From the NCBI GenBank assembly GCA_903889915.1, contig CAISZK010000230.1, positions 1 to 61,855 of the forward strand: 61,855 bases of DNA, read 5' to 3'. The notes beneath the pieces were generated by a model. It was not told the DNA's origin. It made no database searches and saw nothing but the letters and a program-made list of their open reading frames with translations. Each line of letters opens with the position of its first letter. The stretch's first letter is position 1. Source of the stretch: an uncultured Bacteroidota bacterium (GTDB lineage Bacteria > Bacteroidota > Bacteroidia > Bacteroidales > CG2-30-32-10). Of the stretch, positions 1 to 61,855 are shown one piece after another. The position numbers and the translations under genes were made by a program.

Positions 1-993
1 GACCTTTGAAAGGAATGATGGATTGGGCGTGTATTGCCAAGTTCTTATGGCTGTCCAGTTCAAAGTGTCGAGCTGATAGATTACAGCCCTGCTTTGATGC
101 GTGGTGGTAAAAGCATTGTCGAAAATTGAGATCTTTCCGCCAGGCATGCAGCGTACATCGTGCTGTCCGCTAAAGCCCGTGTCGTTGGGGAAGATGAACG
201 AACTTGATTTACCACCCAGCCGCCAGATCACATTTCCTGTTGAATGATTGATCTTATAAACCGCGTTCAGGTGACGAAACGACACCAGCAGGTTGCCGTC
301 AGTATCCTCATCAATAGAGTTGCCATGGCAATAATCAAACGATGAAGCTGAATAGCCATACTGGTCATATTCCTCTGTTGGGAAAATATGGTCGAGGCTG
401 TTCCACTGAAAAACCAGGTTGTGGGCAGTATCGAATTCCATGACCACGTAAGCGATCACGTTGGTTGTGGTGCTTCCCTGCACACCGCCGAAAGTGTAAG
501 CGCTCAGGTCCATCGTACTATCCCTGTTTTCAAAATAAACTACATGACCATTCTTCAAAATATGAAATTCATGAACGTTGATAGGAACACTGTTGTAAGA
601 TGGAATGGTGCTCACCACCTGGAATGTTGAATCCATAAGCACAATATGATTGTTCACATTGTTGGGGCTATGCTGGTAGTAGTAACTAAACTCGCTGGTG
701 TCGGGCTGGTATTGAAAGTTCCAGTAACCGAAAGTAGGGTTCAGCGAAAACCACAGTACATAGCCGTCTTTGTCGAGGATGATGCCCCTGGGCCTGATAA
801 ATCCGGGATAGGAAGGACTCAGAAATTGGTTGTAAGGCGCCGACATATAGTAACCATGAAAAGCAGTGTCGTACTGAATAAATTCATAAGGATACAGTAT
901 CCCTGCCGGCACCGGCCTGTTGAATGTCTGACCGAATAATGACCATGAAAGCTGCCAGAACAAAAGCAATATGATAATCCGGCCTGATTTCAT
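1..993 (-). CDS. Arylsulfotransferase (ASST)-family secreted protein, N-terminal 331 codons; the C-terminus lies beyond the window edge
   Basis: Hand translation of the minus strand: ATG at 993-991, open to position 1. It is absent from the ORF track because no stop lies in the window. It starts MKSGRIIILLLFWQLSWSLFGQ (signal-like) and contains FDYCHGNSIDEDTDGNLLVSFRHLNAVYKINHSTGNVIWRLGG, which I recognise as the ASST/Arylsulfotran_2 core. The plus-strand ORFs 388-630 and 646-939 are antisense shadows. Confidence 0.6.
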   Translation of the reverse strand, partial: MKSGRIIILLLFWQLSWSLFGQTFNRPVPAGILYPYEFIQYDTAFHGYYMSAPYNQFLSPSYPGFIRPRGIILDKDGYVLWFSLNPTFGYWNFQYQPDTSEFSYYYQHSPNNVNNHIVLMDSTFQVVSTIPSYNSVPINVHEFHILKNGHVVYFENRDSTMDLSAYTFGGVQGSTTTNVIAYVVMEFDTAHNLVFQWNSLDHIFPTEEYDQYGYSASSFDYCHGNSIDEDTDGNLLVSFRHLNAVYKINHSTGNVIWRLGGKSSSFIFPNDTGFSGQHDVRCMPGGKISIFDNAFTTTHQSRAVIYQLDTLNWTAIRTWQYTPNPSFLSKV

Positions 994-1203
994 TGAAATT
1001 ATTTGTTGTTGAGGTTATGCAAAAATAAATAAAATCCTCTAGTGTCTTAAAACAAATTTACCACCATAGACACAATAGATATATAGGCCTTCACAAGGGA
1101 AACATTACGAACATTTTTGATTTTTCAATGAATGGTCTATGTGAAACCTATGTTCCTATGGTCCTATGTGGTAAAAAAATAAAACCATTAATTTCAAAAT
1201 GCA

Positions 1204-1211
1204 TAAATTTG
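1204..1211 (+). promoter_or_regulatory. Bacteroidota-type -7 box TAnnTTTG (TAAATTTG), about 27 bp upstream of ATG 1238
   Basis: Exact match to the TAnnTTTG consensus. It lies inside the 5' extension of ORF 1199, which argues for 1238 as the real start. Confidence 0.35.
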
Positions 1212-1237
1212 CGCCTTCAATTATAAAACCAACACAC

Positions 1238-3412
1238 ATGAAACACATCACCATTTGCACCCTCTTCGCAATAACATTTTTCTTCAGGATACCCGCGTTC
1301 AGCCAGAATATTCACCACGATATTAATGCCGGTATTGATATAGATCAGAAATCCCTCACCATCACCGACAGCGTGAAACTTCCCGGAGTCTATCTGAGAG
1401 GCATCAGGGACACCATAAAGTTTTATCTCAATTCAAATTTTTCAATCAAATCGTTGGATCCGACTATCAGGGTAGTGATGCTGAAAGAAACCATGAAAGA
1501 TACTGCCGACAAAGTTAAAGTAACAAAATACATGGTGCTTTATCCTTCCACGAATGCAGGCAAAGGATTTATACTTCCCCTGCAATACAGCGGAAAAGTG
1601 GAATACGGGATCAAGACCGATGCCATTGACTATGCCCGCGGATTCAGCGAAACTCCGGGCATCATTTCGAAAGAGGGTATTTACCTTGCTGCAACCACCG
1701 TGTGGCTGCCTGTTTTCAATGATTCGCTTTTCACTTTTAACCTTACAACCAGGATTGACACAGGCTGGGGCGTGGTTTCGCAGGGCACAAGAACGCGCGA
1801 TGAAACCGTTGGAAACAAAAAGATCATTACCTATAAAGAACCCGACCCCACTGCAGAATCATACCTGGTAGCCGCTAAATGGACTGAATATAACAAACAG
1901 GCAGGGAAAACCCTGGTGCAGGCTGAATTGCGCACACCAGACTCAACACTGGCAAACAAATACCTGCGTGCAACAGTGGGCTATCTCAAGATGTATGATA
2001 AACTCATCGGCCCTTATCCCTACACTAAATTTACGCTTGTTGAAAACTTCTGGGAAACGGGTTATGGAATGCCTTCATTCACCTTGCTTGGCGAACAGAT
2101 CATACGGTTCCCTTTTATTCTTACATCATCTTACCCGCATGAGTTGCTTCACAATTATTGGGGCAACAGTGTATATGTGGACAATGTCAAAGGAAACTGG
2201 TGCGAAGGCACTACGGTTTACATGGCCGATCATTTGCTGAAAGAACAGGACGGACAGGGCGCCGAATACAGAAGAGGAACCTTGCAGAAATTCACCGATT
2301 TTGTAAATGAAACCAATGATTTTCCATTGACCAAATTCCGCACAAGGAACAATTCAGCCGAAGAAGCTATTGGTTATGGAAAGTGCATGATGATGTTTGA
2401 AATGCTGCGCATCCAATATGGTGATGATCTTTTCAGGAAGTCATTTACAAAATTCTATAACGACAATAAGTTCAAACTTGCCTCCTTCGATGAGATCCGC
2501 AAGTCATTTGAAGCAGTGACAGGAAAAAACCTTGTTCCTTTCTTTGACCAGTGGATCACCCGCACAGGCGCACCAACACTGAAACTTTCAAATGTGGAAG
2601 TGGCTGCCAAAGACAATAAATACGGATTGTCGTTCACTGTTTCACAAATCCAGAAAGAAGCTCCTTTCACGATAACTGTCCCTGTAGCCATCTATCTTGA
2701 GGGTGTTGACAGTGTAATTGTAAAAAACATTGAACTCTCTAAACGTGCTGAAACATTTACTTACACTTATGATAAAAGGCCAGTGAGGATTGATGTTGAT
2801 CCGCAGTTTAATGTTTTCCGCCGCCTCGACAGGGATGAAGTGCCTCCATCACTGACACAGATCTTCGGCGATACAGATGCCGTGATGATACTTCCCAAAA
2901 GCAGCCCGTTTATTAAAGAATACCAGGACCTCGCTGATCAGTGGAAACAAACACAGCTTGCACAGGGCGCCAAACTGCAGATTGTTTACGATGCAGATTT
3001 GAAAGAGCTGCCAAATAAGGCAACGTGGATCATAGGATTTGATAATAAGTTTGCTGATTCGGCAAGTGTTTTTAAGAAATATACCGACATACTGCCTAAA
3101 GAAACGATGGACGAAGTGACAACACTGAAAAAGAGCGGCGGGTTGGTGTATGTTTATCAGAATCCCAAAAACAAAATGCTGACCAACGGATTTGTTGGCA
3201 GTAAAAACCAGGCAATGATCAGCGCTTTGAAAAGGAAGATCGTTCACTACGGAAAATACAGCTACCTCGGTTTTGAAGGTGATAAAGGCGATAATAAACT
3301 TAAGGGTGAATTTCCTACACTAAGTTCGCCGCTCAGTTTTATCATAAAATATGATGGGAAAGTAATTCCTTCCAAAGCGAAACTCAAAGTGAGAAAAGCG
3401 CTGGTGGATTAA
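1238..3412 (+). CDS. M1-family zinc metallopeptidase, secreted
   Basis: ORF 1199-3412. It has HELLHNYWG (HExxH) followed by WCEG about 18 residues later. The internal Met gives MKHITICTLFAITFFFRIPAFSQ, a signal peptide, so the start is set at 1238. Confidence 0.8.
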   Translation: MKHITICTLFAITFFFRIPAFSQNIHHDINAGIDIDQKSLTITDSVKLPGVYLRGIRDTIKFYLNSNFSIKSLDPTIRVVMLKETMKDTADKVKVTKYMVLYPSTNAGKGFILPLQYSGKVEYGIKTDAIDYARGFSETPGIISKEGIYLAATTVWLPVFNDSLFTFNLTTRIDTGWGVVSQGTRTRDETVGNKKIITYKEPDPTAESYLVAAKWTEYNKQAGKTLVQAELRTPDSTLANKYLRATVGYLKMYDKLIGPYPYTKFTLVENFWETGYGMPSFTLLGEQIIRFPFILTSSYPHELLHNYWGNSVYVDNVKGNWCEGTTVYMADHLLKEQDGQGAEYRRGTLQKFTDFVNETNDFPLTKFRTRNNSAEEAIGYGKCMMMFEMLRIQYGDDLFRKSFTKFYNDNKFKLASFDEIRKSFEAVTGKNLVPFFDQWITRTGAPTLKLSNVEVAAKDNKYGLSFTVSQIQKEAPFTITVPVAIYLEGVDSVIVKNIELSKRAETFTYTYDKRPVRIDVDPQFNVFRRLDRDEVPPSLTQIFGDTDAVMILPKSSPFIKEYQDLADQWKQTQLAQGAKLQIVYDADLKELPNKATWIIGFDNKFADSASVFKKYTDILPKETMDEVTTLKKSGGLVYVYQNPKNKMLTNGFVGSKNQAMISALKRKIVHYGKYSYLGFEGDKGDNKLKGEFPTLSSPLSFIIKYDGKVIPSKAKLKVRKALVD

Positions 3413-3420
3413 ATAAAAAA

Positions 3421-3451
3421 GGTGAAATGGTTATTCCATTTCACCTTTTTT
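3421..3451. terminator. Bidirectional intrinsic terminator between convergent genes
   Basis: GGTGAAATGG-ttatt-CCATTTCACC is a 10-bp perfect stem, with an A-run (3414-3420) on one side and a T-run (3446-3451) on the other. Confidence 0.65.
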
Positions 3452-3470
3452 CGTGAAATTCCCTTTCAGA

Positions 3471-4640
3471 CTAATTCAATTGTTCCGGTGCATTCTGAAA
3501 ATCTTGTTGATTTTCTGAAAATTTCTGAGACCTCTTTTCGGCTTTAAGTTTTTTACGATGGGCCACATTGCATTCAAGACTGCAATATTGTTTGAGCGGA
3601 AATTCAGTAGTGAAGTTACAGTCACAATAAAGACATTTGTTAACCGTAAATTCATTTTTTGCAACCACATTGCTTTCAATCATTGCCGGACCTGATTCAG
3701 GAATGATAAATTCTATCTGGTCATGACTTTCATCAAACACTCCGCTACGGTTGACTTTATTCTTTTTAACCCGCTTTGACTTACTTAAACGGGCATCATA
3801 AAAAGCTATACGGCAATCATCATTGCAGAATTTTTGATACTTCTCAGTCTTGATAAATGTTTTTTTACAGAAGTTACAGGTCTTTTCTTTGCGAAGATAA
3901 ATTTCTTTTTCTTTTGGTTCTCCGTGATAATAAGTTGTACGGCAATCATCACTGCAAAATTTCTGGGTACCATATTTTGCACTAAACTCTTTGTGACAAT
4001 TGGTACAAAATTCGATTTTAGGTGGCTTTTGATGTATCCTGTTCTCATAAAAAGCGTTTCGACAGTCATTGTCGCAAAATTTCTGATAAAGTACAGTTTT
4101 TAAAAATGGACGTTTGCAATGCCTGCATTTCTTGTAAATTTTATGATTTTTCTTGACTTTTAGATACTCGTCGCGGCATCTGTCATCGCAAAATTTCTGA
4201 TAAATTTCTTTCTGGGGAAAGACCTTATTGCAATTCAGGCAGGTTCTCTGTTCGTTTTCTGCTTGTTCTTTTTCAGTGATTTTTTTGTAGTAGATCTCGT
4301 CATAAAAAGCTGTACGGCAGTCTTCCTTACAGAATTTTTGGTATAGCTCTGATTTTACAAATGTCTTACCGCAATGCCGACACTTTTTTGTGTTATTCTT
4401 TGCCCTTTTCTTTTCATAAAAAGCTGTACGGCAATCATCGCTGCAAAATTTCTGATAAAGCATGGTTTTTTCATAATTTCCATTGCAATTCGGACAAACA
4501 ACTAAATTGTGCTTATGTTCTGGTGGTACAGGGTAAAATTTTAATATACATTCGCTGCTGCAAAATCTTTGACGATCGTCGTAAGTTTTATATGTCCGGT
4601 TGCAGTAACGGCAGGTTTTTACGTATGCTTCTGGTTCCAT
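3471..4640 (-). CDS. Protein of eight tandem Cys4 zinc-ribbon modules (CxxC-x13-C-x3-C, YQKFCxDDCRxAFY core), TRASH/YHS/FCS-like; function unknown
   Basis: ORF 3471-4685 starts at a TTG. The ATG at 4640-4638 (MEPEAYVKTCRYC...) is the more likely start. It has eight repeats such as CPNCNGNYEKTMLYQKFCSDDCRTAFY, joined by Lys/Arg-rich linkers. Confidence 0.75.
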   Translation of the reverse strand: MEPEAYVKTCRYCNRTYKTYDDRQRFCSSECILKFYPVPPEHKHNLVVCPNCNGNYEKTMLYQKFCSDDCRTAFYEKKRAKNNTKKCRHCGKTFVKSELYQKFCKEDCRTAFYDEIYYKKITEKEQAENEQRTCLNCNKVFPQKEIYQKFCDDRCRDEYLKVKKNHKIYKKCRHCKRPFLKTVLYQKFCDNDCRNAFYENRIHQKPPKIEFCTNCHKEFSAKYGTQKFCSDDCRTTYYHGEPKEKEIYLRKEKTCNFCKKTFIKTEKYQKFCNDDCRIAFYDARLSKSKRVKKNKVNRSGVFDESHDQIEFIIPESGPAMIESNVVAKNEFTVNKCLYCDCNFTTEFPLKQYCSLECNVAHRKKLKAEKRSQKFSENQQDFQNAPEQLN

Positions 4641-4967
4641 TTTAAGGGTTTTAAGGGTAATAAATTCAGAGGGCAAAATTAGCAAGTTAAAATTAAAAGT
4701 GATACGAAATCGAAATATTTTTTTTGGAAATAGCCCTATAATATAATAATTGCTATTTTCCCGCGGTTATTTGTTATAAGCGGACATAAACATAAAACCA
4801 GTCATACGAAAATTTAATGTTGGAAGTGTATGATGAATAATGTCCGGATAAAAAACTTGTCGAATAACCCGGAAAATTTCAATGTTATCTGGAACATCTG
4901 ATTTTTACTATGTTTGTTCAGATAAACAGAGAACTCACAGCATGCAGTTTACGGTCACAATTAAATC

Positions 4968-5987
4968 TCAGAGCTCTGATATTCTGCCATGTTTTACAAA
5001 CTTAAATGCATTATCAAGTTCATCAGAAGTGCTGTCGTTATAGTAAACTTTCAACTTTTCAGAACGCAACAATTTAAAAACTTTGGTCGGAGTAGTTTTT
5101 GATTTTACATAAGTAATATGAGCCAGGACAGTGTCCTTTTTATAGACTGTTTTGAAACCAACGATACCTTCATCTGCTGATAGGTGGCTTTCGAGATAAC
5201 CAAGCTGGTCATAAGTTTCATTATTGAATGGAGTGACCGGTATTTCATATACCGAAAGCTCTGAGGGCTTATATTTTTCAAAATCATTGAATTTATCATC
5301 CATCAAAGGTGCCATCACCTCGTAGAACTCCTGAAGGCTGACATAAGATGGTTTTACAACTTCTTCCTGTACCTCGAAATTTAATTTATGTGGTGTTTTG
5401 TGGTTTTCATCGGCATCATTTATTTCTTCTGTTTCAATGAGCGAAATAATATCCGAAGGTTGCAGTGAATCAGGATCAAAATATATTCTTAGCTGTATAG
5501 GTTCTGCAAAGATCGAAGTGAATCCGAATATTGATGAATCGGATGCCAACAACTCAGTCATATAATATTCATCAGTGGAATCATAGTAATTCGCCACCCT
5601 GACCTCCATGACGCCTATCTTTGTTATAGTTGGTTCGTGAAGCATGATTGTCAGTGGTGTGAACAAAGCTTCTTTAATACCAGCTTCAGTGATAATTGCA
5701 GGATCGTAATAGATTTTAACTGTTTTTGAACCTGCAAAGGTTTCAACACCTACCACGCCTTTCACATTCTTCAATTGTTCTGCCAGTGCAGGAGAAGCTT
5801 CAAAATACTTATTATCCTTCAAACCACTTTGCACAAAAACCTTTGCATTTTTCAATTGCTGAGGTGTTCCCCATTTAGTGCTTGATGTAGGTGTTTCGTT
5901 ACAGGATGATAAGAAGAGAATAGTAAAAACAAATAATATTGTAATTGTAAAAATTGCAGGGTGCAAATATTTTATCATATTCCTCAT
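4968..5987 (-). CDS. Lipoprotein with three HMA-like (ferredoxin-fold) repeats that lack the CxxC metal site
   Basis: Lipobox FLSSCNE. There are three segments of the type VKGVVGVETFAGSKTVKIYYDPAIITEAGIKEALF, then IFGFTSIFAEPIQLRIYFDPDSLQPSDIISLIE, then GIVGFKTVYKKDTVLAHITYVKSKTTPTKVFKLL. The fold call is by eye only. Confidence 0.6.
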   Translation of the reverse strand: MRNMIKYLHPAIFTITILFVFTILFLSSCNETPTSSTKWGTPQQLKNAKVFVQSGLKDNKYFEASPALAEQLKNVKGVVGVETFAGSKTVKIYYDPAIITEAGIKEALFTPLTIMLHEPTITKIGVMEVRVANYYDSTDEYYMTELLASDSSIFGFTSIFAEPIQLRIYFDPDSLQPSDIISLIETEEINDADENHKTPHKLNFEVQEEVVKPSYVSLQEFYEVMAPLMDDKFNDFEKYKPSELSVYEIPVTPFNNETYDQLGYLESHLSADEGIVGFKTVYKKDTVLAHITYVKSKTTPTKVFKLLRSEKLKVYYNDSTSDELDNAFKFVKHGRISEL

Positions 5988-6271
5988 AAATTCCTTAACG
6001 GTTAATGTCTTTAAAGTATTGAAGACTTGTCATCACATTTCTAAGTAAAAATGAAAATTGCCTTTAAACCTTGCAAAATCCATTAATATCAACGGTTGTA
6101 AATTCCGGTGTTTATTTTATTTTTCAAAATTAAAACAATTCCCAGATTATCATTGAAATTTTCTTGTAAAAACGATTTTACAGAAGTTGGGTTTAAAATC
6201 GCAGGATTCAAATTAAAGTGGTATGATTACAGCTTGGGATAGGGAACATCTCTCACTTCAATATTTTCCTT

Positions 6272-6279
6272 TACATTTG
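6272..6279 (+). promoter_or_regulatory. -7 box TACATTTG, 20 bp upstream of ATG 6299
   Basis: Exact TAnnTTTG match. Confidence 0.4.
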
Positions 6280-6298
6280 TAGTGCTAAAAAACATTTC

Positions 6299-8311
6299 AT
6301 GAAAACATCTTTGTCTTTTTCACTTTTCAGGGTTACCCTGTCAATATCATTCGCAATTCTCATCAGTTTATCCTATGCACAGAACCAGTCCGAAACAAAA
6401 GGTTCCTGGAACTGCCATCTTGGAAAAATGCATCACAAAAACACGGTTGATGACAAATCAATCAACACCCCGGCACATTCTTTCAATGTCCTTAAGTACA
6501 CTTTCGACATAGACCTATATCATTGTTATGCTTCCCCGTATCCCAACTCTTTTCATGGAAGTGTCATCGTAAGATTTCAGGTGGATACCATGCTCAACAA
6601 AATTAAACTTAATGCTGTCAATTCATCTTTGGTAATAGATTCGGTGCGTTATTCAGGTGTTTCGTTCACCCAGACAAATGACACACTCTTCATCAACCTG
6701 AACAGAACTTACAATGCAGGCGAGGATACTGCCGTTAAAATTTATTATCATCATTTGAATGTTGTTGATGGGGCTTTCTACACCGGCAATGGATTTGCCT
6801 ACACTGACGTGGAACCCGAAAAAGCGCGTTACTGGTTTCCCTGCTGGGACAAGCCTTCCGATAAAGCTTTGACTGATCTGACAGCTAAAGTCCCGGGCAA
6901 TGTTCTTTTTGGTTCAAATGGAAGTCTGGTGGATTCTGTGAAAACCGGAGACACCATTTTTTACCATTGGAAAAGTCGCGATCCAATGGCCACTTACCTG
7001 ATGGTGATGACATCAAAAGTGAATTATGATCTTGATGTCCTTGAATGGCCTTTGCCTTCTAATCCATCAATTAAGATACCTGTGAGATATTATTACAATG
7101 CAGGAGAAGATCCATCCACTTCCAAGAATGTCATACTTGATATGATGACATTTTATTCCACGACTTTTTGTGAATATCCTTTTGAGAAAGCAGGTTTTTG
7201 CAGCCTCGACTCACAGTTTATCTGGGGAGGAATGGAAAATCAGACATTGGTGAGTTTTTGCCGGGGATGCTGGGGCGAATCGCTCACTGCCCACGAGTTC
7301 GCGCACCACTGGTTTGGTGACATGATCACCTGTGGAACCTGGGCAGACATTTTCCTCAACGAGGGCTTTGCAACATACAGTGAAGCGTTGTGGGATGAAC
7401 ACAAATACGGAGCAGCACAATATAAATCAGATATTGATTACGATGCCAATTATTATTTGTCGAACAATACGGGTTGGGCCATCTACAATCCATCGTGGGC
7501 GGTTACAACACCCAATATCAATGACCTTTTTAATTACGCGATCACATATTGCAAAGGCGCAGGTGTGTTGCACATGTTCCGATATACCGTGGGAGATTCA
7601 TTATTCTTTGCTTCGCTCAAGGATTATGCAAGTGATACGGCAAATTTCAAATTGAAAAATGCTGTGATCCCTGATTTCAAAACAAAAATGAACCAAACAT
7701 GCGCACAAAATCTTGACTGGTTTTTTGATGAATGGCTTGACCAACCCAACCATCCTGTGTATGCAAATACTTATAGTTACAGCAATATCGGCGGTGGCTT
7801 CTGGACTGTGAATTTTCTTGCATCACAGGTGCAGACCAATGCCGGATTTTTCCAAATGCCAATTCAGTTAAAGATTAATTTCACTGATGGAACAGATACT
7901 GTTGTTAAGTTCATGAACAACCAGAATAATCAATTGTTCCAGGTGACTTTTAATAAACAACCCAATGGATTGACTTTTGATCCTGACGACAACGTTGTTC
8001 TGAAAGAGGGAACGACTACTGTTGGGATCAGCGAAGTCGGTGAAGCTGCTCCATCAGTGCTCCTTTATCAAAATGTTCCGAATCCGGCAGCAGACAATAC
8101 CATTATCGGGTTTGTGCTTCCTTCCGATTGTTCAGTACGCATCAGTATTTTTGATGTTTTTGGAAAGCTTGTTTCGGTTGAACTTGATAAAAATCTGAAT
8201 GCAGGTAAGCATGAAATTACTTTCAATACTGCCACGTTGTCAAAAGGGATTTATTACTACAGTCTGGAAGCCGGACAACAACGGCTGGTGAAAAAGATGG
8301 TTGTCCTTTAA
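6299..8311 (+). CDS. M1-family aminopeptidase (aminopeptidase N-like) with a T9SS C-terminal sorting domain
   Basis: GGMENQT (GxMEN), HEFAHHWFGD (HExxH) and NEGFATY. The C-terminus reads LYQNVPNPAADNT...ISIFDVFGKLV...GIYYYSLEAGQQRLVKKMVVL, and there is an N-terminal signal peptide. Confidence 0.9.
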   Translation: MKTSLSFSLFRVTLSISFAILISLSYAQNQSETKGSWNCHLGKMHHKNTVDDKSINTPAHSFNVLKYTFDIDLYHCYASPYPNSFHGSVIVRFQVDTMLNKIKLNAVNSSLVIDSVRYSGVSFTQTNDTLFINLNRTYNAGEDTAVKIYYHHLNVVDGAFYTGNGFAYTDVEPEKARYWFPCWDKPSDKALTDLTAKVPGNVLFGSNGSLVDSVKTGDTIFYHWKSRDPMATYLMVMTSKVNYDLDVLEWPLPSNPSIKIPVRYYYNAGEDPSTSKNVILDMMTFYSTTFCEYPFEKAGFCSLDSQFIWGGMENQTLVSFCRGCWGESLTAHEFAHHWFGDMITCGTWADIFLNEGFATYSEALWDEHKYGAAQYKSDIDYDANYYLSNNTGWAIYNPSWAVTTPNINDLFNYAITYCKGAGVLHMFRYTVGDSLFFASLKDYASDTANFKLKNAVIPDFKTKMNQTCAQNLDWFFDEWLDQPNHPVYANTYSYSNIGGGFWTVNFLASQVQTNAGFFQMPIQLKINFTDGTDTVVKFMNNQNNQLFQVTFNKQPNGLTFDPDDNVVLKEGTTTVGISEVGEAAPSVLLYQNVPNPAADNTIIGFVLPSDCSVRISIFDVFGKLVSVELDKNLNAGKHEITFNTATLSKGIYYYSLEAGQQRLVKKMVVL

Positions 8312-8433
8312 TATTGAAATTCAAAATACCAAAATCCAAGAACCAAATTCCAAGGAGTGCATTGAAGTTAAATTATGGTTAATAACTCAAATCGGAGCAA
8401 CTTTGGGACTTGAGACTTGGGTCTTGGTTCTTT

Positions 8434-9114
8434 TTATTTAAGTCTCTTCTGAACGGCCTCGCTTTTCAATTCCTTCAATGCATCTGTTGCAATCCATTTT
8501 GCGTTTTTTGATTCCATTTTCAGCAACTTTTCAGCCTGTTCAATTGCAATTGCATTTATTGTTTTGTTTCGTTTTCCTATTTGCCGCAAAGCCCAGTTGA
8601 TGGCTTTTCGCACCAATTGACGATTGTCGTCAGCATGTTGAAAAATGATTGGAAAGAATGGTAAAAACACTTCATCCCTGGCTTTTTTATCACTCACTGC
8701 AAATCGTGCCATGAGAACAAAACCGGCCCTTTTAACAAACATCTCATCTTTTCCGCTCCACTCAAAAGCTTTTGACCATGCAAGAGGAATATCTTCAAAT
8801 AGGTTCATGATACACTGGTCGCAGAGGTCCCAAGAATTAAAATCTTTCACCCAAGCCTCCATTTGCAGTTCATCAACTTTTGCAGGATCATCAATCATTG
8901 TTGCAATTATTCGAGCTTCATGAAAACCCGATTTCCATAGTTCCAAAGCCAGTTCATGATCTTTTCTGTGGTGTTTTGCTATTTCTCTCAACAATGGAAT
9001 TCCGGTTCCAAATGCTTTTTCCACATTGATCCCATAGCGGGACATTCCCATGCGTGATTCTTCACTCGAATGACTTTTGAGCAGTTTTAATATTTCATCG
9101 GTTTTAGTCATCAT
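8434..9114 (-). CDS. DNA alkylation repair protein (AlkD-like HEAT-repeat family)
   Basis: 226 aa. Segments such as MSRYGINVEKAFGTGIPLLREIAK, WKSGFHEARIIATMI and WDLCDQ match the DNA_alkylation family as I remember it. Confidence 0.7.
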   Translation of the reverse strand: MMTKTDEILKLLKSHSSEESRMGMSRYGINVEKAFGTGIPLLREIAKHHRKDHELALELWKSGFHEARIIATMIDDPAKVDELQMEAWVKDFNSWDLCDQCIMNLFEDIPLAWSKAFEWSGKDEMFVKRAGFVLMARFAVSDKKARDEVFLPFFPIIFQHADDNRQLVRKAINWALRQIGKRNKTINAIAIEQAEKLLKMESKNAKWIATDALKELKSEAVQKRLK

Positions 9115-9391
9115 AACAGTTGATTTTTTATTTTATGGTCAGTTGTGATGTTGAAAGATCAGGTTATAGTAAAATGCTAAATATCCATTGACTTTTCCCC
9201 ATTTTAATTCTGACCAAAATTAAATAAAATACCCGATAATGCAGATGAAAAAAGCAAGTTTATAAGCAAAATAAATGCTGAGGATACTTAATCTCAAAAG
9301 AGAAGGCTTAAATTGTTTTTGCCTGGTTTTATTGGGAAAATGCATTAAAAAATTGAAGTGATAAAATTGGTGTAAGGTAAAAAGTTTTGCT

Positions 9392-9399
9392 TAACTTTG
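9392..9399 (+). promoter_or_regulatory. -7 box TAACTTTG, 32 bp upstream of ATG 9431
   Basis: Exact TAnnTTTG match. Confidence 0.4.
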
Positions 9400-9430
9400 T
9401 TTGTGCTTTAAAAATCAAAAAAAATAAAAA

Positions 9431-10321
9431 ATGAGCAAAAAAACCAATATCAATGTCAGTAAAGATAAAATGTTTACTGACCTTCACAGGCTTCTAGAAA
9501 CGCAGAATTTTAAATCGGAAGATGAGTTGAAGAATTTCCTGAACAATATGATGGGCGCTGAAATTCCATCATTCCCGAAAGAAGCATTGAGTATAAAAGA
9601 GCAAGCCCAGGATCTGATCTTTGAAGCTCATGAATCAAGCATTACTGAAGGTCGGAAAAAAGCAGCTGAAGCATTGAAGCTGGATCCTGATTGCATTGAA
9701 GCTTATGAATATTTAGGGACACTGGAAAATGATGTCACAAAAGCGATGTTGCATTTCCAAAAAGGTGTGGATATTGGCAAGAGATTATTTGGTGGCGAAT
9801 TTCGTGAAGAAAACAAGGGAGCTTTTTGGATGATCCACGAAACACGGCCTTATATGCGCTGCCAGCAACATCTGGCTGACTGTTTTTATGGCCTTGGAAA
9901 AATTGAAGAAAGTGTTGCTCTTCTTGAGGAATTGATTGAATTAAACCCAAACGACAACCAGGGTGCAAGAGACCAATTGTTATTATTTTTAATTGTGATG
10001 GGAGAATTTGGTAAGTTTGAAAAATATGCAAAACAATTTGATGATGATGATGCAGCATTTCCTTTATTTAACAAGGCTTTGTTTGCGTTCATTATCGAAG
10101 GAGAAAGTGAAAATGCATTGAAAAAACTTAAAGAAGCAATGAAATCAAACAAATTTGTTGTAAAGAAATTATTGTCGGCAAAATTCGAACTCAACATACC
10201 CGAAACCATTGCATTTGGACAAGAAAGTGAAGCCGACTATTATGTTACTTTTGCCCGTCACGTTTGGGATAATATCAAAGGTGCAAAGCAGTGGTTGAGG
10301 AAAAATGATCAGAGCAAATAA
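9431..10321 (+). CDS. Cytoplasmic helical-repeat (TPR-like) protein, function unknown
   Basis: A 296-aa ORF with good coding character. Helical hairpin segments such as CIEAYEYLGTLEND and LGKIEESVALLEELIELNPNDNQGARD. Confidence 0.6.
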   Translation: MSKKTNINVSKDKMFTDLHRLLETQNFKSEDELKNFLNNMMGAEIPSFPKEALSIKEQAQDLIFEAHESSITEGRKKAAEALKLDPDCIEAYEYLGTLENDVTKAMLHFQKGVDIGKRLFGGEFREENKGAFWMIHETRPYMRCQQHLADCFYGLGKIEESVALLEELIELNPNDNQGARDQLLLFLIVMGEFGKFEKYAKQFDDDDAAFPLFNKALFAFIIEGESENALKKLKEAMKSNKFVVKKLLSAKFELNIPETIAFGQESEADYYVTFARHVWDNIKGAKQWLRKNDQSK

Positions 10322-10367
10322 AGTTAAGACTATTATTATCACCCAACGTTTCAGAATTTTTTTCAGA

Positions 10368-10814
10368 ATGAGAAAAACCAGTATTATTATAGCTTCCCTG
10401 TTCTTTGCAGTGATTGCGATCTCTGCAAATAGATTTAATGTTTCTGATAATTTATCACACAATAGTGATCGTGCTGTCTCAAAAGACACCATTGATGTAT
10501 ATGGTTCCATCATAAAAAAGCATTTTGTGAACGCCGCGGGCAGGGAGTCGGAAAGCTTTGATTATTTTTTAGAAATTTCAGATACTGCAATAATAAAAGT
10601 TTCGTATTTCATAAAATTCAGCGAAAGCAAGATCACCAAAAAGTTTATTGATGATTATCTGAAAAAGGATTTTGTAGTGAAAAGCCCTGGTCATTTGTTA
10701 TATCTCAGGGTTGTTTTAAGAAATGGTTTGTGGGATACCGATGATCCTAATGTCGAAAGTCGTATTGGACCCTACATTGCCATCATCGAAGTATTCGGAT
10801 GCAATGGCAAATAA
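10368..10814 (+). CDS. Hypothetical secreted protein
   Basis: ORF 10305-10814. The internal ATG at 10368 gives MRKTSIIIASLFFAVIAISA, a signal peptide. No family was recognised. Confidence 0.5.
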   Translation: MRKTSIIIASLFFAVIAISANRFNVSDNLSHNSDRAVSKDTIDVYGSIIKKHFVNAAGRESESFDYFLEISDTAIIKVSYFIKFSESKITKKFIDDYLKKDFVVKSPGHLLYLRVVLRNGLWDTDDPNVESRIGPYIAIIEVFGCNGK

Positions 10815-10850
10815 AATCATTTGCATTCACCTTACTTCTCCACTAATTTT

Positions 10851-11633
10851 TTATTTTTCTTCGAAGTCAATCCTAACAGAGTCCTTCATCTTTAAGCCAA
10901 GCAGGCTGCTGGCATTGCCAAGACAGATGGCGATTTCTAGATGACCGGATGTGCCAAAGAGTGCAAGTTTTTCGCCGGGATCCACATCTTTATAGGCTTT
11001 GCTGATCGTGCTGATCTCATAACCACTGCGGAATGATATGGTGTATTTTTTCCCTTTGCCAATTTCACGAAACAGATCTTCGGTTATATTGGTGATCACA
11101 TTTTCGTAGGCGTCAATATAAATAACATTTCCCTTAATGGCGTTGACTTCAATCACCGGTCGCAACGAAAGTCTTTCAAATAATTTGTCTTTCACCACAC
11201 CCATTTGCTCGGGTTTGTCACCTCTTGCGATAAGGAATGCAGCTTTTACAAACACATCGCGGGTTGAAAATGTGAAGTAATCGGTATCCTGTGTAATTGT
11301 CAATTCAATGATCTTTTCAGGCTTGTCAGTGAAAATAAGAGGGAAAATACCATTGTCTGCACCAATAAAATAATGACCATCATAGAGTGCAACGATATGT
11401 GGATTTTCAATGGATGCTTCTGTGTTGATGCCGATGATGTGAATTGTTCCTTTTGGAAAATTATGATAGCAATTGCGGATAACGAACGAGGCCGGCTCGA
11501 TATCATAAGGAGGTATCTCGTGGGTGATGTCCACAATTGTTGCGTCAGGCATCAGCGTCAGCAAGGCGCCTTTCACTGCGCCAGTGTAATGATCCTTAAG
11601 CCCCCAGTCACTTGTTATCGTAATAATTGCCAT
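10851..11633 (-). CDS. SAM hydroxide adenosyltransferase (DUF62; fluorinase/chlorinase-like fold)
   Basis: MAIITITSDWGLKDHYTGAVKGALL...DITHEIPPYDI is the characteristic N-terminus of this family. Confidence 0.75.
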   Translation of the reverse strand: MAIITITSDWGLKDHYTGAVKGALLTLMPDATIVDITHEIPPYDIEPASFVIRNCYHNFPKGTIHIIGINTEASIENPHIVALYDGHYFIGADNGIFPLIFTDKPEKIIELTITQDTDYFTFSTRDVFVKAAFLIARGDKPEQMGVVKDKLFERLSLRPVIEVNAIKGNVIYIDAYENVITNITEDLFREIGKGKKYTISFRSGYEISTISKAYKDVDPGEKLALFGTSGHLEIAICLGNASSLLGLKMKDSVRIDFEEK

Positions 11634-11919
11634 TATTGTCTTTTAAGCAATTAAAAATTTGGAAAATGTTCTTAATTTTGTGCGTTCAAAAGTAGTAATT
11701 TTACTATTATAAGAAGACGAAAAAATAATTCCTGTTTTTTGGTTGACATTGAAGGTTTACTGAATAAGGTAAAAGGTAAGAGGAAATAACAGCAATACAT
11801 TATTCCATGTTGCTAATTCACTATCCTGATTTTTCAAGGTTGTGTGATTTAGTTCTACTTAAAAATTATTTTGAACAGAAGTTTAATACTTAATAAAAAG
11901 ATAGCCGGCACACCATAAT

Positions 11920-12867
11920 ATGAAAGAAAAAGTTTTTGCACTTGAGATGATAGACCCCGTTGAGATATTCGGAGTGAATGAGAGTAATCTCGAGTTGATG
12001 AGGAAATTTTATCCCAAGCTAAAACTTATTTCCAGGGGTGACATTGTCAAAGCTATTGGTGATTCGACAGATCTTAATCAGTTTGAAGAACGCTTTGAAA
12101 TTCTGCTGAAGCATTACGAAAAGTTTGGAAGGGTAGAGGAAAAAGATGTGGAGTATATCATGGATCCTCATCAGACCTATAATGGACAGGTTGCTGAAAA
12201 AGATGTTCTCGTTCATGGAAAAAATGGAGTTCCAATAAAAGCAAGAACTGTCAACCAACAATTGATGGTGGAAAGTTATGACAAAAATGATATGATCTTT
12301 GCCATAGGTCCTGCCGGAACCGGAAAGACCTACACTGCGGTTGCTCTTGCAGTGCGTGCTTTAAAAAATAAAGAGGTTCGCCGTATCATCCTTACAAGAC
12401 CTGCTGTGGAAGCAGGAGAGAATCTTGGTTTTCTTCCGGGTGATTTGAAGGATAAACTTGATCCGTATTTACAACCGCTTTATGATGCTCTTCGCGACAT
12501 GATACCTTCGCAAAAGCTATACTCTTTTATGGAAGACGGGACAATTGAAGTTGCTCCGCTTGCCTTTATGAGAGGCCGTACGCTCGAAAATGCTTTTGCA
12601 ATTCTTGACGAAGCGCAGAATGCCACCAAACCACAAATGAAAATGTTTCTTACCCGAATGGGAAAGAATTCAAAGTTTATAATAACAGGTGATGTTACAC
12701 AGATTGACTTGCCCCGCAACCAATCATCAGGACTCATACATTCAATGCAACTGTTGAAAAATGTGCAGGGAATAGATTTTATTATGCTTGATGAACGTGA
12801 TATTGTGCGCCACCGCCTCGTAAATAAAATTGTTCAGGCTTACGAAAAAGATAGCGAGAACAAGTAA
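11920..12867 (+). CDS. phoH: PhoH-family ATPase
   Basis: Walker [17 protein letters not shown], and [11 protein letters not shown]. Confidence 0.9.
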
Positions 12868-12901
12868 CCAGAAAAAGAACCAATGATTAATGTAAAAGAA
12901 T

Positions 12902-13852
12902 ATGAAAAACGCTATTGTTGAAACCAATTTTAATTTTCCGGGTCAAACCAGTTTTTACAAGGGAAAAGTTCGTGATGTTTATACAGTCAATAATGATAAG
13001 CTCATTATGGTTGTGACCGACAGAATTTCGGCTTTTGATGTGGTACTACCAAAAGGAATTCCATTCAAAGGACAAGTACTAAATCAGATCGCAGCCAAAT
13101 TTCTTGATGCAACTGCAGATATTGTTCCCAACTGGAAACTATCTACTCCTGATCCAATGGTGACAGTAGGTCTCAAATGTGAGCCATACCCGATCGAAAT
13201 GATCGTGAGGGGATACCTGACAGGAAGTTCCTGGCGTGAATATAAAAAAGGTGCAAGGCAGATTTGTGGTGTTCCTTTGCCGGAAGGAATGAAAGAACAT
13301 CAGAGATTTCCTGAACCTATTCTGACACCGACTACCAAAGCAGAACAAGGCAGACATGACGAAAATATTTCGAGAGATGAGATCATCAATGAGGGATTGA
13401 TCGCTGCTGATGATTATGCTAAACTTGAGAAATACTCACTCGAACTTTTTAAAAGAGGCAGCGAGATCGCTAATAAAATGGGGCTAATCCTGGTTGATAC
13501 AAAATATGAGTTCGGAAAAAAAGACGGAGTGATCTATCTTATTGATGAAATTCATACTCCTGATTCTTCTCGGTATTTTTACCTTGAAGGCTATGAAGAA
13601 CGGCAGGCTAAGGGCGAAGCTCAAAAACAATTATCAAAAGAATTCGTCCGCGAATGGTTGATGGCAAACGGATTTCAGGGAGAGAAAGGACAAGCAGTTC
13701 CTGAGCTTACGAATGAAATTGTAAACCAGATTTCAGAAAGATATATCGAACTGTGCGAAAGTATCACAGGCGAAAAGTTTAAGAAATGGGATGCTGATGA
13801 TGTGCTCAAAAGAGTAGAATCCAATATTCAGGAATTTCTTCATAAAAAATAA
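12902..13852 (+). CDS. purC: Phosphoribosylaminoimidazole-succinocarboxamide (SAICAR) synthase
   Basis: [29 protein letters not shown]. Confidence 0.9.
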
Positions 13853-13891
13853 CAACTCACTCCCATTAATTCTCAATAAGTATTAATGATC

Positions 13892-13933
13892 AATGACTAT
13901 TGACCATTGACCATTGACCATTGACTAATGACT
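13892..13933. repeat. Six tandem heptamers (AATGACT, ATTGACC x3, ATTGACT, AATGACT)
   Basis: Read directly from the sequence. They end 9 bp before ATG 13942. Confidence 0.9.
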
Positions 13934-13941
13934 ATAAAAAA

Positions 13942-15156
13942 ATGATTCCATTTTCTCCGCCACGAATAGACCAGAAAATAATAGATGAAGTTACTGCTGC
14001 CCTTAAATCGGGGTGGATAACTACAGGACCACGTACGAAATTATTTGAGAACAAACTCAAGGAATATGCTGATGTTCCTGCTGTGCTTTGTACAAGTTCT
14101 GCTACTGCAGGGCTTGAGCTTATGCTTAGATGGTATGGTGTTAAGGAAGGAGATGAAGTGATCGTTCCTGCATACACCTACTGTGCTACAGCCAACGTTA
14201 TTCTTCATTGCGGTGCAACACCTGTATTTATTGACTCAGGGGAAGATTTTAATATTTCTGTTAAAGAAATTGAAAAAGCAATCACAGAAAAAACAAAAGT
14301 TATCATCCCTGTTGACCTCGCTGGTTTTCCTTGTTGTTATGATTACATCAAAGAATTGGTGAACAGAAAAAATATTGTTGACAAGTTTGTTCCTGCTACA
14401 ATTGAGCAAAAAAAACTTGGAAGAATAATGGTGTTGTCTGATGCTGCACATTCACTCGGGGGTGTTTATAAAGGGAAGAAAGTGGGTTCTCTTGCTGATA
14501 TCACTGTTTACTCATTTCATGCTGTGAAAAATCTTACAACGGCAGAAGGTGGTGCAGTCTGTCTGAACCTGCCCGAACCTTTTAATAATACTGAGTTGTA
14601 CAAAAAACTCTGCATAATTTCTCTTCACGGTCAAAGCAAGGACGCTCTGTCCAAGCTTGAAATCGGAAACTGGAAATACGATGTGAAAGAGGTGGGTTAT
14701 AAATACAACATGACCGACATTCAGGCGGCGATGGGGCTTGCCGAAATTGAAAGGTATGATGATGATATGCTGGTAAAACGCAAACAAATCTTTGATAAAT
14801 ACAGTGAGATGCTGGGAAAACATACTTGGGCACAGCTTCCTGAGTATGAAATCAAGAATAAAACATCTTCTTATCACGCATTTCTTTTAAGAATAAAAAA
14901 CATCAATGAAGACCAACGTGATGAAATTATTTCAAAAATATTTGCACAGGAAGTCTCGGTCAATGTGCATTTCATTCCTCTTCCAATGCTGAGTCTGTAT
15001 AAGGGAATGGGTTTTGATATTAAAAATTACCCGGTTGCTTACGATAATTTTTCACGTGAGATATCCTTGCCGGTTTATTATGATCTGACAGATGCCATGG
15101 TTGAAACTGTTGCAAATGCTGTGATCAGCGCTGTTGAAAAAGTTTTAAGTACATAA
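13942..15156 (+). CDS. DegT/DnrJ/EryC1/StrS-family PLP-dependent sugar aminotransferase
   Basis: ORF 13921 starts on a TTG inside the heptamer repeat. ATG 13942 gives MIPFSPPRI, the usual N-terminus. PLP-lysine context SFHAVKNLTTAEGG. Confidence 0.85.
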   Translation: MIPFSPPRIDQKIIDEVTAALKSGWITTGPRTKLFENKLKEYADVPAVLCTSSATAGLELMLRWYGVKEGDEVIVPAYTYCATANVILHCGATPVFIDSGEDFNISVKEIEKAITEKTKVIIPVDLAGFPCCYDYIKELVNRKNIVDKFVPATIEQKKLGRIMVLSDAAHSLGGVYKGKKVGSLADITVYSFHAVKNLTTAEGGAVCLNLPEPFNNTELYKKLCIISLHGQSKDALSKLEIGNWKYDVKEVGYKYNMTDIQAAMGLAEIERYDDDMLVKRKQIFDKYSEMLGKHTWAQLPEYEIKNKTSSYHAFLLRIKNINEDQRDEIISKIFAQEVSVNVHFIPLPMLSLYKGMGFDIKNYPVAYDNFSREISLPVYYDLTDAMVETVANAVISAVEKVLST

Positions 15157-15208
15157 TCTAACCGAAGAATAATTACCAGATCAGGGAAATAGTTACTCAA
15201 TTTGATTC

Positions 15209-15802
15209 ATGCTGAAACGTGCATTCGATATATTTTTTTCCTTCATCGGACTGATTATTCTAAGTCCTTTTTTGATCATCATTTCCATCATTATTATTAT
15301 TGATACAAAAGGCGGAGCTTTTTATCTGCAGCAGCGTGTAGGACGAAATAACAAAGATTTTTCTCTTTTTAAATTCCGGACCATGCAGGTAAATGCTGAG
15401 AAAAAGGGATTACTGACAATAGGAGGCAGGGATGCCCGTATTACCTGGAGTGGTTATTTTCTCAGAAAATATAAATTGGATGAACTCCCCCAATTACTCA
15501 ATGTGTTATTCGGCACTATGAGTTTTATTGGTCCGCGTCCAGAGGTCAGGAAGTATGTAGAATTATATAATGACGAACAAAAAAAAGTACTGACAGTCAG
15601 ACCGGGGATCACCGATGTGGCTTCAATAGCATATTTCAACGAGAATGAAATATTGGGGAAAGCCGCAAACCCAGAGCAGACCTATATTGATGAAGTCATG
15701 CCGGCAAAACTTAAACTGAACCTTGAGTATATTGCACAACGCAGTTTTACAAAAGACATCGGCATTATTTTTCGGACTCTGTCCAGAATGTTGAAAAAAT
15801 AA
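15209..15802 (+). CDS. Undecaprenyl-phosphate sugar phosphotransferase (small bacterial sugar transferase, PglC/WbaP C-terminal type)
   Basis: KRAFDIFFSFIGLIILSPF, FKFRTM, DELPQLLNVLFGTMSFIGPRP. Confidence 0.85.
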   Translation: MLKRAFDIFFSFIGLIILSPFLIIISIIIIIDTKGGAFYLQQRVGRNNKDFSLFKFRTMQVNAEKKGLLTIGGRDARITWSGYFLRKYKLDELPQLLNVLFGTMSFIGPRPEVRKYVELYNDEQKKVLTVRPGITDVASIAYFNENEILGKAANPEQTYIDEVMPAKLKLNLEYIAQRSFTKDIGIIFRTLSRMLKK

Positions 15803-15835
15803 AGTGGTTAATGTCTTTCGGCCATTAACCACTTT
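15801..15835. terminator. 13-bp hairpin between convergent genes (terminator-like, weak U-tract)
   Basis: AAAGTGGTTAATG-tctttcggc-CATTAACCACTTT. Confidence 0.45.
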
Positions 15836-15849
15836 ACACAAATCACAAA

Positions 15850-17487
15850 CTATTTCTTCTTGTTCTTTACCATCTTTTCTGCAGTTTTCAGAGCCTTTAC
15901 AGCATCAAGACTGCCACCGGAGGAGCATAAAGTAGAAAAGGTGGTTGTTATGGAAGCGCCGGTTTTTGAAGGTCTCAGCACTTTTAATTTGGCATGTGAA
16001 TCAGTTGAGTTTATCAATACCATTTTTAATTCTTTGGCTGTTAATTCCGGGTAATAAGACCAAACAAGAGCTGCGACACCTGTAGTTATTGGACATGAGA
16101 AACTAGTCCCGTTAGCTTTGGTGTATTTGTTTTCCGGTAACAGCGAAATGATGTTCATTCCCGGAGCGAAGAAATCTACGCTTTGCCCGTAATTTGAAAA
16201 GAATGCCGGGTATTTATCATCCACAGTATAGTTGGATGCGCCAATATTGATGAAATCTCCTGCAACAGTTCCATCATTCAGCACCTTTGTCGGGTAGTGT
16301 TCTATCGAATCATTGTTCTGCCCGTCATTGCCTGCTGCATGAACCAAAAGAACATTATGAGCGTCGGCATATTTTATTGCATCATCAACAAAAGCTTTCT
16401 GCGGCGAGAAGGCTTTTCCGAAACTCATATTAATAATGTTGGCGCCATTGTCCACTGCATAGCGGATTGCAAGTGCAACATCTTTGTCGCGTTCATCGCC
16501 ATCCGGGACAACCCGCAATGCCATAATTGCGACATCTTCAGCGATGCCGTTTATTCCAATTCCATTGTTCCTGTTTGCAGCTATCAATCCTGAACAAAGT
16601 GTGCCATGGCCTGCCGAAGGTCCTTTCACATTATTATTGCCGTACTTTACATCTTTGATATTTTCAGGATCATCTCCAATAACAGCGCGGGGATTGAAAT
16701 CCAGATTCAGATATTTGTCAAGGTAAAGGTCAACGCTTTCTTTGTATGCTTTGAGAGATGCACGCGAAATTCCTTTTTTTGATAAGCTCAGAAATGACTC
16801 TTTTGCTTTTGAAATATTTTCATCTGTTGAGGTGATCTTTTCAACATCTGCCTGTTTGATGGTATCCTTTTTCAAATAAGCTTTAAGCGTGGTTTCTGCA
16901 CTATCAAGTTTGTTCTGATACCTGGTGAGTTTCTTTTTCTGATCCTGGTAAAGTTTTAATTCCTCATTGTATTTGTTCTTTGCTTTGATGTACATTTCAT
17001 ATTCCACCAACTGCGAAGGTGTCAGCACATCTTTTGAGTGAATGTTTTTGTACAAAGGATCATATTTTTTCATAACCCTTGTGTATTCGAAATTTTCAGC
17101 ATTTACATTTTCACCTTTGGCATTGCCTATGAAATTCCACCCGTAAACATCATCAACATAACCGTTGTTATCATCGTCAATACCGTTACCGGGAATCTCT
17201 TTGGTATTCTTCCATATCTTTCCTTTCAGATCAACGTGTGCAGTGTCAACGCCACCGTCAATAACGGCAACAATTATTTTCTTTTTTGGAGTTTTACCTT
17301 TCAGGATAGTATTGTATGCTTTTTCAACTGAAACCCCTGCAACCTTGTCGGTTTTCCAGTCGAGATTTTGCCAGTTTAAATACTTTTTATTAAGCGAATC
17401 AACTGTTGAAACGCTCTGAGCCTTCATGCTGCCAAACGACAGGAATGCAATGATGATTGAAAGAAAATAAATTCGTAAAGTTTTCAT
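15850..17487 (-). CDS. S8-family (subtilisin-like) serine peptidase, secreted
   Basis: Catalytic contexts VAVIDGGVD, GHGT and GTSFSCP, with a signal peptide. Confidence 0.9.
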   Translation of the reverse strand: MKTLRIYFLSIIIAFLSFGSMKAQSVSTVDSLNKKYLNWQNLDWKTDKVAGVSVEKAYNTILKGKTPKKKIIVAVIDGGVDTAHVDLKGKIWKNTKEIPGNGIDDDNNGYVDDVYGWNFIGNAKGENVNAENFEYTRVMKKYDPLYKNIHSKDVLTPSQLVEYEMYIKAKNKYNEELKLYQDQKKKLTRYQNKLDSAETTLKAYLKKDTIKQADVEKITSTDENISKAKESFLSLSKKGISRASLKAYKESVDLYLDKYLNLDFNPRAVIGDDPENIKDVKYGNNNVKGPSAGHGTLCSGLIAANRNNGIGINGIAEDVAIMALRVVPDGDERDKDVALAIRYAVDNGANIINMSFGKAFSPQKAFVDDAIKYADAHNVLLVHAAGNDGQNNDSIEHYPTKVLNDGTVAGDFINIGASNYTVDDKYPAFFSNYGQSVDFFAPGMNIISLLPENKYTKANGTSFSCPITTGVAALVWSYYPELTAKELKMVLINSTDSHAKLKVLRPSKTGASITTTFSTLCSSGGSLDAVKALKTAEKMVKNKKK

Positions 17488-18047
17488 TAATTGTTTTTTA
17501 TTTGTTTGCGTATTAAGTTCATTGATTTTTCGGAGCTCTCATAAATCCAAAGTTCAAATGAGAAGCATTTAATTCCAGTGTAAACCGGCTTTGTCTGGCT
17601 TTTACACAAGATGGATTGATCAGAAGAATTTTGATAGGTTTGTGTGTGCTTTGTTTTAATTTGTTTCGGTTTAAATTCTGCATGTTTTGGACACTCTTAA
17701 AGAGTAAATAAATGCGTGGCGAAATTATAATTTATTTTAATCCTGAAGGCCTGTTGTTGATAAAACGTTTGTAAAAAAAAAATCTGGAAAAAATGACGTT
17801 GATTTTAACGGGTATAATGTGTTCTGAACTAGTTTTCGGATTTAATTTTCTCCTTTTTCTTTTTTTGAGAAGTTGGTTTGGCTTTTTACCAAAAATCAAA
17901 TCAGGGATAACTTTGCGAATAAAAACTGCCATAAATATAAGGTCTTTTGCATACTGCTAAACGGTTTTAAAAGGCCTTATTCGATCTTGTTAACAATGCA
18001 ATGTTACTAAAATCTAAAAAAAAAATTTTTACTGTGTTGGAATTTTC

Positions 18048-18055
18048 TACTTTTG
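18048..18055 (+). promoter_or_regulatory. -7 box TACTTTTG, 48 bp upstream of ATG 18103
   Basis: Exact TAnnTTTG match. Confidence 0.4.
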
Positions 18056-18102
18056 CCTGACTTAAAATTCAAATCCTAATTAATAATTAAAATCATAAAA
18101 CT

Positions 18103-18681
18103 ATGAAAAAAGTAAAAATTTCAATCTTAATGGTACTAGCTGTAGTACTGATTCTACCGGCATGTAAAAAAGGAGCCGACGATCCTTTTCTTTCTCTGAA
18201 ATCAAGAAAAGCCAGAATATCGGGCGTTTGGACACTTTCATCAGGAACAAGAACTGAAACACAGGGCGGATCAACTTACACTGCAACTTATGATGGAAGT
18301 CTGGTTCACGTTACATACTCAGGTCTTTCACAAAGTCAAACTTACACTGAAAAAATAACTGTAAATAAAGATGGTTCATTTGAAGATGTGACCAACGACG
18401 ATGGTACACTTTCAGATGTTAAAGGCAGTTGGTATTTTGGCAGAAAAGATAAAACTTTGGATTTGAAAAATAAGGAAAGTGTTGTCTTTATCGAAACATC
18501 TGTTGTTACAACTCAGGGTAGCTCTACCACCACCCAAACTTATACAGGAGCAGCTTGCCCAAGCTATACTGCAATACTTGATGAGTTGAAGAGCAAAGAA
18601 ATGAAAATTAAACTTGACGGTTCTGACACTGGTACCTCAACAACCACTGATACCGGTATGATGACTTACACCAAGAATTAA
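18103..18681 (+). CDS. Hypothetical lipoprotein (Thr/Ser-rich beta protein)
   Basis: Lipobox LILPACKKG. No family was recognised. Confidence 0.65.
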   Translation: MKKVKISILMVLAVVLILPACKKGADDPFLSLKSRKARISGVWTLSSGTRTETQGGSTYTATYDGSLVHVTYSGLSQSQTYTEKITVNKDGSFEDVTNDDGTLSDVKGSWYFGRKDKTLDLKNKESVVFIETSVVTTQGSSTTTQTYTGAACPSYTAILDELKSKEMKIKLDGSDTGTSTTTDTGMMTYTKN

Positions 18682-18701
18682 TATTCTTTTGAATAACATA
18701 A

Positions 18702-18735
18702 AAATCTCTTCCTTGCCGGGAAGAGATTTTTTTTT
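18702..18735 (+). terminator. Intrinsic terminator
   Basis: AAATCTCTTCC-ttgccg-GGAAGAGATTT followed by a T-run. Confidence 0.7.
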
Positions 18736-18793
18736 GCATTCATTGCACTGAACAGGGAGCTTGTAAAAAGCCAGACTTTTATATTTTTGCAGC

Positions 18794-19618
18794 ATGCTTA
18801 AAAAAATAAATTCGATACTCAGACATACTTATGAAGATGTTGAAGCGGGTGCAGCTTTGTACAAACAATCATGCGGTAACAAATTAGACAAACGGGTGAT
18901 CATTGTTGCAATCATTTCTGCCATTTCGCTTGTTTTTATTGAGTATGTTGGGAAAGATCCCGGATATAGAATGCTTGTTGATTTCTCAAACAGCATTGGC
19001 CTTACCGGTTTTTCAACTTTTCTTATTCACAATCTCGAACAATCAGCCAACAGTCAGTTGAACCGGCTTGCATTCTGGATAGCCATTATTCTCATTTTTT
19101 ATCTTGCTGTTCCCATCATTACTATAAAGCTTGTCTTTCATGAAAAATTAAGTGACTATGGTTTTAGAATAGGAAATGTAAAGAAAGATTATGGGATATA
19201 TCTTGTGATGATGATCATCATGCTGCCCCTTGTTTACCTGATGTCGCGCACGAATTCTTTCCAGGAGAGGTATCCTTTCTATAATTTGCGGACAGGCGAA
19301 AGTCTCTATCCCAATTTCTGGATGTGGGAAGCCTTGTATTTCCTGCAGTTCATTGGTGTCGAATTTTTCTTTCGTGGTTTTATGCTGCATGGAACGAAAA
19401 GACAGCTCGGGTTTTATTCTGTGCTTTTCATGGTTGTTCCTTATTGTATGATCCATTTTGGGAAGCCCATGCCCGAAACATTTGCAGCAATTATCGCCGG
19501 TCTTGCGCTTGGCACACTTAGCCTTAAAAGCAAATCTATTGTTCCCGGCATTTTGATCCATTACAGTGTTGCCATTGCAATGGATTTTGCCGCCCTTTAC
19601 CAGAAAGGATATTTTTAA
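18794..19618 (+). CDS. CPBP-family intramembrane metalloprotease (CAAX protease-like)
   Basis: A multi-pass membrane protein with GVEFFFRGFMLH (EExxxR-type motif) and a late HYSVAIAMD motif. Confidence 0.75.
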   Translation: MLKKINSILRHTYEDVEAGAALYKQSCGNKLDKRVIIVAIISAISLVFIEYVGKDPGYRMLVDFSNSIGLTGFSTFLIHNLEQSANSQLNRLAFWIAIILIFYLAVPIITIKLVFHEKLSDYGFRIGNVKKDYGIYLVMMIIMLPLVYLMSRTNSFQERYPFYNLRTGESLYPNFWMWEALYFLQFIGVEFFFRGFMLHGTKRQLGFYSVLFMVVPYCMIHFGKPMPETFAAIIAGLALGTLSLKSKSIVPGILIHYSVAIAMDFAALYQKGYF

Positions 19619-19689
19619 TAAAATTTTCAATCAAATTGTTCTCCTAAAAGATGAATTTTGATCAGGTTTTTGATTTTAGATCCATTTTT

Positions 19690-20240
19690 TTATTTTCAAT
19701 TTCTGAATTTTTTAATTCCATTTCAAATTTTAAAATCTAGCCTCATTATCATAAAACCGGATCCTGATAATTGAACTGAATTTTCAAATTGAAAGAATGT
19801 TTTAATCAATTTCTCTGATTTTTCAGCCAAAAATCCTCAATTTTCCCTTTTTTCATTGCCTCTAAAAACAAATTCCTTCAAAGCATCTAATACTGCTTCA
19901 TTTGTTAAGAACCTTGCAATTGGTTGTTGAATAGATAAATGCATTTGTTAAATTCATTGAAAGAGACCAAGTCCTCAGGGAATAGTCTCTTTCCCTTAAG
20001 GAATGGTCTCTTTCCTTCAAGGAATGGTCTCTTTTCCTTAGGGAATGGTTTCTTTCCCTCAAGGAATGGTCTCTTTCCCTCAAGGAATGGTCTCTTTCCC
20101 TCAAGGAATGGTCTCTTTTCCTTAGGGAATGGTTTCTTTCCCTCAAGGAATGGTTTCTTTCCCTTAGGGAATGGTCTCACTCCCTCAGAGAATGTACCTA
20201 TTCACAATGCTAATGTACACCATTCACTTTGGTAAAGTAA
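19690..20240. repeat. Copy A of an unclassified ~550-bp non-coding element (conserved flank plus a 21-bp dyad array)
   Basis: The reverse complement of 19714-19975 aligns with 49609-49870 at roughly 80% identity by eye. The distal boundary TTCACTTTGGTA (about 20223-20235) matches TACCAGAGTGAA (about 49304-49317). Confidence 0.8.
19977..20207. repeat. Tandem array A: 11 units of exactly 21 bp, each (A/G)GGAA-N8-TTCC(C/T)
   Basis: GGAAT recurs at 19979, 20000, 20021, 20042, 20063, 20084, 20105, 20126, 20147, 20168 and 20189. Confidence 0.95.
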
Positions 20241-20421
20241 CAATTCTTTAGCAGACAAAAAAATTATCTTTTGAAGCTTCAGCTTGCAAAAATGTGTATG
20301 ATACAAAATAAAATAATAAGGTTTGATTTACTATAATGTTATTGTGTAATCAAATTAATAAAGTTTTGTCCTGCGTCTCAATAAAAAAGTTTAGGACTTT
20401 TTCATGACCTTTTTGCAAAAT

Positions 20422-21324
20422 TTATATCCTTTCAAGCACGAATTCAGTTTTTTCCTCCAATGACAATTCTCCTTCAATCCAGATAATGTCAATTCCTTTC
20501 TTTTCCATCCTTCTGAACCATGTCATTTGTCGTTTTGAAAATTGATGTATGGCAATGTTCAATTTACGGAACATCTCTTCGTAGCTTAATTCCTTTAAAA
20601 GAAATTGTGTGATAAATTTATATTCGAGACCATAGGACTTAAGCCTGCTTGCCGGAACTCCGCCATCTATAAGGGCTTTCACCTCATCTATCATTCCATT
20701 TTCAAGCCTTTCTTTCAATCTTAAAGTGATCCTTTCCGTAACGGTGGCCCTTTTATAATTCATTCCAAAAACAAATGATTCAAATTCGGGAACACTTAAT
20801 TTTTTTACTGAATCTGACTTTGAATAATGTTCGATTTCTATAGCTCTTAATAACCGTTCGCGGTTAACAGTGTCGGTGGTATTGTGCAGGGGCTTCAATG
20901 CTGCAAGCAAATCTTTCAGTTCATCATCAGAATTACCTGAAAGTTTTTCTCTGATTTCAGCCATTTCGGGAACTTCTGAAAAAGCATATCCATTTAAGAC
21001 GGATTCAAGATACAGCCCCGTTCCTCCACATAAAATTGGTGTTTTATTTCTTGAAGAAATATCAGTGAATGCTGAAATAAACCACTTTTGAAAATCAAAC
21101 ACACTGAACTCTTCGCCTGCATTGGCAATATCAATAAGATGAAAAGGAATTTTTGTCCCGTTTACAATGTAGTCATCATAATCTTTTCCGGTACCAATAT
21201 TCATTTCCTTAAACACCTGTCGTGAATCAGCGCTGATGATTTCTCCGTTGGTTTTATTGGCAACATGTGCAGCAAGTTTTGTCTTGCCTGTTGCCGTGGG
21301 GCCGAGAATAGTGATAAGTTTCAT
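20422..21324 (-). CDS. miaA: tRNA dimethylallyltransferase
   Basis: MKLITILGPTATGKTKLA, ISADSRQVFKEMNIGTGK. Confidence 0.9.
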   Translation of the reverse strand: MKLITILGPTATGKTKLAAHVANKTNGEIISADSRQVFKEMNIGTGKDYDDYIVNGTKIPFHLIDIANAGEEFSVFDFQKWFISAFTDISSRNKTPILCGGTGLYLESVLNGYAFSEVPEMAEIREKLSGNSDDELKDLLAALKPLHNTTDTVNRERLLRAIEIEHYSKSDSVKKLSVPEFESFVFGMNYKRATVTERITLRLKERLENGMIDEVKALIDGGVPASRLKSYGLEYKFITQFLLKELSYEEMFRKLNIAIHQFSKRQMTWFRRMEKKGIDIIWIEGELSLEEKTEFVLERI

Positions 21325-22604
21325 ACCAATATAATTTTTTGCTGAAGTATTTCTTCAACCTTTACAAGATAGTTTCTGATTTCATCCATTGAACTTACCG
21401 GGCATTCTTTAAATGTAAGCGACTTCAAAAGTTGTGCATTGTTGAATTGATAAATTCCGGAAAACATTTGAATAATGTTGTCTGCTAAACATTGTTCATC
21501 ATTCAAACATTGTTTGGTCTGTTCGCTTTTGAGATATTGAAGGATCCGAAGCCCGTCAAGTTTTTCATGACATGCTCTCACAAAATGCGCTGCATCTTTA
21601 TTGTTTTCCCGAAGAGCCTGCCAGATATTATCCGATCTGAATTGACTCTTCATAAAATTATCCAACGGTACCGGCACTTCTTCTTTGAATAAAGTTGAAA
21701 AGCCATCATAAGATTTTTTGATGTCATTGAACAATCCATGATGATAGATAGGATAACTTTCCCAATCGCCTTTATTCCCTTTGATCATGGCAGGTCCGGT
21801 TCCAAAGAAAACCCTGTCTGAAAAACGTGTTGCCGGATGAACCTTCTCTTCATTGCAGACCCTGATATTGCCATATTTTCTTAATTTCTGAAGAAAATAG
21901 AAATCCTCGCCACTTAACTTAGGTGTCATTCCACCTATTGCTTTATGCGAACCAACAGGCAGTGCAATGGCGCTTCCCAACGCTGTAAATGCATAAGGAG
22001 ATTGAATCAACAACATATTGATTGCATAATTGCGCATATAGATCTCATACCTTAAAATGGCTTTATCTTCTGCATCATGTCCGGTCAGTTTATGGTAATA
22101 GGGATTTGAAAGTGCGACAGCAGTTGGTGATTCAATAAAGCAATCAATAATTGATTTGAAATATTCTTTGCTGAATATTGTGTCAGCATCCAGGCTTAAA
22201 ATAATGTCAGTATCATTTGCATTTTTTGCAATATGATCCATAGCCGTCTTCCTCGCCCAGCCAACACCTTTTTTATTTCCCTGCCATCCCTGTCCTTTAG
22301 AGCTTTTATCAATTATGGTGTAATTTCCCTTGTTTTTTTCTGAAAGAAATTCAATCGTTTTTTTATTTCTTTCGCACACTTCCTTCTTTGCAGAAATTTC
22401 CCACCACTCGTCAGGCTGGTTCACACAAATGACCACATGATAATCATTGTAAGATTGGCTTTCGATGCAATCAATACACAACGGAAGAAATTCAACTTCA
22501 TCCATTACGGGCAGTGCAACATGTATCTTTTGAGGCCGCGTTTTCATTTCATCAAAAGTATAAAATTTGTTAATGAGAAAGGAACAATTATTGCAGTGAC
22601 ACAT
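21321..22604 (-). CDS. Family 2 glycosyltransferase
   Basis: LSLDADT with an N-terminal Rossmann-like segment VALPVMDEVEFL. Its stop overlaps the miaA start by 4 bp. An alternative start at 22547 (MKTRPQK) is plausible. Confidence 0.7.
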   Translation of the reverse strand: MCHCNNCSFLINKFYTFDEMKTRPQKIHVALPVMDEVEFLPLCIDCIESQSYNDYHVVICVNQPDEWWEISAKKEVCERNKKTIEFLSEKNKGNYTIIDKSSKGQGWQGNKKGVGWARKTAMDHIAKNANDTDIILSLDADTIFSKEYFKSIIDCFIESPTAVALSNPYYHKLTGHDAEDKAILRYEIYMRNYAINMLLIQSPYAFTALGSAIALPVGSHKAIGGMTPKLSGEDFYFLQKLRKYGNIRVCNEEKVHPATRFSDRVFFGTGPAMIKGNKGDWESYPIYHHGLFNDIKKSYDGFSTLFKEEVPVPLDNFMKSQFRSDNIWQALRENNKDAAHFVRACHEKLDGLRILQYLKSEQTKQCLNDEQCLADNIIQMFSGIYQFNNAQLLKSLTFKECPVSSMDEIRNYLVKVEEILQQKIILV

Positions 22605-22642
22605 AAAAAATCACTAATTTTACAATCTGAAAAAAATAAATT

Positions 22643-23347
22643 ATGAAAACAGTTCGTCTTTTATCCGGACTCCTGATCGCAGTGAGTCTTACAACATGCA
22701 CCGTTCAGGATCTCAGCAAAGCTTTAAATACTGTGAATTCAGGTACACTCACCAATTCTGAAATTATTCAGGGTTTAAAGGAAGCATTGAATGTTGGAAC
22801 CAATAATTCCGTTGCGAGCAGTTCAAAAGTGGATGGGTTTTTTAAAAATCCAACAATTAAAATACCATGGCCAGCTGATGCAGTAGCCGCTGAGACTAAA
22901 CTTCGTGCTTTGGGAATGGGTACACAGGTTGATAAAGTGGTGGAAACATTGAACAGGGGCGCTGAAGAAGCAGCAAAATCTGCAGCACCTATTTTCTTAA
23001 AAGCCATAACAAATCTCACCATTTCGGATGGTCTTACCATTCTTAAAGGAGCAAACAATGCGGCAACAGAATATCTGAAAACAAACACTTCATCAGCATT
23101 GAAAACAGCTTTTTTGCCAACTGTAAAAACTGCATTGGATAAAGTTGAAATAACAAAATACTGGACTCCGCTTACCACAACTTACAATAAAATTCCATTG
23201 GTGACGCCTATCAATACCGATCTGAATAATTACGTTACAGGCAAAGCAATTGATGGCTTATTTACCCTGATTGCAGCTGAGGAATTAAAGATAAGGACTG
23301 ATCCTGCTGCAAGAATCAGTGATATTCTGAAAAAAGTTTTCAAATAG
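22643..23347 (+). CDS. Lipoprotein, probably the DUF4197 family
   Basis: Lipobox LTTCTVQ. The GLKEALNVGTNNSV...FFKNPTIKIPWP pattern recalls DUF4197. This is from memory only. Confidence 0.55.
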   Translation: MKTVRLLSGLLIAVSLTTCTVQDLSKALNTVNSGTLTNSEIIQGLKEALNVGTNNSVASSSKVDGFFKNPTIKIPWPADAVAAETKLRALGMGTQVDKVVETLNRGAEEAAKSAAPIFLKAITNLTISDGLTILKGANNAATEYLKTNTSSALKTAFLPTVKTALDKVEITKYWTPLTTTYNKIPLVTPINTDLNNYVTGKAIDGLFTLIAAEELKIRTDPAARISDILKKVFK

Positions 23348-23353
23348 AAATTG

Positions 23354-24100
23354 TCAAAGCTTTGAAATTGCAAGGAGTAAAAGCTTAGTGACATTCTCTA
23401 CATTTTTCTGAAAAACTTTAAGAACCTCTTCCCAGGTAACCGGTTCTTCATCTGTTTTCCAGCAATCATAATCCGTGCTCAAAGCTACGGCTGCGTAAGG
23501 AATTCCTGCTTCATTGGCCAGAATTGCTTCAGGCGCTGTTGACATATTAATGATATCAGCGCCCCATAAGCGAAACATATTTGATTCGGCACGTGTGGAG
23601 AAACGCGGACCTTCAATGGTTACAATTGTTCCTTTCGGATGGTAATTAAAGTTCAAAGTTTTTGCACAATCTGTAAATATTTTTCTCAGCTCTTTGTTGA
23701 ATGGGTCGGCCATTGGTGCATGTGCCGGGTTTCCTTCTTCAAACTCTTCGTGAAAAGTGACAGCCCTGTGCCTTGTGAAATCAATAAATTGATCAGGAAT
23801 GACCATGTCGCCTCGTTTAATTTCTTCCCTTAGACTTCCACAGGCTGTAGTTGCTAGAATGTGTGTGCAGCCTGATTGTTTCAGTGCAAGAATGTTTGCA
23901 CGATTGTTCACATTCGTGGGTGTAATTGTATGACTGCGGCCATGTCTTGAAATGATCATGACTTCTTTACTGTCGAGCAAACCACTGAAAAGAGTTGAAC
24001 TGGGATCGCCATATTTTGTTGAAACTGCAACCTCTTTTTTATTGGTGAACAAGTCAAGATTTTCTAATCCTGAACCTCCGATGATTCCTATTTTTGTCAT
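23354..24100 (-). CDS. mtnP: S-methyl-5'-thioadenosine phosphorylase
   Basis: MTKIGIIGGSGL, ISRHGRSH, INMSTAPE. Confidence 0.85.
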   Translation of the reverse strand: MTKIGIIGGSGLENLDLFTNKKEVAVSTKYGDPSSTLFSGLLDSKEVMIISRHGRSHTITPTNVNNRANILALKQSGCTHILATTACGSLREEIKRGDMVIPDQFIDFTRHRAVTFHEEFEEGNPAHAPMADPFNKELRKIFTDCAKTLNFNYHPKGTIVTIEGPRFSTRAESNMFRLWGADIINMSTAPEAILANEAGIPYAAVALSTDYDCWKTDEEPVTWEEVLKVFQKNVENVTKLLLLAISKL

Positions 24101-24205
24101 AAGCTGAAATTTGGATTGTCAAACTTAATAAGTTTTTTGGAAATAAAGTGTGGCGATTGCCAAAAGTTTAAAATCATTTGTAATTTTATACCCTAAATAA
24201 ATTTT

Positions 24206-24619
24206 ATGAAAAGTTACAGAAAAGAACTTTGGTTCAATACCGATAAGCGTTACCAGTTTGTTCATATTACGCATCAGGTGGAAGAGGCAGTAAAGGCCAG
24301 CGGTGTGAAAGAAGGTTTGTGCCTTGTCAATGCAATGCATATTACAGCCAGTGTTTTCATCAACGATAATGAATCAGGATTGCATCGCGATTACATGGAG
24401 TGGCTGGAAAAACTTGCGCCGTATAGCCGTGATGGATATCATCATAATGTTGGCGAAGATAATGGTGATGCTCATTTGAAGAGACAGATCATGGGGCGCG
24501 AAGTTGTGGTGGCAATTACCAATGGTAGCCTTGATCTGGGACCATGGGAAACTATTTTTTATGGAGAGTTCGATGGTCAAAGAAGAAAACGAGTGCTCGT
24601 AAAAATTATTGGTGAATGA
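24206..24619 (+). CDS. YjbQ/UPF0047-family protein (secondary thiamine-phosphate synthase-like)
   Basis: 137 aa. The segment [36 protein letters not shown] is typical of the family. Confidence 0.75.
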
Positions 24620-24654
24620 TAGAATGCTATTCTGATGAATTAAATTTTTAAAAA

Positions 24655-24849
24655 ATGAAAAGCTGTTTAATTGAAGAAAACAAAAAGAACTGCAATTGCT
24701 CTTATCCATGTTCCAGGAAGGGCTTATGTTGCGAATGCATAACTTATCACAGGAAGAACGGTGAATTACCGGCCTGTTATTTCAACAAGCAATATGAAGT
24801 GGGTTATGATCGCTCGGTTGAAAATTATTTGAGAATGGTAGGAAAGTGA
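24655..24849 (+). CDS. Small Cys-rich protein (8 Cys in 64 aa; resembles DUF6485)
   Basis: [31 protein letters not shown]. Confidence 0.55.
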
Positions 24850-24851
24850 GA

Positions 24852-25166
24852 CTAATCAATTACATCAACTATTTTATCAGGGCTCTGAGCAGTGTGAAAA
24901 ATATCAATAATGATAATTTCTTTTCGGGTAATTTCGAAAACAATTTTATAATTCCACTTGCTTACAAATCTAAAATTTCCCTTATTTTTTGGGATGTATG
25001 GATCAACAGGAAATTTCTCTGGAAAATCATTTAATGTACCAACAAGTGAAACCAATGTATTCTTAACTGTTTTTGCATTTAATGGTGAATCCTGTTCAAT
25101 ATAATTTATAATTGCATCAAGGCTTTGTTTTGCATACAGAGACTACTTGATTTGCAGTTTATTCAT
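24852..25166 (-). pseudogene. ParE/RelE-family type II toxin with an in-frame TAG at codon 8
   Basis: The ATG at 25166-25164 overlaps the antitoxin stop (ATGAATAA). The translation is MNKLQIK*SLYAKQSLDAIINYIEQDSPLNAKTV...NYKIVFEITRKEIIIIDIFHTAQS. The TAG is at 25145-25143. The ORF track only reports the remnant from a TTG at 25055. Confidence 0.7.
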
Positions 25167-25428
25167 TATCCAACTCTTTTAAAACATCATCATGAGAAAT
25201 AAAATTTCCTTTTTTGACTTCTTTGCTGATATTTTCAATGTGCTGAATGTATTGTTTCTTTGAAAGAGGTTTTCCTTTTGAAGTAAAAGATATCGCTTTA
25301 CTGTTTAAACTATTTAATAAACGACTTAAGAAACTTTCCTTTTCTGTTTCGGACAAACTTAAAAAAGCTGAGTAAAATAATTCTGCAGAAAGCTTTGTAC
25401 TGTCTAATTTTAAATGTTGTGTTGCCAT
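25159..25428 (-). CDS. Putative type II antitoxin
   Basis: An 89-aa acidic or helical protein directly upstream of the toxin frame and overlapping it. Confidence 0.55.
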   Translation of the reverse strand: MATQHLKLDSTKLSAELFYSAFLSLSETEKESFLSRLLNSLNSKAISFTSKGKPLSKKQYIQHIENISKEVKKGNFISHDDVLKELDNE

Positions 25429-25493
25429 ATTTTTACTTCACTAAAGAGAAATAACGTTGATTAAACATCATGAAATTTTATTGTCAATGACTA

Positions 25494-27104
25494 TTATTCA
25501 ATTTTTTTCTGCTTAAAAGTCTTGTCATTTATAGCATTGATGGCTTGTTTATAGACATCATCAATTTCTGCTGAAATTACAAAGTAAGTATTCATATCAA
25601 ACATGTTTCTACCAAGCAGCGCCTTGATTTGATTGAGTACATATTCCTTTGAAAGCTCCAATCCTGGCTTGTCTAGTTTAACTCCTTCTTTGATCGCATA
25701 AGCAACAAAAGTGTTCAATAGTGTAGTGTCAACTTTGAAATTGGTGACGAACGAGGTAATGCTTGGATATTTTGCTTTCAGGCTATCACGTGACCTGTCG
25801 AGAAGCTGTAATGAAAAAGAGTTGATCAATCCTTTTCTCTGGAGGTTTATGTAGTAATCCGAAATTTTAGAAGTATCAGCGGGTATAAAAATATCAGGCA
25901 TTATGCCACCTCCACCATAAACCAAACGCTTTTTACTGGTATAGAATTTTAAAGAATCAGGAAAATGAATGCTGTCGGCATGGAAAGATTCTCCGTGTTT
26001 GTATCGCTTGGTGAGGTCTTCAAAATATTTGTCGGTTCCTTCGTTGTATGGCTTTTGAATGCACCTTCCTGATGGCGTGTAATAATGTGCGGTTGTAAGC
26101 CTGATCACTGAACCGTCAGGCAAAGTGAAAGGACGTTGAACAAGTCCTTTTCCAAAAGTTCTTCTGCCCATGATGAGACCGCGGTCAAGGTCCTGAATGG
26201 CGCCGGAGACTATTTCACTTGCCGAAGCTGAACCTTCATCAACCAAAATAACAAGCTTCCCTTTTTCAAACATGCCTTTATCCGTGGAGAAAGATTGTTG
26301 TCTCGAACTGTGTATCCCTTTTGTGAAAACTATTAGTTTGTCTTTGCTCAGAAACTCATCTGCCAGATCAATTGCTGTGTTCAGATATCCGCCGCCATTG
26401 CCACGAAGATCAAGGATCATATTTTTCATTCCTGAAGCCTCCAGTGTTTTTACAGATGCTTCAAACTCTTCAATGGAAGTTGCTCCAAAACGGTTAAGTT
26501 TGATATAGCCGATATCTGATGAAGCCATAAATGTTGCGTCAATGCTGTTGATAGGAATCTTATCGCGGGTAATAGTGTAATCAATCAAATCCTTTTTCCC
26601 TCTTCGTTTGATGCTGACTTTAACCGTTGTTCCTTTATCTCCACGGAGTCTTTTTACAACAAAATTATTGGTAACCTTACTGCCAGTTGCATCTTCGTCA
26701 TTTATCTTAACAATTTTATCGCCTGCCATGATGCCAAGTTTTTCAGAAGGACCACCTGGTGTCGGCGATACAACCAATATAGTATCTTTAATAATGCTGA
26801 ATTGAACACCTATTCCTTCAAAGTTTCCCTGCAAAGGTTCATTGGCTTCTTTCATTTCTGCTTTGGTGAGGAATACTGAATGTGGGTCCAGTTCTTTCAG
26901 CATTTCGGTGATGGCGCTTTCAACAAGTTTGTTGGAGTTTACTGTGTCAACATAATACTCATTGATGACATCAAGTGCAGCTTCGATCTTAGCTTTGGAC
27001 TGTTCAATATTGCCCTGAATTACTTGTGCTGTTGTGCAAAAAGGAATTGCAAAAATTAATACACTGATGCAAATTATGAGTTTGTTGTTAAATAAGTTCT
27101 TCAT
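25494..27104 (-). CDS. S41-family C-terminal processing peptidase with a PDZ domain
   Basis: GIGVQF, GGPSEKLGIMAGDKIVKIND (PDZ), DLRGNGGGYL, LVDEGSASASEI. Confidence 0.9.
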   Translation of the reverse strand: MKNLFNNKLIICISVLIFAIPFCTTAQVIQGNIEQSKAKIEAALDVINEYYVDTVNSNKLVESAITEMLKELDPHSVFLTKAEMKEANEPLQGNFEGIGVQFSIIKDTILVVSPTPGGPSEKLGIMAGDKIVKINDEDATGSKVTNNFVVKRLRGDKGTTVKVSIKRRGKKDLIDYTITRDKIPINSIDATFMASSDIGYIKLNRFGATSIEEFEASVKTLEASGMKNMILDLRGNGGGYLNTAIDLADEFLSKDKLIVFTKGIHSSRQQSFSTDKGMFEKGKLVILVDEGSASASEIVSGAIQDLDRGLIMGRRTFGKGLVQRPFTLPDGSVIRLTTAHYYTPSGRCIQKPYNEGTDKYFEDLTKRYKHGESFHADSIHFPDSLKFYTSKKRLVYGGGGIMPDIFIPADTSKISDYYINLQRKGLINSFSLQLLDRSRDSLKAKYPSITSFVTNFKVDTTLLNTFVAYAIKEGVKLDKPGLELSKEYVLNQIKALLGRNMFDMNTYFVISAEIDDVYKQAINAINDKTFKQKKIE

Positions 27105-27293
27105 AGTTATTCTTTTGATTGTGTTGAATAATTCAAATACATGACGCGCAAAAGTACTTTTATTTAAAGGATTAAAAGTAATATTTTCGTTAAAAAAGTT
27201 TAATTTCTTTATCTTGCAAAGTGTTTGATTTCTTTTTAAGTAAAGAGTTTAACCTGAAAGGATTTTTTTTTCTTGGACTGAGAAATATTTTTT

Positions 27294-27301
27294 TATATTT
27301 G
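27294..27301 (+). promoter_or_regulatory. -7 box TATATTTG, 31 bp upstream of ATG 27332
   Basis: Exact TAnnTTTG match. Confidence 0.4.
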
Positions 27302-27331
27302 CACAGGCTTAACCGTTAAATCCTTTTAATT

Positions 27332-28618
27332 ATGAAGAAAATGAAAATTATTTCCTTATTAATTGCATTCACTGTTTTTACAATTACTGTAAAATCACAA
27401 ATCACAAATCCTCTGAACACCGCTAAAGACAAGAGTTCTGACAGGGTAAATGACAAAGTTGATCAGGGTATAGACAAGGGTCTTGACAAAGTTGAAGGTG
27501 TTTTCAAGAAGAAAGATAAAACCAAAACTGACAAGACTTCAAAAGATACCGCAACATCAAAGAGCGGTAGCTCAACAAGTACTACCAGTACTTCAGCAAC
27601 TCCAACATTAGAGACTTATTCAAAGTATGATTTTATTCCCGGAAGTTCTATTCTGTTTTATGATGATTTCTCTCAGGATGCAATTGGCGATTTCCCGGCT
27701 CTATGGAATACCAATGGCTCAGCCGAAGTTGTCACTACAAATTTATATCCGGGGCGTTGGTTGAAATTTTTAATGACAAATTCAGCTTTATGGACTGATA
27801 GTTTGCTGAAACTTCCCGAAAATTACACTATTGAATATGATGCAATACCAATTAAGGATAATCAAAATAACATGGCAGGATATGATTTCCGTTTAATACA
27901 GTCTCAAAATACCAGAGCGTATGATTGGGGAGCTATTCCAGGAAAAGCTGGTTTATTGTACACTATTGAGTATTATGGCAAGCCTACTTATCGTACGTAT
28001 ATGAATATGGAAGGTGGTGATGGCCTTGGTTTAGATGGTGGTAATGATGACAAAGCTGATTATCAAAAATTAGATCAAAAGTATCACGTTGCTATTTGGG
28101 TGCAAAAATCAAGAGTTCGCATTTACCAGGATCAAAATAAAGTATTTGATTTGCCTAAAGCTTTTTCTCTTTCAGGAATTAAGATGGATCGTATTCGTTT
28201 TGAAGAAGGAGGTGCTATGATAAGCAATATCCGCATTGCTGTTGGCCTTCCCGATACACGCAGCAAACTTATTACTGATGGTAAACTTGTATCCTATGGT
28301 TGCTACTTTGATTCAGGTTCATCAATATTAAAACCTGAATCCTACGGTACACTTAAAGATATTGCTGCAGTACTTAAAGATAATCCAACAGTAAAAATAA
28401 AGATCGTCGGTTATACTGATAGTGACGGTGATGATGCAACAAATATTACCCTTTCAAAGAACCGTGCTCTTGCTGTCAAAGATGCATTGAATAAAACTTT
28501 TGGAATTGACAATTCAATGATGGATACCGATGGAAAAGGCAAAGCTGATCCTGTGTCAACAAATGCTACTTCAGCAGGCAAAGCAATGAACAGACGCGTA
28601 GAATTTATTAAGATGTAA
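27332..28618 (+). CDS. OmpA-family protein (C-terminal peptidoglycan-binding OmpA domain)
   Basis: GYTDSDGDDATNITLSKNRALAVKDAL...NRRVEFIKM, with a signal peptide and a Lys/Asp/Thr-rich linker. Confidence 0.85.
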   Translation: MKKMKIISLLIAFTVFTITVKSQITNPLNTAKDKSSDRVNDKVDQGIDKGLDKVEGVFKKKDKTKTDKTSKDTATSKSGSSTSTTSTSATPTLETYSKYDFIPGSSILFYDDFSQDAIGDFPALWNTNGSAEVVTTNLYPGRWLKFLMTNSALWTDSLLKLPENYTIEYDAIPIKDNQNNMAGYDFRLIQSQNTRAYDWGAIPGKAGLLYTIEYYGKPTYRTYMNMEGGDGLGLDGGNDDKADYQKLDQKYHVAIWVQKSRVRIYQDQNKVFDLPKAFSLSGIKMDRIRFEEGGAMISNIRIAVGLPDTRSKLITDGKLVSYGCYFDSGSSILKPESYGTLKDIAAVLKDNPTVKIKIVGYTDSDGDDATNITLSKNRALAVKDALNKTFGIDNSMMDTDGKGKADPVSTNATSAGKAMNRRVEFIKM

Positions 28619-28636
28619 TTCGAAAACCACTTCATT

Positions 28637-28672
28637 AACGCCTTCCTTGATTTTCAGGAGGGCGTTTTTTTT
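28637..28672 (+). terminator. Intrinsic terminator
   Basis: AACGCCTTCCT-tgattttc-AGGAGGGCGTT followed by T8. Confidence 0.7.
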
Positions 28673-28813
28673 GTTCAAAATTTCAGAAACAACCAGGGCA
28701 ATCCAAATTCTTTTGTTTCTTTTCCCTTTAATAATTCTATTGTCCTGCCACATCAATTTCTTTCCTGCTGTTAAAGTAAAGTTAATTAAACTGACAACCG
28801 GAAGTTGTGGTTT

Positions 28814-28821
28814 TACTTTTG
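28814..28821 (+). promoter_or_regulatory. -7 box TACTTTTG, 18 bp upstream of ATG 28839
   Basis: Exact TAnnTTTG match inside the 64-codon 5' extension of ORF 28647. This supports 28839 as the start. Confidence 0.35.
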
Positions 28822-28838
28822 TGGGTATTCCGGGTCAA

Positions 28839-29927
28839 ATGAAAAAAGTTAGTTCAAAATATTGTTTGTTGGCAATGGTTTTTATTGCACTATTTGTGCT
28901 TAATGCTTGCGGACAAAACAAAACCTTACAACCGGAAAAAAATCAAAAAATGAAAGATACGATTATTAAGACGGATGATGAATGGAGGAAAGAGCTTTCT
29001 CCTCAACAATATTATGTTCTCCGGCAGAAGGGAACTGAAGCTCCTTTTTCAGGGAAGTTGTTATTCAATAAGGAAAAGGGTGTTTATAAATGCGCTGCCT
29101 GCGGTAACGAATTATTTACAGATGCAATGAAGTTCAACTCTGATTGCGGATGGCCAAGTTTCGACAATGCTATCAGTGGTGGCAGGATCATCACTCATGT
29201 GGATACATCTCATGGCATGATAAGAACGGAAATAATTTGTGCCCGGTGCGGAAGTCATTTGGGTCATTTGTTCAAAGACGGACCCACTGCTTCCGGCTTA
29301 CGATATTGTGTGAATTCATTATCGCTTGAATTTGTCAGTTCGAAAGACATTGCTGCTTTGGGCGAGGATAACAAAGTTGCCACCAATGATACGATCACTC
29401 TGGGAGGTGGTTGCTTCTGGTGTGTCGAAGCCATCTATGAAATGCTTAATGGTGTGGTGAAAGTAGAATCAGGTTTTTCAGGAGGGACTACAAGAAACCC
29501 TTCTTACGAACAGGTTTGTACAGGCATAACTGGCCATGCAGAAGTGGTGCAGATTGTTTATGATACAACCAAAACTTCATTGGATGAAATTTTAAAGGTG
29601 TTTTTTACAGTGCATGATCCGACAACTTTGAACAAGCAGGGCGCTGATGTAGGAACTCAATACCGTTCTGTGATCTTTTACAGGGATGACAAACAATATC
29701 AAATCGCAAAGAGTATCATAGATTCTCTGAACAGTGAGAAGGTATTTAAAAGCCCGGTATTAACACAGCTCAGTAAATTTGAAGCTTTCTATAAGGCCGA
29801 AAACTATCACCAGGATTATTACAACCAGAACAAGGACCAGCCTTATTGCCAATTGGTCATTCGGCCAAAAATTGAAAAGTTCGAAAAAGTATTTAAAGAT
29901 CGGCTTAAAAAGAATACCAAAGAATGA
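28839..29927 (+). CDS. msrAB: Fused methionine sulfoxide reductase (MsrB domain then MsrA domain) with a lipoprotein signal
   Basis: The MsrB domain has CAACGNELF...CGWPSF...RTEIICARCGSHLGHLFKDGP. The MsrA domain has GGGCFWCVEA. The N-terminus from 28839 is MKKVSSKYCLLAMVFIALFVLNACGQ. Confidence 0.85.
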   Translation: MKKVSSKYCLLAMVFIALFVLNACGQNKTLQPEKNQKMKDTIIKTDDEWRKELSPQQYYVLRQKGTEAPFSGKLLFNKEKGVYKCAACGNELFTDAMKFNSDCGWPSFDNAISGGRIITHVDTSHGMIRTEIICARCGSHLGHLFKDGPTASGLRYCVNSLSLEFVSSKDIAALGEDNKVATNDTITLGGGCFWCVEAIYEMLNGVVKVESGFSGGTTRNPSYEQVCTGITGHAEVVQIVYDTTKTSLDEILKVFFTVHDPTTLNKQGADVGTQYRSVIFYRDDKQYQIAKSIIDSLNSEKVFKSPVLTQLSKFEAFYKAENYHQDYYNQNKDQPYCQLVIRPKIEKFEKVFKDRLKKNTKE

Positions 29928-29965
29928 CTGAAACTAAATTGGCAAATTTCCAATTTCTTTCAGTC
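29926..29965. terminator. Hairpin overlapping both stop codons of convergent genes (bidirectional terminator-like)
   Basis: GACTGAAA..AAATTGG-caaattt-CCAATTT..TTTCAGTC. Confidence 0.45.
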
Positions 29966-30481
29966 TTTCTTCAATGCTTTTCCTTCAAGGTAAATCATGA
30001 ATTTTGAATGATCAGGTGGCAGTGCTATCTCAAATTTTACATTGACTTTTTTACTGCTTAATGTAACATAACTCAATCGGAATTGAGAAAGGTTAGGCAG
30101 TATCTCGCTGGTCATAACAATGCTGCTGTCATTGTAGGTGATGTTGTAATTTAAAACATGGTTTTCATTGTCAAAATAAATTGCTTTTGCTGGGTTTCCC
30201 GACGTGTCGCGATAGACGATCAGCAAATCATTATGGGTAAATGCAGGTCTGCTTTTTGAAGCAGGAAAAGTAGTGCTGCTTTTTCTTACCAAAATATTGC
30301 TGTCAAGATCTGACTGAAAAGTAAAAGCACCTGTGCCTTGCCCTGGTTGTCCGTTCTCGGCTCCAATCCAACTCCCGCAAAGGTGTTTCCATTTCACCCA
30401 TGAATCTTTTGTCTTCTGTGCAAACATAGGTTGCATAAACAACAGCATTGTGACTGCAATTAACAGCTTTTGAAATTTCAT
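29960..30481 (-). CDS. Hypothetical secreted protein
   Basis: A 173-aa ORF with signal peptide MKFQKLLIAVTMLLFMQPMFAQ. No family was recognised. Confidence 0.6.
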   Translation of the reverse strand: MKFQKLLIAVTMLLFMQPMFAQKTKDSWVKWKHLCGSWIGAENGQPGQGTGAFTFQSDLDSNILVRKSSTTFPASKSRPAFTHNDLLIVYRDTSGNPAKAIYFDNENHVLNYNITYNDSSIVMTSEILPNLSQFRLSYVTLSSKKVNVKFEIALPPDHSKFMIYLEGKALKKD

Positions 30482-30945
30482 TTGTTTGTGATTTAGGGTT
30501 TCAAACTTTTGTAACTTTGATTCAAATTAAGAATGTTTTTTGCAAAGCAGGTCATTGCAAATTTTGAAAAAGCAAAGATATTTAAATAATTTCTGTTGTG
30601 CGGAATTCTTTTATAATTATTGATTTTCGAAGAATTTTCCTGTGAAAAATTATGAAGAATTGAGAAAAGCAAATTAATCAAAATGAAACGGATAATCTGC
30701 ATCTTAACAAATATTAAGACAGACTGCTTGGAATAGTGTGAATCGCTGAGGCTTATTTGTTTTATCTTTGTAAAATTAAATTTGTAAAAATTTAAATCAT
30801 TCCAGGTGGATTTGAATAGCATTATTAAATTTTAATTTTCATATTGGGCAAATTTTATTGATCTCTTTTGTTTTTATCTCTGACAAGATTTGGAAGATCT
30901 TTTCTCTCTTGTCGTTTTAGCACAAAATTATTATCTCAAACTTTA

Positions 30946-31302
30946 ATGAAAAAACTGGTCGTTATCGGATTATTATTTTTTCTTCTTGCTTCATGTGGAA
31001 GCGTGCATGATATCCAATTTTATCATCATAAAGTGAAAGAATGTTCGTTGGTAAAAAAGGATTCTGTGCCGTTTTTTGTCATCATGGCTTTCCGTGAGAA
31101 ATATGGCAGTATTAAAGTTGATAAATGGTATAAAGTCGGCAAAAAAAAATATGCTGCCTGCTTTAACGATAATGGTGCAACAACCTACGCTTACTTCAAA
31201 GATAATGGGATCTTTGAGGGAGATGAATTAACTGACAGGGATTATGACAATCCTGATAACGATCTCGACCCTGTTGAACAGGATCAGATTGATGAGTATT
31301 AA
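30946..31302 (+). CDS. Small lipoprotein, PepSY-like (beta-lactamase-inhibitor-like) fold suspected
   Basis: ORF 30868. The internal ATG at 30946 gives MKKLVVIGLLFFLLASCGS. The segment VIMAFREKYGSIKVDKWYKVGKKKYAACFNDNGATTYAYFKDNG resembles PepSY-like repeats. Confidence 0.55.
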   Translation: MKKLVVIGLLFFLLASCGSVHDIQFYHHKVKECSLVKKDSVPFFVIMAFREKYGSIKVDKWYKVGKKKYAACFNDNGATTYAYFKDNGIFEGDELTDRDYDNPDNDLDPVEQDQIDEY

Positions 31303-31353
31303 AATTGCTCATAGTTCAAGTATCAAAGTTTCGTAAAATCTAAATAAATATTG

Positions 31354-32583
31354 ATGAAAAAAATAATTTCTTACACTATCATACTTATTGCTCTTTCAGT
31401 AAACACTGTCAGTGCACAAATAAAAATTCTTTTTGACGCAACCAAAGCCGAAGCTGCAGCCAATGCTGATTGGGTGATTGACGCCGATACCCACAACCTC
31501 ACCTATAGCAATGGTCCTGCACAGACCGGAGGTGATGAATCCAATCCTCAGCGTTATCCCGTTCCTACCCAATCAACAGTTACTTCTTCCACTCCTGAAA
31601 CGTATTGGGAAGGCGGCATTTCTGCATGGGGTATTGATATGGTGAAAAAAGGTTATGAAGTGGAAACACTTCCCCTGGGTGTGCAAATAACTTACGGAAA
31701 TACCGGCAATGCACAGGATCTTTCAAATTACAAAGTGTTCGTTGTTGTGGAACCGAATATTGTTTTCACATCGGCTGAGAAAATTGCAATCCTGGCATTT
31801 GTTCAAAATGGCGGTGGGCTTTTCATGGTTTCTGATCATGATGGCTCTGACCGCAATAACGATGGATGGGATTCACCGCATATCTGGAACGACTTTATGG
31901 ACACCACCGGAACACATCCGTTTGGCATGCACTTTAACTATGATACTTTTTCGCAGACAACAACAAATGTGGCAAACCTTCCCGGCAATCCTTTGCTGCA
32001 TGGTGTTATGGGAAATGTTACTGAAGTGCAGTGGAGCGGCGGTACTTCGATGACACTGAGCACAACCAATAATTCGTCGGTCAAAGGCGTTGTGTATAAA
32101 ACGGGGTCCTCCACAACAGGACTAACAAATGCCCTGGTTGCTTATGCTACTTATGGCAATGGCCGTGTTGTTGGCTTTGGCGACAGCTCTCCCTGCGACG
32201 ATGGAACAGGCGATCCGAATGATCAGCTTTATACAGGTTGGCTTGTTGATGCCGCCGGAAATCACGAAAAGCTTATCGTTAATGCTACGATATGGCTTGC
32301 AGGCAGCACATCAACAATTGCTGAAGAACCGCAACTCTACAATGTTTTGATCAATCAGCTTACTTATCCCGACAAGATGGTGTTTGATATTTCATCGTCC
32401 GATAACATTGATCATTCAACTTTCAGTGTTTACGACCTTCTCGGAAACCAGGTTTCAACAATGGCTGTACCCGATTCAAAAACCGTGGTAATCAATAATG
32501 GCTCACTTAGCAAGGGATTGTATATTTACAAACTGACCGTTAATGGAACTGTTGCTAAAACAGGGAAGTTTGCAATGTTATAA
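31354..32583 (+). CDS. Secreted protein of unknown function with a T9SS C-terminal sorting domain
   Basis: Signal peptide MKKIISYTIILIALSVNTVSAQ. The C-terminus reads FSVYDLLGNQV...LSKGLYIYKLTVNGTVAKTGKFAML. Confidence 0.8.
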   Translation: MKKIISYTIILIALSVNTVSAQIKILFDATKAEAAANADWVIDADTHNLTYSNGPAQTGGDESNPQRYPVPTQSTVTSSTPETYWEGGISAWGIDMVKKGYEVETLPLGVQITYGNTGNAQDLSNYKVFVVVEPNIVFTSAEKIAILAFVQNGGGLFMVSDHDGSDRNNDGWDSPHIWNDFMDTTGTHPFGMHFNYDTFSQTTTNVANLPGNPLLHGVMGNVTEVQWSGGTSMTLSTTNNSSVKGVVYKTGSSTTGLTNALVAYATYGNGRVVGFGDSSPCDDGTGDPNDQLYTGWLVDAAGNHEKLIVNATIWLAGSTSTIAEEPQLYNVLINQLTYPDKMVFDISSSDNIDHSTFSVYDLLGNQVSTMAVPDSKTVVINNGSLSKGLYIYKLTVNGTVAKTGKFAML

Positions 32584-32619
32584 AGTGTCATTTTTATTCT
32601 CACTTTTGAGAATTCTTTT

Positions 32620-33018
32620 TCACTTATTTTTCTCAATTATATCAAAAGGAATTTTTGCATCGGCATATACTTGCCAAAGCTTGATCTTTTCATTTTCAAC
32701 TATTGCTTTCCAGGCAGCAGGAATATGAAAATGATTGTTCTTATTTAAATTGTTGATGTTGCCAAAAGTACCATCAGCAAAGCCAAAGGCAGCAATGATT
32801 GATTCACTTTCTATGATGTCGGTTACCTCTATTTTATAATCAGGAAACAATTCAAAGTAGCCTTTCCAACCTGCTTTCATTGCAGCCTTGCCTGTAACAG
32901 CATTGTTTTGCGAATCAATAAATGTGTGATCATCCGTCATCAGGTCTGCGATTGCTTCCACATCGTGATCGTTGATAGCACGGGCAAATGCCTGAATTGT
33001 TTTGCTGCTCATGGTCAT
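32620..33018 (-). CDS. SnoaL-like / NTF2-superfamily protein
   Basis: 132 aa. The segment AFARAINDHDVEAIADLMTDDHTFIDS is the typical N-terminal helix pattern. Confidence 0.7.
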   Translation of the reverse strand: MTMSSKTIQAFARAINDHDVEAIADLMTDDHTFIDSQNNAVTGKAAMKAGWKGYFELFPDYKIEVTDIIESESIIAAFGFADGTFGNINNLNKNNHFHIPAAWKAIVENEKIKLWQVYADAKIPFDIIEKNK

Positions 33019-33100
33019 TAATTTTTTGCGAAGGTAGATAAGATTATTGAACGAGATTTAAAAGAAGATTGAATAATTCAATCATTCAGGGAATAACAAA

Positions 33101-33390
33101 ATGATTCAAAATGCTGCAAATTGTGTCAAAATGCTACGAAATGTGACAAAATGCTACGAAATGTGACAAAATGCTGCAAATTGTGTCAAAATGCTACGAA
33201 ATGTGACAAAATGCTGCAAATTGTGTCAAAATGCTACGAAATGTGACAAAATGCTACAAAATGTGTCAAAATGCTACAAAATGTGACAAAATGCTACGAA
33301 ATGTGACAAAATACTACGAAATGTGACAAAATGCTACAAAATGTGACAAAATGCTACGAAATGTGACAAAATGCTACGAAATGTATCAAT
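33101..33390. repeat. Tandem array of 14.5 units of 20 bp (ATGCTACGAAATGTGACAAA), each made of two related 10-bp halves
   Basis: ATGCT recurs at 33111, 33131, 33151 and so on to 33371, with an exact 20-bp period. Five sequence variants are present, and there is a degenerate half-unit at 33091-33100. Confidence 0.95.
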
Positions 33391-33427
33391 TGAAAATAAT
33401 CACTAATAATTTTAGCCACAAATTGTT

Positions 33428-33435
33428 TAAATTTG
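33428..33435 (+). promoter_or_regulatory. -7 box TAAATTTG, 45 bp upstream of ATG 33480 and 38 bp after the 20-bp array
   Basis: Exact TAnnTTTG match. Confidence 0.4.
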
Positions 33436-33479
33436 CTATTCTTTAAATTCAACTTTGAAAACAATTTTTTATTGAGATC

Positions 33480-34505
33480 ATGAAAGCAATGCTATTGAAT
33501 AATACCTCGTCATTTGAGCAGAATCCAAAACCACTGCATATGGTTGATATTCCAATTCCAATTCCTGTTGAAAAGGAGATCCTTATTAAAATAAAAGCCT
33601 GCGGAGTTTGTCACACAGAGCTTGACGAAATTGAAGGCCGCGCAACACCTTCGTTTTTCCCGATAATTTTAGGTCATCAGATTGCAGGCATCGTTGCACA
33701 AAATGGCGCTAATGCGAATAAATTTAAACCTGGTGACAGAGTAGGAGTGGGGTGGATTTTTTCTTCTTGTGGCAAATGCAGCTTTTGTCTGAGTGGACTT
33801 GAAAATCTTTGTTCTGATTTTAAAGCGACAGGCAAAGATGCCAATGGTGGTTATGCGGAGTATATATGTGTTCCCGAAGTGTCGGCTTTCATTATTCCAA
33901 ATCAGTTCAGCGATGCCGAAGCGGCTCCTTTGCTCTGCGGTGGCGCTATCGGTTATCGTTCTTTAAAACTTGCCAATATCAGGGATGGCCAAACCCTCGG
34001 TCTAACGGGCTTTGGTGCTTCGGGTCACCAGGTTTTGCAACTTTCAAAATTCATGTATCCATCTTCAAAAGTTTTTGTCTTTTCAAGGTCGGAAAAGGAG
34101 AGCCGGTTTGCCATGACTCTTGGCGCTGACTGGGCCGGGCTGACAGATCAAACTCCACCTGAACTCACCGATAGCATTATTGACACCACCCCTGCGTGGA
34201 AACCCATTGTGATGGCTTTGCAGTTCCTGAAGCCCGGCGGACGACTTGTCATCAATGCAATTCGCAAAGAAGACGCTGACAAAGATCAATTGTTGACGAT
34301 GAATTACAGGCAACATTTATGGATGGAAAAAGAAATAAAATCAGTAGCAAATATCACCCGCAAAGACATTGAAGAATTTTTGCCTCTTGCCGCTGCAATG
34401 AATTTGAAACCTACTGTGACAACCATTGCTCTTGAAGATGCAAACCAGGCCTTGTTTGATTTAAAGAAAGGCGGATTGCATGGGGCACAGGTGCTGGTTG
34501 TTTGA
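33480..34505 (+). CDS. Zinc-dependent alcohol dehydrogenase (MDR superfamily)
   Basis: CGVCHTE, GHQIAG, structural zinc CGKCSFCLSGLENLC, and Rossmann motif GLTGFGASGH. Confidence 0.85.
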   Translation: MKAMLLNNTSSFEQNPKPLHMVDIPIPIPVEKEILIKIKACGVCHTELDEIEGRATPSFFPIILGHQIAGIVAQNGANANKFKPGDRVGVGWIFSSCGKCSFCLSGLENLCSDFKATGKDANGGYAEYICVPEVSAFIIPNQFSDAEAAPLLCGGAIGYRSLKLANIRDGQTLGLTGFGASGHQVLQLSKFMYPSSKVFVFSRSEKESRFAMTLGADWAGLTDQTPPELTDSIIDTTPAWKPIVMALQFLKPGGRLVINAIRKEDADKDQLLTMNYRQHLWMEKEIKSVANITRKDIEEFLPLAAAMNLKPTVTTIALEDANQALFDLKKGGLHGAQVLVV

Positions 34506-34522
34506 GATGAAAATCCTCTCAG

Positions 34523-34828
34523 TTATTTTATGACTGGCTCTATTGAAACACAGTTTTCAACACACATCTTAAATTCATCAAGGAAAAATGGATTGATGGA
34601 GTAATTGAGTTTTCGATTTATACGTTTTGTTATCAAAATTTTTCCATTTTTCATATCAACCAAGTATTGTGATACGGTTGGTTTTGGCAAATTCAACAGT
34701 GTTGCAATATTCTTTATTTCCAGTTCCCTCTCTTTTTCAAGCAAAGTGATAATTTTGCAATTTACCGGATGCATAAGGTATCGCAAACTTTTCATAAGGA
34801 ATCGTGCTTTTTCTTTATTGAGTTCCAT
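34523..34828 (-). CDS. ArsR/SmtB-like winged-helix regulator, paralog A1 (101 aa)
   Basis: LRYLMHPVNCKIITLLEKERELEIKNIATLLNLPKPTVSQYLVDMKNGKILITKRINRKLNYSINP fits the ArsR HTH_20 pattern. Confidence 0.7.
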   Translation of the reverse strand: MELNKEKARFLMKSLRYLMHPVNCKIITLLEKERELEIKNIATLLNLPKPTVSQYLVDMKNGKILITKRINRKLNYSINPFFLDEFKMCVENCVSIEPVIK

Positions 34829-34882
34829 AATATTTTTTTTAATGGTTATACGTGAATTTTTATTTTTATGAATAAAGGAAAG

Positions 34883-35197
34883 TCAAAATGTTTCCTTACT
34901 GTTATTGTCTGTGGCGAATATCTCGTCAATTGTTTTCAGCAAGTCTTCATGAAAAGTTTGGTTGATGCTATAAAGTACACTTCTGTCTTCGCGTCTTGTA
35001 AGTAATATCCCACAATCCCTAAGTTCTAAGAGAAAGGGGCGAACAATAGAATTATTAGTTTTTAATTCGTTTGCAATCCTGACAATATCCAATTCTTTCT
35101 CTTTTTCAAGCAAATTCAGAATTCTTTTGTTTGTACCATGTAAAAGACTTTTCAAAAAACTCAGGACAGTCTTCATTTTTTCTTCATTGACGTTCAT
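34883..35197 (-). CDS. ArsR/SmtB-like winged-helix regulator, paralog B1 (104 aa)
   Basis: LKSLLHGTNKRILNLLEKEKELDIVRIANELKTNNSIVRPFLLELRDCGILLTRREDRSVLYSIN. Confidence 0.7.
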   Translation of the reverse strand: MNVNEEKMKTVLSFLKSLLHGTNKRILNLLEKEKELDIVRIANELKTNNSIVRPFLLELRDCGILLTRREDRSVLYSINQTFHEDLLKTIDEIFATDNNSKETF

Positions 35198-35369
35198 AGG
35201 GAATTTCTATCAGTTATCGTAAATTAAATTTCAGATATGAATAGTCTAAATTAGCAATACCATTTGAGAATAAACAACCAATACGTAGTCATCATTTTGG
35301 TGATTATTCATACGTTTAGCATTAGCCCCGGCATTTTGCAGTGATTTTTTCAAGGAATGACGCAAAATC

Positions 35370-35675
35370 CTATTTTATGACTAACTCTATTGCAACACAA
35401 TTTTCAACTTTCTTCTTTAATTCATCAAGGAAAAATGGATTGATAGAGTAAATGACATTTCGACCTTCACGTTTTGATATCAAAATATTTCTTCTCTTCA
35501 TTTCAACCAGGTGATGCGATATGATCGGTTGTGGCAAATTCATCACTTGTATAATATTCGTTACATCCATTTTCTTCTCTTTTTCAAGTAAATTGATGAT
35601 TTTGCCTTTCACCGGATGGATAAGGCAGCGCAAACTTTTGATTGCGTACCGTGCTTTTTCATTACTGAATTCCAT
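35370..35675 (-). CDS. ArsR/SmtB-like winged-helix regulator, paralog A2 (101 aa)
   Basis: About 60% identical to A1 by eye. It has the same C-terminus, NPFFLDE.K..VENCV.IE.VIK. Confidence 0.7.
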   Translation of the reverse strand: MEFSNEKARYAIKSLRCLIHPVKGKIINLLEKEKKMDVTNIIQVMNLPQPIISHHLVEMKRRNILISKREGRNVIYSINPFFLDELKKKVENCVAIELVIK

Positions 35676-35729
35676 ATAATTTTTTTTAAAGTTTATAAAA
35701 TTATTTTCACCTTGCCGGATAAATGAAAG

Positions 35730-36044
35730 TCATTGTTTTTCCATACTGCTATTGCCGGTTGTGAAGATTTCATCAATTATTCCTAGTAATTTTTTATGAA
35801 AATTAAGGTTGAGGCTGTAGAGAATACTTCTGTCTTCGCGCCTTGAAACCAAAATTCCTTTATTGCGCATGTCTATTAGATAATGCGAAACGAAATTATT
35901 TGTAACTCTTATTTCTTTTGCAATTCTGTCAGTATCCAATTCTTTTTCTTGTTCAAGCAAATAGAGAATTCTTTTGTTAGTACTGTTTGAAAGACATTTC
36001 AAAAAGCACAGGGCTGTCTTTGCTTTTTCTACATTGATGTCCAT
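35730..36044 (-). CDS. ArsR/SmtB-like winged-helix regulator, paralog B2 (104 aa)
   Basis: About 60% identical to B1 by eye. It shares STNKRIL.LLE.EKELD and IDEIF.T.N.S. Confidence 0.7.
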   Translation of the reverse strand: MDINVEKAKTALCFLKCLSNSTNKRILYLLEQEKELDTDRIAKEIRVTNNFVSHYLIDMRNKGILVSRREDRSILYSLNLNFHKKLLGIIDEIFTTGNSSMEKQ

Positions 36045-36084
36045 AACAAATTTCTTTAAATGGTCGTAGATTGATTTTCAGAAA

Positions 36085-36411
36085 TTAATTATTTCCAAGA
36101 GTTGTTCTATATTTGGGGTCTTGCATTGTAATGCATTTATCCATTTTCTCAGCCAGATCTTTATGAAAGTCTGGATTGATGCTATAGATCATCCTTCTTT
36201 TATTACGTTCTGAAACCAAAACACCTCTGTCTTTCAGTTCAATTAAATAATGCGACACAACAGGCTGTATCAGTTTAATTTTATTCATAATAGTGTTTAC
36301 ATCCAATGCTTTTTCTTTTTCAAGTAAAGTAATGATCTCCCTGTTTACAGGATGGCAAAGACTGCGCAAAGATTTAATGATGTTGTTTGCTTTTTCTGTG
36401 TTTATTTCCAT
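36085..36411 (-). CDS. ArsR/SmtB-like winged-helix regulator, paralog C (108 aa)
   Basis: Intermediate between the two types: HPVN as in the A type and NPDFHKDL as in the B type. Confidence 0.7.
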   Translation of the reverse strand: MEINTEKANNIIKSLRSLCHPVNREIITLLEKEKALDVNTIMNKIKLIQPVVSHYLIELKDRGVLVSERNKRRMIYSINPDFHKDLAEKMDKCITMQDPKYRTTLGNN

Positions 36412-36775
36412 AATGAAGTTGTTTAAATTGTTTTATTTTTTTTGATTCAGATAATTTTATAAACAAGAAGAACATGCAGGGAGAAAAAGAGTAAATCCTC
36501 CGTAAGCATTGATAAGACTGCATTCTTGGTCAAATAGTTCTAGAAACAGAATTGCTGTTTTAAAACATGGGTACAATATTAAAATAATTTTTCGAGATGT
36601 TGATATTTTTTTTTAAATAATTTCAAATTGGTGAAGTCCGGTTTATTTTAAAATACAATTCGGGCTGTTTTCTTTTAGTTATCGTTTCAACATTTTGTGC
36701 AAATGTGCATGAATGAAATATAGGAAAGCATAGTCAAATTTTGTGATGATTGATTGGTTAAGTTCAATTGATTTT

Positions 36776-39223
36776 TTAACTGAATGGGATGATAACTTTT
36801 ACCCCTGCATTCCTTCCCATGTTATAAATACCACTATGACCTGACCAATTGACGGGGTATTGCTCGAAATATTTCAATCTGCTCAGGTGCGACTGGTATG
36901 CAACATCAGCAATATTATCAATTGTCAGGTTCACTTTTAAAACCACCTTACCTGTTTTATTAATAATATCACTTCCTGCACCGATGTTAAACAGTGTGTA
37001 GCCTGTAGTTGGTGTTTCTGTGTTGTCGGCAAGATAAACCCTGTTTTGTGTTGCATAATGATCCATCTCAACCTTTATGTAGGCAGCAGAAAAACGATGA
37101 AATTTCTTTTTGTTTTCTGCACGTAATTCAGAATGAAAATGCATAGGAGGTATTAGCGGCAAATACTTTGAACTGTCGTTTATAATTACGCCATTCCCTC
37201 CTTTATTCATTGCATAAATAACCGACACTGAATTTTCGAAATGCAGCCAATCGAGCGGATGGGGATGTATGTCAAGATTTGCTTCTCCGCCATACAGCTC
37301 AGCTTGTGATTGCAGAAATTTGAATGTTTGGTTGCCCTGAACAATAATTGAATCGTGCCCCAGATGGTTTAATAATTTTTGATTAAAAATGTAGTTGTTG
37401 ATAATGTTGTAAAAAGTTTCGATGCTGCCTGTGACATATTTTGAATTAAAAAATATCCCCAGATCTTCCTGCAAACTTTGTTCGGGCTTGATTGCTGAAT
37501 TGCCCACCTGATACATATTGGTGCCCGGATGAACACCATTGGCTGATATTTCCGAAATATTCGGCGCCCTGAACCCTTGAGCTACGTTTGCTTTTAAAAT
37601 AAATTTTTTCGAAAGATCGTATGAAACACCAATGCTACCCGAGACACCTGAAAATGTATGTTTGAAATTTGAAAACTCTTTACTGGCTCCGATAGTATCT
37701 GGCGGGCTTACCTGCATATCGAAACCTGTTGCCGGATCAGTGTGTGTGAACATTTGATCATTTGTGAAGAAACGTGTATCATAGCGAAGCCCTGCACTTA
37801 CATCCAACTTTTTAAATGACTTTTTAATGTGCGCAAAAGGTCCGATATCAAACTGATTATAATCAGGAATAATAAATTCCGATCCTTTGTTTTTATTGAT
37901 TTGATACATTCCATTTGAACCAGCAGTTAAATCCCAGCCCTTCATTTCAGGAAAAGAATAGGACGCATCATAAATGAACGAATTTAATACAAGGTAAAGA
38001 CCCGCAACATCGGCTGCCTGCGGATGACTGAATTCCCTGCGTATGTTTTGCTGGAAACCGAGATTCACTCCTAATTTGCCTTCTCCTATGATAAAGTTAT
38101 TTGAAGAATAAATTCTGTAATGCTGCACATGTTGATGAAGCGTTGTAATGTCATAGGTGTTTAATTCCTTGTCCGAAACAATAGGCCTGAAAGTATCGGC
38201 TTCGGTAATTTGTTTTGTAAACTTGCGGGTTGTTGAATCACGGCTGCCATCAGGTATTTCAAGAAGATTATTGTAAATGGAAAAATCCAGATGTGTAAAT
38301 CCCCACTTTTTATTTAAACCAACATCTCCGCTGACATCAGTTTCATCATAAGCAGTTCCATAAACACGTCCGTCAATTTTATCCATATAGTCTTTGGCTT
38401 GTTTGTGCGATATTCTTCCGCTCCAGTTAAACCCGTTTTTGTTACTGGCGATGTTCACTGAATTTCCAATCATGACATTGTTTGTTTGATATTCCATGAG
38501 GAGACTCCCTTTTGTAACACCATTTTCAACTGGTGGAGATGTTAGAAGATTTACAACTCCTGCCAATGCATCAGAACCATAAATGAGGCTGGCAGGCCCT
38601 TTGATGACTTCAATATTGTCAATAGCATATCCATCAATTTCCTCACCATGCTCATCGCCCCACTGCTGACCTTCCTGCCGTAAACCATCGTATAAAGTAA
38701 GAACACGATTATAGCCCAATCCGTGAATAAATGGTTTCGAAACATTGGGACCGGTTGTGACAGCGCTGACACCGGGAAGTTTTGCAATTGCATCAATGAT
38801 GTTCAAACTTTGATTTTGTTCAATGTATTTTAAGTCAATTGAAATTATGGGCACCGGATCTTTCTTTATTTCTGTAGCATTTGATGAACCTGTAACCACC
38901 ACTTCGTTCATTTCCGTAACGGTTGATTCCATTGCAAAATTCATGGATGATGTGGTTTTAAGATCCACTGTTAAAGCGATGGTTTTATAACCCAGAAAAT
39001 TTACCTGCACAAGAACTTTTGTTTTAGGTAGATTTTCAATTTTATAAAATCCGGCAGTATCAGTAACAGCTCCGGACTTTAAATCTGAAATGTAAACTGT
39101 AGCACCTGTAATAGCTTTGCCCGTTTTCATATCACTGACTTTACCTGTAAGTGAGTTTTGTGATCGTGCAGGAATAATAAAAATTGAAAATATTACTAAT
39201 GTAAAAAGGATATTCGTTTTCAT
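36776..39223 (-). CDS. TonB-dependent outer-membrane receptor with an N-terminal carboxypeptidase-regulatory-like domain
   Basis: 815 aa. The N-terminal domain reads LTGKVSDMKTGKAITGATVYISD...GFYKIENLP. The plug reads IEVIKGPASLIYGSDALAGVVNL, followed by a long beta-barrel. Confidence 0.85.
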   Translation of the reverse strand: MKTNILFTLVIFSIFIIPARSQNSLTGKVSDMKTGKAITGATVYISDLKSGAVTDTAGFYKIENLPKTKVLVQVNFLGYKTIALTVDLKTTSSMNFAMESTVTEMNEVVVTGSSNATEIKKDPVPIISIDLKYIEQNQSLNIIDAIAKLPGVSAVTTGPNVSKPFIHGLGYNRVLTLYDGLRQEGQQWGDEHGEEIDGYAIDNIEVIKGPASLIYGSDALAGVVNLLTSPPVENGVTKGSLLMEYQTNNVMIGNSVNIASNKNGFNWSGRISHKQAKDYMDKIDGRVYGTAYDETDVSGDVGLNKKWGFTHLDFSIYNNLLEIPDGSRDSTTRKFTKQITEADTFRPIVSDKELNTYDITTLHQHVQHYRIYSSNNFIIGEGKLGVNLGFQQNIRREFSHPQAADVAGLYLVLNSFIYDASYSFPEMKGWDLTAGSNGMYQINKNKGSEFIIPDYNQFDIGPFAHIKKSFKKLDVSAGLRYDTRFFTNDQMFTHTDPATGFDMQVSPPDTIGASKEFSNFKHTFSGVSGSIGVSYDLSKKFILKANVAQGFRAPNISEISANGVHPGTNMYQVGNSAIKPEQSLQEDLGIFFNSKYVTGSIETFYNIINNYIFNQKLLNHLGHDSIIVQGNQTFKFLQSQAELYGGEANLDIHPHPLDWLHFENSVSVIYAMNKGGNGVIINDSSKYLPLIPPMHFHSELRAENKKKFHRFSAAYIKVEMDHYATQNRVYLADNTETPTTGYTLFNIGAGSDIINKTGKVVLKVNLTIDNIADVAYQSHLSRLKYFEQYPVNWSGHSGIYNMGRNAGVKVIIPFS

Positions 39224-39252
39224 ACTTGATGGTTTAAATAATGGTTAATAAG

Positions 39253-39294
39253 TTTCAGAAACAGTGCAATAATAAAGCGCTGTTTTGCCTGAAA
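39253..39294 (-). other. Intercistronic hairpin between the small His/Cys protein gene and the TonB-dependent receptor gene
   Basis: TTTCAGAAACAG-(15 nt)-CTGTTT-tgc-CTGAAA. There is no U-tract on either strand. Confidence 0.4.
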
Positions 39295-39314
39295 TAAATT
39301 AAAAAAAGAAAAGC

Positions 39315-39644
39315 TTAAATGGAGGATGAGAACGAAGGAGGTGCCCTGGGATTATAATGACCAAAACACGAAATGTAATAAGCAGGAGAATTGAAAATGT
39401 TTAAATCTTCATGTAAAATAGATACAGATAAAAGAAAAATCTTGTACTGAAATGCGTAATGAGGTGTATTGTACTTTAAAATTTCACAGTGATGATGATT
39501 GCTTTCAATTGTTGTGTTTTGATGAGGCAGGCAGCGCGTATCTTCATGTCCGTACAGATCATGGATGTATTCTTTGGGAACAATAAACAAAGTTATTGTC
39601 ATCAATAGAAATACCGAAATGTATTTTCTGAGCGGGAATAGCAT
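39315..39644 (-). CDS. Small membrane-anchored His/Cys-rich protein
   Basis: 109 aa. It has one N-terminal TM segment (ISVFLLMTITLFIV) and then HDLYGHEDTRCLPHQNTTIESNHHHCEILKYNTPHYAF. It is co-oriented with the receptor gene and lies directly upstream of it. Confidence 0.5.
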   Translation of the reverse strand: MLFPLRKYISVFLLMTITLFIVPKEYIHDLYGHEDTRCLPHQNTTIESNHHHCEILKYNTPHYAFQYKIFLLSVSILHEDLNIFNSPAYYISCFGHYNPRAPPSFSSSI

Positions 39645-39795
39645 TCATCAAATTTTAAAATGCAAAAATAGATATTAATAAATGCAGTAGTGAAAAGATT
39701 TATTTAAACAATGTTAACGATTTCATATTCTTTCAACTTTTTAGTGTATCTTCGGAGAATTATTTTTTTTATAACAATTAAAAAGGAGGTTTAAA

Positions 39796-40677
39796 ATGGA
39801 CATTTTGCTTTATGTGCTTGCAGCAATAGTAATTATTTTCTTTGCCGGTATCAGGATTATCAGACCAACGGAAAGAGGTTTAACAGAAAGATTAGGGAAA
39901 TACAACCGCTTCAATGGTCCCGGTTTTCATTGGATCATTCCTGTTATTGAACATTTGTTCAGAGTGAATGTAACGGAAGTAATGGTCAATGCCGAATCGC
40001 AGGAGATCATCACCAACGACAACCTGAATGCAAGTGTTGATGCGCAGGTTTATTACAAAGTGAAATCGGATGAAGAAAGTGTGAAAAGTTCGCAGTACAA
40101 TGTGAATAATTATAAATGGCAGATCGTAAATCTGGCACGCACTACGCTTAGAAATATCATAGGCACTATGACACTTAAATCAGCCAATAGTGAGAGAGGT
40201 AAAATAAATGCAGAGTTGCATAAAACACTTCTTGTGGAAACACATAATTGGGGGATTGAAATTGTACGTACAGAATTGAAAGAAATTGACCCTCCCCGCG
40301 ATGTTCAGGAAACAATGAACAAAGTTGTAAAAGCCGAGAATGAAAAGATTGCCGCCATTGACTATGCATCAGCTGCAGAAACCGTAGCTGACGGTGTCAA
40401 GAGAGCCAAGATTAAAGAAGCTGAAGGTGTAAAACAATCAAAGATACTGCATGCCGAAGGCGAAGCCGAGGCCATTAAACTTGTGAATGAAGCTGCAGAC
40501 AAATATTTTATTGGCAATGCTCAACTGATGAAAAAACTCGAAACTGTAGTAGCATCACTGGAAAACAATGCTAAAATAGTTATTCCAACCGGTTCGGAAT
40601 TGGTGAATGTCATTGGAGAACTTGCAGGCGTGCTTCCAATAAATGTGAAGAAAAAAGACGTTGAAGATAAAAAGTAA
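39796..40677 (+). CDS. SPFH/band-7 (stomatin-like) membrane protein
   Basis: N-terminal TM segment. GIRIIRPTERGLTERLGKYNR, then WGIEIVRTELKEIDPP, then a coiled-coil tail. Confidence 0.85.
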   Translation: MDILLYVLAAIVIIFFAGIRIIRPTERGLTERLGKYNRFNGPGFHWIIPVIEHLFRVNVTEVMVNAESQEIITNDNLNASVDAQVYYKVKSDEESVKSSQYNVNNYKWQIVNLARTTLRNIIGTMTLKSANSERGKINAELHKTLLVETHNWGIEIVRTELKEIDPPRDVQETMNKVVKAENEKIAAIDYASAAETVADGVKRAKIKEAEGVKQSKILHAEGEAEAIKLVNEAADKYFIGNAQLMKKLETVVASLENNAKIVIPTGSELVNVIGELAGVLPINVKKKDVEDKK

Positions 40678-40705
40678 ATAAAATCTTCTTAATGGATTTT
40701 ACAAT

Positions 40706-40736
40706 AAAAAAGGGTGGTTGAAGTCACCCTTTTTTA
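40706..40736. terminator. Bidirectional intrinsic terminator
   Basis: A6-GGGTG-gttgaagt-CACCC-T6, between convergent genes. Confidence 0.6.
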
Positions 40737-40781
40737 ATTTGCTTTTTGATCATGCAATTTCATTTTAATAGGATCAATATA

Positions 40782-41447
40782 CTAAGTGTTTCCAATTTTC
40801 AGTATTTCATTGGCGTCAATTGTGATGATTTCAGGATTCTCCCTCCTTGATTGAAAATGCATAGCCTTTGCTACAGCTTTGGCATGAATGCCTTTATATT
40901 TTTTCAATTTACCGATCATAAAACGACCAAAAAATTTCATGAATTTTTTAGCCAGATATTCTCCAAACCTGAAATCATTTCTTTTTCCTAGCAACAGTGA
41001 AGGTCTTACTATATAGATACCTGGAATGGCAAGTGCTTTGACTGCTTCTTCCATTTCGCCTTTTGTACGCAGATAAAAATTAGAAGATTTAATATTAGCA
41101 CCCAATGACGAAACGACAATGAATTTGGATGCGCCGGCCTTTACACTGTATTTGGCCAATTCAACAACATAATCGAAATCAACTTTTCGAAAAGCTTCTT
41201 TTGATTTTGCCTTTCTGATCGTTGTGCCAAGACAACAGTACACATCGTCAAAAGGAGTCACCTCCATTTCAGCCATAGCATCATAATCAACGATCTTTTC
41301 TTTTAATTTCAAATGTGAAATTTCGGATGGCGTTCGCGACCATATTTCAACTTCATTGTAATGAATATCGAATAACAATATTTTTAAAAGAAAATTGCCA
41401 ACCAATCCGCTGGAGCCAACAACCAGTGCTTTTTTATATGCTTTCAT
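40782..41447 (-). CDS. NAD(P)H-binding (atypical SDR, HTATIP2-like) protein
   Basis: KKALVVGSSGLVGNFLLKILL glycine-rich N-terminus; 221 aa. Confidence 0.7.
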   Translation of the reverse strand: MKAYKKALVVGSSGLVGNFLLKILLFDIHYNEVEIWSRTPSEISHLKLKEKIVDYDAMAEMEVTPFDDVYCCLGTTIRKAKSKEAFRKVDFDYVVELAKYSVKAGASKFIVVSSLGANIKSSNFYLRTKGEMEEAVKALAIPGIYIVRPSLLLGKRNDFRFGEYLAKKFMKFFGRFMIGKLKKYKGIHAKAVAKAMHFQSRRENPEIITIDANEILKIGNT

Positions 41448-41526
41448 CAGTTTTCAAGATTCACAAAGGTACAAAAAATGTGAACAATTTTTTTTATTCA
41501 AAGTCTGCAAAGATAGAAAAACATTT

Positions 41527-41534
41527 TATCTTTG
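41527..41534 (+). promoter_or_regulatory. -7 box TATCTTTG, 65 bp upstream of the surE ATG
   Basis: Exact TAnnTTTG match. Confidence 0.35.
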
Positions 41535-41598
41535 TTTTTTTACAAAAATTATTTTTGATTAGTAATAAAAGGTTATTAATTAAACCTGTGATGAAAAT

Positions 41599-42375
41599 AT
41601 GATGAAGAAAAAAGAAACAAAAAGGCCGGTAATACTGGTAACAAACGATGATGGCATTATGGCACCTGGCATAAGGCATTTGATAAAACTCATGCGAACA
41701 ATAGGAGATGTTGTTGTTGTAGCACCAGACAAACCACAGTCTGGAATGGGGCATGCAATTACAATTTCTACTCCTTTACGATTTGAAAAAGTCGTAATTG
41801 ATCACGAAGATATTGAATACAGCTGTAGCGGAACGCCTGTGGATTGTGTGAAAATTGCAGTTAGCAAAATACTATTTGGAAAGCCAGATCTGCTTGTTTC
41901 GGGAATTAATCATGGTTCAAATGCATCCATCAACGTGATCTATTCAGGTACCATGTCTGCTGCTGTTGAGGGAGCTATCGAGAATATTCCCAGCATAGGA
42001 TTTTCAATCCTGGATTACAGATTTGATGCAGATTTTCATCCTGCAGATGAACACATACTTTCAATAGCACGCAAAGTTCTCCTCAAAGGCGTGCCTGAAA
42101 AAACTTGCCTTAACGTAAATATTCCGATAGAGAAGAAAATAAAAGGAGTGAAAATATGTCGTCAGGCACATGCTTATTGGGCCGACGATTACGAAATGAG
42201 AGAAGATCCTCATCATAAAAATTACTACTGGCTAACCGGTGAATTTATTGATGACGACAAAGGAAAGGACACTGACCAATGGGCATTGAACAAAGGATAC
42301 ATCTCAATAGTGCCCGTACAATATGATTTCACAGCACATCATGCAATAACAAATCTTAAACATCTCGAAGAATGA
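41599..42375 (+). CDS. surE: 5'/3'-nucleotidase SurE
   Basis: ILVTNDDGIMAPGI, GINHGSN, YSGTMSAAVEG. Confidence 0.9.
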   Translation: MMKKKETKRPVILVTNDDGIMAPGIRHLIKLMRTIGDVVVVAPDKPQSGMGHAITISTPLRFEKVVIDHEDIEYSCSGTPVDCVKIAVSKILFGKPDLLVSGINHGSNASINVIYSGTMSAAVEGAIENIPSIGFSILDYRFDADFHPADEHILSIARKVLLKGVPEKTCLNVNIPIEKKIKGVKICRQAHAYWADDYEMREDPHHKNYYWLTGEFIDDDKGKDTDQWALNKGYISIVPVQYDFTAHHAITNLKHLEE

Positions 42376-42668
42376 AAAAACTTTTCAGGCAGGATAATTT
42401 TATCCTTGGCATAGTTATGGGTGCCATCTCTCCATGGATTTCTCTTGGAATCCTGTATCTTTTGAATATGCTTTTCAGAGATATTATTTTGAAAGTTCCT
42501 ACACTTGTTCAAATGTCCACACTGGAGCTTATTGCCATTGTAGTGAATGTGATAATGATGCGGCAGTACATGGTAAAGCTGAAATACGACAAGACAGGGC
42601 GGGGCCTTCTGTTTGTTACTTTCATTTATATTATTGCTTATGCTGTTAATGAGTTTGTCATAAAATAA
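42372..42668 (+). CDS. Small membrane protein (3 predicted TM segments)
   Basis: A 98-aa ORF. Its ATG overlaps the surE stop (ATGA), and it ends 6 bp before lpxB. Confidence 0.55.
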   Translation: MKKLFRQDNFILGIVMGAISPWISLGILYLLNMLFRDIILKVPTLVQMSTLELIAIVVNVIMMRQYMVKLKYDKTGRGLLFVTFIYIIAYAVNEFVIK

Positions 42669-42674
42669 TACAGG

Positions 42675-43796
42675 GTGAAATATTACATTATAGCAGGCGA
42701 AGCATCGGGTGATCTTCATGCATCAAACCTCATGAAGGAATTGAAAAAGCTTGATCATTCAGCCGATTTCCGTTGCTGGGGTGGTGATCTTATGAAAGCT
42801 CAGGGTGCAGTGCTCGTAAAGCATTACAGGGAACTTGCATTTATGGGATTTATTGAAGTTATTATCAATATCAAGACAATCTTCAGCAACCTGAAACTAT
42901 GTAAAAAAGATATACTGCAGTACAAACCGGATGCATTGATCCTTGTTGATTATCCCGGTTTCAATCTGAGGATAGCTGAATTTGCAAAGGCCGCAGGGAT
43001 AAAAGTTTTTTATTACATCTCACCCCAGATTTGGGCCTGGAAGCAGGGTAGGGTGCATAAAATAAAAAAGACAGTTGGCAAAATGTTTGTGATTCTTCCT
43101 TTTGAAAGGGATTTTTACAAACGTTTCAATTATGATGTGGAGTTCGTTGGTCATCCATTGCTTGATGCCATCAATGATCCATGGTATAAAAATGAGATTT
43201 CTTCTTTTAGAAAAGATGAAGGACTTTCTGAAAAGCCTCTGATCGCAATACTTCCCGGTAGCCGTAAGCAGGAAATTTCAAAAGTGCTTCCTTTAATGCT
43301 TGCCAACGTTTCTAAATTTCCCGGTTATGAATTTGTGATCGCAGGCGTTTCTTCGTTGCCTGAAGATTTTTATAGTGAGATTTGTGCAGGCCATGAAAAT
43401 GTAAAGATAGTTATTGGCAAAACCTATATTCTTCTTTCGAATGTTGTCGCTGCTATTGTGACTTCAGGTACCGCTACTCTTGAAACTGCATTGTTTAATG
43501 TTCCCGAAGTGGTTTGTTATAAAGGATCCGCGATCTCATTTTTTCTTGCAAAGAAATTGGTCAAAGTAAAATACATTTCACTGGTAAATCTCATCATGGA
43601 TGATGAGGTTGTCAAAGAATTAATACAGCAGGATTTTAATAGTGCACAGCTTCAGCAAGAGCTTTCAAAGATACTTGACCCCGGTGTTGCAGATAAAATA
43701 AAACTACAATTCGCTCAGCTAAAATTAAAACTCGGAGGCAGCGGAGCCTCAGCAAAGACAGCGTATTTGATCATGAAAGAATTGAAATCCCAATGA
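42675..43796 (+). CDS. lpxB: Lipid-A-disaccharide synthase
   Basis: GTG start. MKYYIIAGEASGDLHASNLMKELKK. Confidence 0.9.
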   Translation: MKYYIIAGEASGDLHASNLMKELKKLDHSADFRCWGGDLMKAQGAVLVKHYRELAFMGFIEVIINIKTIFSNLKLCKKDILQYKPDALILVDYPGFNLRIAEFAKAAGIKVFYYISPQIWAWKQGRVHKIKKTVGKMFVILPFERDFYKRFNYDVEFVGHPLLDAINDPWYKNEISSFRKDEGLSEKPLIAILPGSRKQEISKVLPLMLANVSKFPGYEFVIAGVSSLPEDFYSEICAGHENVKIVIGKTYILLSNVVAAIVTSGTATLETALFNVPEVVCYKGSAISFFLAKKLVKVKYISLVNLIMDDEVVKELIQQDFNSAQLQQELSKILDPGVADKIKLQFAQLKLKLGGSGASAKTAYLIMKELKSQ

Positions 43797-43902
43797 TTTT
43801 TGGAAATATTTTTTGTTATTTTAAGAAAATATTTTTTGATATCTCGGACATGGTGGTTACTTTTGAAAATTATTGCAGGCCATTAAAAACCAATATTTTT
43901 TT

Positions 43903-45057
43903 ATGTACAGAATAGGGTGCATTATTATAATTATTTATCTTTCCCTTGCAAATAGCATATTGGCAACCAATGTTGATGTGAGAATATTCAGCGGATACAA
44001 TTTAAAGACTGTAACTGTTACACCTCTTTCAGGAAAATATGTTGTCTATGACAAGGATAAAATAATTACATCACTCTACAAAAATAACACCGTCAGCCTT
44101 TCAGTTAGCAAGGGAAAAATTAAAATCACACAGCAAGGCATAGAGCTTGGGCTTTTCTCCAATCTTTATTTTTCTGCTGATGGATTCCTGAATACTTTTA
44201 CTTTTAAACCTGTAAACCCTGCAATGACCGAAAGGGTTTACGATGACGGTGTAACAATAAGTGTTGAGGACAGCCTTTTGAAAGTTGTCAATAAAGTGGA
44301 GATGGAACATTATGTTGCAGGTGTGGTAGAATCTGAAGGCGGCATAAAACAAAACCTGGAGTTTCTGAAATTGCAGGCCATTATTTCCAGAACCTATGCG
44401 ATGAGTAATATGCACAAACATTTGAAAACTGATGGCTATAATTATTGCGACAATGTCCATTGTCAGGTTTATAAAGGACGATGCATAAACAGTATGATCA
44501 TGATGGCGGTTTCCCAGACCAGCGGGGATGTGATTATTGACAAGAATAAAAGACCTATTTCTGCGGCATTCTTTTCAAATTGTGGTGGACAAACAGTGAA
44601 CTCAGAAGATATCTGGGCAGTTAAAACAACTTATCTGAAATCAGTCAAAGATACTTTTTGTATTCACCAGTCGCAGGCTACGTGGGAAATGGAAATTTCA
44701 AAAAGTGAATGGCTAAAATATTTGGATGAAAAATTCAAATACCCCATTGCTGATTCTGCCATGAAAGCAAAAGCTACAAGTTTTGTACAAAAAACACGTA
44801 AAGTCAATTTCTGTGATGCTCCCTTGATTCCATTAAAAACTATCAGGCTTGACTGGAAATTAAAATCATCTTTTTTTAGTATTGAAGATCAGGGCGACGT
44901 TTTACTCTTCACAGGAAGAGGGTTTGGACATGGTGTAGGGTTGTGCCAGGAAGGCGCCATGCACATGGTTGACCTTGGCTGGACTTACAAGCAAATTATT
45001 AAGTTTTATTATACCGATGTTTCTATTGTCAACATTTCTGAGCTTAAAAATCCTTAA
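43903..45057 (+). CDS. SpoIID/LytB-domain protein
   Basis: MEHYVAGVVESEG, LKLQAIISRTYA, YNYCDNVHCQVYKG, FSNCGGQT, GRGFGHGVGLCQEGA. ORF 43873 begins on a TTG, and ATG 43903 is preferred. Confidence 0.85.
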   Translation: MYRIGCIIIIIYLSLANSILATNVDVRIFSGYNLKTVTVTPLSGKYVVYDKDKIITSLYKNNTVSLSVSKGKIKITQQGIELGLFSNLYFSADGFLNTFTFKPVNPAMTERVYDDGVTISVEDSLLKVVNKVEMEHYVAGVVESEGGIKQNLEFLKLQAIISRTYAMSNMHKHLKTDGYNYCDNVHCQVYKGRCINSMIMMAVSQTSGDVIIDKNKRPISAAFFSNCGGQTVNSEDIWAVKTTYLKSVKDTFCIHQSQATWEMEISKSEWLKYLDEKFKYPIADSAMKAKATSFVQKTRKVNFCDAPLIPLKTIRLDWKLKSSFFSIEDQGDVLLFTGRGFGHGVGLCQEGAMHMVDLGWTYKQIIKFYYTDVSIVNISELKNP

Positions 45058-45170
45058 GAATTTTTGCATTGATTTTTTGCCGGAAAGCTAATGGTTTTTT
45101 AATAATTTTTAACTGAGAGTTTTTTTTAACCTAAAATTACTAATCTGAAAATCTAAAAATTTTTTCCAGA

Positions 45171-47294
45171 ATGATCAACTGGAATCAAATTCCGTTTCTC
45201 AGGATCCTGCTGCCTTTTATTGCCGGAATTGTTGCTGCCCTCGCAATAGGCTCGAATTTTGTCATTCATTACAATTTTATTATTGCATTTGCTTTTGCAG
45301 TTTGTCTTCTTCTTATTTTTCACAAATACATCATTCGAAATTATGGTGGAAGATGGATTTCAGGCATCCTGGTAAACCTATTTCTTTTTCTTTTTGCTTA
45401 CACAATAACGTGCAGATATGATTTGAAAAATCAGCATGAAGACCTTTGCTATAAGCATGGCGTCAATGATTCGATCATTGCAATGATCACCGAACCTGTA
45501 AGTGAAAGAGAAAATACCTGCAAGATCATTCTTAGTGTTGAGTCAATAAAAAATAATGGTGTTTGGAGTGATTGTAATGGGAAAACTATTGCCTATTTTG
45601 CAAAAGATACTTTATCAAAAAGCTTGAAGTACGGCGACAGACTTATTATCTGCGGCGCTTTTTCTGAAGCAAGCCCACCACGAAATCCCGGGGAGTTTGA
45701 CTACAGGCGCTACCTTGCTCTTCGTTCTATTTATTCCGAGGGATTCGTGAAATCAGGCAACTGGAAATTGCTTCAGCAGGAGCAGGGGAATATTTTTTTC
45801 TCATTAGCTCAAAAGCTCCGTGAGAAATTCCTTAGGATTTTTCAACAAAATGATATCAACGGCGAGCAGTATGCTGTGGTGGGCGCAGTGTTGCTTGGAT
45901 ATACTGATAAAATTGATGCTGATCTTTTCAGTGCGTATCAGGGGACGGGAGTTCTGCATGTGTTGTGTGTTGCCGGATTGCATGTGGGTATCGTTTTTCT
46001 GGTATTGAATTTCCTTCTCTCTTTCCTCGATAGGTATAAAAACGGAAAGATATTTAAGGCGATTTTGCTATTGCTTATTATATGGTTTTATGCTGCTATC
46101 ACAGGCTTTGCGCCACCGGTGAATCGTGCTACTACCATGATCACATTTGTGTTGATAGGGAAAATAACCGGAAGAAGTCATAATGTTTACAACTCGCTTG
46201 CTGCCTCTGTGTTTTGTCTCTTGCTCATTTATCCATTATGGATTTTGAACAGCGGATTTCAACTTTCATTTGTAGCTGTGATTGGAATAGTAATGCTGCA
46301 GAAAAAGATCTATAACTTTTGGATTCCCTCTAACCGATTACTTAATTTTATCTGGCTGATAGTTACCGTTTCGATAGCTGCCCAAATTGCTACTTTGCCT
46401 TTAACAATGCTCTATTTTCACCAATTCCCGAATTGTTTTATGATCACCAATGTGCTTGTGTTTCCTTTCATGAATTTGATCATTTACTGTGGTATGCTGG
46501 TGCTGATGGTTTCACCTTTTAGATGGTTGTCCGCAATATTTTCAAAGATATTGGTTGGTTTGATCACAGCATTAAATATTTCTATTCGCTACATCGAACA
46601 TCTTCCTTTTTCAATGACAAAAGGGATCTCTATAACTCCCATTGAAATGGTTTTGATCTATTGTGGAATTATTTCTTTGATTTATTTCTTTCATAGCAGG
46701 AAACATCTTTTTTTAAAATTATCCTTGCTGGCGGCGATCATTATGACCATGTCTTTTGCTTTCAGAAGCTATCATGCCAATACACAGAAAAAGCTTATTG
46801 TTTATGATGTGAAAAAGTCTTCAGCCATTGATTTCATTTCAGGTAAAGAACACCTGCTTTTAAGTGATTCTGGCTTTACTCCCGATTCAATTGCTATTTC
46901 ACAACATTTGCAGAACAATTGGAATAACCTTTTGCTGCATGAACCACAATATTTAAATTTCACCGGACAGAATGAAGATTCAATGCAAAATAACAATCTC
47001 ACATTTTTCAGGGATGGTAACCTCATACAATTCTACAATAAAAAGCTCGCAGTCATTGATGCTTCAAATTTTCTGTTTAAATCAGATATGCCTATAAAAG
47101 TTGATTACCTGATCCTTTCCGGAAATAGTAAAGCTAATATTAGTGAGTTGCTTGAAACTTATAATCCGGGGATGATCATTATTGATTCATCCAATTCGAA
47201 ATGGAAAACATCGAAGTGGATGGCTGAATGTGCAGCGCTGAATCAACCATGTTATTCTGTTTTGAAATCGGGTGCATTTGAAGCTGATCTTTAA
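45171..47294 (+). CDS. comEC: ComEC/Rec2-family DNA internalisation channel protein
   Basis: N-terminal OB/DUF4131-like region (GEFDYRRYL) and a polytopic competence domain (GTGVLHVLCVAGLHVG). I could find no HxHxDH metallo-beta-lactamase motif in the C-terminal 180 aa. Confidence 0.8.
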   Translation: MINWNQIPFLRILLPFIAGIVAALAIGSNFVIHYNFIIAFAFAVCLLLIFHKYIIRNYGGRWISGILVNLFLFLFAYTITCRYDLKNQHEDLCYKHGVNDSIIAMITEPVSERENTCKIILSVESIKNNGVWSDCNGKTIAYFAKDTLSKSLKYGDRLIICGAFSEASPPRNPGEFDYRRYLALRSIYSEGFVKSGNWKLLQQEQGNIFFSLAQKLREKFLRIFQQNDINGEQYAVVGAVLLGYTDKIDADLFSAYQGTGVLHVLCVAGLHVGIVFLVLNFLLSFLDRYKNGKIFKAILLLLIIWFYAAITGFAPPVNRATTMITFVLIGKITGRSHNVYNSLAASVFCLLLIYPLWILNSGFQLSFVAVIGIVMLQKKIYNFWIPSNRLLNFIWLIVTVSIAAQIATLPLTMLYFHQFPNCFMITNVLVFPFMNLIIYCGMLVLMVSPFRWLSAIFSKILVGLITALNISIRYIEHLPFSMTKGISITPIEMVLIYCGIISLIYFFHSRKHLFLKLSLLAAIIMTMSFAFRSYHANTQKKLIVYDVKKSSAIDFISGKEHLLLSDSGFTPDSIAISQHLQNNWNNLLLHEPQYLNFTGQNEDSMQNNNLTFFRDGNLIQFYNKKLAVIDASNFLFKSDMPIKVDYLILSGNSKANISELLETYNPGMIIIDSSNSKWKTSKWMAECAALNQPCYSVLKSGAFEADL

Positions 47295-47418
47295 AATTGA
47301 AGTCAATTGTCATTTGTCAAAAGTCATGAAACTGCATAGAACAATTATAAGTTAATTAGAATTGTCAGGATTTAGGGCTTTTGTTCAATTAACTATTCAT
47401 CCACGCTAGCTTCATGAA

Positions 47419-49140
47419 CTATTTCGTTTTTATGAAACACTTTTTTTCTGCATAATCATCCACTGAAAGTTTCCAAAAATTTCCTTCCAGTGTGAATCCT
47501 AAATTCTGATAATGCTCTTTCACCATTTCATTCTTAGAAGTAGGGATGAATTCTCCTTTCAGAAATGTACATCCATTTTCTTTGGCTTTTGCAACGATGG
47601 TGTTTAAAACAAAATTTTCAACACCACGCTTCAACACACGGCAGCTCATAAACCAAGTGTCAATAAACAAAGGCCCGCTGTTTTCTTTTTGTAAGATGAT
47701 GACACATATCAACCCATTGTCACCGAATTTATCTTCGAGTGTAAATGCAAATGTGAAATGATTCTTTGATGAAGCGAGTTTTTCGATATCGGCATCAGTG
47801 TAACGAATTGTGCGAAGGTTAAACTGATTTGAACGTTGCGATAGTTGGGCGACCCTCGGTGTGTTGAATTTGTTGAACTCCTCCACCTTCGAGATCATAT
47901 TTAAACTTTTCAGAAAATCATCTTCGTTGGTAAATTTTTTACTAATGCTGACCCTTTGAGCTTCTACCTGGTAAAGCCTGGTTCTTTCAGCATCCTCATT
48001 TGATGAAGAAACCGTTTCAAATAGATTGAGTGAGTAGAGGTATTCAAGATAATCAGCAGGGTCTTCCGGCAATTCAGGAACACAAATTCCGGGGATATTT
48101 TCACGAACCATATTTCTTTCGAAAGGATTGTCGTCAAGGAAAACCATGGAATCAAAACCAATGTTCAGGATGCTTTGAATTTGCCGGATATTGTCGGCTT
48201 TGTTTTCCCAGTTGGCTATAAAAACTGCAATGTCGTCAAGGTGCAGCACCATGTCGGGATGTTTTTCAAATGGCTCTTTGGCCACAGCTTCATAGTTCTT
48301 GCTGCAAACAGCCAGGATGATTCCGCGGTTTTTAAGTTTTTTTATCCAATACTGGAATTCAGTAAACGCTTTCCCAATGCCAAGGCTCCCTATCTTAATA
48401 TTTTCCAAACCATCATCTCCAATAGTGTCGCCCCAAAGGGTGTTGTCGAGATCCAATATCAGACATTTTTTAAACTTCCCGTTTAAAGCTTCAATTATAT
48501 CAAGGGTTTTTGAAGCAACTTGTGGAATAATGTCAATACTCAAAACCATTTCGGTATTGATGTAAACCGAAGGCTGGAAAAAAGTTTTTTTTCCAACTGA
48601 ATTTTGAATTGAAGAAATATCGCAGAGGTAAAGGTTGGCATTCTTTTGGGCAAGCAGCATCAGTTCGTAGTTAAGCTTTCGCAGCTGGAATAAAAAGGAT
48701 GATTCTGTTTTTGTGTTATAATTCCCATAAACAGCATCGTCAATTTCTGTATAGTTATAAAAGATGATCTTCGCGTTGAGGTGCTGGATCAAAGTGGTGT
48801 AAATATTTGCAATTGATCCAAGTTCAGCTTCTGCGAGTGAGCCATGCCTGTTGTTTTCGAGTTTATTGTATTTGCCAAGTAATTTATGCGACGACTGGAA
48901 AATTATAACAATTTCGGGCTTGTGTTCATATAATTCGGAAGTAAAGTCAAAAACCTGTCTTTCGATCTGGTTAAAATCGGCTTCCCAAATTTGCAGATCC
49001 AAACCATTATCAAAACCAAGTGCACGCAATGCCCGCACAAGAAATTGTGTGGTAGTATCGGCCAACAGACAAACTTTGATTTTTTTAAAATTCGAAAAGT
49101 CTTTTTTTAAATTCTTGGTTAATTGGAAAAAATCTTTCAT
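47419..49140 (-). CDS. HAD-IIIC family phosphatase / FkbH-like protein with a C-terminal GNAT-like domain
   Basis: ILDLDNTLWGDTIGDDG (HAD motif I), AVCSKN, FLDDNPFER. Confidence 0.75.
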   Translation of the reverse strand: MKDFFQLTKNLKKDFSNFKKIKVCLLADTTTQFLVRALRALGFDNGLDLQIWEADFNQIERQVFDFTSELYEHKPEIVIIFQSSHKLLGKYNKLENNRHGSLAEAELGSIANIYTTLIQHLNAKIIFYNYTEIDDAVYGNYNTKTESSFLFQLRKLNYELMLLAQKNANLYLCDISSIQNSVGKKTFFQPSVYINTEMVLSIDIIPQVASKTLDIIEALNGKFKKCLILDLDNTLWGDTIGDDGLENIKIGSLGIGKAFTEFQYWIKKLKNRGIILAVCSKNYEAVAKEPFEKHPDMVLHLDDIAVFIANWENKADNIRQIQSILNIGFDSMVFLDDNPFERNMVRENIPGICVPELPEDPADYLEYLYSLNLFETVSSSNEDAERTRLYQVEAQRVSISKKFTNEDDFLKSLNMISKVEEFNKFNTPRVAQLSQRSNQFNLRTIRYTDADIEKLASSKNHFTFAFTLEDKFGDNGLICVIILQKENSGPLFIDTWFMSCRVLKRGVENFVLNTIVAKAKENGCTFLKGEFIPTSKNEMVKEHYQNLGFTLEGNFWKLSVDDYAEKKCFIKTK

Positions 49141-49335
49141 GAAACTGTTTAGAGAAGGCTTTCTTAATATATTACGATTGAATTTTGCAGATGCAAAACT
49201 AAATTAAAATTCTGAATCGGCTGAAAATAAGCAGGAATAAATTGAATAATTTTGTTACAAAAGTGAAAGAGACTATTTTAAATCGCTTTGGAGGGTAAAT
49301 ACGCTACCAGAGTGAAAGAAACCAATTCCTAAGTG

Positions 49336-49368
49336 AGAGGTCTCTCTCCTTTAAGGAGAGAGACCTCT
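49336..49368 (+). terminator. 14-bp perfect hairpin followed by TTTTAAT (terminator-like on the plus strand), built from an array-unit core and its inverted copy
   Basis: AGAGGTCTCTCTCC-tttaa-GGAGAGAGACCTCT. Confidence 0.45.
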
Positions 49369-49386
49369 TTTAATAATTACCTTAGA

Positions 49387-49620
49387 AAATGGAATAATTC
49401 CATTTCGTTACTGAATTGTCTCATTCCCTCACGAAATCGTCTCTCACCGTTACGGAATGGTCTCTCTCCCTTACGGAATCATTTCTTTCCGTAACGAATT
49501 GGTTTGTTTCCGTCACGGAATGGATTCACTCCGTTACGGAATCGTCTCTCTCCGTCACGGATGGGTTTCTTTCCGTTACGGAGATATCTTTCTCCGTAAG
49601 GATTTGGTCTTTTTCAATGA
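49387..49620. repeat. Tandem array B: about 10-11 units of 21 bp, mostly ACGGA(A)-N8-10-TCCGT
   Basis: The unit phase holds at 49391, 49412, 49433, 49454, 49475, 49496, 49517, 49538, 49559, 49580 and 49601. The first unit is the perfect palindrome AAATGGAATAATTCCATTT. Confidence 0.9.
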
Positions 49621-49989
49621 ATTTAACAAATGTATTTAATTATTCGACAATCAATTGCAATGTTCTTAACAAATAAAGTGGCATTAGATGCTTTGAATAA
49701 ATTTGTTTTTAGAGGCTATGGAAAGAGGGATTATTGATGATTTTAAGTTGGAAAACCATGGAAATTCATTAAAACATTCTTCAATTTGAAATTTCAATTC
49801 AATTATCAGGATCCGGTTTTATAATAATGAGATTTGATATTAAAATTTGAAATGGAATTGAGACTGTTCCGAAAAGTAAAAAGAAAAATAAAACCACAAA
49901 AACACCAATTCACTTCACACCGTGGGATATTTGTGCGATTGAAACAAGCTACAAATTTAAAATTATCGCTGTGTAAATTGTTTTTTGAG

Positions 49990-49997
49990 TAATTTTG
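49990..49997 (+). promoter_or_regulatory. -7 box TAATTTTG, 72 bp upstream of ATG 50069
   Basis: Exact TAnnTTTG match. Confidence 0.35.
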
Positions 49998-50068
49998 TAT
50001 TTTAGAGTTTTAGTCGAAAAATAGACTTATAAGAGTGGACTCAATCACGTAAAACAAAAATTTTAAAA

Positions 50069-51403
50069 ATGAAAAACCTTTGCCTTTTATCCATCGTTTT
50101 ATTTTTTGTTCAACCTCTGAAAGCCCAATGGACAGTTGACCATCTTTCCATAGCCAGATGCTTCCCCGGCGCTGTGACAGTACAGAACAAAGTCTATATT
50201 GCCGGCGGCTACATCAACAACTCCCCCGGAGTAATGTCGAAGAGAATTGATATTTATGATAATTCAACCGGAACCTGGAGTATTGATTCACTCTCGTCTC
50301 CCCGCGGCGATGTAGGCTGTGCTTACCTGAATAATAAAATATTTTTTGCAGGCGGAACAACCAATGCTTTTGGAAGCGCTAAAGAAGTTGATATTTACAA
50401 TTTGCTCACCTCGTCATGGAGTGTTGATTCATTGCAAACTTTCCAGGCATCTGCTGTTCCTGTGGTGATCAATCACCGGATATTATTTGCCGGTGGTATT
50501 GCAACGGGTGGGGTTGGCGTTACAAAGATCATCAGTGTGTATGATGATTCCACGGGGTTGTGGTCTAAAGATTCTCTTTCAATTGGCCGATTTGGACTTG
50601 CCGGCGCAGCAATTGGCAACATTGCTGTCTTTGCCGGAGGATATACAAACACTACAAATTACACTACCATTAACAGAGTTGATATCTACAATTCCTTAAC
50701 CGGGACTTGGACAACTTCCACACTCTCGCAGGCAAGGGGAAATATTTCTGTCATTGCAAACGGAACCAAAATTTATTTTGCCGGAGGGCTTACCAGTGTC
50801 AGCACCAAAGTGCTTTCGAATAAAGTTGATATTTATGATGTGGTCACATCCACATGGACTACAGCAACCCTTTCTCAGGCCCGGAGAAACGTTGCTGTTG
50901 CCACTGTAGGTAATAAAATTTATTTTGCAAGCGGTGAGCAAAATTTTTCCTCAAACACACCCAGCAATAGGGTTGATATTTATAATGTGAGTACTTCACA
51001 ATGGAGCACCGATACTCTTTCAGTTCCTCACGATGCAGCAATAGGTGCTAGTGTTGGAAGCAAAATAATGATTGCGGGTGGCGGCTCTTATTCAACAAAT
51101 TCTTTTTCGAACGTAGTGGATATCTTTGATACAACCAATGCAAATGGCATTAATGAATCTTCTGTCAAAAATTGTTTCACTGTGTGGCCAAATCCTGTAA
51201 ATGATAAATTAAACATCTCCTTTGATGAAAATAGTATTGTAGGAACTATCAATATTTTCGCCATCAATGGGCAAAAGCAAAGTGAAATAAAACTCACGGA
51301 AAATAAGATGGTGATAGATGTCAGTACATTGTCAAATGGAATTTATTTTTTGAAATTTGTCAATGGATCAACTGTGGAAATAAAAAAGATAGTTAAAGGT
51401 TAA
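50069..51403 (+). CDS. Kelch-repeat beta-propeller protein with a T9SS C-terminal sorting domain
   Basis: About seven repeats of the type KIYFAGG...VDIY(D/N)..T..W. The C-terminus reads FTVWPNPVNDKLNISF...INIFAINGQK...LSNGIYFLKF. Confidence 0.85.
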   Translation: MKNLCLLSIVLFFVQPLKAQWTVDHLSIARCFPGAVTVQNKVYIAGGYINNSPGVMSKRIDIYDNSTGTWSIDSLSSPRGDVGCAYLNNKIFFAGGTTNAFGSAKEVDIYNLLTSSWSVDSLQTFQASAVPVVINHRILFAGGIATGGVGVTKIISVYDDSTGLWSKDSLSIGRFGLAGAAIGNIAVFAGGYTNTTNYTTINRVDIYNSLTGTWTTSTLSQARGNISVIANGTKIYFAGGLTSVSTKVLSNKVDIYDVVTSTWTTATLSQARRNVAVATVGNKIYFASGEQNFSSNTPSNRVDIYNVSTSQWSTDTLSVPHDAAIGASVGSKIMIAGGGSYSTNSFSNVVDIFDTTNANGINESSVKNCFTVWPNPVNDKLNISFDENSIVGTINIFAINGQKQSEIKLTENKMVIDVSTLSNGIYFLKFVNGSTVEIKKIVKG

Positions 51404-51458
51404 ACTACTGCCTGATTTCATTCTGTATTATGACTACCTGGCACAACAATTAATAATT

Positions 51459-52337
51459 ATGAACAAGTTTTGCATTTTATTAATCATTTTAGGAACCTTA
51501 TCTTTGAACTGTTTTTCCCAGGATACTGTTATGACAAAGCAGGAATTTACAAAGAGAATTTTTGATTCAATTGCAAAGAAACTTCCCAATGTTGAAATTA
51601 AAACTTTGAGTGAAGGCATTATTGAACTCACGACACCTTACAAAACAATTATATTTGTTATCGGCTTTACCTACCGGGAATATCTCATAAAAAAAAGATC
51701 TACCACCGAATTAATTAACGACGAGGTTGAAAATGTCTGTTCTTTATTCTTAACTGAGGAACCATTGCGGCTCAACCAAATAATGCCCTGCATTCAACCT
51801 GTAGAGTTTATTAAGAGTCAGAATAAGTTTACAGATACCATCAAATCACGATTGAATCTTAGCGGTCCTGATGGAGATTTCGTTTATGATAAGTATAATG
51901 ACCAATTGATAATTGTATATGGGGTGAGCAAAAATAACAGTTTCGATTATTTGGATCATAAAGATTTAATGCGACTTTCAATCAGTCAGGATACCTTAAA
52001 GCAGTTTGCATTGAAAAATCTTGAAGTCTATTTAAAGGATAGGATAAATTATAAATGCCTACAGAAGGACAAGGTTTACATGCTTACTGCAGGAGGTTTT
52101 TTTGAAGCCACTCTGATCATGATGGAGGGAGTTTTTAATAAAGACAGCATCCCTGTGAAGGGAGATTTTGTTGTCGGAATTCCAAACAGTGATATACTGG
52201 TAGTAACGGGCAGTGATAACACCGAAGATGTTTCATTTTTAAGAGTGAAAGCAAATGAGTTTTATTTAAAGAATAGTGCAAAGATTTCCCCTTATCTTTA
52301 CAAGTGGAATGGCAAAATTTTTATAAAATTTGATTAA
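51459..52337 (+). CDS. Hypothetical secreted protein
   Basis: A 292-aa ORF with a signal peptide (ILLIILGTLSLNCFSQ). No family was recognised. Confidence 0.6.
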   Translation: MNKFCILLIILGTLSLNCFSQDTVMTKQEFTKRIFDSIAKKLPNVEIKTLSEGIIELTTPYKTIIFVIGFTYREYLIKKRSTTELINDEVENVCSLFLTEEPLRLNQIMPCIQPVEFIKSQNKFTDTIKSRLNLSGPDGDFVYDKYNDQLIIVYGVSKNNSFDYLDHKDLMRLSISQDTLKQFALKNLEVYLKDRINYKCLQKDKVYMLTAGGFFEATLIMMEGVFNKDSIPVKGDFVVGIPNSDILVVTGSDNTEDVSFLRVKANEFYLKNSAKISPYLYKWNGKIFIKFD

Positions 52338-52427
52338 TATGAAATTCAAGTAAAAGTTAGGAATGGCCAATAAATGCGCAATGTCCGGGCTTCGCAAAAT
52401 AATATTGTGGGCAATATTTTTTTAGCT

Positions 52428-52435
52428 TAATTTTG
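52428..52435 (+). promoter_or_regulatory. -7 box TAATTTTG, 88 bp upstream of ATG 52523
   Basis: Exact TAnnTTTG match. Confidence 0.3.
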
Positions 52436-52522
52436 TATCGTCGTTCTTTAGCAGCAGTGACATGCTTCAAATAAAAAAATTAAAAGCTTACAATAAAATC
52501 AACAATCATATTCATTCTCACC

Positions 52523-53626
52523 ATGAAATTCAGACTTGTATTTTTTAGCCTGTTTATATTTTCTACAGCATTGTTTTCTCAGAATCTTGATCAGCTAAAT
52601 GGATATCAATATGTGTATGTGCCAACATTGATTTATACCCATAATAAATACGTTACAGAAACAAAAACTGTCAGAGATGGCAATGGAAATGTGCAATACA
52701 ATAAGGAAAACGTTACTGAAACACCGGAGACATATACTACTGAAGATGATTACCACATCAGTGAGGAAGTTAAACAGTTTTTTCTGAACATGGGCTATAC
52801 TGTGTTGACCAGCATGGATGCTTTTAAAGGTGATAAATGTTTGGTGCTCTTTTGTGGTTTAAAGCATGACTGGAATTATGCAAAGGCAATTGTTACCATA
52901 ACCTTAACCAATTGCAAACAGGAGCTTATTTATTCTAAGATCGGCATTGGTAAGCATGGTCTTTTTTCAACCTACCAGGCAAGTAGCGATAAATCAACAG
53001 TGGCTGCGTTGGAAGATCTTGCCAAACTTAATTATAAATATAACCATGCATTGACACCGTCAAATGGAAATTCGGCAGAAGTTAGAGCAATAAATACCAA
53101 TTCGGATTCGGCAAAAACATCGTCAGTGCAAAGCATCACTGATGCCAGGGATGGTAAAAAATACAGGATCATCAAATTTGGTACTCAAACCTGGATGGCT
53201 GAAAACCTCGCATTCAAAGCAAGTGCTGGTTGTTGGGCGTATAACAACGATTCAATCAATGTGACTAAATTAGGATATCTCTATGACTGGGAAGCAGCAA
53301 AAACTGCATGCCCCGATGGATGGCACTTACCTACGGATGCTGAATGGGCAACATTGACGGATAATGTCGGAGGCACCGGAGATGCCGGAACTGTGCTGAC
53401 AATTTCGAATGGGTTTCATGCTGTGTTTGCAGGTTATTCAGCTGACGATGGCAAATCATTTTACCATTTTGACAAATTTGGGTTCTTCTGGACAGCAACT
53501 GATGCTACCTATACGTTTGCATGGTATCGTTATTTTTCATCCGGAGATGCTTCTATTTATCGGGGTACTCCGGGCAACGAATATAAAAAAGTAAATGGAT
53601 TTTCCGTACGTTGTGTGAAGGATTGA
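52523..53626 (+). CDS. Secreted protein with a C-terminal FISUMP domain (Fibrobacter succinogenes major paralogous domain)
   Basis: DARDGKKYRIIKFGTQTWMAENL...GYLYDWEAAKTACPDGWHLPTDAEW...GFFW...FSVRCVKD. Confidence 0.8.
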   Translation: MKFRLVFFSLFIFSTALFSQNLDQLNGYQYVYVPTLIYTHNKYVTETKTVRDGNGNVQYNKENVTETPETYTTEDDYHISEEVKQFFLNMGYTVLTSMDAFKGDKCLVLFCGLKHDWNYAKAIVTITLTNCKQELIYSKIGIGKHGLFSTYQASSDKSTVAALEDLAKLNYKYNHALTPSNGNSAEVRAINTNSDSAKTSSVQSITDARDGKKYRIIKFGTQTWMAENLAFKASAGCWAYNNDSINVTKLGYLYDWEAAKTACPDGWHLPTDAEWATLTDNVGGTGDAGTVLTISNGFHAVFAGYSADDGKSFYHFDKFGFFWTATDATYTFAWYRYFSSGDASIYRGTPGNEYKKVNGFSVRCVKD

Positions 53627-53650
53627 ACAGAGTTAAAATAATAAACATTT

Positions 53651-54262
53651 ATGGACAAAATGGATAAAGGAATCAGATTGTACCTTGGAATTATTATTGT
53701 GGCAGTGTTCTGGCTGACCACTGTCGTTTGTGGCTTTGTTCACGGCACTTATAATCATTTTTCAATGCTTGTTAGTGAACTGGGTGCAATTGGGACTAAA
53801 TCACAGTATGTGTTTTCAGCAGGATTGATCGTGTGTTCAGTTTTGAGTGTAATATTTATAATTGAACTTTGCAGGATATGCAGAAAAAAAAGGATGAGTA
53901 TAATTCCTGTACTTTTAATACTGCTTTACAGCATCTCAATTTTGGGGGTTGCAATATTCCCTCTTCCCCACAGATTCCACTTGATGGCCGGCTCTCCTTC
54001 GTTTTTTCTTGTTTTTTCTCCTGTCCTTGCTATGATTTTATGGAGGAAAAAGTTGTCGTCAATAATACCGTTTTCAATATTGTGTATGCTCATCATGTTG
54101 CTTGGCGTACTTACATTTTTCCCCGAAATCATGAGTAATTTCACAGGTTTAAAGCAACGGTTTTTCCACACAGGGTATTCCTTATGGTTCATATATCTGA
54201 GCTATGCTTTTGTCCGGTTAAGTAAAAACAATAGCCCTCAAATCAGTATAGGTAAGAATTGA
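53651..54262 (+). CDS. Multi-pass membrane protein, DUF998-like
   Basis: About six hydrophobic segments. The VSELGAIGT motif follows the first TM segment. Confidence 0.6.
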   Translation: MDKMDKGIRLYLGIIIVAVFWLTTVVCGFVHGTYNHFSMLVSELGAIGTKSQYVFSAGLIVCSVLSVIFIIELCRICRKKRMSIIPVLLILLYSISILGVAIFPLPHRFHLMAGSPSFFLVFSPVLAMILWRKKLSSIIPFSILCMLIMLLGVLTFFPEIMSNFTGLKQRFFHTGYSLWFIYLSYAFVRLSKNNSPQISIGKN

Positions 54263-54277
54263 TAATTTCCAAATGAG

Positions 54278-55261
54278 ATGAAACATTTTATTACCTCAAT
54301 ATTCTTTTATTTCCTTGTTCATTCAATAGTTTTTGGACAAACTATTATTAGGGTAAATGTTCCCAAAGCAACTTATTCAGAGAAGGCTCCCGGTGAAAAT
54401 GGAGATAGTGTTTTGTTCAATATATACATGAAAAATGATTCACTGCAGGTGTCATCTTATTTAGAGAAAAAAACAATAAAAAATTTCCAGGATATTGATG
54501 ACTTTTGTTGTGAAACAATTAAATTTAAAAGTTCCAGATCGCCGGCTTTTCTTTTTGAAGATTACCATATTCTTTTGTTTATTGATTCTTTGGTGCCCTA
54601 TCAGAAAGTTGATCAATTGTTGGAAGAACTAAAAATATTACCTTATGATAAAATTTTTCTCTGTACTAATGCATACCATTATAAAAACAGAGGATATGAC
54701 CTGGATTTGAAAATTAATTCTGATGAAATGCAAAAAATAGTTGCAGGATTATACGGACCAACATATAGCCGCTTAAAATACGATGAGATTCCCTGTTATG
54801 TTTATGTTCCGATAGTGACTTCACAGGATACCAATCCTCCCATGCCGCCACCACCGCCGCCAATACCATCAGCATCTCAGATTCCGGATCTATTGGATGT
54901 CTGTTTGAAATTGAAGAAAGTTGGATCCGATACAAATTACTTTTTTATAGGAATTGATAGCGGAATGCTAAAAGTAAATAAGACACCGCGCGATATTGAT
55001 TTCCTTTCTAAACTAATTTTAAATAAAAATTCAGAATTGTTTTTGATCCCCGGCGAAAAAAATACTTACAAAGATTTGATAAAGCTTATAGAATACCTGC
55101 ATTTGGGACAACAACTGGCTTATGAAAAAGAGAGTTTAATTTCCTACAAAAAAAGACTGGTTTACCTGACGAACAATGAAAAATATGAAGTGATGCATAA
55201 ACACCAATTGTACTACAAAATTTTAAGCCTTAGTGAACAGATCTATTTAAAGAAAAATTAA
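54278..55261 (+). CDS. Hypothetical secreted protein with a central poly-proline linker
   Basis: 327 aa. Signal peptide, then NPPMPPPPPPIPS between two alpha/beta halves. Confidence 0.6.
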   Translation: MKHFITSIFFYFLVHSIVFGQTIIRVNVPKATYSEKAPGENGDSVLFNIYMKNDSLQVSSYLEKKTIKNFQDIDDFCCETIKFKSSRSPAFLFEDYHILLFIDSLVPYQKVDQLLEELKILPYDKIFLCTNAYHYKNRGYDLDLKINSDEMQKIVAGLYGPTYSRLKYDEIPCYVYVPIVTSQDTNPPMPPPPPPIPSASQIPDLLDVCLKLKKVGSDTNYFFIGIDSGMLKVNKTPRDIDFLSKLILNKNSELFLIPGEKNTYKDLIKLIEYLHLGQQLAYEKESLISYKKRLVYLTNNEKYEVMHKHQLYYKILSLSEQIYLKKN

Positions 55262-55278
55262 TTTAATACCACAAACAA

Positions 55279-55902
55279 ATGAAAGAACAAATCAAAAAAT
55301 TTATTGATCTCATTCAGTCAAACGGGCACACCCTTGATGAATTGGGATTTTCAACCGGAGCATCCGAAACAGAAATTGAAACTATTGAAACAGAAACAGG
55401 GCAAACTCTTCCCGATGAATTAAAACAATTTCTTTCCACCATCAACGGACAGAATAATGAAGATTTTTATTTTCTCCCCGACCAGGTCCGCCTGTTTTCC
55501 TGCGAAGAAATAATTGATGAATGGAAGCAGGAACAAGAGTATGCAGATGATAGTACAGAGTTTTATGACCAGTATCAGAATGATGACAAAATCAGGTGTA
55601 CAATTTATCATAAGTCCAGGGTTCCTTTTGCAGGACAGGAAGGTTTTGGTATAGTTTGTATTGACAATGATCCCGGACCCAAAGGAAAAAAAGGACAGAT
55701 CATTTATCTGATTGATGAATGTGATTTTATTGTCCTTGCTGACAGTTTCAATGAATTGATCAATTTATACATTGACCGCATGCAAAAAGGAATTTTAAAA
55801 TTTCAAAATGAGAAAGAAGGCTATCCCAACAAATACAGATTAAAATCGAATGCAAAAGAAATGGATGGACTTGCTTTCGGGGAAATTTTTAAAAATGAAT
55901 GA
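55279..55902 (+). CDS. SMI1/KNR4 (SUKH-1) family protein
   Basis: TETGQTLPDELKQFLSTINGQ is the hallmark N-terminal segment. The protein is acidic and 207 aa long. Confidence 0.7.
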   Translation: MKEQIKKFIDLIQSNGHTLDELGFSTGASETEIETIETETGQTLPDELKQFLSTINGQNNEDFYFLPDQVRLFSCEEIIDEWKQEQEYADDSTEFYDQYQNDDKIRCTIYHKSRVPFAGQEGFGIVCIDNDPGPKGKKGQIIYLIDECDFIVLADSFNELINLYIDRMQKGILKFQNEKEGYPNKYRLKSNAKEMDGLAFGEIFKNE

Positions 55903-56136
55903 AAGCCAACAGAGATTCATTAGCGACGGGGAAAATTATTACGATTGTCCCGGAAAGCCTTAATCACGTAGTGATATAATCTTTGTAATTGAAAATAGCC
56001 AGAGCAATAAAGTCACTTCGTGACGAAATAAAAAATTCAAAAAAAGAGTAGTGATAAACGATATTGATAATTATTGATAAATCATCCTGAAATTTCTGAT
56101 TTCTGAACCGGTAAAAATTTTAATGATATTTGTAAA

Positions 56137-56595
56137 ATGAAGAAAAGCCACCTACACATTGCTATCAAAATTTGCCTTGTTGCTTGGATATTTTCCTCGT
56201 GCAACTCCGTCAATAATGGTGAAAAGATAGCCCAATCAAAACAAGAGATACTCAACTCCGAAAAAGCCTTCGAAGCCTGTCTGCAAAAAGAGGGGATAAC
56301 ATCAGCCTTCAGAAAGTTTGCTGCTGACGATGCTGTCATAAATCGTCACAACGAAATTATCAAAGGAAAAACTGCGATAAAAGAATTTTATGAAAAAGAA
56401 AAAACAGGTAAAGACAAACTGATATGGACTACCGACTTTGTAGATGTCTCCTCGTCCTGCGACCTTGGTTATACTTATGGCAAATACATATACACAGCCA
56501 TTGATTCAACAGGGCAGGGCAAGGATTACAAAGGGATATTTCACACCGTATGGAAAAAACAAACCGATGGTTCCTGGAAATTCGTTTGGGATTAG
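56137..56595 (+). CDS. DUF4440/SnoaL-like (NTF2-fold) lipoprotein
   Basis: Lipobox IFSSCNS. The C-terminus GIFHTVWKKQTDGSWKFVWD is typical of the family. Confidence 0.7.
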   Translation: MKKSHLHIAIKICLVAWIFSSCNSVNNGEKIAQSKQEILNSEKAFEACLQKEGITSAFRKFAADDAVINRHNEIIKGKTAIKEFYEKEKTGKDKLIWTTDFVDVSSSCDLGYTYGKYIYTAIDSTGQGKDYKGIFHTVWKKQTDGSWKFVWD

Positions 56596-56675
56596 GCCGG
56601 GATTCAGTTAGATTTTTTTTTATCTTTGCTTATAATTTCTTCAAGTCATGATTGGAAATCTTATTTGCTTTTAAA

Positions 56676-57140
56676 GTGAAAAAAGTACTTCTTATTTTAA
56701 TTGCTTTTTTAATAGGCCTTGTTAGTTTTGCTCAAAGAACTCCATTGAATTCGGACACTACAAAGAAATCCGATTCCATTATTCCTTTGCGAAAAAACAA
56801 TTTACATCCTCACAATGTCCAACAAATAAAATCAAACAAAACCGACACCATCACAACCGCTTCTGATACCATCACCCAAAACAATGGTCAATTCCAGCAG
56901 GATGATCAACCCTGGCAACAGCAAATTTCACCTGAACAATTAAAGCAGCAGCAAATACAAGAACAACAACGCGACCAACAACAGCGGGACCAGCAGCAAC
57001 GTGAGCAACAACAACGTGAGCAACAGCAGCGCGATCTTCAACAAAGAGATCAGCAACAACGCGAACAACAGCAGCGAGAGCAACAACAACAGCAAGAACA
57101 ACAACAGCAGCAACAGCAACAACAGCAGCACCCTCACTAA
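56676..57140 (+). CDS. Secreted Gln-rich protein with (QQR[DE]Q)n pentapeptide repeats and a poly-Q tail
   Basis: ORF 56652 begins on a TTG. GTG 56676 gives MKKVLLILIAFLIGLVSFAQ. The repeats run from 56964 to about 57083 and the poly-Q tail to 57131. Confidence 0.6.
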   Translation: MKKVLLILIAFLIGLVSFAQRTPLNSDTTKKSDSIIPLRKNNLHPHNVQQIKSNKTDTITTASDTITQNNGQFQQDDQPWQQQISPEQLKQQQIQEQQRDQQQRDQQQREQQQREQQQRDLQQRDQQQREQQQREQQQQQEQQQQQQQQQQHPH

Positions 57141-57350
57141 ATCGTTTTTTTTCTTTTACCTGATGGGTGAGTGACCAGCTTTTTATCCAATCAGATATTT
57201 TCAGCGATTGAGAATATTTGTCGTGCTTATAAAAAGCAAATAATAAAAAAACGCCACTAACAAGCAAACTGGCGGAGATTCTGTTCTGTCAAAATCTCTT
57301 AATTCTTAATCTCTTAACACAGCGTTAACATCGATCGCGACAAGCTGTCG

Positions 57351-57358
57351 TACCTTTG
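57351..57358 (+). promoter_or_regulatory. -7 box TACCTTTG, 29 bp upstream of ATG 57387
   Basis: Exact TAnnTTTG match. Confidence 0.4.
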
Positions 57359-57386
57359 CAAAATATTTATTAAAATTTTAAAGCAC

Positions 57387-58115
57387 ATGAAAACAAAAAT
57401 TATACTTTTCTCAATTATACTATTATCATTTCAGCCGATTTTAGCTCAGACCAAAGATTCAATTCATGGACCTATGTTATCAGGTACGGCTCCTTCTTTC
57501 AAAGCAATTTCCACACTTGGCGATATTAATTTTCCTGATGATTATTTTGGAAAATGGAAAATATTGTTCAGTCATCCTGCAGATTTTACACCGGTTTGTA
57601 CCACTGAAATCCTTGCTCTGGCAGCAATTCAGGATGATTTCAAAAATTTAAATACTGCCCTTATCGGCATTTCAACCGACGGACTTAATAGCCACATGGA
57701 ATGGATAAAGTCAATGGATTCTCTGTCTATAAATGGCAGTAAAAAAGTCAATGTTGAATTCCCTTTGATTTCAGATGTGGATCTGAAAATTTCAAAACTT
57801 TATGGAATTGTTCAGTTGGATTCAACCGGAAACAAAGATGTGCGAGGAGTTTACATTATTGATCCCGATAACAAAATCAGAGCATTTTTCTATTACCCTA
57901 AAACAGTCGGGCGAAATATGGACGAGATCAAACGTACTTTGATTGCACTGCAAACTGAAGACAAACACAACGTGCTTATACCCGCTAACTGGAAACCGGG
58001 TGATGAAGTTCTTATTCACAGCCCGAAAACAATTAAAGATGCTCAAAAACTCGAAGCTAAAAAAGATTCAAAATTGCGCGAGATCACATGGTACATGTGG
58101 TTCAAAAAACTTTAA
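57387..58115 (+). CDS. 1-Cys peroxiredoxin (Prx6-like) with an N-terminal signal peptide
   Basis: FTPVCTTE active site with no second Cys. The N-terminus is MKTKIILFSIILLSFQPILAQ. Confidence 0.85.
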   Translation: MKTKIILFSIILLSFQPILAQTKDSIHGPMLSGTAPSFKAISTLGDINFPDDYFGKWKILFSHPADFTPVCTTEILALAAIQDDFKNLNTALIGISTDGLNSHMEWIKSMDSLSINGSKKVNVEFPLISDVDLKISKLYGIVQLDSTGNKDVRGVYIIDPDNKIRAFFYYPKTVGRNMDEIKRTLIALQTEDKHNVLIPANWKPGDEVLIHSPKTIKDAQKLEAKKDSKLREITWYMWFKKL

Positions 58116-58200
58116 AAATGAATGGGCTTTGTAAATTTGAATGCAACTGAATAAAATTATTCATATTGCAGTTAACAGGTTTGCTTGCTTTGGGTAATCG

Positions 58201-58237
58201 AAATCCAGGCTGCTTTTAGTAGCTTGGATTTTCTTTT
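58201..58237 (+). terminator. Intrinsic terminator
   Basis: AAATCCAGGCT-gcttttagt-AGCTTGGATTT followed by TCTTTT. Confidence 0.5.
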
Positions 58238-58324
58238 AATAAAGCTGCTGATAGCAACCATTGTGTAAACCCCTTCGTCTTTAAAAGAAAATCTATTCCG
58301 GACAAAATTTCCTTAATTTTAATT

Positions 58325-59755
58325 ATGAAAAAATCCTTACACTTTTCTCTGCTCATCTTAATTCTGAATACTTTTTTCCTTTTCTTCACTTCCTTTGTGG
58401 AAGCTCAATGGAGCACCCCTTTCAGCCTTTCTCCATCTGCTGTTTCAGCAACATTAAACGAAAGTATGGGCTCATGTATAGGCACTGGTGGTGACACTCT
58501 GCATGTTGTCTGGACAGATAAACTCAGTACTACACGGGCAAGAATTTATTACACCCGTTCTCTTGATACAGGACTAACATGGAGTGCTCCACAGGTTCTT
58601 ACTGACACCAGCAGCAATGCATGGAATCCGGCAATAGCAGTTAATGGAAAAAACATTCATGTTGTCTGGCGCGAGATAAGCACTACCAATGGTCATCGTG
58701 CTTCCTGGTATAAGCATTCAACTGACGGTGGTATTACATGGGGACCCAATGTGTTTCTTGATTCTACCGCCGATTGGCCGGCTGTTTCAGTGTCTGGCAA
58801 CAATGTTTATGTTGCAAATGATGTGGTAACTGCAGCCTCACCTTACAATACTGAGATCTACTTTTTGAGATCCACTGATAATGGTTCAACATGGAGTTCT
58901 CCGCAACAACTTACTTTTGCGGTAGGTCGCTCAGAAGATGAAGCTATTCATGCCGAAGGATCCCATGTTTACATGTCATGGAATGATAACAGGGCAGGGC
59001 AGTTTCAAATATTGTATAAAGAATCGCATGATTTTGGAGTAACATGGGGAGCCGACATGGTGGTTATACCAATAAAAGATTATAATACCATGGTTTGGTC
59101 AGATGGTGCGCATATAGATGTTGTAGCCTGCGGCGCTCCTTCCGGGCGCTATCAGTTGTTGTTGGCACAGTCTGCTGATACAGGCCTCACCTGGAATGCA
59201 AGTATGGATTTAAGCAACGACACTGCCCATACGTATTTTTTACCTGATATGGTTCGCAACGATTCTGACTTGCATATTGTGTGCAGTTCAGGTAGCGGAC
59301 CGAAGTATTTTCATTCAGGTGATGGCGGCACCACATGGGATGCTCCTGTGATTTTACCCGGTGCAAATTTCATCGCCTATACAGGATGCGCTTTGCATAT
59401 CATCTATGGAAGCAGCGCAGATCACCATATTTATTACATCCGTAACCCACATGGAAATGCTGGACATTGCGGAGGAGTACTAACCGGACTGAGCTATCCT
59501 GAAAATACAGATCATGCTGAGGTTTTCCCAAATCCCTTTTCGACCGAAACAACATTGAGAATTCATTCAACAGAAAAAATAGAAAATGCAGAAGTGAAAA
59601 TCTTCAACATGTTAGGAAACGAAGTGAGAACCATTTCCGGTATAAATGAAAGTGCAATAAACATACAGCGTGGAAAGCTGCCTCAGGGTATTTACTTTTA
59701 TTCTCTTAGAGAAAATAATATTATTTTAGCAACCGGAAAATTAATAATTGAGTAA
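58325..59755 (+). CDS. BNR/Asp-box repeat (sialidase-like beta-propeller) protein with a T9SS C-terminal sorting domain
   Basis: Asp-boxes SLDTGLTW, STDGGITW, STDNGSTW, SADTGLTW and SGDGGTTW. The C-terminus reads VFPNPFSTETTLRI...KIFNMLGNEV...GIYFYSL. Confidence 0.85.
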   Translation: MKKSLHFSLLILILNTFFLFFTSFVEAQWSTPFSLSPSAVSATLNESMGSCIGTGGDTLHVVWTDKLSTTRARIYYTRSLDTGLTWSAPQVLTDTSSNAWNPAIAVNGKNIHVVWREISTTNGHRASWYKHSTDGGITWGPNVFLDSTADWPAVSVSGNNVYVANDVVTAASPYNTEIYFLRSTDNGSTWSSPQQLTFAVGRSEDEAIHAEGSHVYMSWNDNRAGQFQILYKESHDFGVTWGADMVVIPIKDYNTMVWSDGAHIDVVACGAPSGRYQLLLAQSADTGLTWNASMDLSNDTAHTYFLPDMVRNDSDLHIVCSSGSGPKYFHSGDGGTTWDAPVILPGANFIAYTGCALHIIYGSSADHHIYYIRNPHGNAGHCGGVLTGLSYPENTDHAEVFPNPFSTETTLRIHSTEKIENAEVKIFNMLGNEVRTISGINESAINIQRGKLPQGIYFYSLRENNIILATGKLIIE

Positions 59756-59776
59756 TTATTTAATTGTAATTCTGCT

Positions 59777-60628
59777 ATGAAAAAGTTTTTTCTTTTTGTG
59801 ACATTCCTCTACTCAGGAATAGCCTTCGGGCAAACAACCGATACCATTGTTGCATGGACATTTCCTGATTCAAACATTGCTACAGGTGCACGCTCTGATA
59901 TGGGTCTGGCTATTAATATTGGCAACCCGATAACAACCGCTGGCGGAACAAATTCTCCAACTTTCAATCGCAATGGAGTTACCACTTATTGCGCCCGTGC
60001 AACAGGATGGAATGGAGGTAGCGGAACAAAATACTGGCTTGTTTATTTTTCTACCACCAATTATAATACTTTGAAAATTTATTCCAGGCAACAGAGTTCA
60101 ACTTCGAGCAATGGGCCACGGGATTTTAAAGTTCAATATGCACTGAGTCTTCCCGGGACATGGACCGATGTACCCTCAGCTTCTATTCTTGATTCTAATG
60201 ACTGGTCACATGGCACTCTTTCAAATGTGAGTCTTCCTGCCGCCTGCGATAATCAGGATAGTGTATATCTTAGGTGGATCATGACCTCCGATACTTCGGT
60301 CGGAAATGCAACGGTTTTGCAATCCGGACCAAATAAAATAGATAACATCATTGTTACCGGAATAGCGATTCTTACTTCAATTTCTTCATTTGAAAATCAA
60401 CAAAACATTATTATCCTTCAAAATAATTTGAATAAAACACTCACAGTTTCAGATAATGAAATTTTCAGGAATGTCAGCATTTATGACGTTGCCGGGAATT
60501 TGGTTTATGACAATAAAAACCCTTTAAAATACACGATTATCAACACTTCCAAATTCAGTAAAGGTATTTATTTTCTGAAGGTGCTCTTTGACGATAATAC
60601 CATGGTTACAAGGAAAATTTCACTATAG
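59777..60628 (+). CDS. Secreted protein of unknown function with a T9SS C-terminal sorting domain
   Basis: Signal peptide. The C-terminus reads VSIYDVAGNLV...FSKGIYFLKVLFDDNTMVTRKISL. Confidence 0.8.
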   Translation: MKKFFLFVTFLYSGIAFGQTTDTIVAWTFPDSNIATGARSDMGLAINIGNPITTAGGTNSPTFNRNGVTTYCARATGWNGGSGTKYWLVYFSTTNYNTLKIYSRQQSSTSSNGPRDFKVQYALSLPGTWTDVPSASILDSNDWSHGTLSNVSLPAACDNQDSVYLRWIMTSDTSVGNATVLQSGPNKIDNIIVTGIAILTSISSFENQQNIIILQNNLNKTLTVSDNEIFRNVSIYDVAGNLVYDNKNPLKYTIINTSKFSKGIYFLKVLFDDNTMVTRKISL

Positions 60629-60940
60629 ATTTCGGCTTGCACTGCTGCATGTTTTTAAATAATCTGCTAATACCTCAATTATTATACATATCTTTGCCGA
60701 CAGTTTAATAATAGTGTTCCCCGCTAATAGTAATTACACTTCAGTCCTTTCTTTGTGCAGATGCCATCGTAGAAGTTTTTTTATCTGATAGCATTTGGAA
60801 GCGCACAAAATTATAATGATTAAGAACAAATTTTTTATCTTGTTCAATGTTTAAAGTTTAAAGTTCAACGTTGTCACAAAGGAGCAACCATTGAACCTTA
60901 GCATTAAACATTGCACATCAAACATTGAACTCATTAAAAA

Positions 60941-61855
60941 ATGAAAACATTCGAAGAATTGAATATCTCACCTGAGATACAAAGAGCTATTAAAGAAATG
61001 GGCTTTGAAAATCCAATGCCCGTGCAGGAAGAAGTGATACCACTTTTGCTTGGCGCAACAAATGATGTAATAGCTCTTGCACAAACAGGAACAGGCAAAA
61101 CAGCAGCTTTCGGGCTTCCTTTAATACAGGAAGCTGATACTGACAATCCATTGCCCGGAGCGTTGATACTATGTCCTACAAGGGAACTTTGTATTCAGAT
61201 CACCGGCGACCTGAACGATTATGCCAAATACTCTGAAAAAGTAAAAGTACTGCCTGTGTATGGCGGGTCGAGTATAGATACACAAATAAAAGCTTTGAAA
61301 CAGGGTGTGCAGATCGTTGTTGCCACACCGGGTCGTATGCTTGACCTGATGAAACGCAAAGCCATGAAACTAAAAAATGTCAAAAGGGTTATTCTTGACG
61401 AAGCAGATGAAATGCTGAATATGGGATTTCTTGATGATATCAACGAAATTCTCGCTGATGTTCCTGATGGCAGAACAACACTGCTTTTCTCAGCAACCAT
61501 GCCCAATGAGATAGTTGGGATTTCACGAAAGTACATGAACAACCCTATCGAAATTACGATAGGAGTGAGGAACGCAGGCGCTGAAAATATCAAACATCTT
61601 TGCTATACGGTGCATGCCCGCGACAAATATCTTGCATTGAAACGCATTGCTGACTATAATCCGAATGTGTACAGCATTGTGTTTTGCCGCACACGTAAAG
61701 AAACACAGGAGATTGCCGATAAGCTGATCGCTGATGGTTACAATGCCGATGCGCTTCATGGTGATCTTTCCCAATCACAACGCGATTCTGTGATGCAGAA
61801 ATTCCGTATCCGCAATATTCAAATGCTCGTGGCTACTGATGTTGCGGCCCGTGGA
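60941..61855 (+). CDS. DEAD-box ATP-dependent RNA helicase, N-terminal 305 codons; continues past the window edge
   Basis: Hand translation. Q-motif region FENPMPVQ, motif I AQTGTGKT, PTRELC, motif II DEAD (ILDEADEM), motif III SAT. It is absent from the ORF track because no stop lies in the window. Confidence 0.9.
   Translation, partial: MKTFEELNISPEIQRAIKEMGFENPMPVQEEVIPLLLGATNDVIALAQTGTGKTAAFGLPLIQEADTDNPLPGALILCPTRELCIQITGDLNDYAKYSEKVKVLPVYGGSSIDTQIKALKQGVQIVVATPGRMLDLMKRKAMKLKNVKRVILDEADEMLNMGFLDDINEILADVPDGRTTLLFSATMPNEIVGISRKYMNNPIEITIGVRNAGAENIKHLCYTVHARDKYLALKRIADYNPNVYSIVFCRTRKETQEIADKLIADGYNADALHGDLSQSQRDSVMQKFRIRNIQMLVATDVAARG

Follow-up and report, generated by a model that had tools for sequence, protein, structure and literature searches.

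Two intergenic elements in a stretch of Bacteroidota chromosome carry arrays of a 21-bp repeat that run in opposite senses relative to their conserved flanks. Does this flip represent an invertible segment caught in opposite states, as the preliminary description of the locus proposed, or a rearrangement that arose in one copy and became fixed? We addressed the question within a window comprising the whole stretch of DNA analysed (61,855 nt), in related loci from metagenomes, and in assemblies of the same species.

Anatomy of copies A and B

The window has a G+C content of about 37%, contains the housekeeping genes miaA, comEC, lpxB, and surE, and encodes several proteins with type IX secretion sorting domains. 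Homologues of MiaA and FkbH place it among uncultured Bacteroidales-like lineages, the nearest proteins outside contigs of the same species being 73% (MiaA) and 89% (FkbH) identical. No tRNA genes or Rfam families were found across the window, and no recombinase, integrase, or transposase domain was detected in the 62 kb, either among the scanned ORFs or in precomputed Pfam calls for identical contigs. Copy A sits between two convergent genes, an Rce1-like gene (18794-19618, plus strand) and miaA (20422-21324, minus strand), and copy B between two divergent ones, an FkbH-like gene (47419-49140, minus strand) and a Kelch-repeat gene (50069-51403, plus strand), the latter bearing a type IX secretion (T9SS) sorting domain.

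The intergenic region that holds copy A (19619-20421, minus strand) extends between the stop codons of the Rce1-like gene and miaA. Within it, the proximal flank (19684-19953, minus strand) abuts a boundary unit, P (19954-19974, minus strand), which reads GGACTTGGTCTCTTTCAATGA in the orientation of the flank. The array (19975-20184, plus strand) follows, with ten 21-bp units of the form ...GGAATGGTCTCTTTCC..., opposite to unit P, and then a distal boundary (20185-20247, minus strand) with two degenerate D-like units and the distal motif TTTACCAAAGTGAA at 20223-20236. Tandem Repeats Finder delimits the array at 19973-20194, with a period of 21, 10.6 copies, and 86% matches, and detects a higher-order period of 84 bp with 92% matches. 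A 91-aa ORF across this array was rejected as spurious, given that a protein search returned only unrelated repeat peptides resembling eukaryotic neuropeptide precursors.

Copy B is laid out in the reverse direction. Its distal flank (49203-49335, plus strand) contains the distal motif twice (49254-49267 and 49303-49316), together with the D-polarity units GTGAAAGAGAC at 49263-49273 and GTGAAAGAAACCAATTCCTAA at 49312-49332, and is followed by a perfect palindrome at 49336-49368, with 16-nt arms that are 100% complementary and a 1-nt centre. The palindrome consists of one unit of P polarity followed by one of D polarity, coincides with the region where polarity switches, and is terminator-like in a terminator scan. 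Beyond it lie nine degenerate 21-bp units of P polarity (49411-49599, plus strand; 49406-49597, 9.1 copies, and 69% matches according to Tandem Repeats Finder), the boundary unit P (49600-49620, plus strand; GGATTTGGTCTTTTTCAATGA), and the proximal flank (49621-49889, plus strand), which ends 180 bp upstream of the Kelch-repeat gene. Of the two arrays, A is the young, homogeneous one, whereas B is old and degenerate.

Each unit combines a dyad, TTCC-N5-GGAA, with an asymmetric core, GGTCTC/GAGACC, and is quasi-palindromic. Symmetry of a 21-bp repeat about one axis entails near-symmetry about a second axis half a period away, so that polarity is carried by about six central bases; because it is confined to these few bases, the arrays give periodic matches even in the "wrong" orientation. 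The polarity of a unit was therefore called from approximately 6 central bases per 21 bp, and the calls are consistent over all units of A and B. As single strands, both arrays fold far better than shuffled controls (z of -5.6 and -6.3).

Against this background, the arrangement that had been reported for the two copies is borne out. Their proximal flanks (19684-19958 in A and 49621-49889 in B) are mutually inverted and 86% identical, and the longer inverted-repeat arms, 19684-20003 and 49571-49889, are 81% identical. When the flanks are oriented alike, BLAST aligns them on the same strand (85.8% identity over 268 nt, E of 1e-79), whereas similarity between the arrays is confined to the opposite strand (77-79%, E down to 1e-20). 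Both arrays read GGAATGGTCTC on the plus strand, where all 15 matches to the unit GGAATGGTCTCTTTCC with up to 3 mismatches are located, against 0.62 expected by chance; the arrays are thus direct repeats in spite of their inverted flanks. Unit-by-unit scoring confirmed that the array cores are opposite in sense relative to the flank: all 10 units of copy A have one polarity (0-2 mismatches versus 6-7), and all 9 array units of copy B, as well as its flank-proximal unit, have the other. The distal motif GTTACMARAGKGAA lies on the minus strand in A (20223-20236) and on the plus strand in B (49254-49267 and 49303-49316), and since it is inverted between the copies as well, the flanks on both sides keep their mutual orientation and only the intervening array is reversed.

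The two junction repeats described earlier were also recovered where they had been placed. Copy A has a 9-nt inverted repeat next to the proximal flank (GAAAGAGAC at 19959-19967 and GTCTCTTTC at 19985-19993), and copy B has its palindrome at the flank-distal end. They are not specific sites, however: quasi-palindromic units produce a palindromic junction wherever polarity changes. The junction repeats are simply opposed units, which lie proximally in A but distally in B and in two of the related loci described below (L030 and, weakly, L018). No specific inverted-repeat sites that bound the segment and are conserved between copies were found.

Other repeats are present in the window. A separate tandem array at 33107-33384, flanked by a SnoaL-like gene (minus strand) and a zinc alcohol dehydrogenase gene (plus strand), consists of 14 copies of a 20-bp unit, CAAAATGCTACGAAATGTGA, with a 10-bp sub-period; it is preceded by TTGAATAATTCAATCATTCAGGGAATAAC, a sequence similar to the distal motif of copies A and B. 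The stretch 34523-36411 (minus strand) is occupied by five paralogous ORFs in tandem, each about 100 aa long, the first with an ArsR-type helix-turn-helix, and a 404-aa ORF at 3471-4685 (minus strand) is internally repetitive (four to five repeats) and gives a weak NinG-like match. A CAA/CAG-rich repeat with a 15-bp period (56944-57139) falls within the ORF 56652-57140, which encodes a Q/N-rich low-complexity protein.

A family of interspersed elements

A scan of metagenomes with a 20-mer spanning the array/flank junction returned 20 loci, of which 16 are chance matches and four are true relatives (L018, L020, L029, and L030). All four are intergenic and come from a single sample, Ga0118677; L029 is cut at a contig end, and six family members were thus seen, one of them truncated. 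The comparison shows that copies A and B are members of a family of noncoding interspersed elements in uncultured Bacteroidales. Each element is built from three parts, namely a short motif on the distal side, a minisatellite with a 21-bp unit, and, on the proximal side, a conserved module of about 150 bp; in the complete relatives (L018, L020, and L030), an array of 15-16 units abuts the same proximal flank. About 150 nt of the proximal module are conserved in the six copies, and about 275 nt are common to A and B. In copy A, it is the array-adjacent part of the flank (~19819-19953) that is conserved family-wide, to approximately +142 from the junction in the comparisons with L018, L029, and L030, while the outer part is common only to copy B. 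On the far side of the array, the distal motif and the first (D) unit, spanning about 25-45 nt, are conserved in five copies.

Unlike the boundary units, which are conserved, the array units are private to each copy (e.g., CTGAATGTCTTCATTCCCTCA in L020 and a 42-bp double unit in L030). Unit P, which reads TAAGGATTTGGTCTCTTTCAATGA in flank orientation, has one polarity across the six copies, in agreement with the earlier observation that the flank-proximal unit is alike in A and B. Wherever its polarity could be scored, unit D is opposed to P, as in B (GTGAAAGAAACCAATTCCTAA), in L030 (GTGAAAGTGACCATTTCCTTA), and weakly in L018. The general architecture is therefore a run of D polarity followed by a run of P polarity. 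In A, the switch point adjoins the proximal flank; in B, it is close to the distal flank, and the switch region there is a D-P-D stretch that includes the perfect 33-bp palindrome. In L030, polarity switches directly after a single D unit; L018 and L020 look alike, but their D units score weakly or ambiguously. The array itself has P polarity in B, L018, L020, and L030 and D polarity in A, the calls for L020 and L030 resting on the GTCT core only, as their units are otherwise too diverged. Copy A thus differs from B and three other family members in having its array reversed with respect to both conserved flanks. Consistently, the BLAST alignment of B with L018 keeps to one strand across the array (75.9% over 340 nt, E of 1e-44), whereas the array of A matches that of L018 on the opposite strand only.

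The genes beside the proximal flank are unrelated (Kelch, FGE-sulfatase-like, ankyrin-repeat, and an unknown protein), and in A and L030, the gene on the flank side is convergent, with its 3' end towards the flank. The 62-kb window contains 2 copies and sample Ga0118677 at least 4, all of them intergenic. The lineage of the window seems to be rich in intergenic minisatellites. In L020, a second 21-bp array with a different unit, CATTATGCTTGCAAACACAAC, occupies positions 2077-2389, and an IS256-family transposase gene (2587-3801) lies between this array and the element.

We found no indication that the conserved flank is transcribed into a structured RNA: it has no Rfam match, and in the RNAalifold alignment the covariation term is unfavourable, with 1 compensatory pair out of 39. 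A 34-aa ORF in the flank was rejected, being interrupted by a stop codon in 4 of the 6 copies, and a 19-aa ORF (MNLTN...) that is open in all 6 (by eye) was not treated as coding owing to its mostly nonsynonymous substitutions. An extended inverted repeat between the distal and proximal flanks did not exceed shuffled controls in 4 of 5 copies, the exception being L018. Scans for sigma-70-type promoters and terminators yielded nothing above shuffled sequences save the palindrome, and Bacteroidetes-type TAnnTTTG boxes occur in single copies and are unconserved (by eye). Any effect of the element on neighbouring transcription would be passive at most, exerted through hairpins and the terminator-like palindrome. 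Element B had no matches among plasmids and phages (BLAST) or in two pattern scans of viral contigs, and a scan of contigs from species-representative genomes with the flank 20-mer was discarded, as its sole hit was a chance match inside a Fulvivirga coding sequence.

The nearest relatives recovered lack both copies beside the corresponding genes. In L041, the gene order YjbQ, PNP, DUF4197, GT2, miaA, and Rce1-like is conserved, with MiaA and the Rce1-like protein 69% and 73% identical to those of the window, and the stop codons of miaA and the Rce1-like gene are 4 bp apart, compared to 803 bp in the window; homology ends at 19618 and 20465, leaving out the intergenic region that holds copy A. 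In L046 (FkbH 89% identical), homology ends at 49202, just before element B, and no array follows, although the gene order also changes past this point. Given the conserved gene order, the absence of copy A from L041 points to its gain in the lineage of the window, as might be expected of a mobile or at least spreading repeat. Target-site duplications were not recognised at the elements, whose exact ends are undefined and whose empty-site relatives are diverged (69-89% protein identity).

Contigs of the same species, drawn from several samples and assemblers, are colinear with the window. L002 and L005 agree with it at every position of element A (zero mismatches), and L003 is colinear with it but exactly 84 bp shorter in array A, i.e., by four units or one higher-order block, which reflects either copy-number polymorphism or assembly collapse. 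L007, L008, and L009 are identical to the window through element B. Each locus accordingly shows one orientation in three assemblies and in the window, and in this respect the orientation appears fixed; these are consensus sequences from one apparent population, in which minority orientations are invisible.

In at least 4 independent assemblies of the same species, a cluster of contig ends is found at the outer edge of each element. Contigs lying outside the elements stop at 19651 or start at 49838 and 49880. For those lying inside, the first position is 19643 or 19665 and the last is 49897 or 49898; a single contig of 30,172 bp spans exactly 19643-49897. No matching inverted core was found at these points. 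An alternative junction was encountered in a single case, L016, from another lake sample, which leaves the window sequence after 19808, following the outer flank of A, and contains at 1062-1094 a 33-nt sequence, GCATGAAGAAAATGAGCATAGAAATATTATTGA, that is absent from the window and the fetched loci and is possibly a gene start. The clustering could reflect strain-level rearrangement, further copies of the outer flank, or assembler behaviour. An inversion of the 30 kb between the elements was considered and set aside, no alternative junction for it having been recovered.

Origin of the reversed array

In our assessment, the flip between arrays A and B is probably an old, fixed rearrangement within the fast-evolving minisatellite of an interspersed element family and not a working switch. 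This reading is favoured by the colinearity of the assemblies, by the lack of a recombinase or transposase domain in the window, and by the contrast between the young array of A and the degenerate one of B. Turnover of the arrays by slippage or unequal exchange is fast and leaves each copy with its own unit variant. Signs of turnover are the 84-bp period of array A at 92%, the assembly that lacks exactly 84 bp, the 69% matches within array B, and the privacy of the units.

As to the mutational mechanism of the flip, we infer two possible routes, both starting from the observed placement of the array between two conserved boundary units whose polarities oppose each other (D distally, P proximally). 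In route (a), the stretch between the opposed units would be inverted by intramolecular recombination or by template switching during replication. In route (b), units of P polarity would be lost and units of D polarity amplified from the opposite boundary unit, with no inversion needed, in arrays whose turnover is demonstrably complete. The array unit of A, GGGAAAGAGACCATTCCTTGA, agrees with the D unit of B at 18 of 21 positions and with that of L030 at 16 of 21 (manual count), and it is about equally near to the D unit and to the reverse complement of the array unit of B. Because the quasi-palindromic units make it equally close to both sources, the two routes are inseparable by this comparison, and we weight them about equally. 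That array B, degenerate elsewhere, contains a perfect 33-bp palindrome suggests that template switching takes place in such arrays. The proposal that recombination or template switching between inverted units could flip the array hence retains its plausibility, as opposed units are present at the boundaries, but expansion from the other boundary fits equally well.

An unlikely alternative is that the units are multimerised ends of an IS5-type transposon (GAGACC...) bound by the cognate transposase, whose action on opposed ends would have produced the flip and perhaps the growth of the array. The A unit contains GAGACCATTCC and unit P contains GAGACCAA(A/G)TCC, resembling the ISPg1 end, GAGACCATTGCA, and the terminal repeats of BrickBuilt elements, GAGACCTTTGCA (PMC4596501), and units D and P are arranged as the left and right ends of such an element would be. 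Moreover, the 23-nt BrickBuilt unit contains GAGACCAT, an 8-nt match for which we estimate a chance probability of ~1-2% for such units. Nevertheless, the match covers few bases, the cores of the units diverge further in L018, L020, and L030, and target-site duplications were not recognised; an IS5-family transposase is absent from the window and the fetched loci, the sole transposase among them being the IS256-type enzyme in L020. It is quite unlikely, moreover, that the units are multiplied transposase ends still acted upon by an enzyme encoded elsewhere, in which case array polarity, and perhaps the 30-kb segment between the elements, would be variable and the clustering of contig ends would be its trace.

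Minority orientations aside, a switch is unlikely, and the specific notion of a programmed segment that flips reversibly between opposed units, with A and B in different states, appears to us improbable. It draws on the opposed units that flank the array in both copies, on the frequent termination of contigs in or beside the elements, and on the richness of Bacteroidales in invertons, which are likewise short intergenic segments between inverted repeats (PMC11892184, PMC11602134). In contrast to invertons, however, no invertase was found in the window, consensus contigs that span the elements show one state per locus, and no internal promoter is demonstrated. The putative sites amount to a 9-24-nt imperfect repeat that is a product of unit structure, the two arrays differ strongly in age and homogeneity, and the other complete family members all have one polarity. 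Furthermore, A and B are different, diverged loci, with flanks that differ by 14%, so that the description of one segment caught in opposite states does not apply to them. Were the flip an active switch, it would represent a new kind of phase variation, which the present evidence does not favour.

Alternatively, the arrays might be strand-polar functional sites, for instance for protein binding, their orientation being selected relative to chromosome replication or transcription and not to the flank. That both arrays lie on the plus strand, that the net GC skew across the window is positive, and that 21-bp phasing would place the dyads on one face of the helix (B-DNA geometry) are in line with this idea. 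Yet the GC skew of the polarity strand is negative in L018, L020, and L030 and positive in L029, so that skew and polarity are not consistently related, a weak test given the shortness of these loci, and the unit sequences differ among copies, rendering a common binding protein unlikely; we consider the idea very improbable. Finally, misassembly of the orientation of array A is extremely improbable: although assembly is difficult where a tandem array exceeds the k-mer size, and although a number of contigs terminate within or next to the array, the junctions on both sides were recovered in independent assemblies from different samples and pipelines (L002, L003, and L005 in addition to the window), and both consist of unique sequence within read length.

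Relationship to known repeat systems

Fixed rearrangement of a fast-evolving array, our preferred reading, can be set beside several known systems and processes. A CRISPR array is ruled out, since the units are contiguous, at 21 bp from start to start, with no spacers; iteron and centromere arrays were considered too, their defining features being missing or unconfirmed here. REP units are 20-40 bp long, separated by linkers, and typically alternating, with GTAG/CGTC heads and associated RAYT transposases. The elements described here have units arranged strictly head-to-tail at 21 bp; no GTAG/CGTC head is visible in the unit sequences, and no RAYT-like gene is present among the annotated ORFs. 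REP/BIME sequences of Proteobacteria nonetheless share with our elements the short imperfect palindromes, the polarity derived from a small asymmetry, and the occurrence in intergenic clusters in both orientations (PMC3733652). Quasipalindrome template-switch mutagenesis, an established process that acts on imperfect inverted repeats and perfects them (PMC7202029), is consistent with the flawless 33-bp palindrome of array B and could also bring about a local inversion; it is, however, a mutational process and not an element family, and inverting the 210-bp array would need two switches.

Among interspersed elements, MITEPgRS/MITE464 of Porphyromonas gingivalis is likewise a nonautonomous element of Bacteroidales with an internal minisatellite (41-nt repeats) and IS5-like ends, GAGACTGTTGCA, but it differs in unit length and in having repetitive flanks. 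Of the known systems, the one closest to our elements is BrickBuilt of P. gingivalis and P. gulae (Klein et al. 2015), a MITE with a 23-nt minisatellite, IS5-like terminal repeats (GAGACCTTTGCA), and bidirectional promoter activity (PMC4596501). Both are multicopy and always intergenic in a Bacteroidales host (PMC4596501), and both carry spacerless tandem repeats of ~20-23 nt in variable number, the copies here containing 10.6 (A), 9.1 (B), or 15-16 (L018, L020, and L030) units at a period of 21 bp. In each case, the array is enclosed by two different conserved nonrepetitive flanks, which in BrickBuilt are the "leader" and "tail" of up to ~300 nt, and the presence of copies varies between relatives, as illustrated here by L041 and L046, which are without the sequence. 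The differences lie in the period (23 versus 21 nt), in the quasi-palindromic units and very short distal flank of the elements described here, and in the placement of the GAGACC motif, which here occurs in array and boundary units and not at the outer flank ends, where no IS5-like terminal inverted repeats were found. Text searches of the BrickBuilt paper turned up nothing on reversal of the array (PMC4596501).

Sequence comparison with the published BrickBuilt_5 unit, AGACCATAGTATCCTCTCATATG (in tandem, ...TGAGACCAT...), to which the comparison is confined, revealed an 8-nt core, GAGACCAT, shared with the A unit and the ISPg1 end GAGACCATTGCA, and no similarity beyond it. This provides a lead that the minisatellites of both families may derive from IS5-type ends; the shared GAGACCAT core hints that the bricks of both stem from the ends of such transposons, which, if true, would explain the origin of the arrays. 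The elements break metagenome assemblies and could be taken for invertons. Together with BrickBuilt, they bring to two the lineages of interspersed elements with internal minisatellites in Bacteroidales, the two being apparently unrelated in sequence. They also show that an array of this kind is enclosed by boundary units of opposite polarity and can come to read in either sense.

Follow-up and report, generated by a model that had tools for sequence, protein, structure and literature searches.

A lineage-specific tandem array of five ArsR/SmtB-type winged-helix genes in an uncultured lake Bacteroidales bacterium

Introduction

Five small winged-helix genes follow one another on a single strand in a 61,855-nucleotide stretch of DNA (the window hereafter) from an uncultured freshwater (lake) Bacteroidales bacterium. 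How did such an array arise, and what might its five products do? An earlier note on this DNA had described five co-oriented genes, encoding proteins of 101-108 aa in the order C-B-A-B-A, whose products follow an ArsR/SmtB consensus pattern and fall into two alternating subtypes plus an intermediate. It had also pointed out that the B-A unit is duplicated together with its spacer, and that such arrays are unusual. In the literature, we found no description of tandem ArsR arrays of this kind. We favour, with moderate confidence, the explanation that a minimal PagR-like ArsR/SmtB winged-helix repressor expanded in tandem within this lineage into a set of diverging paralogous regulators. The locus is an unusual gene arrangement and not a new kind of system.

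Results

Gene structure and integrity of the array

The list of open reading frames (ORFs) confirms the five genes, all intact and on the minus strand between positions 34523 and 36411, with C-B-A-B-A being their order in the direction of transcription (Table 1), and the consensus pattern is present in their products. From C to A1, the genes are separated by spacers of 40, 54, 172, and 54 nt. Independent assemblies from ENA, JGI, and Logan contain the array at 99.9% identity, and no rearrangement joint was found in it in four lake-metagenome runs; it is therefore not an assembly artefact. The five ORFs are invariant across every assembly, the only two SNPs being intergenic, and neither a frameshift nor a stop codon occurs in any copy.

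Table 1. Coordinates of the array genes and associated features in the window.
Feature	Position	Strand	Description
Gene C	36085..36411	-	108 aa; first gene of the array; ArsR/SmtB-type winged helix-turn-helix (wHTH); D81-x-H83 and C93
Gene B2	35730..36044	-	104 aa; type B wHTH paralog
Gene A2	35370..35675	-	101 aa; type A wHTH paralog; single C-terminal Cys, C93
Gene B1	34883..35197	-	104 aa; type B paralog; strongly altered recognition helix; pI 6.1
Gene A1	34523..34828	-	101 aa; type A paralog; only copy with full C89-x3-C93
Duplicated unit 2 (B2, 54-nt spacer, A2)	35370..36044	-	675 nt
Duplicated unit 1 (B1, 54-nt spacer, A1)	34523..35197	-	675 nt
Region upstream of C	36412..36775	-	364 nt; intergenic; AT-rich, 27% GC; presumed promoter/operator
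A2-B1 spacer	35198..35369	-	172 nt; candidate internal promoter

The GC3 of the array (0.32-0.37) lies within the range of the window (0.357 ± 0.041), and a foreign origin was rejected; no tRNA or mobility genes were found near the array. The low overall GC of the array genes follows from their amino-acid composition.

Fold and family placement

All five proteins are of the ArsR/SmtB winged-helix type, as profile matches and, for A2 and B2, AlphaFold2 models and Foldseek indicate. The models of A2 and B2 (pLDDT 89.9 and 89.7, respectively) show the ArsR/SmtB topology α1-α2-α3-αR-β1-β2-α5, with helices at residues 5-19, 21-33, 38-45, and 49-61, the two strands of the wing at 65-70 and 73-78, and the last helix at 82-91. 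When these models were compared with the PDB by Foldseek, a check that the earlier note had proposed, the top 50 matches were almost entirely ArsR-family proteins, the best being PagR (2zkz, 36% identity) for A2 and CadC, NolR, and AntR for B2. A profile search of the PDB with the array clade gave PagR (E 7e-17), then YgaV, CzrA, HlyU, BigR, and NolR.

With the Pfam model HTH_5 (PF01022, cut-off 22 bits), A2 (28.0 bits), A1 (24.6), and C (22.9) score above the cut-off, and B2 (20.0) and B1 (19.1) just below it. All five proteins stay below the cut-off of 55 bits of the NCBIfam ArsR/SmtB model NF033788, with scores from 33.4 to 54.6 (C 43, A2 54.6). None belongs to the PagR equivalog NF052532 (19.4-52.3 bits, cut-off 170), to the SdpR autorepressors NF033789 (29-45 bits, cut-off 100), or to the thiol/persulfide-sensing ArsR proteins described by the BigR model (22-28 bits, cut-off 155). 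PADLOC and PHROG gave no specific matches, only generic wHTH ones (the HTH part of Csa3/CasR, and unnamed phrogs at E 1e-4 or weaker), so a defence-system or phage origin was rejected.

Four of the five proteins are small and basic, with a pI of 9-9.7, the exception being B1. This feature, together with the presence of several paralogs that are presumably co-expressed, would also be consistent with abundant, architectural nucleoid-associated wHTH proteins such as the archaeal Lrs14, Sul12a, and Sta1, to which the B-type proteins show weak NCBIfam matches (E 0.002-0.09). Nevertheless, these matches fall well short of the cut-offs and are outscored by those to ArsR, PagR, and SdpR, and the nearest relatives in both sequence and structure are bacterial specific repressors, which makes an architectural role extremely improbable.

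Duplication history and the two types

The gap-free alignment of the two B-spacer-A units shows 75% of their nucleotides to be identical (73% in B, 69% in the spacer, 79% in A), and repeat families were detected between them at a spacing of 847 nt, in line with the duplication described before. At the protein level, A1 and A2 are 59% identical and B1 and B2 57%, and A versus B reaches 31-34%. C is closer to A (43-49%) than to B (38-40%), which fits its description as an intermediate. The pairs A1+A2 and B1+B2 have bootstrap values of 100% and 99.5%, respectively, and the deeper nodes of the tree are poorly supported (7-58%). The 172-nt A2-B1 spacer has no significant similarity to gene C or to the upstream region, which rules out a decayed copy of either.

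Types A and B are distinguished by the α5 dimerisation helix, which is conserved inside each type: 17 of its 22 residues are identical between A1 and A2, but only 2 of 22 between A and B. Such a type-specific helix would fit an obligate heterodimer formed by each B-A pair, in which A and B would each supply one half of an asymmetric ArsR-type dimer, the split counterpart of a fusion protein. B1:A1 and B2:A2 would then each recognise an asymmetric operator of their own, with C as the ancestral homodimer. The regular succession of B and A with its conserved 54-nt spacer, duplicated as a unit, points in the same direction. Nevertheless, duplication of the unit would by itself produce the alternation without functional pairing, and C has no partner.

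Substitution pattern

The earlier note had read the roughly 60% protein identity of the duplicates as a sign that all copies had been retained for a long time. The substitution rates do not support this, with a dS of 0.24 for A1/A2 and 0.72 for B1/B2 and a distance of 0.41 between the spacers. Since the silent and non-coding sites are close between the duplicates, the protein identity of about 60% reflects rapid amino-acid change, and the array arose by recent local duplication followed by fast protein divergence.

The dN/dS ratios come from two-sequence comparisons, whose power is too low to separate positive selection from relaxation: the value is 0.99 for A1/A2, indistinguishable from neutrality, and 0.36 for B1/B2, significantly below 1 (p<0.001 against 1). 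The differences between A1 and A2 are greatest in the DNA-reading half (α3, recognition helix, and wing). Indeed, the replacement rate of this pair is 0.276 in the DNA-binding half and 0.146 in the interface half (p=0.017); an excess of dN over dS in the DNA-binding half does not reach significance (p=0.34).

A ratio close to 1 is the value expected from the neutral drift of a redundant copy. The extra genes could thus be evolutionary noise, that is, redundant drifting duplicates that are kept only because they are young, with A1 or A2, and also B1, nearing loss. The constraint on B1/B2 argues against this, as does the more conserved interface half of A1/A2, where uniform drift predicts otherwise, and both types have high-confidence predicted folds. 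In addition, unconstrained ORFs of 300 nt at 32% GC would probably often have gained stop codons over a dS of 0.24-0.72, and none is found.

Metal, cysteine, and recognition-helix residues

That the array has no conserved metal site, as the earlier note held, is correct for the α3N CxC motif and for a complete α5 site, but C keeps the first half of the latter. At the position of the α3 motif (ELCVCDL), the array has LLEKEKELD(I/V)x, and the Chitinophaga/Pedobacter homologues have LLEKEKELCPCDL. Of the α5 set DxH...HxxH/E, D81-x-H83 is found in C only, where its counterparts in the alignment are the first ligands of the CzrA/NmtR site (D84/H86 in CzrA); B has H83 alone and A has neither residue. 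The second half, a His/Glu pair, is absent from all array proteins; in CzrA, the ligand spacing is +11/+14.

The C-terminal cysteine of the VENCV motif had been assigned to type A only. Both A proteins do have it, but a cysteine also occupies this column in C, and the CxxxC of A1 is complete. This motif is 97-99% conserved in the neighbouring Bacteroidales ArsR family, outside which the array falls. In the corresponding columns, A1 alone is complete, A2 and C have K...C, and the B proteins have I/T...I. No cysteine is common to all copies, and only A1 has cysteines in both α2 (C24) and α5 (C89, C93). When C is aligned to BigR, the BigR cysteine falls in an insertion and not at position 24. The ancestral C-terminal CxxxC might have been a thiol or metal sensor.

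The S-H-H of the recognition helix is fully retained in A2 only. In B1, it is replaced by R53-P54-F55 where the family has S-H-H/Y; because this signature is lost and a proline introduced, B1 may not bind DNA in the usual manner. Both this loss and the progressive disappearance of CxxxC would be expected of drifting redundant copies. Two further observations agree with such drift: the parent family passes its family cut-off with 81 bits, which none of the five proteins does (33-55 bits), and the array of five genes occurs in a single near-clonal, species-level population only. The earlier note had considered a strain-unique array of decaying copies as an outcome that would undo its reading; the restriction was borne out, but no copy is broken, and together with the signs of constraint given above this leads us to regard mere noise as improbable.

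Relatives and distribution

Among 1.84 billion representative proteins, a profile search yielded three clusters with E<=1e-30: two of them stem from the window, and the third is represented by P0003, a protein of another organism which is the best outside match for all five array proteins and is 59% identical to C in the local BLAST alignment (51% in the full-length alignment). P0003 lies next to, and in the same orientation as, P0153 on a metagenome contig, L010, the two being 48% identical. The five array proteins are closer to one another and to this tandem pair than to any other of the 1.84 billion representatives. All the more distant relatives inspected are single-copy, and the L010 pair is the only other tandem array found, which bears out the rarity noted before. 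Together, the mutual closeness of the array and the L010 pair and the single-copy state of the remoter relatives inspected mark the array as a lineage-specific expansion.

Other searches added little to this picture. A word-indexed homologue search with A2 returned only A2 itself, a first scan of metagenome contigs gave nothing, and a second gave only distant single-copy relatives (28-40% identity). The canonical CPC-type ArsR genes beside mer-like genes, found in a scan of genome contigs, were set aside as a different subfamily.

Two-domain ArsR-like proteins account for 42 of the 150 best representative matches; in them, the N-domains fall into one class and the C-domains into another. These natural fusions show that paired non-identical ArsR domains can function together, and they favour the obligate heterodimers considered above, as does the L010 array, which is also a diverged paralog pair. 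However, A and B do not match the separate domains of the fusions: a Rosetta-stone relationship, with B as the N-domain and A as the C-domain, was rejected since the domain-specific HMM differences are <=4 bits. The fusions arose independently, because their per-domain scores are lower than those of the single-domain relatives. All in all, we consider obligate A/B heterodimers unlikely.

Neighbouring genes and regulatory signals

The array lies directly downstream, on the same strand, of a gene for a TonB-dependent receptor of the "iron complex"/haem-receptor type. Its products might therefore be metal- or redox-responsive regulators of this receptor, with the CxxxC of A1, the C93 of A2 and C, and the DxH of C as sensors. 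Metal-related genes (NikR, TOBE) surround one orthologue of the receptor, which is consistent with such a role, and so are the near invariance of CxxxC in the neighbouring family and the alignment of the DxH of C with CzrA and NmtR ligands. Nevertheless, conserved synteny was rejected, since two of the closest orthologue loci of the receptor (69% and 67% identity) lack an ArsR-like gene downstream. The ORF upstream of the L010 pair encodes an outer-membrane protein unrelated to the TonB-dependent receptor, no conserved partner gene was found for the CxxxC family itself, and no array copy has a complete known site. The link of the array to its neighbouring genes is thus not conserved, and we judge control of the receptor by these putative sensors very unlikely. 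Any ligand of the array proteins is putative.

The Bacteroidetes -7 motif has only one-mismatch matches upstream of C and no perfect match in the spacers of the array. Neither a promoter, an operator, nor a palindrome stood out convincingly from chance in the AT-rich spacers, and no terminator-like site was found upstream of C or anywhere on the strand of the array. RNA structure in the 40- and 54-nt spacers does not exceed that of shuffled sequences, the folding of the 172-nt spacer is likewise indistinct from shuffles (z -1.2), and the window contains no Rfam families. No RNA-seq runs containing the locus were found.

Discussion

We propose that a C-like ancestral gene was duplicated locally into three forms, C, B, and A, and that the whole B-spacer-A unit was then duplicated again, more recently. 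After duplication, the protein sequences of the copies changed rapidly. As a working model, we consider five related dimeric DNA-binding regulators the most likely; they would presumably act as repressors, would probably be transcribed together from one or two promoters, and would probably control their own expression. Their operator specificities would have diverged or be diverging, and their α5 helices suggest two dimerisation classes. Along the array, the ancestral CxxxC would be disappearing: A1 has it in full, A2 and C retain half of it, and B1 and B2 have none.

A bolder hypothesis combines this expansion with pairing. As A1/A2 and B1/B2 keep type-specific α5 helices while their reading heads diverge, mixing within the dimerisation classes could be possible. 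The B-A pairs would then be obligate asymmetric heterodimers with combinatorial half-site specificities, a "dimer code" held in one locus; we regard this as distinctly unlikely.

Should all the paralogs of the proposed expansion be active, the locus would show a transcription-factor family shortly after its duplication, with dimerisation helices fixed in two classes, fast-changing DNA-reading surfaces, and an ancestral cysteine motif that is being lost. It would then be a compact natural case for the origin of regulator specificities and of insulation between paralogs. As it stands, it represents the expansion, restricted to one lineage, of paralogs with a familiar regulator fold, and its practical importance is low. 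The locus further points to the CxxxC ArsR family and the two-domain ArsR-ArsR fusions as uncharacterised groups of Bacteroidota proteins.

Among characterised proteins, PagR of Bacillus anthracis (PDB 2zkz) is a 99-aa ArsR-family repressor with the same minimal length and layout, a recognition helix (PQSTVSQHL) that resembles those of the array proteins, and no α3N or α5 metal site. PagR is a single gene, co-transcribed with pagA on pXO1, whereas the array comprises five paralogs in tandem that belong to two or three types. The classical ArsR/SmtB metalloregulators (CzrA, SmtB, CadC, NmtR, and ArsR) share the fold and rank high in Foldseek, and the LLEKEKEL of the array is nearly identical in the CPC-type ArsR proteins beside mer-like genes in Chitinophaga and Pedobacter. 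In contrast to these regulators, the array has D-I/V-x instead of the α3 CxC, lacks the second α5 half, and is not adjoined by any efflux or resistance gene.

The nearest populous family is that of the Bacteroidales CxxxC ArsR proteins of about 99 aa (30-40% identity), such as P0235, which NCBI names "metalloregulator ArsR/SmtB family transcription factor". It shares with the array the length, the H-P motif, and the S-H-H motif of the recognition helix, and A1 retains its CxxxC. However, the family is single-copy wherever inspected and passes NF033788, below whose cut-off the array remains, and the array has mostly lost the Cys pair. The ArsR-ArsR fusions (P0004, P0005, P0007, and others) belong to the same domain family and are tandem duplicates with diverged halves; unlike the array genes, these halves are covalently joined, and their per-domain similarity to the array is below that of the single-domain relatives.

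Organization and recurrence of the array

The five ArsR-like winged-helix (wHTH) proteins of the array, which belong to subtypes A, B, and C, can be aligned with no internal gap, and 19 residues are invariant among them. Protein identity reaches 59% between A1 and A2 and 57% between B1 and B2, compared to 31-34% between A and B, 43-49% between C and A, and 38-40% between C and B. The two B-spacer-A units, of 675 nt each, are 75% identical at the DNA level in an ungapped alignment, and their 847-nt register was also picked up by a repeat finder. The five ORFs, the roughly 60% identity of the duplicates, and the duplicated unit had been described in an earlier note made from the sequence alone, and that description is therefore accurate.

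Table. Features of the array and its surroundings
Feature	Position	Strand	Description
Gene C	36411-36085	minus	intact ORF, 108 aa, first in transcription direction
Gene B2	36044-35730	minus	intact ORF, 104 aa, second in transcription direction
Gene A2	35675-35370	minus	intact ORF, 101 aa, third in transcription direction
Gene B1	35197-34883	minus	intact ORF, 104 aa, fourth in transcription direction
Gene A1	34828-34523	minus	intact ORF, 101 aa, fifth in transcription direction
TonB-dependent receptor gene	36776-39223	minus	upstream of C, same strand as array
Zinc-type alcohol dehydrogenase gene	33480-34505	plus	convergent with array
Gene for 410-aa protein	31351-32583	plus	
Inverted repeat I7	36043-36092		brackets the C-B2 junction

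The array spacers measure 40, 54, 172, and 54 nt in transcription order; a 364-nt AT-rich gap separates the receptor stop from C, and 17 nt lie between the end of A1 and the alcohol dehydrogenase stop. The alcohol dehydrogenase is annotated with 341 or 338 aa depending on the assembly (window versus contigs L002/L003), and the msrA/msrB fusion gene beyond it likewise comes in a 350-aa or a 395-aa version, which probably reflects start-site or strain differences. The 410-aa protein weakly matches DUF4350/ABC_transp_aux and a C-terminal sorting domain of type IX secretion, in keeping with a Bacteroidota host.

Independently assembled freshwater and lake metagenomes (ENA, JGI, and Logan) contain the array as well, at 99.9% identity. 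Across four lake-metagenome runs, we found no rearrangement joints in the array and only two SNPs in 34300-36900, both intergenic (A>G at 35700, in the B2-A2 spacer, and C>T at 36735, just downstream of the receptor stop), the five coding sequences being invariant. The array is real and its arrangement somewhat unusual; we found no description of such a tandem array in the literature.

Age and constraint of the duplicates

At synonymous sites, A1 and A2 are 0.24 apart and B1 and B2 0.72; the non-coding spacers of the two units differ by 0.41, and dN is 0.24-0.26 in both pairs. The resulting dN/dS is indistinguishable from 1 for the A pair (0.99) and significantly below 1 for the B pair (0.36). 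These values contradict the long retention that had been deduced from the roughly 60% protein identity: the unit was duplicated fairly recently, and the proteins have changed fast. Neutral drift of the copies is a live, though less probable, reading, given the A-pair dN/dS near 1, the distribution limited to one population, and the damaged recognition helix of B1, where R-P-F replaces the signature S-H-H/Y; nevertheless, the ORFs are intact, the B pair is under constraint, and the changes are unevenly spread along the A pair. Indeed, the A1/A2 replacement rate is 0.276 in the DNA-binding half (residues 34-79) versus 0.146 in the a1/a2/a5 half (p=0.017), even if the dN/dS of the DNA-binding half (1.78) does not significantly exceed 1 (p=0.34).

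In ArsR/SmtB structures, helix alpha-5 forms the dimer interface. Over alpha-5 and the tail, A1 and A2 share 17 of 22 residues, whereas A and B share only 2 of 22, which indicates that A/B type identity resides mainly in the dimer-interface helix.

Origin and relatives

When 1.84 billion representative proteins were searched with a profile, 4281 relatives reached E<=1e-3, but no more than three clusters reached E<=1e-30: two from the window, and P0003, the best outside match of each array protein (41-59% identity). P0003 and the co-oriented P0153 (48% identical to P0003, 51% to C) lie 63 nt apart on contig L010 (1.7 kb, from another metagenome), downstream of an outer-membrane protein gene unrelated to the receptor. 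On every other contig inspected, the relative is a single-copy gene in an unrelated context. One of these, P0156 (and the similar P0009), has genes for a VapE-like primase and an excisionase-type HTH protein as neighbors (L023-L025, 4001-4294 and flanks); the right flank is constant and the left flank varies between contigs, a pattern that resembles the boundary of an integrated mobile element. Neighbor-joining groups A1 with A2 (bootstrap 100%) and B1 with B2 (99.5%), deeper branching order lacking support.

The receptor is a conserved Bacteroidales gene, with thousands of proteins at 62-69% identity, and two of its closest orthologue loci have no ArsR-like gene. It carries a CarboxypepD_reg N-domain, and in NCBIfam it comes closest to haem/haemoglobin receptor models, with scores below cut-offs. 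One orthologue (L041) has NikR, TOBE, and further receptor genes as neighbors, a hint of a role in metal uptake.

The GC3 of the array genes lies in the usual range of the window, and the surroundings contain no tRNA or mobility genes. The array is thus a local, lineage-specific expansion, and the chromosomal region of the uncultured Bacteroidales bacterium that surrounds it is unremarkable.

Possible mode of action

The best-supported reading is that the array encodes five dimeric wHTH DNA-binding regulators of a sensor-less, PagR-like kind. The short spacers, which show no RNA folding better than shuffles, and the lack of any terminator-like site found on the array's strand suggest that the genes would be co-transcribed from one or two promoters. 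The copies may have diverging operator specificities and form two dimerization classes. Our search of the AT-rich spacers pinned down no promoter or operator, and no RNA-seq run was found to contain the locus. I7, a 19-nt imperfect inverted repeat (79% complementary, arms 12 nt apart), folds as RNA no better than shuffles (z -0.19) and could serve as an operator.

Obligate A/B heteromers, which the earlier note put first among its readings, are a less probable alternative; the gene alternation and the type-specific alpha-5 speak for them. A further point in their favor is that two ArsR-like domains occur in one chain of 170-340 aa in 42 of the 150 best representative matches (P0004-P0032 and others). 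The N- and C-domains of these proteins form distinct classes; the proteins are covalent pseudo-dimers, and we know of no characterization of such fusions. However, A and B do not match the fusion halves, the array proteins are less similar per domain to fusions than to single-domain relatives, and unit duplication alone yields alternation without functional pairing. Among the fusions, P0006 has three ArsR-like domains and P0026 a near-exact internal repeat. Unless heteromeric or combinatorial behavior is demonstrated, the locus is of modest interest.

Comparison with known regulators

Fold and profile place the array proteins in the ArsR/SmtB superfamily, at or below curated cut-offs. The best Pfam match of all five is HTH_5 (arsR family), with A2, A1, and C above the 22-bit cut-off and B2 and B1 just below; the best NCBIfam models (generic ArsR/SmtB, PagR, SdpR) all score below their cut-offs, and PADLOC and PHROGs searches gave generic HTH matches only. 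Against the PDB, the clade profile best matches PagR of B. anthracis (2zkz, E 7e-17), followed by YgaV, Lmo1102, CzrA, HlyU, BigR, and NolR. AlphaFold2 models of A2 and B2 (pLDDT 89.9 and 89.7) show the canonical a1-a2-a3-aR-wing-a5 layout, and Foldseek ranks ArsR-family structures top for both. Since the array proteins lack the defining feature of each, they fall outside the PagR, SdpR, BigR, and metal-sensing subfamilies.

The absence of a classical metal site, as first proposed from the sequence, holds. CPC-type ArsR homologues have LLEKEKELCPCDL in alpha-3, where the array proteins have LLEKEKELD(I/V)x, and the alpha-5 ligands of CzrA and NmtR are matched in C only (D81-x-H83), the second half of that site being absent even there. 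The nearest populous family, ~99-aa Bacteroidales proteins above the ArsR/SmtB cut-off (P0154-P0266, e.g. P0235), conserves a C-terminal CxxxC in alpha-5 at 97-99% and may be an uncharacterized thiol or metal sensor. At loci L018-L022 its members are single-copy, downstream of an adenine deaminase gene and without obvious partner. In the array, by contrast, CxxxC is complete in A1 only; A2 and C each have a single Cys of it, and B1 and B2 none. The array proteins are best filed as a new, fast-evolving group within a known kind of regulator.

Follow-up and report, generated by a model that had tools for sequence, protein, structure and literature searches.

Palindromic 21-bp minisatellites in two inverted copies of a non-coding element from an uncultured Bacteroidota bacterium

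Known palindromic repeats and the present locus

BrickBuilt, a minisatellite-MITE of Porphyromonas gingivalis, is built of spacerless 23-nt repeats together with a leader measuring at most 285 nt, is always intergenic, and is confined to P. gingivalis and its sister species P. gulae; its 19 copies vary in repeat number between strains, have irregular target-site duplications, form stem-loops through dyad symmetry and find no match in Rfam (Klein et al. 2015, PMC4596501). By analogy, the element described here looks like a relative in kind of BrickBuilt, its closest known analogue. We found it in a 62-kb window (the whole stretch of DNA analysed, 61,855 nucleotides), which holds two arrays of a 21-bp palindromic unit, A and B. 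Both elements have a Bacteroidota host and an intergenic location, and both combine spacerless repeats of about two helical turns (23 nt in BrickBuilt, 21 bp here) with a non-repetitive leader (up to 285 nt and ~270 bp, respectively) and, here in copy B, short inverted repeats at the ends. Strain-variable repeat number, stem-loops from dyads, the lack of an Rfam match and a narrow host range are likewise shared. Moreover, the unit core, GAGACCATTCC on the - strand, matches 10 of the 12 positions of the IS5-family end GAGACCATTGCA (ISPg1, PMC4596501), although here this IS5-end-like core lies inside the repeats, not at the element ends, and no IS5-family transposase is found in the window. The two differ in other respects. 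There is no sequence homology between them; two to three copies are seen here in 62 kb compared to 19; the present element has no conserved tail and no target-site duplication, and its end repeats are intact in copy B only; and its unit is dominated by a tight 11-bp palindrome. BrickBuilt also carries promoter-like elements in both directions, whereas here only sequence matches to the -7 box are present, in copy B.

REP/BIME elements are GTAG- and CGTC-tagged palindromic repeats, in which an unpaired GTAG or CGTC stands at one end of the stem-loop; some families have 5-bp stems, and roles in termination, mRNA stability and protein docking have been proposed (Di Nocera et al. 2013, PMC3733652). 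Like these, the present units are short extragenic palindromes, often clustered and found in both orientations. However, GTAG is absent and CGTC occurs only in the three of ten B units with C as the centre base, and the strict head-to-tail 21-bp period differs from the predominant head-to-head dimers of REP/BIME. Furthermore, no RAYT (IS200-like tyrosine transposase) was detected among the 50 window ORFs scanned with Pfam. The same scan revealed no recombinase, transposase, rep/par, CsrA, cas or plasmid/phage genes in the window, which is ordinary chromosome, and no GC-skew switch that would mark a replication origin or terminus lies between the copies.

Plasmid iterons and centromeres (F sopC, R1 parC, pSK41 parC) consist of tandem units of ~20-43 bp with a dyad or half-sites, phased with the helix, to which many protein dimers bind cooperatively. 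In contrast, the present arrays have no initiator or partition gene nearby, stand in a chromosomal housekeeping setting, and comprise two diverged arrays in unrelated intergenic contexts. The many ANGGA motifs (AAGGA, AGGGA, ACGGA) within a few hundred nucleotides recall the CsrB/RsmZ sponges, yet here the GGA lies in paired arms rather than loops in every predicted fold, no defined promoter or terminator surrounds the arrays, and CsrA is missing from the window. To our knowledge CsrA is not known in Bacteroidota, and the Rfam families CsrB/RsmY/RsmZ gave no match even at E <= 1. With CRISPR the arrays share regularly spaced short palindromic repeats, but their units abut with no spacers and no cas domains were detected in the window (Pfam).

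Arrays A and B and the elements that carry them

Array A (19971-20201, + strand) comprises 11 units and array B (49404-49613, + strand) comprises ten. One 21-bp unit is common to both: an 11-bp palindrome, TCC-N-T-N-A-N-GGA, followed by a 10-bp asymmetric spacer, ATGGTCTCTT. In the common register, the consensus unit is TCCCTCAAGGA-ATGGTCTCTT in A and TCCGTTACGGA-ATGGTCTCTT in B (A-type palindrome TTCCCTTAGGGAA, B-type palindrome TTCCGTTACGGAA). These differ only at position 4 (C versus G), at position 6, the palindrome centre, and at position 8 (A/G versus C); positions 4 and 8 are mirror positions of the palindrome, reading C..G/A in A and G..C in B. The units abut head-to-tail without spacers in both arrays, with 0-1% indels, and the 21-bp phase runs without an indel across the 21 units of A and B together, the B units being individually degenerate. 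TRF places the 21-bp period of array B at 49406-49597 (9.1 copies, 69% matches, 1% indels), where a previous sequence-only reading had seen it; for array A it gives 19973-20194 (10.6 copies, 86% matches) and an additional 84-bp higher-order repeat. A first core-like motif, AGAGACCA, lies in the opposite orientation at the leader boundary of array A (19959-19970). In the window TCCNTNANGGA occurs 14 times compared to 0.86 expected, and GGAATGGTCTCTNTCC, allowing up to three mismatches, 18 times compared to 1.1 expected, all within or adjoining the two arrays.

Both units that the sequence-only reading had cited as examples are present, TACGGAA-tcatttct-TTCCGTA at 49472-49494 and TACGGAGA-tatctt-TCTCCGTA at 49577-49598, as is a hybrid unit at 49452-49472. 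This hybrid had been taken as the only one in array B, but there are actually three half-converted units, with C..C at 49425 and 49467 and G..G at 49593. Array A had been described as having G:C or A:T at the varied pair, which fits its five C..G units and its single T..A unit but not the five units with an unpaired C..A.

The arrays sit in two inverted copies of a ~0.5-kb non-coding element, 29.5 kb apart. The copies share a leader of ~270 bp that is 81-85% identical by inverted-repeat search and pairwise alignment. In copy A this is a non-repetitive, AT-rich stretch at 19684-19970 (+ strand), where the homology starts sharply at 19708-19714, and in copy B it is the reverse complement, at 49614-49889 (- strand). 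The inverted repeats 19684-20003 and 49571-49889 are 81% complementary, and the core TGGTCTCT has opposite orientations relative to the shared flank in A and B. Copy B has an intact 11-bp end repeat, with an inner arm, AATTCCATTTC, at 49396-49406 (+ strand) and an outer arm at the leader end, GAAATGGAATT, at 49849-49859 (+ strand). These arms are 100% complementary over 11 nt, and unit-like sequence extends outside the inner one. In copy A the leader-end copy of the repeat (AATTCCATTTC) lies at 19714-19724 (+ strand) and its partner at the far end of the array is degenerate (GAGAATGTACC near 20188, 7/11). Similarity at the far end (tail) beyond the arrays was matched by 50 of 300 shuffles and is thus not significant. 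Reading of the sequence revealed no direct repeat, as a target-site duplication, flanking the candidate ends of either copy.

Two to three degenerate, opposed units (e.g. 49263-49277 and 49314-49333) abut array B at 49263-49335 (- strand); from their sequence, they may represent a truncated third copy of the element or an opposed sub-array. Inverted repeats relate 20005-20060 and 20089-20144 to 49310-49365 (73-75% complementary), and 49314-49339 to 49548-49573. Where the unit orientation flips, a perfect 16+16-nt hairpin (core, TCCTTTAAGGA, inverted core; 100% complementary, folded) followed by TTTT lies at 49336-49372 and is terminator-like on the + strand. The Bacteroidota -7 promoter box has the consensus TAnnTTTG. 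Six matches to it occur in the B intergenic region and none on either strand in A; the match TAATTTTG (49247-49254, + strand) precedes the degenerate inverted units by ~8 nt. The element is non-coding: a 35-aa ORF in the leader has a pN/pS of 1.8 and the ORF frames differ between A and B. Searching the whole window against Rfam gave no match at the gathering score, with sub-threshold hairpin look-alikes only at E <= 1, and consensus folding of the two leader sequences gave no RNA structure beyond weak folds of AT-rich sequence, in which double changes affect 1-3 of 53-64 pairs.

Two full copies and the apparently truncated one, all intergenic, are contained in the window. Copy A is flanked by the convergent 3' ends of a CAAX-protease-like gene and miaA, and copy B by the divergent 5' ends of an FkbH-like gene and a Kelch/T9SS gene; the genomic contexts of A and B are unrelated. 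The segment bounded by both copies includes five tandem paralogues of a small ArsR-type winged-helix protein (34523-36411). No isolated palindrome sites were found elsewhere in the window, for example upstream of the ArsR-like genes.

Strain variation and distribution

Array A has undergone recent turnover: it contains the 84-bp higher-order repeat and has seven units in another assembly compared to 11 here, through a clean 84-bp (four-unit) deletion. Four other assemblies carry array B unchanged. Inversion of the 29.5-kb segment was considered and rejected, with 14 of 14 contigs from other assemblies collinear with the window. The contigs of several assemblies end at or beside element copies, and an alternative junction follows position 19808. 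The populations from which the DNA comes are represented in JGI samples 3300009175, 3300022555 and 3300025316 and in the lake metagenomes of Buck et al.

Judging from the collections searched and from the corresponding locus of the nearest relative, the element is restricted to one lineage. The exact two-arm-plus-core pattern was found neither in GTDB genomes nor in viral contigs, and JGI contigs gave one chance match without an array. The leader 23-mer had no matches in viral contigs, and comparison of the leader with plasmids gave a single 36-bp chance match. In protein searches, the 91-aa ORF of array A retrieved only unrelated marine KRPF-repeat peptides and the 86-aa ORF of array B found no relative among 5.8 billion proteins. 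At the FkbH locus of the nearest relative (89% amino acid identity) no array is present, and a 77% relative is likewise without one. The FkbH-like neighbour is so conserved that it does not single out close relatives. A literature search for the palindrome sequences returned primers only.

The mirrored arm change and its possible origins

The dyad itself is real. The arm positions at which A and B differ are exact mirror positions, and complementarity is retained (C:G to G:C), with a naive chance estimate of ~0.01. The same arms can, however, be read as two alternative dyads, an 11-bp palindrome with a 1-nt centre or the originally proposed hairpin across an 8-10-nt core, and the two fit equally well. 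The sequence-only reading took the change in both arms to imply selection for the dyad, and this stands in part. In its favour, besides the mirrored change, the arms of the older, degenerate array B are better kept than the core (10/100 versus 28/100 non-consensus cells, Fisher p = 0.002). Against it, a covariation test on 17 distinct units revealed covariation at only one of the five arm pairs (GC 7, CG 3, UA 1, unpaired 6), and shuffled controls were only moderately exceeded, reaching the observed value in 4-11 of 500 cases for the tight palindrome and 26-36 of 500 for the 8-nt-loop hairpin; the tool itself warns that related sequences without any structure may attain such values. No further copies that would enlarge the sample were found in the GTDB genomes, viral contigs, JGI contigs and protein collections searched. 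The A/B arm change is essentially a single evolutionary event, since all B units descend from one array, and half of the array A units carry a C..A mismatch at the varied pair. Nor do the mismatches show a strand-consistent G.U bias (unit tables: four wobbles on the + strand, seven on the - strand), and RNA is thus not indicated. The further statement that simple repeat drift would not produce such a pattern overlooks a non-selective route. Within quasi-palindromes, template switching transfers a change between the arms in a single step, as is known for E. coli quasi-palindrome mutagenesis, after which array turnover spreads it.

We tentatively favour a lineage-specific selfish repeat, the dyad of which would be maintained by hairpin-templated copying together with array turnover. 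One dispersed ~0.5 kb element would be present in two diverged copies of opposite orientation, with arrays A and B as their minisatellite cores; in each copy, the run of 21-bp units is accompanied by a unique leader of ~270 bp and a short end repeat. With an 11-bp palindrome and a 10-bp asymmetric spacer in every unit, an arm could pair with the next one over either the 1-nt centre or the spacer. Slippage or unequal exchange would expand and contract the arrays, single-stranded DNA at replication would fold back so that one arm templates the other (quasi-palindrome template switching), and re-amplification would favour those units in which the dyad is intact. In this manner, a transversion that arose on one side of an ancestral AGGGA/TCCCT unit may have been mirrored to give ACGGA/TCCGT and have spread through array B, with the three half-converted B units as leftovers of the mirrored change. 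The dyad would then be kept by the repeat's own dynamics, not by a dedicated host function, and effects on the host, such as hairpins stopping or stabilising transcripts or the promoter-like boxes in copy B, would be by-products. Several observations count against such a selfish repeat. In B, conservation of the arms exceeds that of the spacer 2.8-fold (p = 0.002) despite divergence of the units in place, whereas arm-to-arm copying alone would leave the per-site rate of change unlowered; this points to constraint (a function) or to a higher mutability of unpaired loop bases. The indel-free 21-bp phase fits a helical-phase requirement of a DNA-binding protein. Mobility in the past would likewise be putative, with two to three copies seen, no target-site duplication or significant tail, a degenerate A end and no transposase in the window.

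A protein of this kind is central to an alternative that we regard as possible but unlikely, namely that TCCNT-N-ANGGA is the site of a dimeric DNA-binding protein (a host regulator, a nucleoid protein or the element's former transposase) in a phased operator array, where a site every two helical turns would place the dimers all on one face of the helix. Because identical subunits read both half-sites, a change of specificity from AGGGA to ACGGA must hit both arms. Indeed, the arms are conserved in sequence, beyond complementarity, whereas the B centre is free (5/10 non-consensus) and the B spacer variable, and the strict, indel-free spacing, the lack of strand-consistent wobble bias and the position of B within a divergent promoter region are all consistent with DNA-bound protein. 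The arms also remain in phase with the leader although the core flips between A and B, which is neutral for a palindromic DNA site, and the five ArsR-type paralogues between the copies, from a typically dimeric family, offer an opportunity only and do not amount to a link. It is harder to explain why isolated sites are lacking elsewhere in the window, why A lies between convergent gene ends without a promoter box and why half of the A sites are imperfect at position 4/8; in addition, the nearest relative is without arrays and comparable arrays in other genomes share no neighbour gene. The originally proposed functional hairpin array, transcribed or in single-stranded DNA, with a 6-bp stem and 8-nt loop per unit and pairing selected for, say, transcript stability, termination or protein docking, appears rather improbable. 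The arrays fold far better than shuffled sequences (z = -2.9 and -5.5 for the A strands, -9.5 and -9.5 for the B strands), but this is a trivial effect of inverted repeats, equal for both strands. Pairing across the core is 80% intact, with T5/A7 as an invariant outermost pair and the unpaired linker N6 free, and there is one compensatory pair; however, a single pair covaries, 6/17 units are unpaired there, and A.C mismatches are equally frequent on either strand. In copy B a -7-box match, TACATTTG (49627-49634, - strand), is directed into the array, but its counterpart in copy A, TGCATTTG, is no match and A is without any box. Moreover, an RNA driven from the leader would show different loops in A and B, because their loop sequences have opposite orientations with respect to the leader, and no Rfam family is found.

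Still more doubtful is a small RNA paired with its own sponge or target. A ~110-nt RNA at 49262-49372 (+ strand) would carry single-stranded stretches antisense to the array unit, and would act on + strand transcripts containing array A (the gene at 18794-19618 being extended at its 3' end) or array B (through read-through). With equally little probability, the repeat element would thus have given rise to a regulator plus its own target sites, the arrays serving as multi-site sponges or targets. The -7-box match at 49247-49254 and the perfect terminator hairpin with T-run at 49336-49372 suit such a candidate, in the predicted fold two hairpins flank an unpaired GAAAGAAACCAAUUCCUAAG, and the predicted duplex with the + strand of array A reaches -32.4 kcal/mol compared to -12.1 +/- 3.4 for shuffled seeds. 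Yet complementarity is built in by the inverted partial array copy, a -33 element is not evident in this putative gene, and conservation extends no further than near-identical strains. Replication iterons or a partition (centromere-like) site, as tandem ~21-bp protein-binding repeats comparable to plasmid iterons, sopC and parC, are very unlikely: units of about two helical turns with an internal dyad, in ten or so copies beside an AT-rich flank, are as would be expected, but the 62-kb window has neither rep, par or plasmid/phage genes nor a GC-skew switch, and the units are without DnaA boxes. Hardly credible, finally, is a protein-coding heptad in which TCC GTN ACG GAA TGG TCT CTT encodes S-V-T-E-W-S-L and the free centre is the third position of a valine codon. 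The S-V-T-E frame is open across the ten degenerate B units (ORF 49416-49676), the N6 variants T, C and A all give valine codons, and the array A variants read K/R and L/F. However, the same frame in A has a TAG in its first unit and no start codon, and the longest ORFs of A and B use different frames and, seen from the shared leader, point opposite ways. Unlike position 6, the third-codon positions 3 and 9 vary no more than the rest of the arms; there is no 3-periodicity (17 changes at third, 12 at first and 14 at second positions), and no related protein was found among 5.8 billion.

If the selfish-repeat reading is true, this would be a second, independent non-coding dispersed element of Bacteroidota carrying a palindromic minisatellite, with little consequence beyond assembly (contigs ending at or beside copies), strain typing (unit number) and local transcription. 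It also offers a clean, small case of a mirrored palindrome change with half-converted intermediates still present, and is thus useful for telling whether a dyad is under selection or results from arm-to-arm copying. Should the units instead be read by a protein or a small RNA, A and B would constitute a natural pair of specificity variants that is directly testable.

Arrays of a comparable kind exist elsewhere. A core-agnostic pattern (three TCCNTNANGGA with a 21-bp period) retrieved 38 loci from GTDB genomes, heterogeneous and belonging to many phyla. Some of these are coding heptad repeats, e.g. EVGSIKD and SMMEDDD, and many are intergenic TCCGTSACGGA arrays in Verrucomicrobiota, with one each in a Treponema and a Bacteroidota genome. 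Their flanks show no homology to the window, and no neighbour gene is common to them. We left these 38 loci, as no more than putative homologues of A and B, out of the covariation sample. All four transition states are found at positions 5/7 within the arrays of Verrucomicrobiota, with no clear covariation. Across the 21 non-coding-looking families, positions 4/8 are complementary in 12, compared to 25% expected (p = 0.002).

Arrangement of the palindrome arrays and their setting

Arrays A (19971-20201, 11 units) and B (49404-49613, 10 units) were set in a common register, in which each unit consists of an 11-bp palindrome, P1, of the form TCC-N4-T-N6-A-N8-GGA, followed by a 10-bp core. The consensus unit is TCCCTCAAGGA-ATGGTCTCTT in array A and TCCGTTACGGA-ATGGTCTCTT in array B, the differences being confined to N4 (C vs G), the central N6 and N8 (A/G vs C). 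Tandem Repeats Finder returned 10.6 copies of a 21-bp repeat at 19973-20194 (86% matches, with an 84-bp higher-order repeat) and 9.1 copies at 49406-49597 (69% matches, 1% indels); the 21 units themselves carry no indels. The array observation made in a sequence-only reading of this DNA holds: all of its quoted example units were found, and the motif is far above chance, with TCCNTNANGGA occurring 14 times in the window against 0.86 expected and the arm-core-arm pattern 18 times against 1.1.

Each array adjoins a non-repetitive leader of ~270 bp (19684-19970, + strand, in copy A of the element; 49614-49889, - strand, in copy B), and the two leaders are inverted, 29.5 kb apart and 81-85% identical. 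In both copies the arms keep the same phase with respect to the leader, and the core orientation is flipped between the copies. Copy A has one core-like motif, AGAGACCA, at the leader boundary and then 11 units with TGGTCTCT; copy B, read from its leader, has ten units with AGAGACCA-type cores and then the palindrome GGAATTATTCC, beyond which lie a perfect 16+16-nt hairpin with a T-run (49336-49368) and two to three degenerate units in the opposite orientation (49263-49335). The flip could have arisen by inversion of the array between the inverted arms that it contains, or the element may carry two opposed sub-arrays whose expansion differed between the copies. A perfect 11-bp inverted repeat bounds copy B (AATTCCATTTC, 49396-49406; GAAATGGAATT, 49849-49859), and in copy A the leader-end arm is kept (19714-19724) with a partner matching at only 7/11 positions. 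Outside the far array ends, the copies have no significant similarity.

The window is ordinary Bacteroidota chromosome, with T9SS-tailed proteins, miaA, lpxB, surE, purC, a ComEC-like gene and a TonB-dependent receptor; recombinase, transposase, rep/par, cas and tRNA genes are absent from it, and the GC skew does not switch between the copies. Convergent gene ends (18794-19618, +; 20422-21324, -) flank copy A, and divergent gene starts (47419-49140, -; 50069-51403, +) flank copy B. The Bacteroidota -7 promoter box has the consensus TAnnTTTG, which is matched six times in the B intergenic region and zero times in the A region; two of the six are well positioned for the flanking genes, and the others are directed into and out of the element. 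As inverted repeats (19684-49889), the copies bound a 29.5-kb stretch of housekeeping genes that could in principle invert; no such inversion was seen, since every one of the 14 contigs examined runs collinear with the window.

Five tandem paralogues of a small ArsR-type winged-helix protein (34523-36411, -; 101-108 aa, 32-59% identical) lie near the midpoint of this segment, and no array-type palindrome was found upstream of them. A third, unrelated array (33107-33384) has 14 copies of the 20-bp unit CAAAATGCTACGAAATGTGA, made of two 10-bp half-units CRAAATGYKA, between divergent SnoaL-like (32620-33018, -) and alcohol-dehydrogenase-like (33480-34505, +) genes. Further short tandem repeats in intergenic DNA are (AAATCCA)n and (TTGGGWC)n, which convergent genes flank and about 50 bp separate (8317-8432), and (TGACCAT)n upstream of 13921 (13865-13932). 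The genome seems rich in small intergenic repeats.

The mirrored arm change and its possible origins

Because arm orientation alternates, the arms can pair in two modes, over the 1-nt centre as a tight palindrome (P1) or over the core as the 6-bp stem with 8-nt loop of the sequence-only reading (P2). Across 19 two-unit windows, 87% of P1 and 80% of P2 positions are paired, and both clearly exceed slid controls. A single pair varies on both sides, in P1 as in P2 (GC 7, CG 3 and UA 1 among 17 distinct units, with six unpaired). At this pair array A has C..G in five units, C..A in five and T..A in one; array B has G..C in 7/10, C..C at 49425 and 49467 and G..G at 49593, so that both possible single-arm intermediates persist. 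Shuffle controls reached the observed covariation in 4-11 of 500 cases for P1 and 26-36 of 500 for P2, values that related sequences can attain without any structure. Since all B units belong to one array, the covariation amounts to one mirrored substitution, for which a naive chance estimate is about 0.01. The earlier claim that both arms had changed together under selection for the dyad was therefore borne out in that the change is matched on both arms, but it concerns one pair and one substitution and leaves those six units unpaired. The collections searched contained no larger sample of units for a proper covariation test.

Array A is equally uniform in arms and core (11/110 non-consensus cells each), whereas array B departs from consensus in 10/100 arm cells, 28/100 core cells and 5/10 centres (Fisher p = 0.002); A is the young, homogenised array and B the older one.

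Everything shown fits an element like BrickBuilt, the minisatellite-MITE of Porphyromonas gingivalis, and we therefore tentatively favour a selfish, formerly dispersing repeat of which the arrays would be the minisatellite. BrickBuilt contains a ~2-turn minisatellite that has dyad symmetry and no spacers, along with short end repeats and a unique leader as long as that seen here; it occurs in intergenic positions only, varies in repeat number between strains, has no Rfam match and is confined to P. gingivalis and P. gulae (PMC4596501). Its descriptive features largely recur here. A target-site duplication was looked for at the element copies and not found; a conserved tail, ends intact in both copies and a high copy number may or may not be shared, the window having two full copies and a truncated third, with the end repeat intact in copy B and no significant similarity beyond the arrays. 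In such a repeat, a substitution in one palindrome arm could be copied to the other arm while the two are folded back on single-stranded DNA, and array turnover would then spread the mirrored change. Such template switching in quasi-palindromes is established in E. coli, turnover is directly visible in array A, and the three half-converted B units are the residue that this process is expected to leave. The main evidence against a selfish repeat as the whole story is that the B arms are better kept than the core and that the 21-bp phase is strict. Both features would also be predicted if a dimeric DNA-binding protein recognised the arrayed sites, a possible but rather unlikely reading, and to a lesser extent if RNA hairpins were selected, which we consider more doubtful still. 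Both strands of the arrays fold much better than shuffles, which is uninformative on strand because any inverted repeat folds so; mismatches readable as G.U number four on the + strand and seven on the - strand in the unit tables, favouring neither. Rfam gave no match at gathering scores and, at E <= 1, nothing but hairpin look-alikes.

It is improbable that the arrays act as a sponge for a small RNA, even though a candidate of ~110 nt (49247-49372, +) combines a -7-box match (TAATTTTG) and a 5' hairpin with a perfect 16-bp terminator hairpin followed by UUUU, and leaves GAAAGAAACCAAUUCCUAAG, which is antisense to the array unit, unpaired; its predicted duplex with the + strand of array A reaches -32 kcal/mol, against -12 for shuffled seeds. 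Iterons or a centromere are very improbable, as their partner genes are lacking from the window; so are those of CRISPR and Csr sponges, and the defining tag of REP families is absent. A coding role is scarcely credible. TCC GTN ACG GAA would read S-V-T-E, its free centre being a synonymous site, in a frame open throughout B, but in A this frame has no start and contains a stop, the arms are as fixed at codon positions 3 and 9 as elsewhere, and changes lack 3-periodicity. Between A and B the array ORFs differ in frame and, relative to the leader, run in opposite directions, and they have no relatives in a large protein collection; a 35-aa ORF of kept length in both leaders has a pN/pS of 1.8. 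The main value of the arrays is as a tidy case of a mirrored palindrome change with its intermediates preserved; otherwise their interest is modest.

On the - strand of both arrays the unit core reads GAGACCATTCC, matching 10/12 bases of GAGACCATTGCA, an IS5-family terminal repeat (ISPg1) listed in the paper on BrickBuilt (PMC4596501), and a Bacteroidota array (L022/L052) has TAGACTATTG at the equivalent position. This likeness may be fortuitous or a remnant of descent from an IS end.

Strain variation, relatives and arrays in other phyla

Collinear contigs matching the window at 99.8-99.96% identity come from at least five other lake metagenome assemblies. None of these differs in array B; in one of them, a clean 84-bp deletion leaves array A with 7 units rather than 11. 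Contigs from several independent assemblies stop just beyond the outer edges of both copies (19643-19665, 19808-19812 and 49897-49898; L002, L003, L008-L010, L013-L015), one ENA contig covers exactly 19643-49897, and L014 departs from the window after 19808, within the leader, into 33 nt absent from the window (GCATGAAGAAAATGAGCATAG...). These ends and this divergence suggest that co-occurring strains include a structural variant.

None of 185,579 GTDB species genomes has the unit pattern, which matched JGI metagenome contigs once, by chance. The nearest relative reached, through an FkbH-like neighbour (89% aa identity), is without the array; the element is therefore young and lineage-restricted. 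The region upstream of that relative's FkbH-like gene (L060, about 430-470) contains one perfect hairpin, CGGAACGGATT-gatta-AATCCGTTCCG, whose arms are of the B type (ACGGA/TCCGT); the locus also has three dispersed copies of GAAGYTTCGGRACTTTC.

A search with a core-agnostic pattern, three P1 palindromes at 21-bp spacing, gave 38 loci from many phyla, a mixed set of some clearly coding heptad repeats and many intergenic arrays. Intergenic 21-bp arrays of TCCGTSACGGA occur in Verrucomicrobiota (Akkermansia, Prosthecobacter and others; L026, L033, L037, L039, L041, L048, L049, L053, L058, L059), one Treponema (L046) and one Bacteroidota genome (L030). Homology to arrays A and B is unproven, as the window shares neither flank nor neighbour gene with the 38 loci; what these loci do show is that 21-bp arrays with a dyad recur as a form. 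Of 21 non-coding-looking families, 12 have complementary bases at the unconstrained positions 4/8 (p = 0.002); at positions 5/7 the Verrucomicrobiota arrays have all the transition states T..A, C..G, T..G and C..A, without clear covariation.

A near-identical unit, TCCGTYACGGACAAAACCTTT, recurs in Akkermansia, Prosthecobacter and other Verrucomicrobiota, and the Prosthecobacter array is its own reverse complement because its spacers alternate in orientation. In the TCCGTSACGGA arrays, S-V-T-E/D heptads can be read on both strands. Across phyla, the units of L036 (Methylococcaceae) and L052/L022 (a Bacteroidota MAG) have TCCATSACGGATAGAC in common (15/16 bases). The arrays L022 and L052 belong to a single genome and repeat the same unit, with unshared flanks and an inverted terminal unit ending each array.
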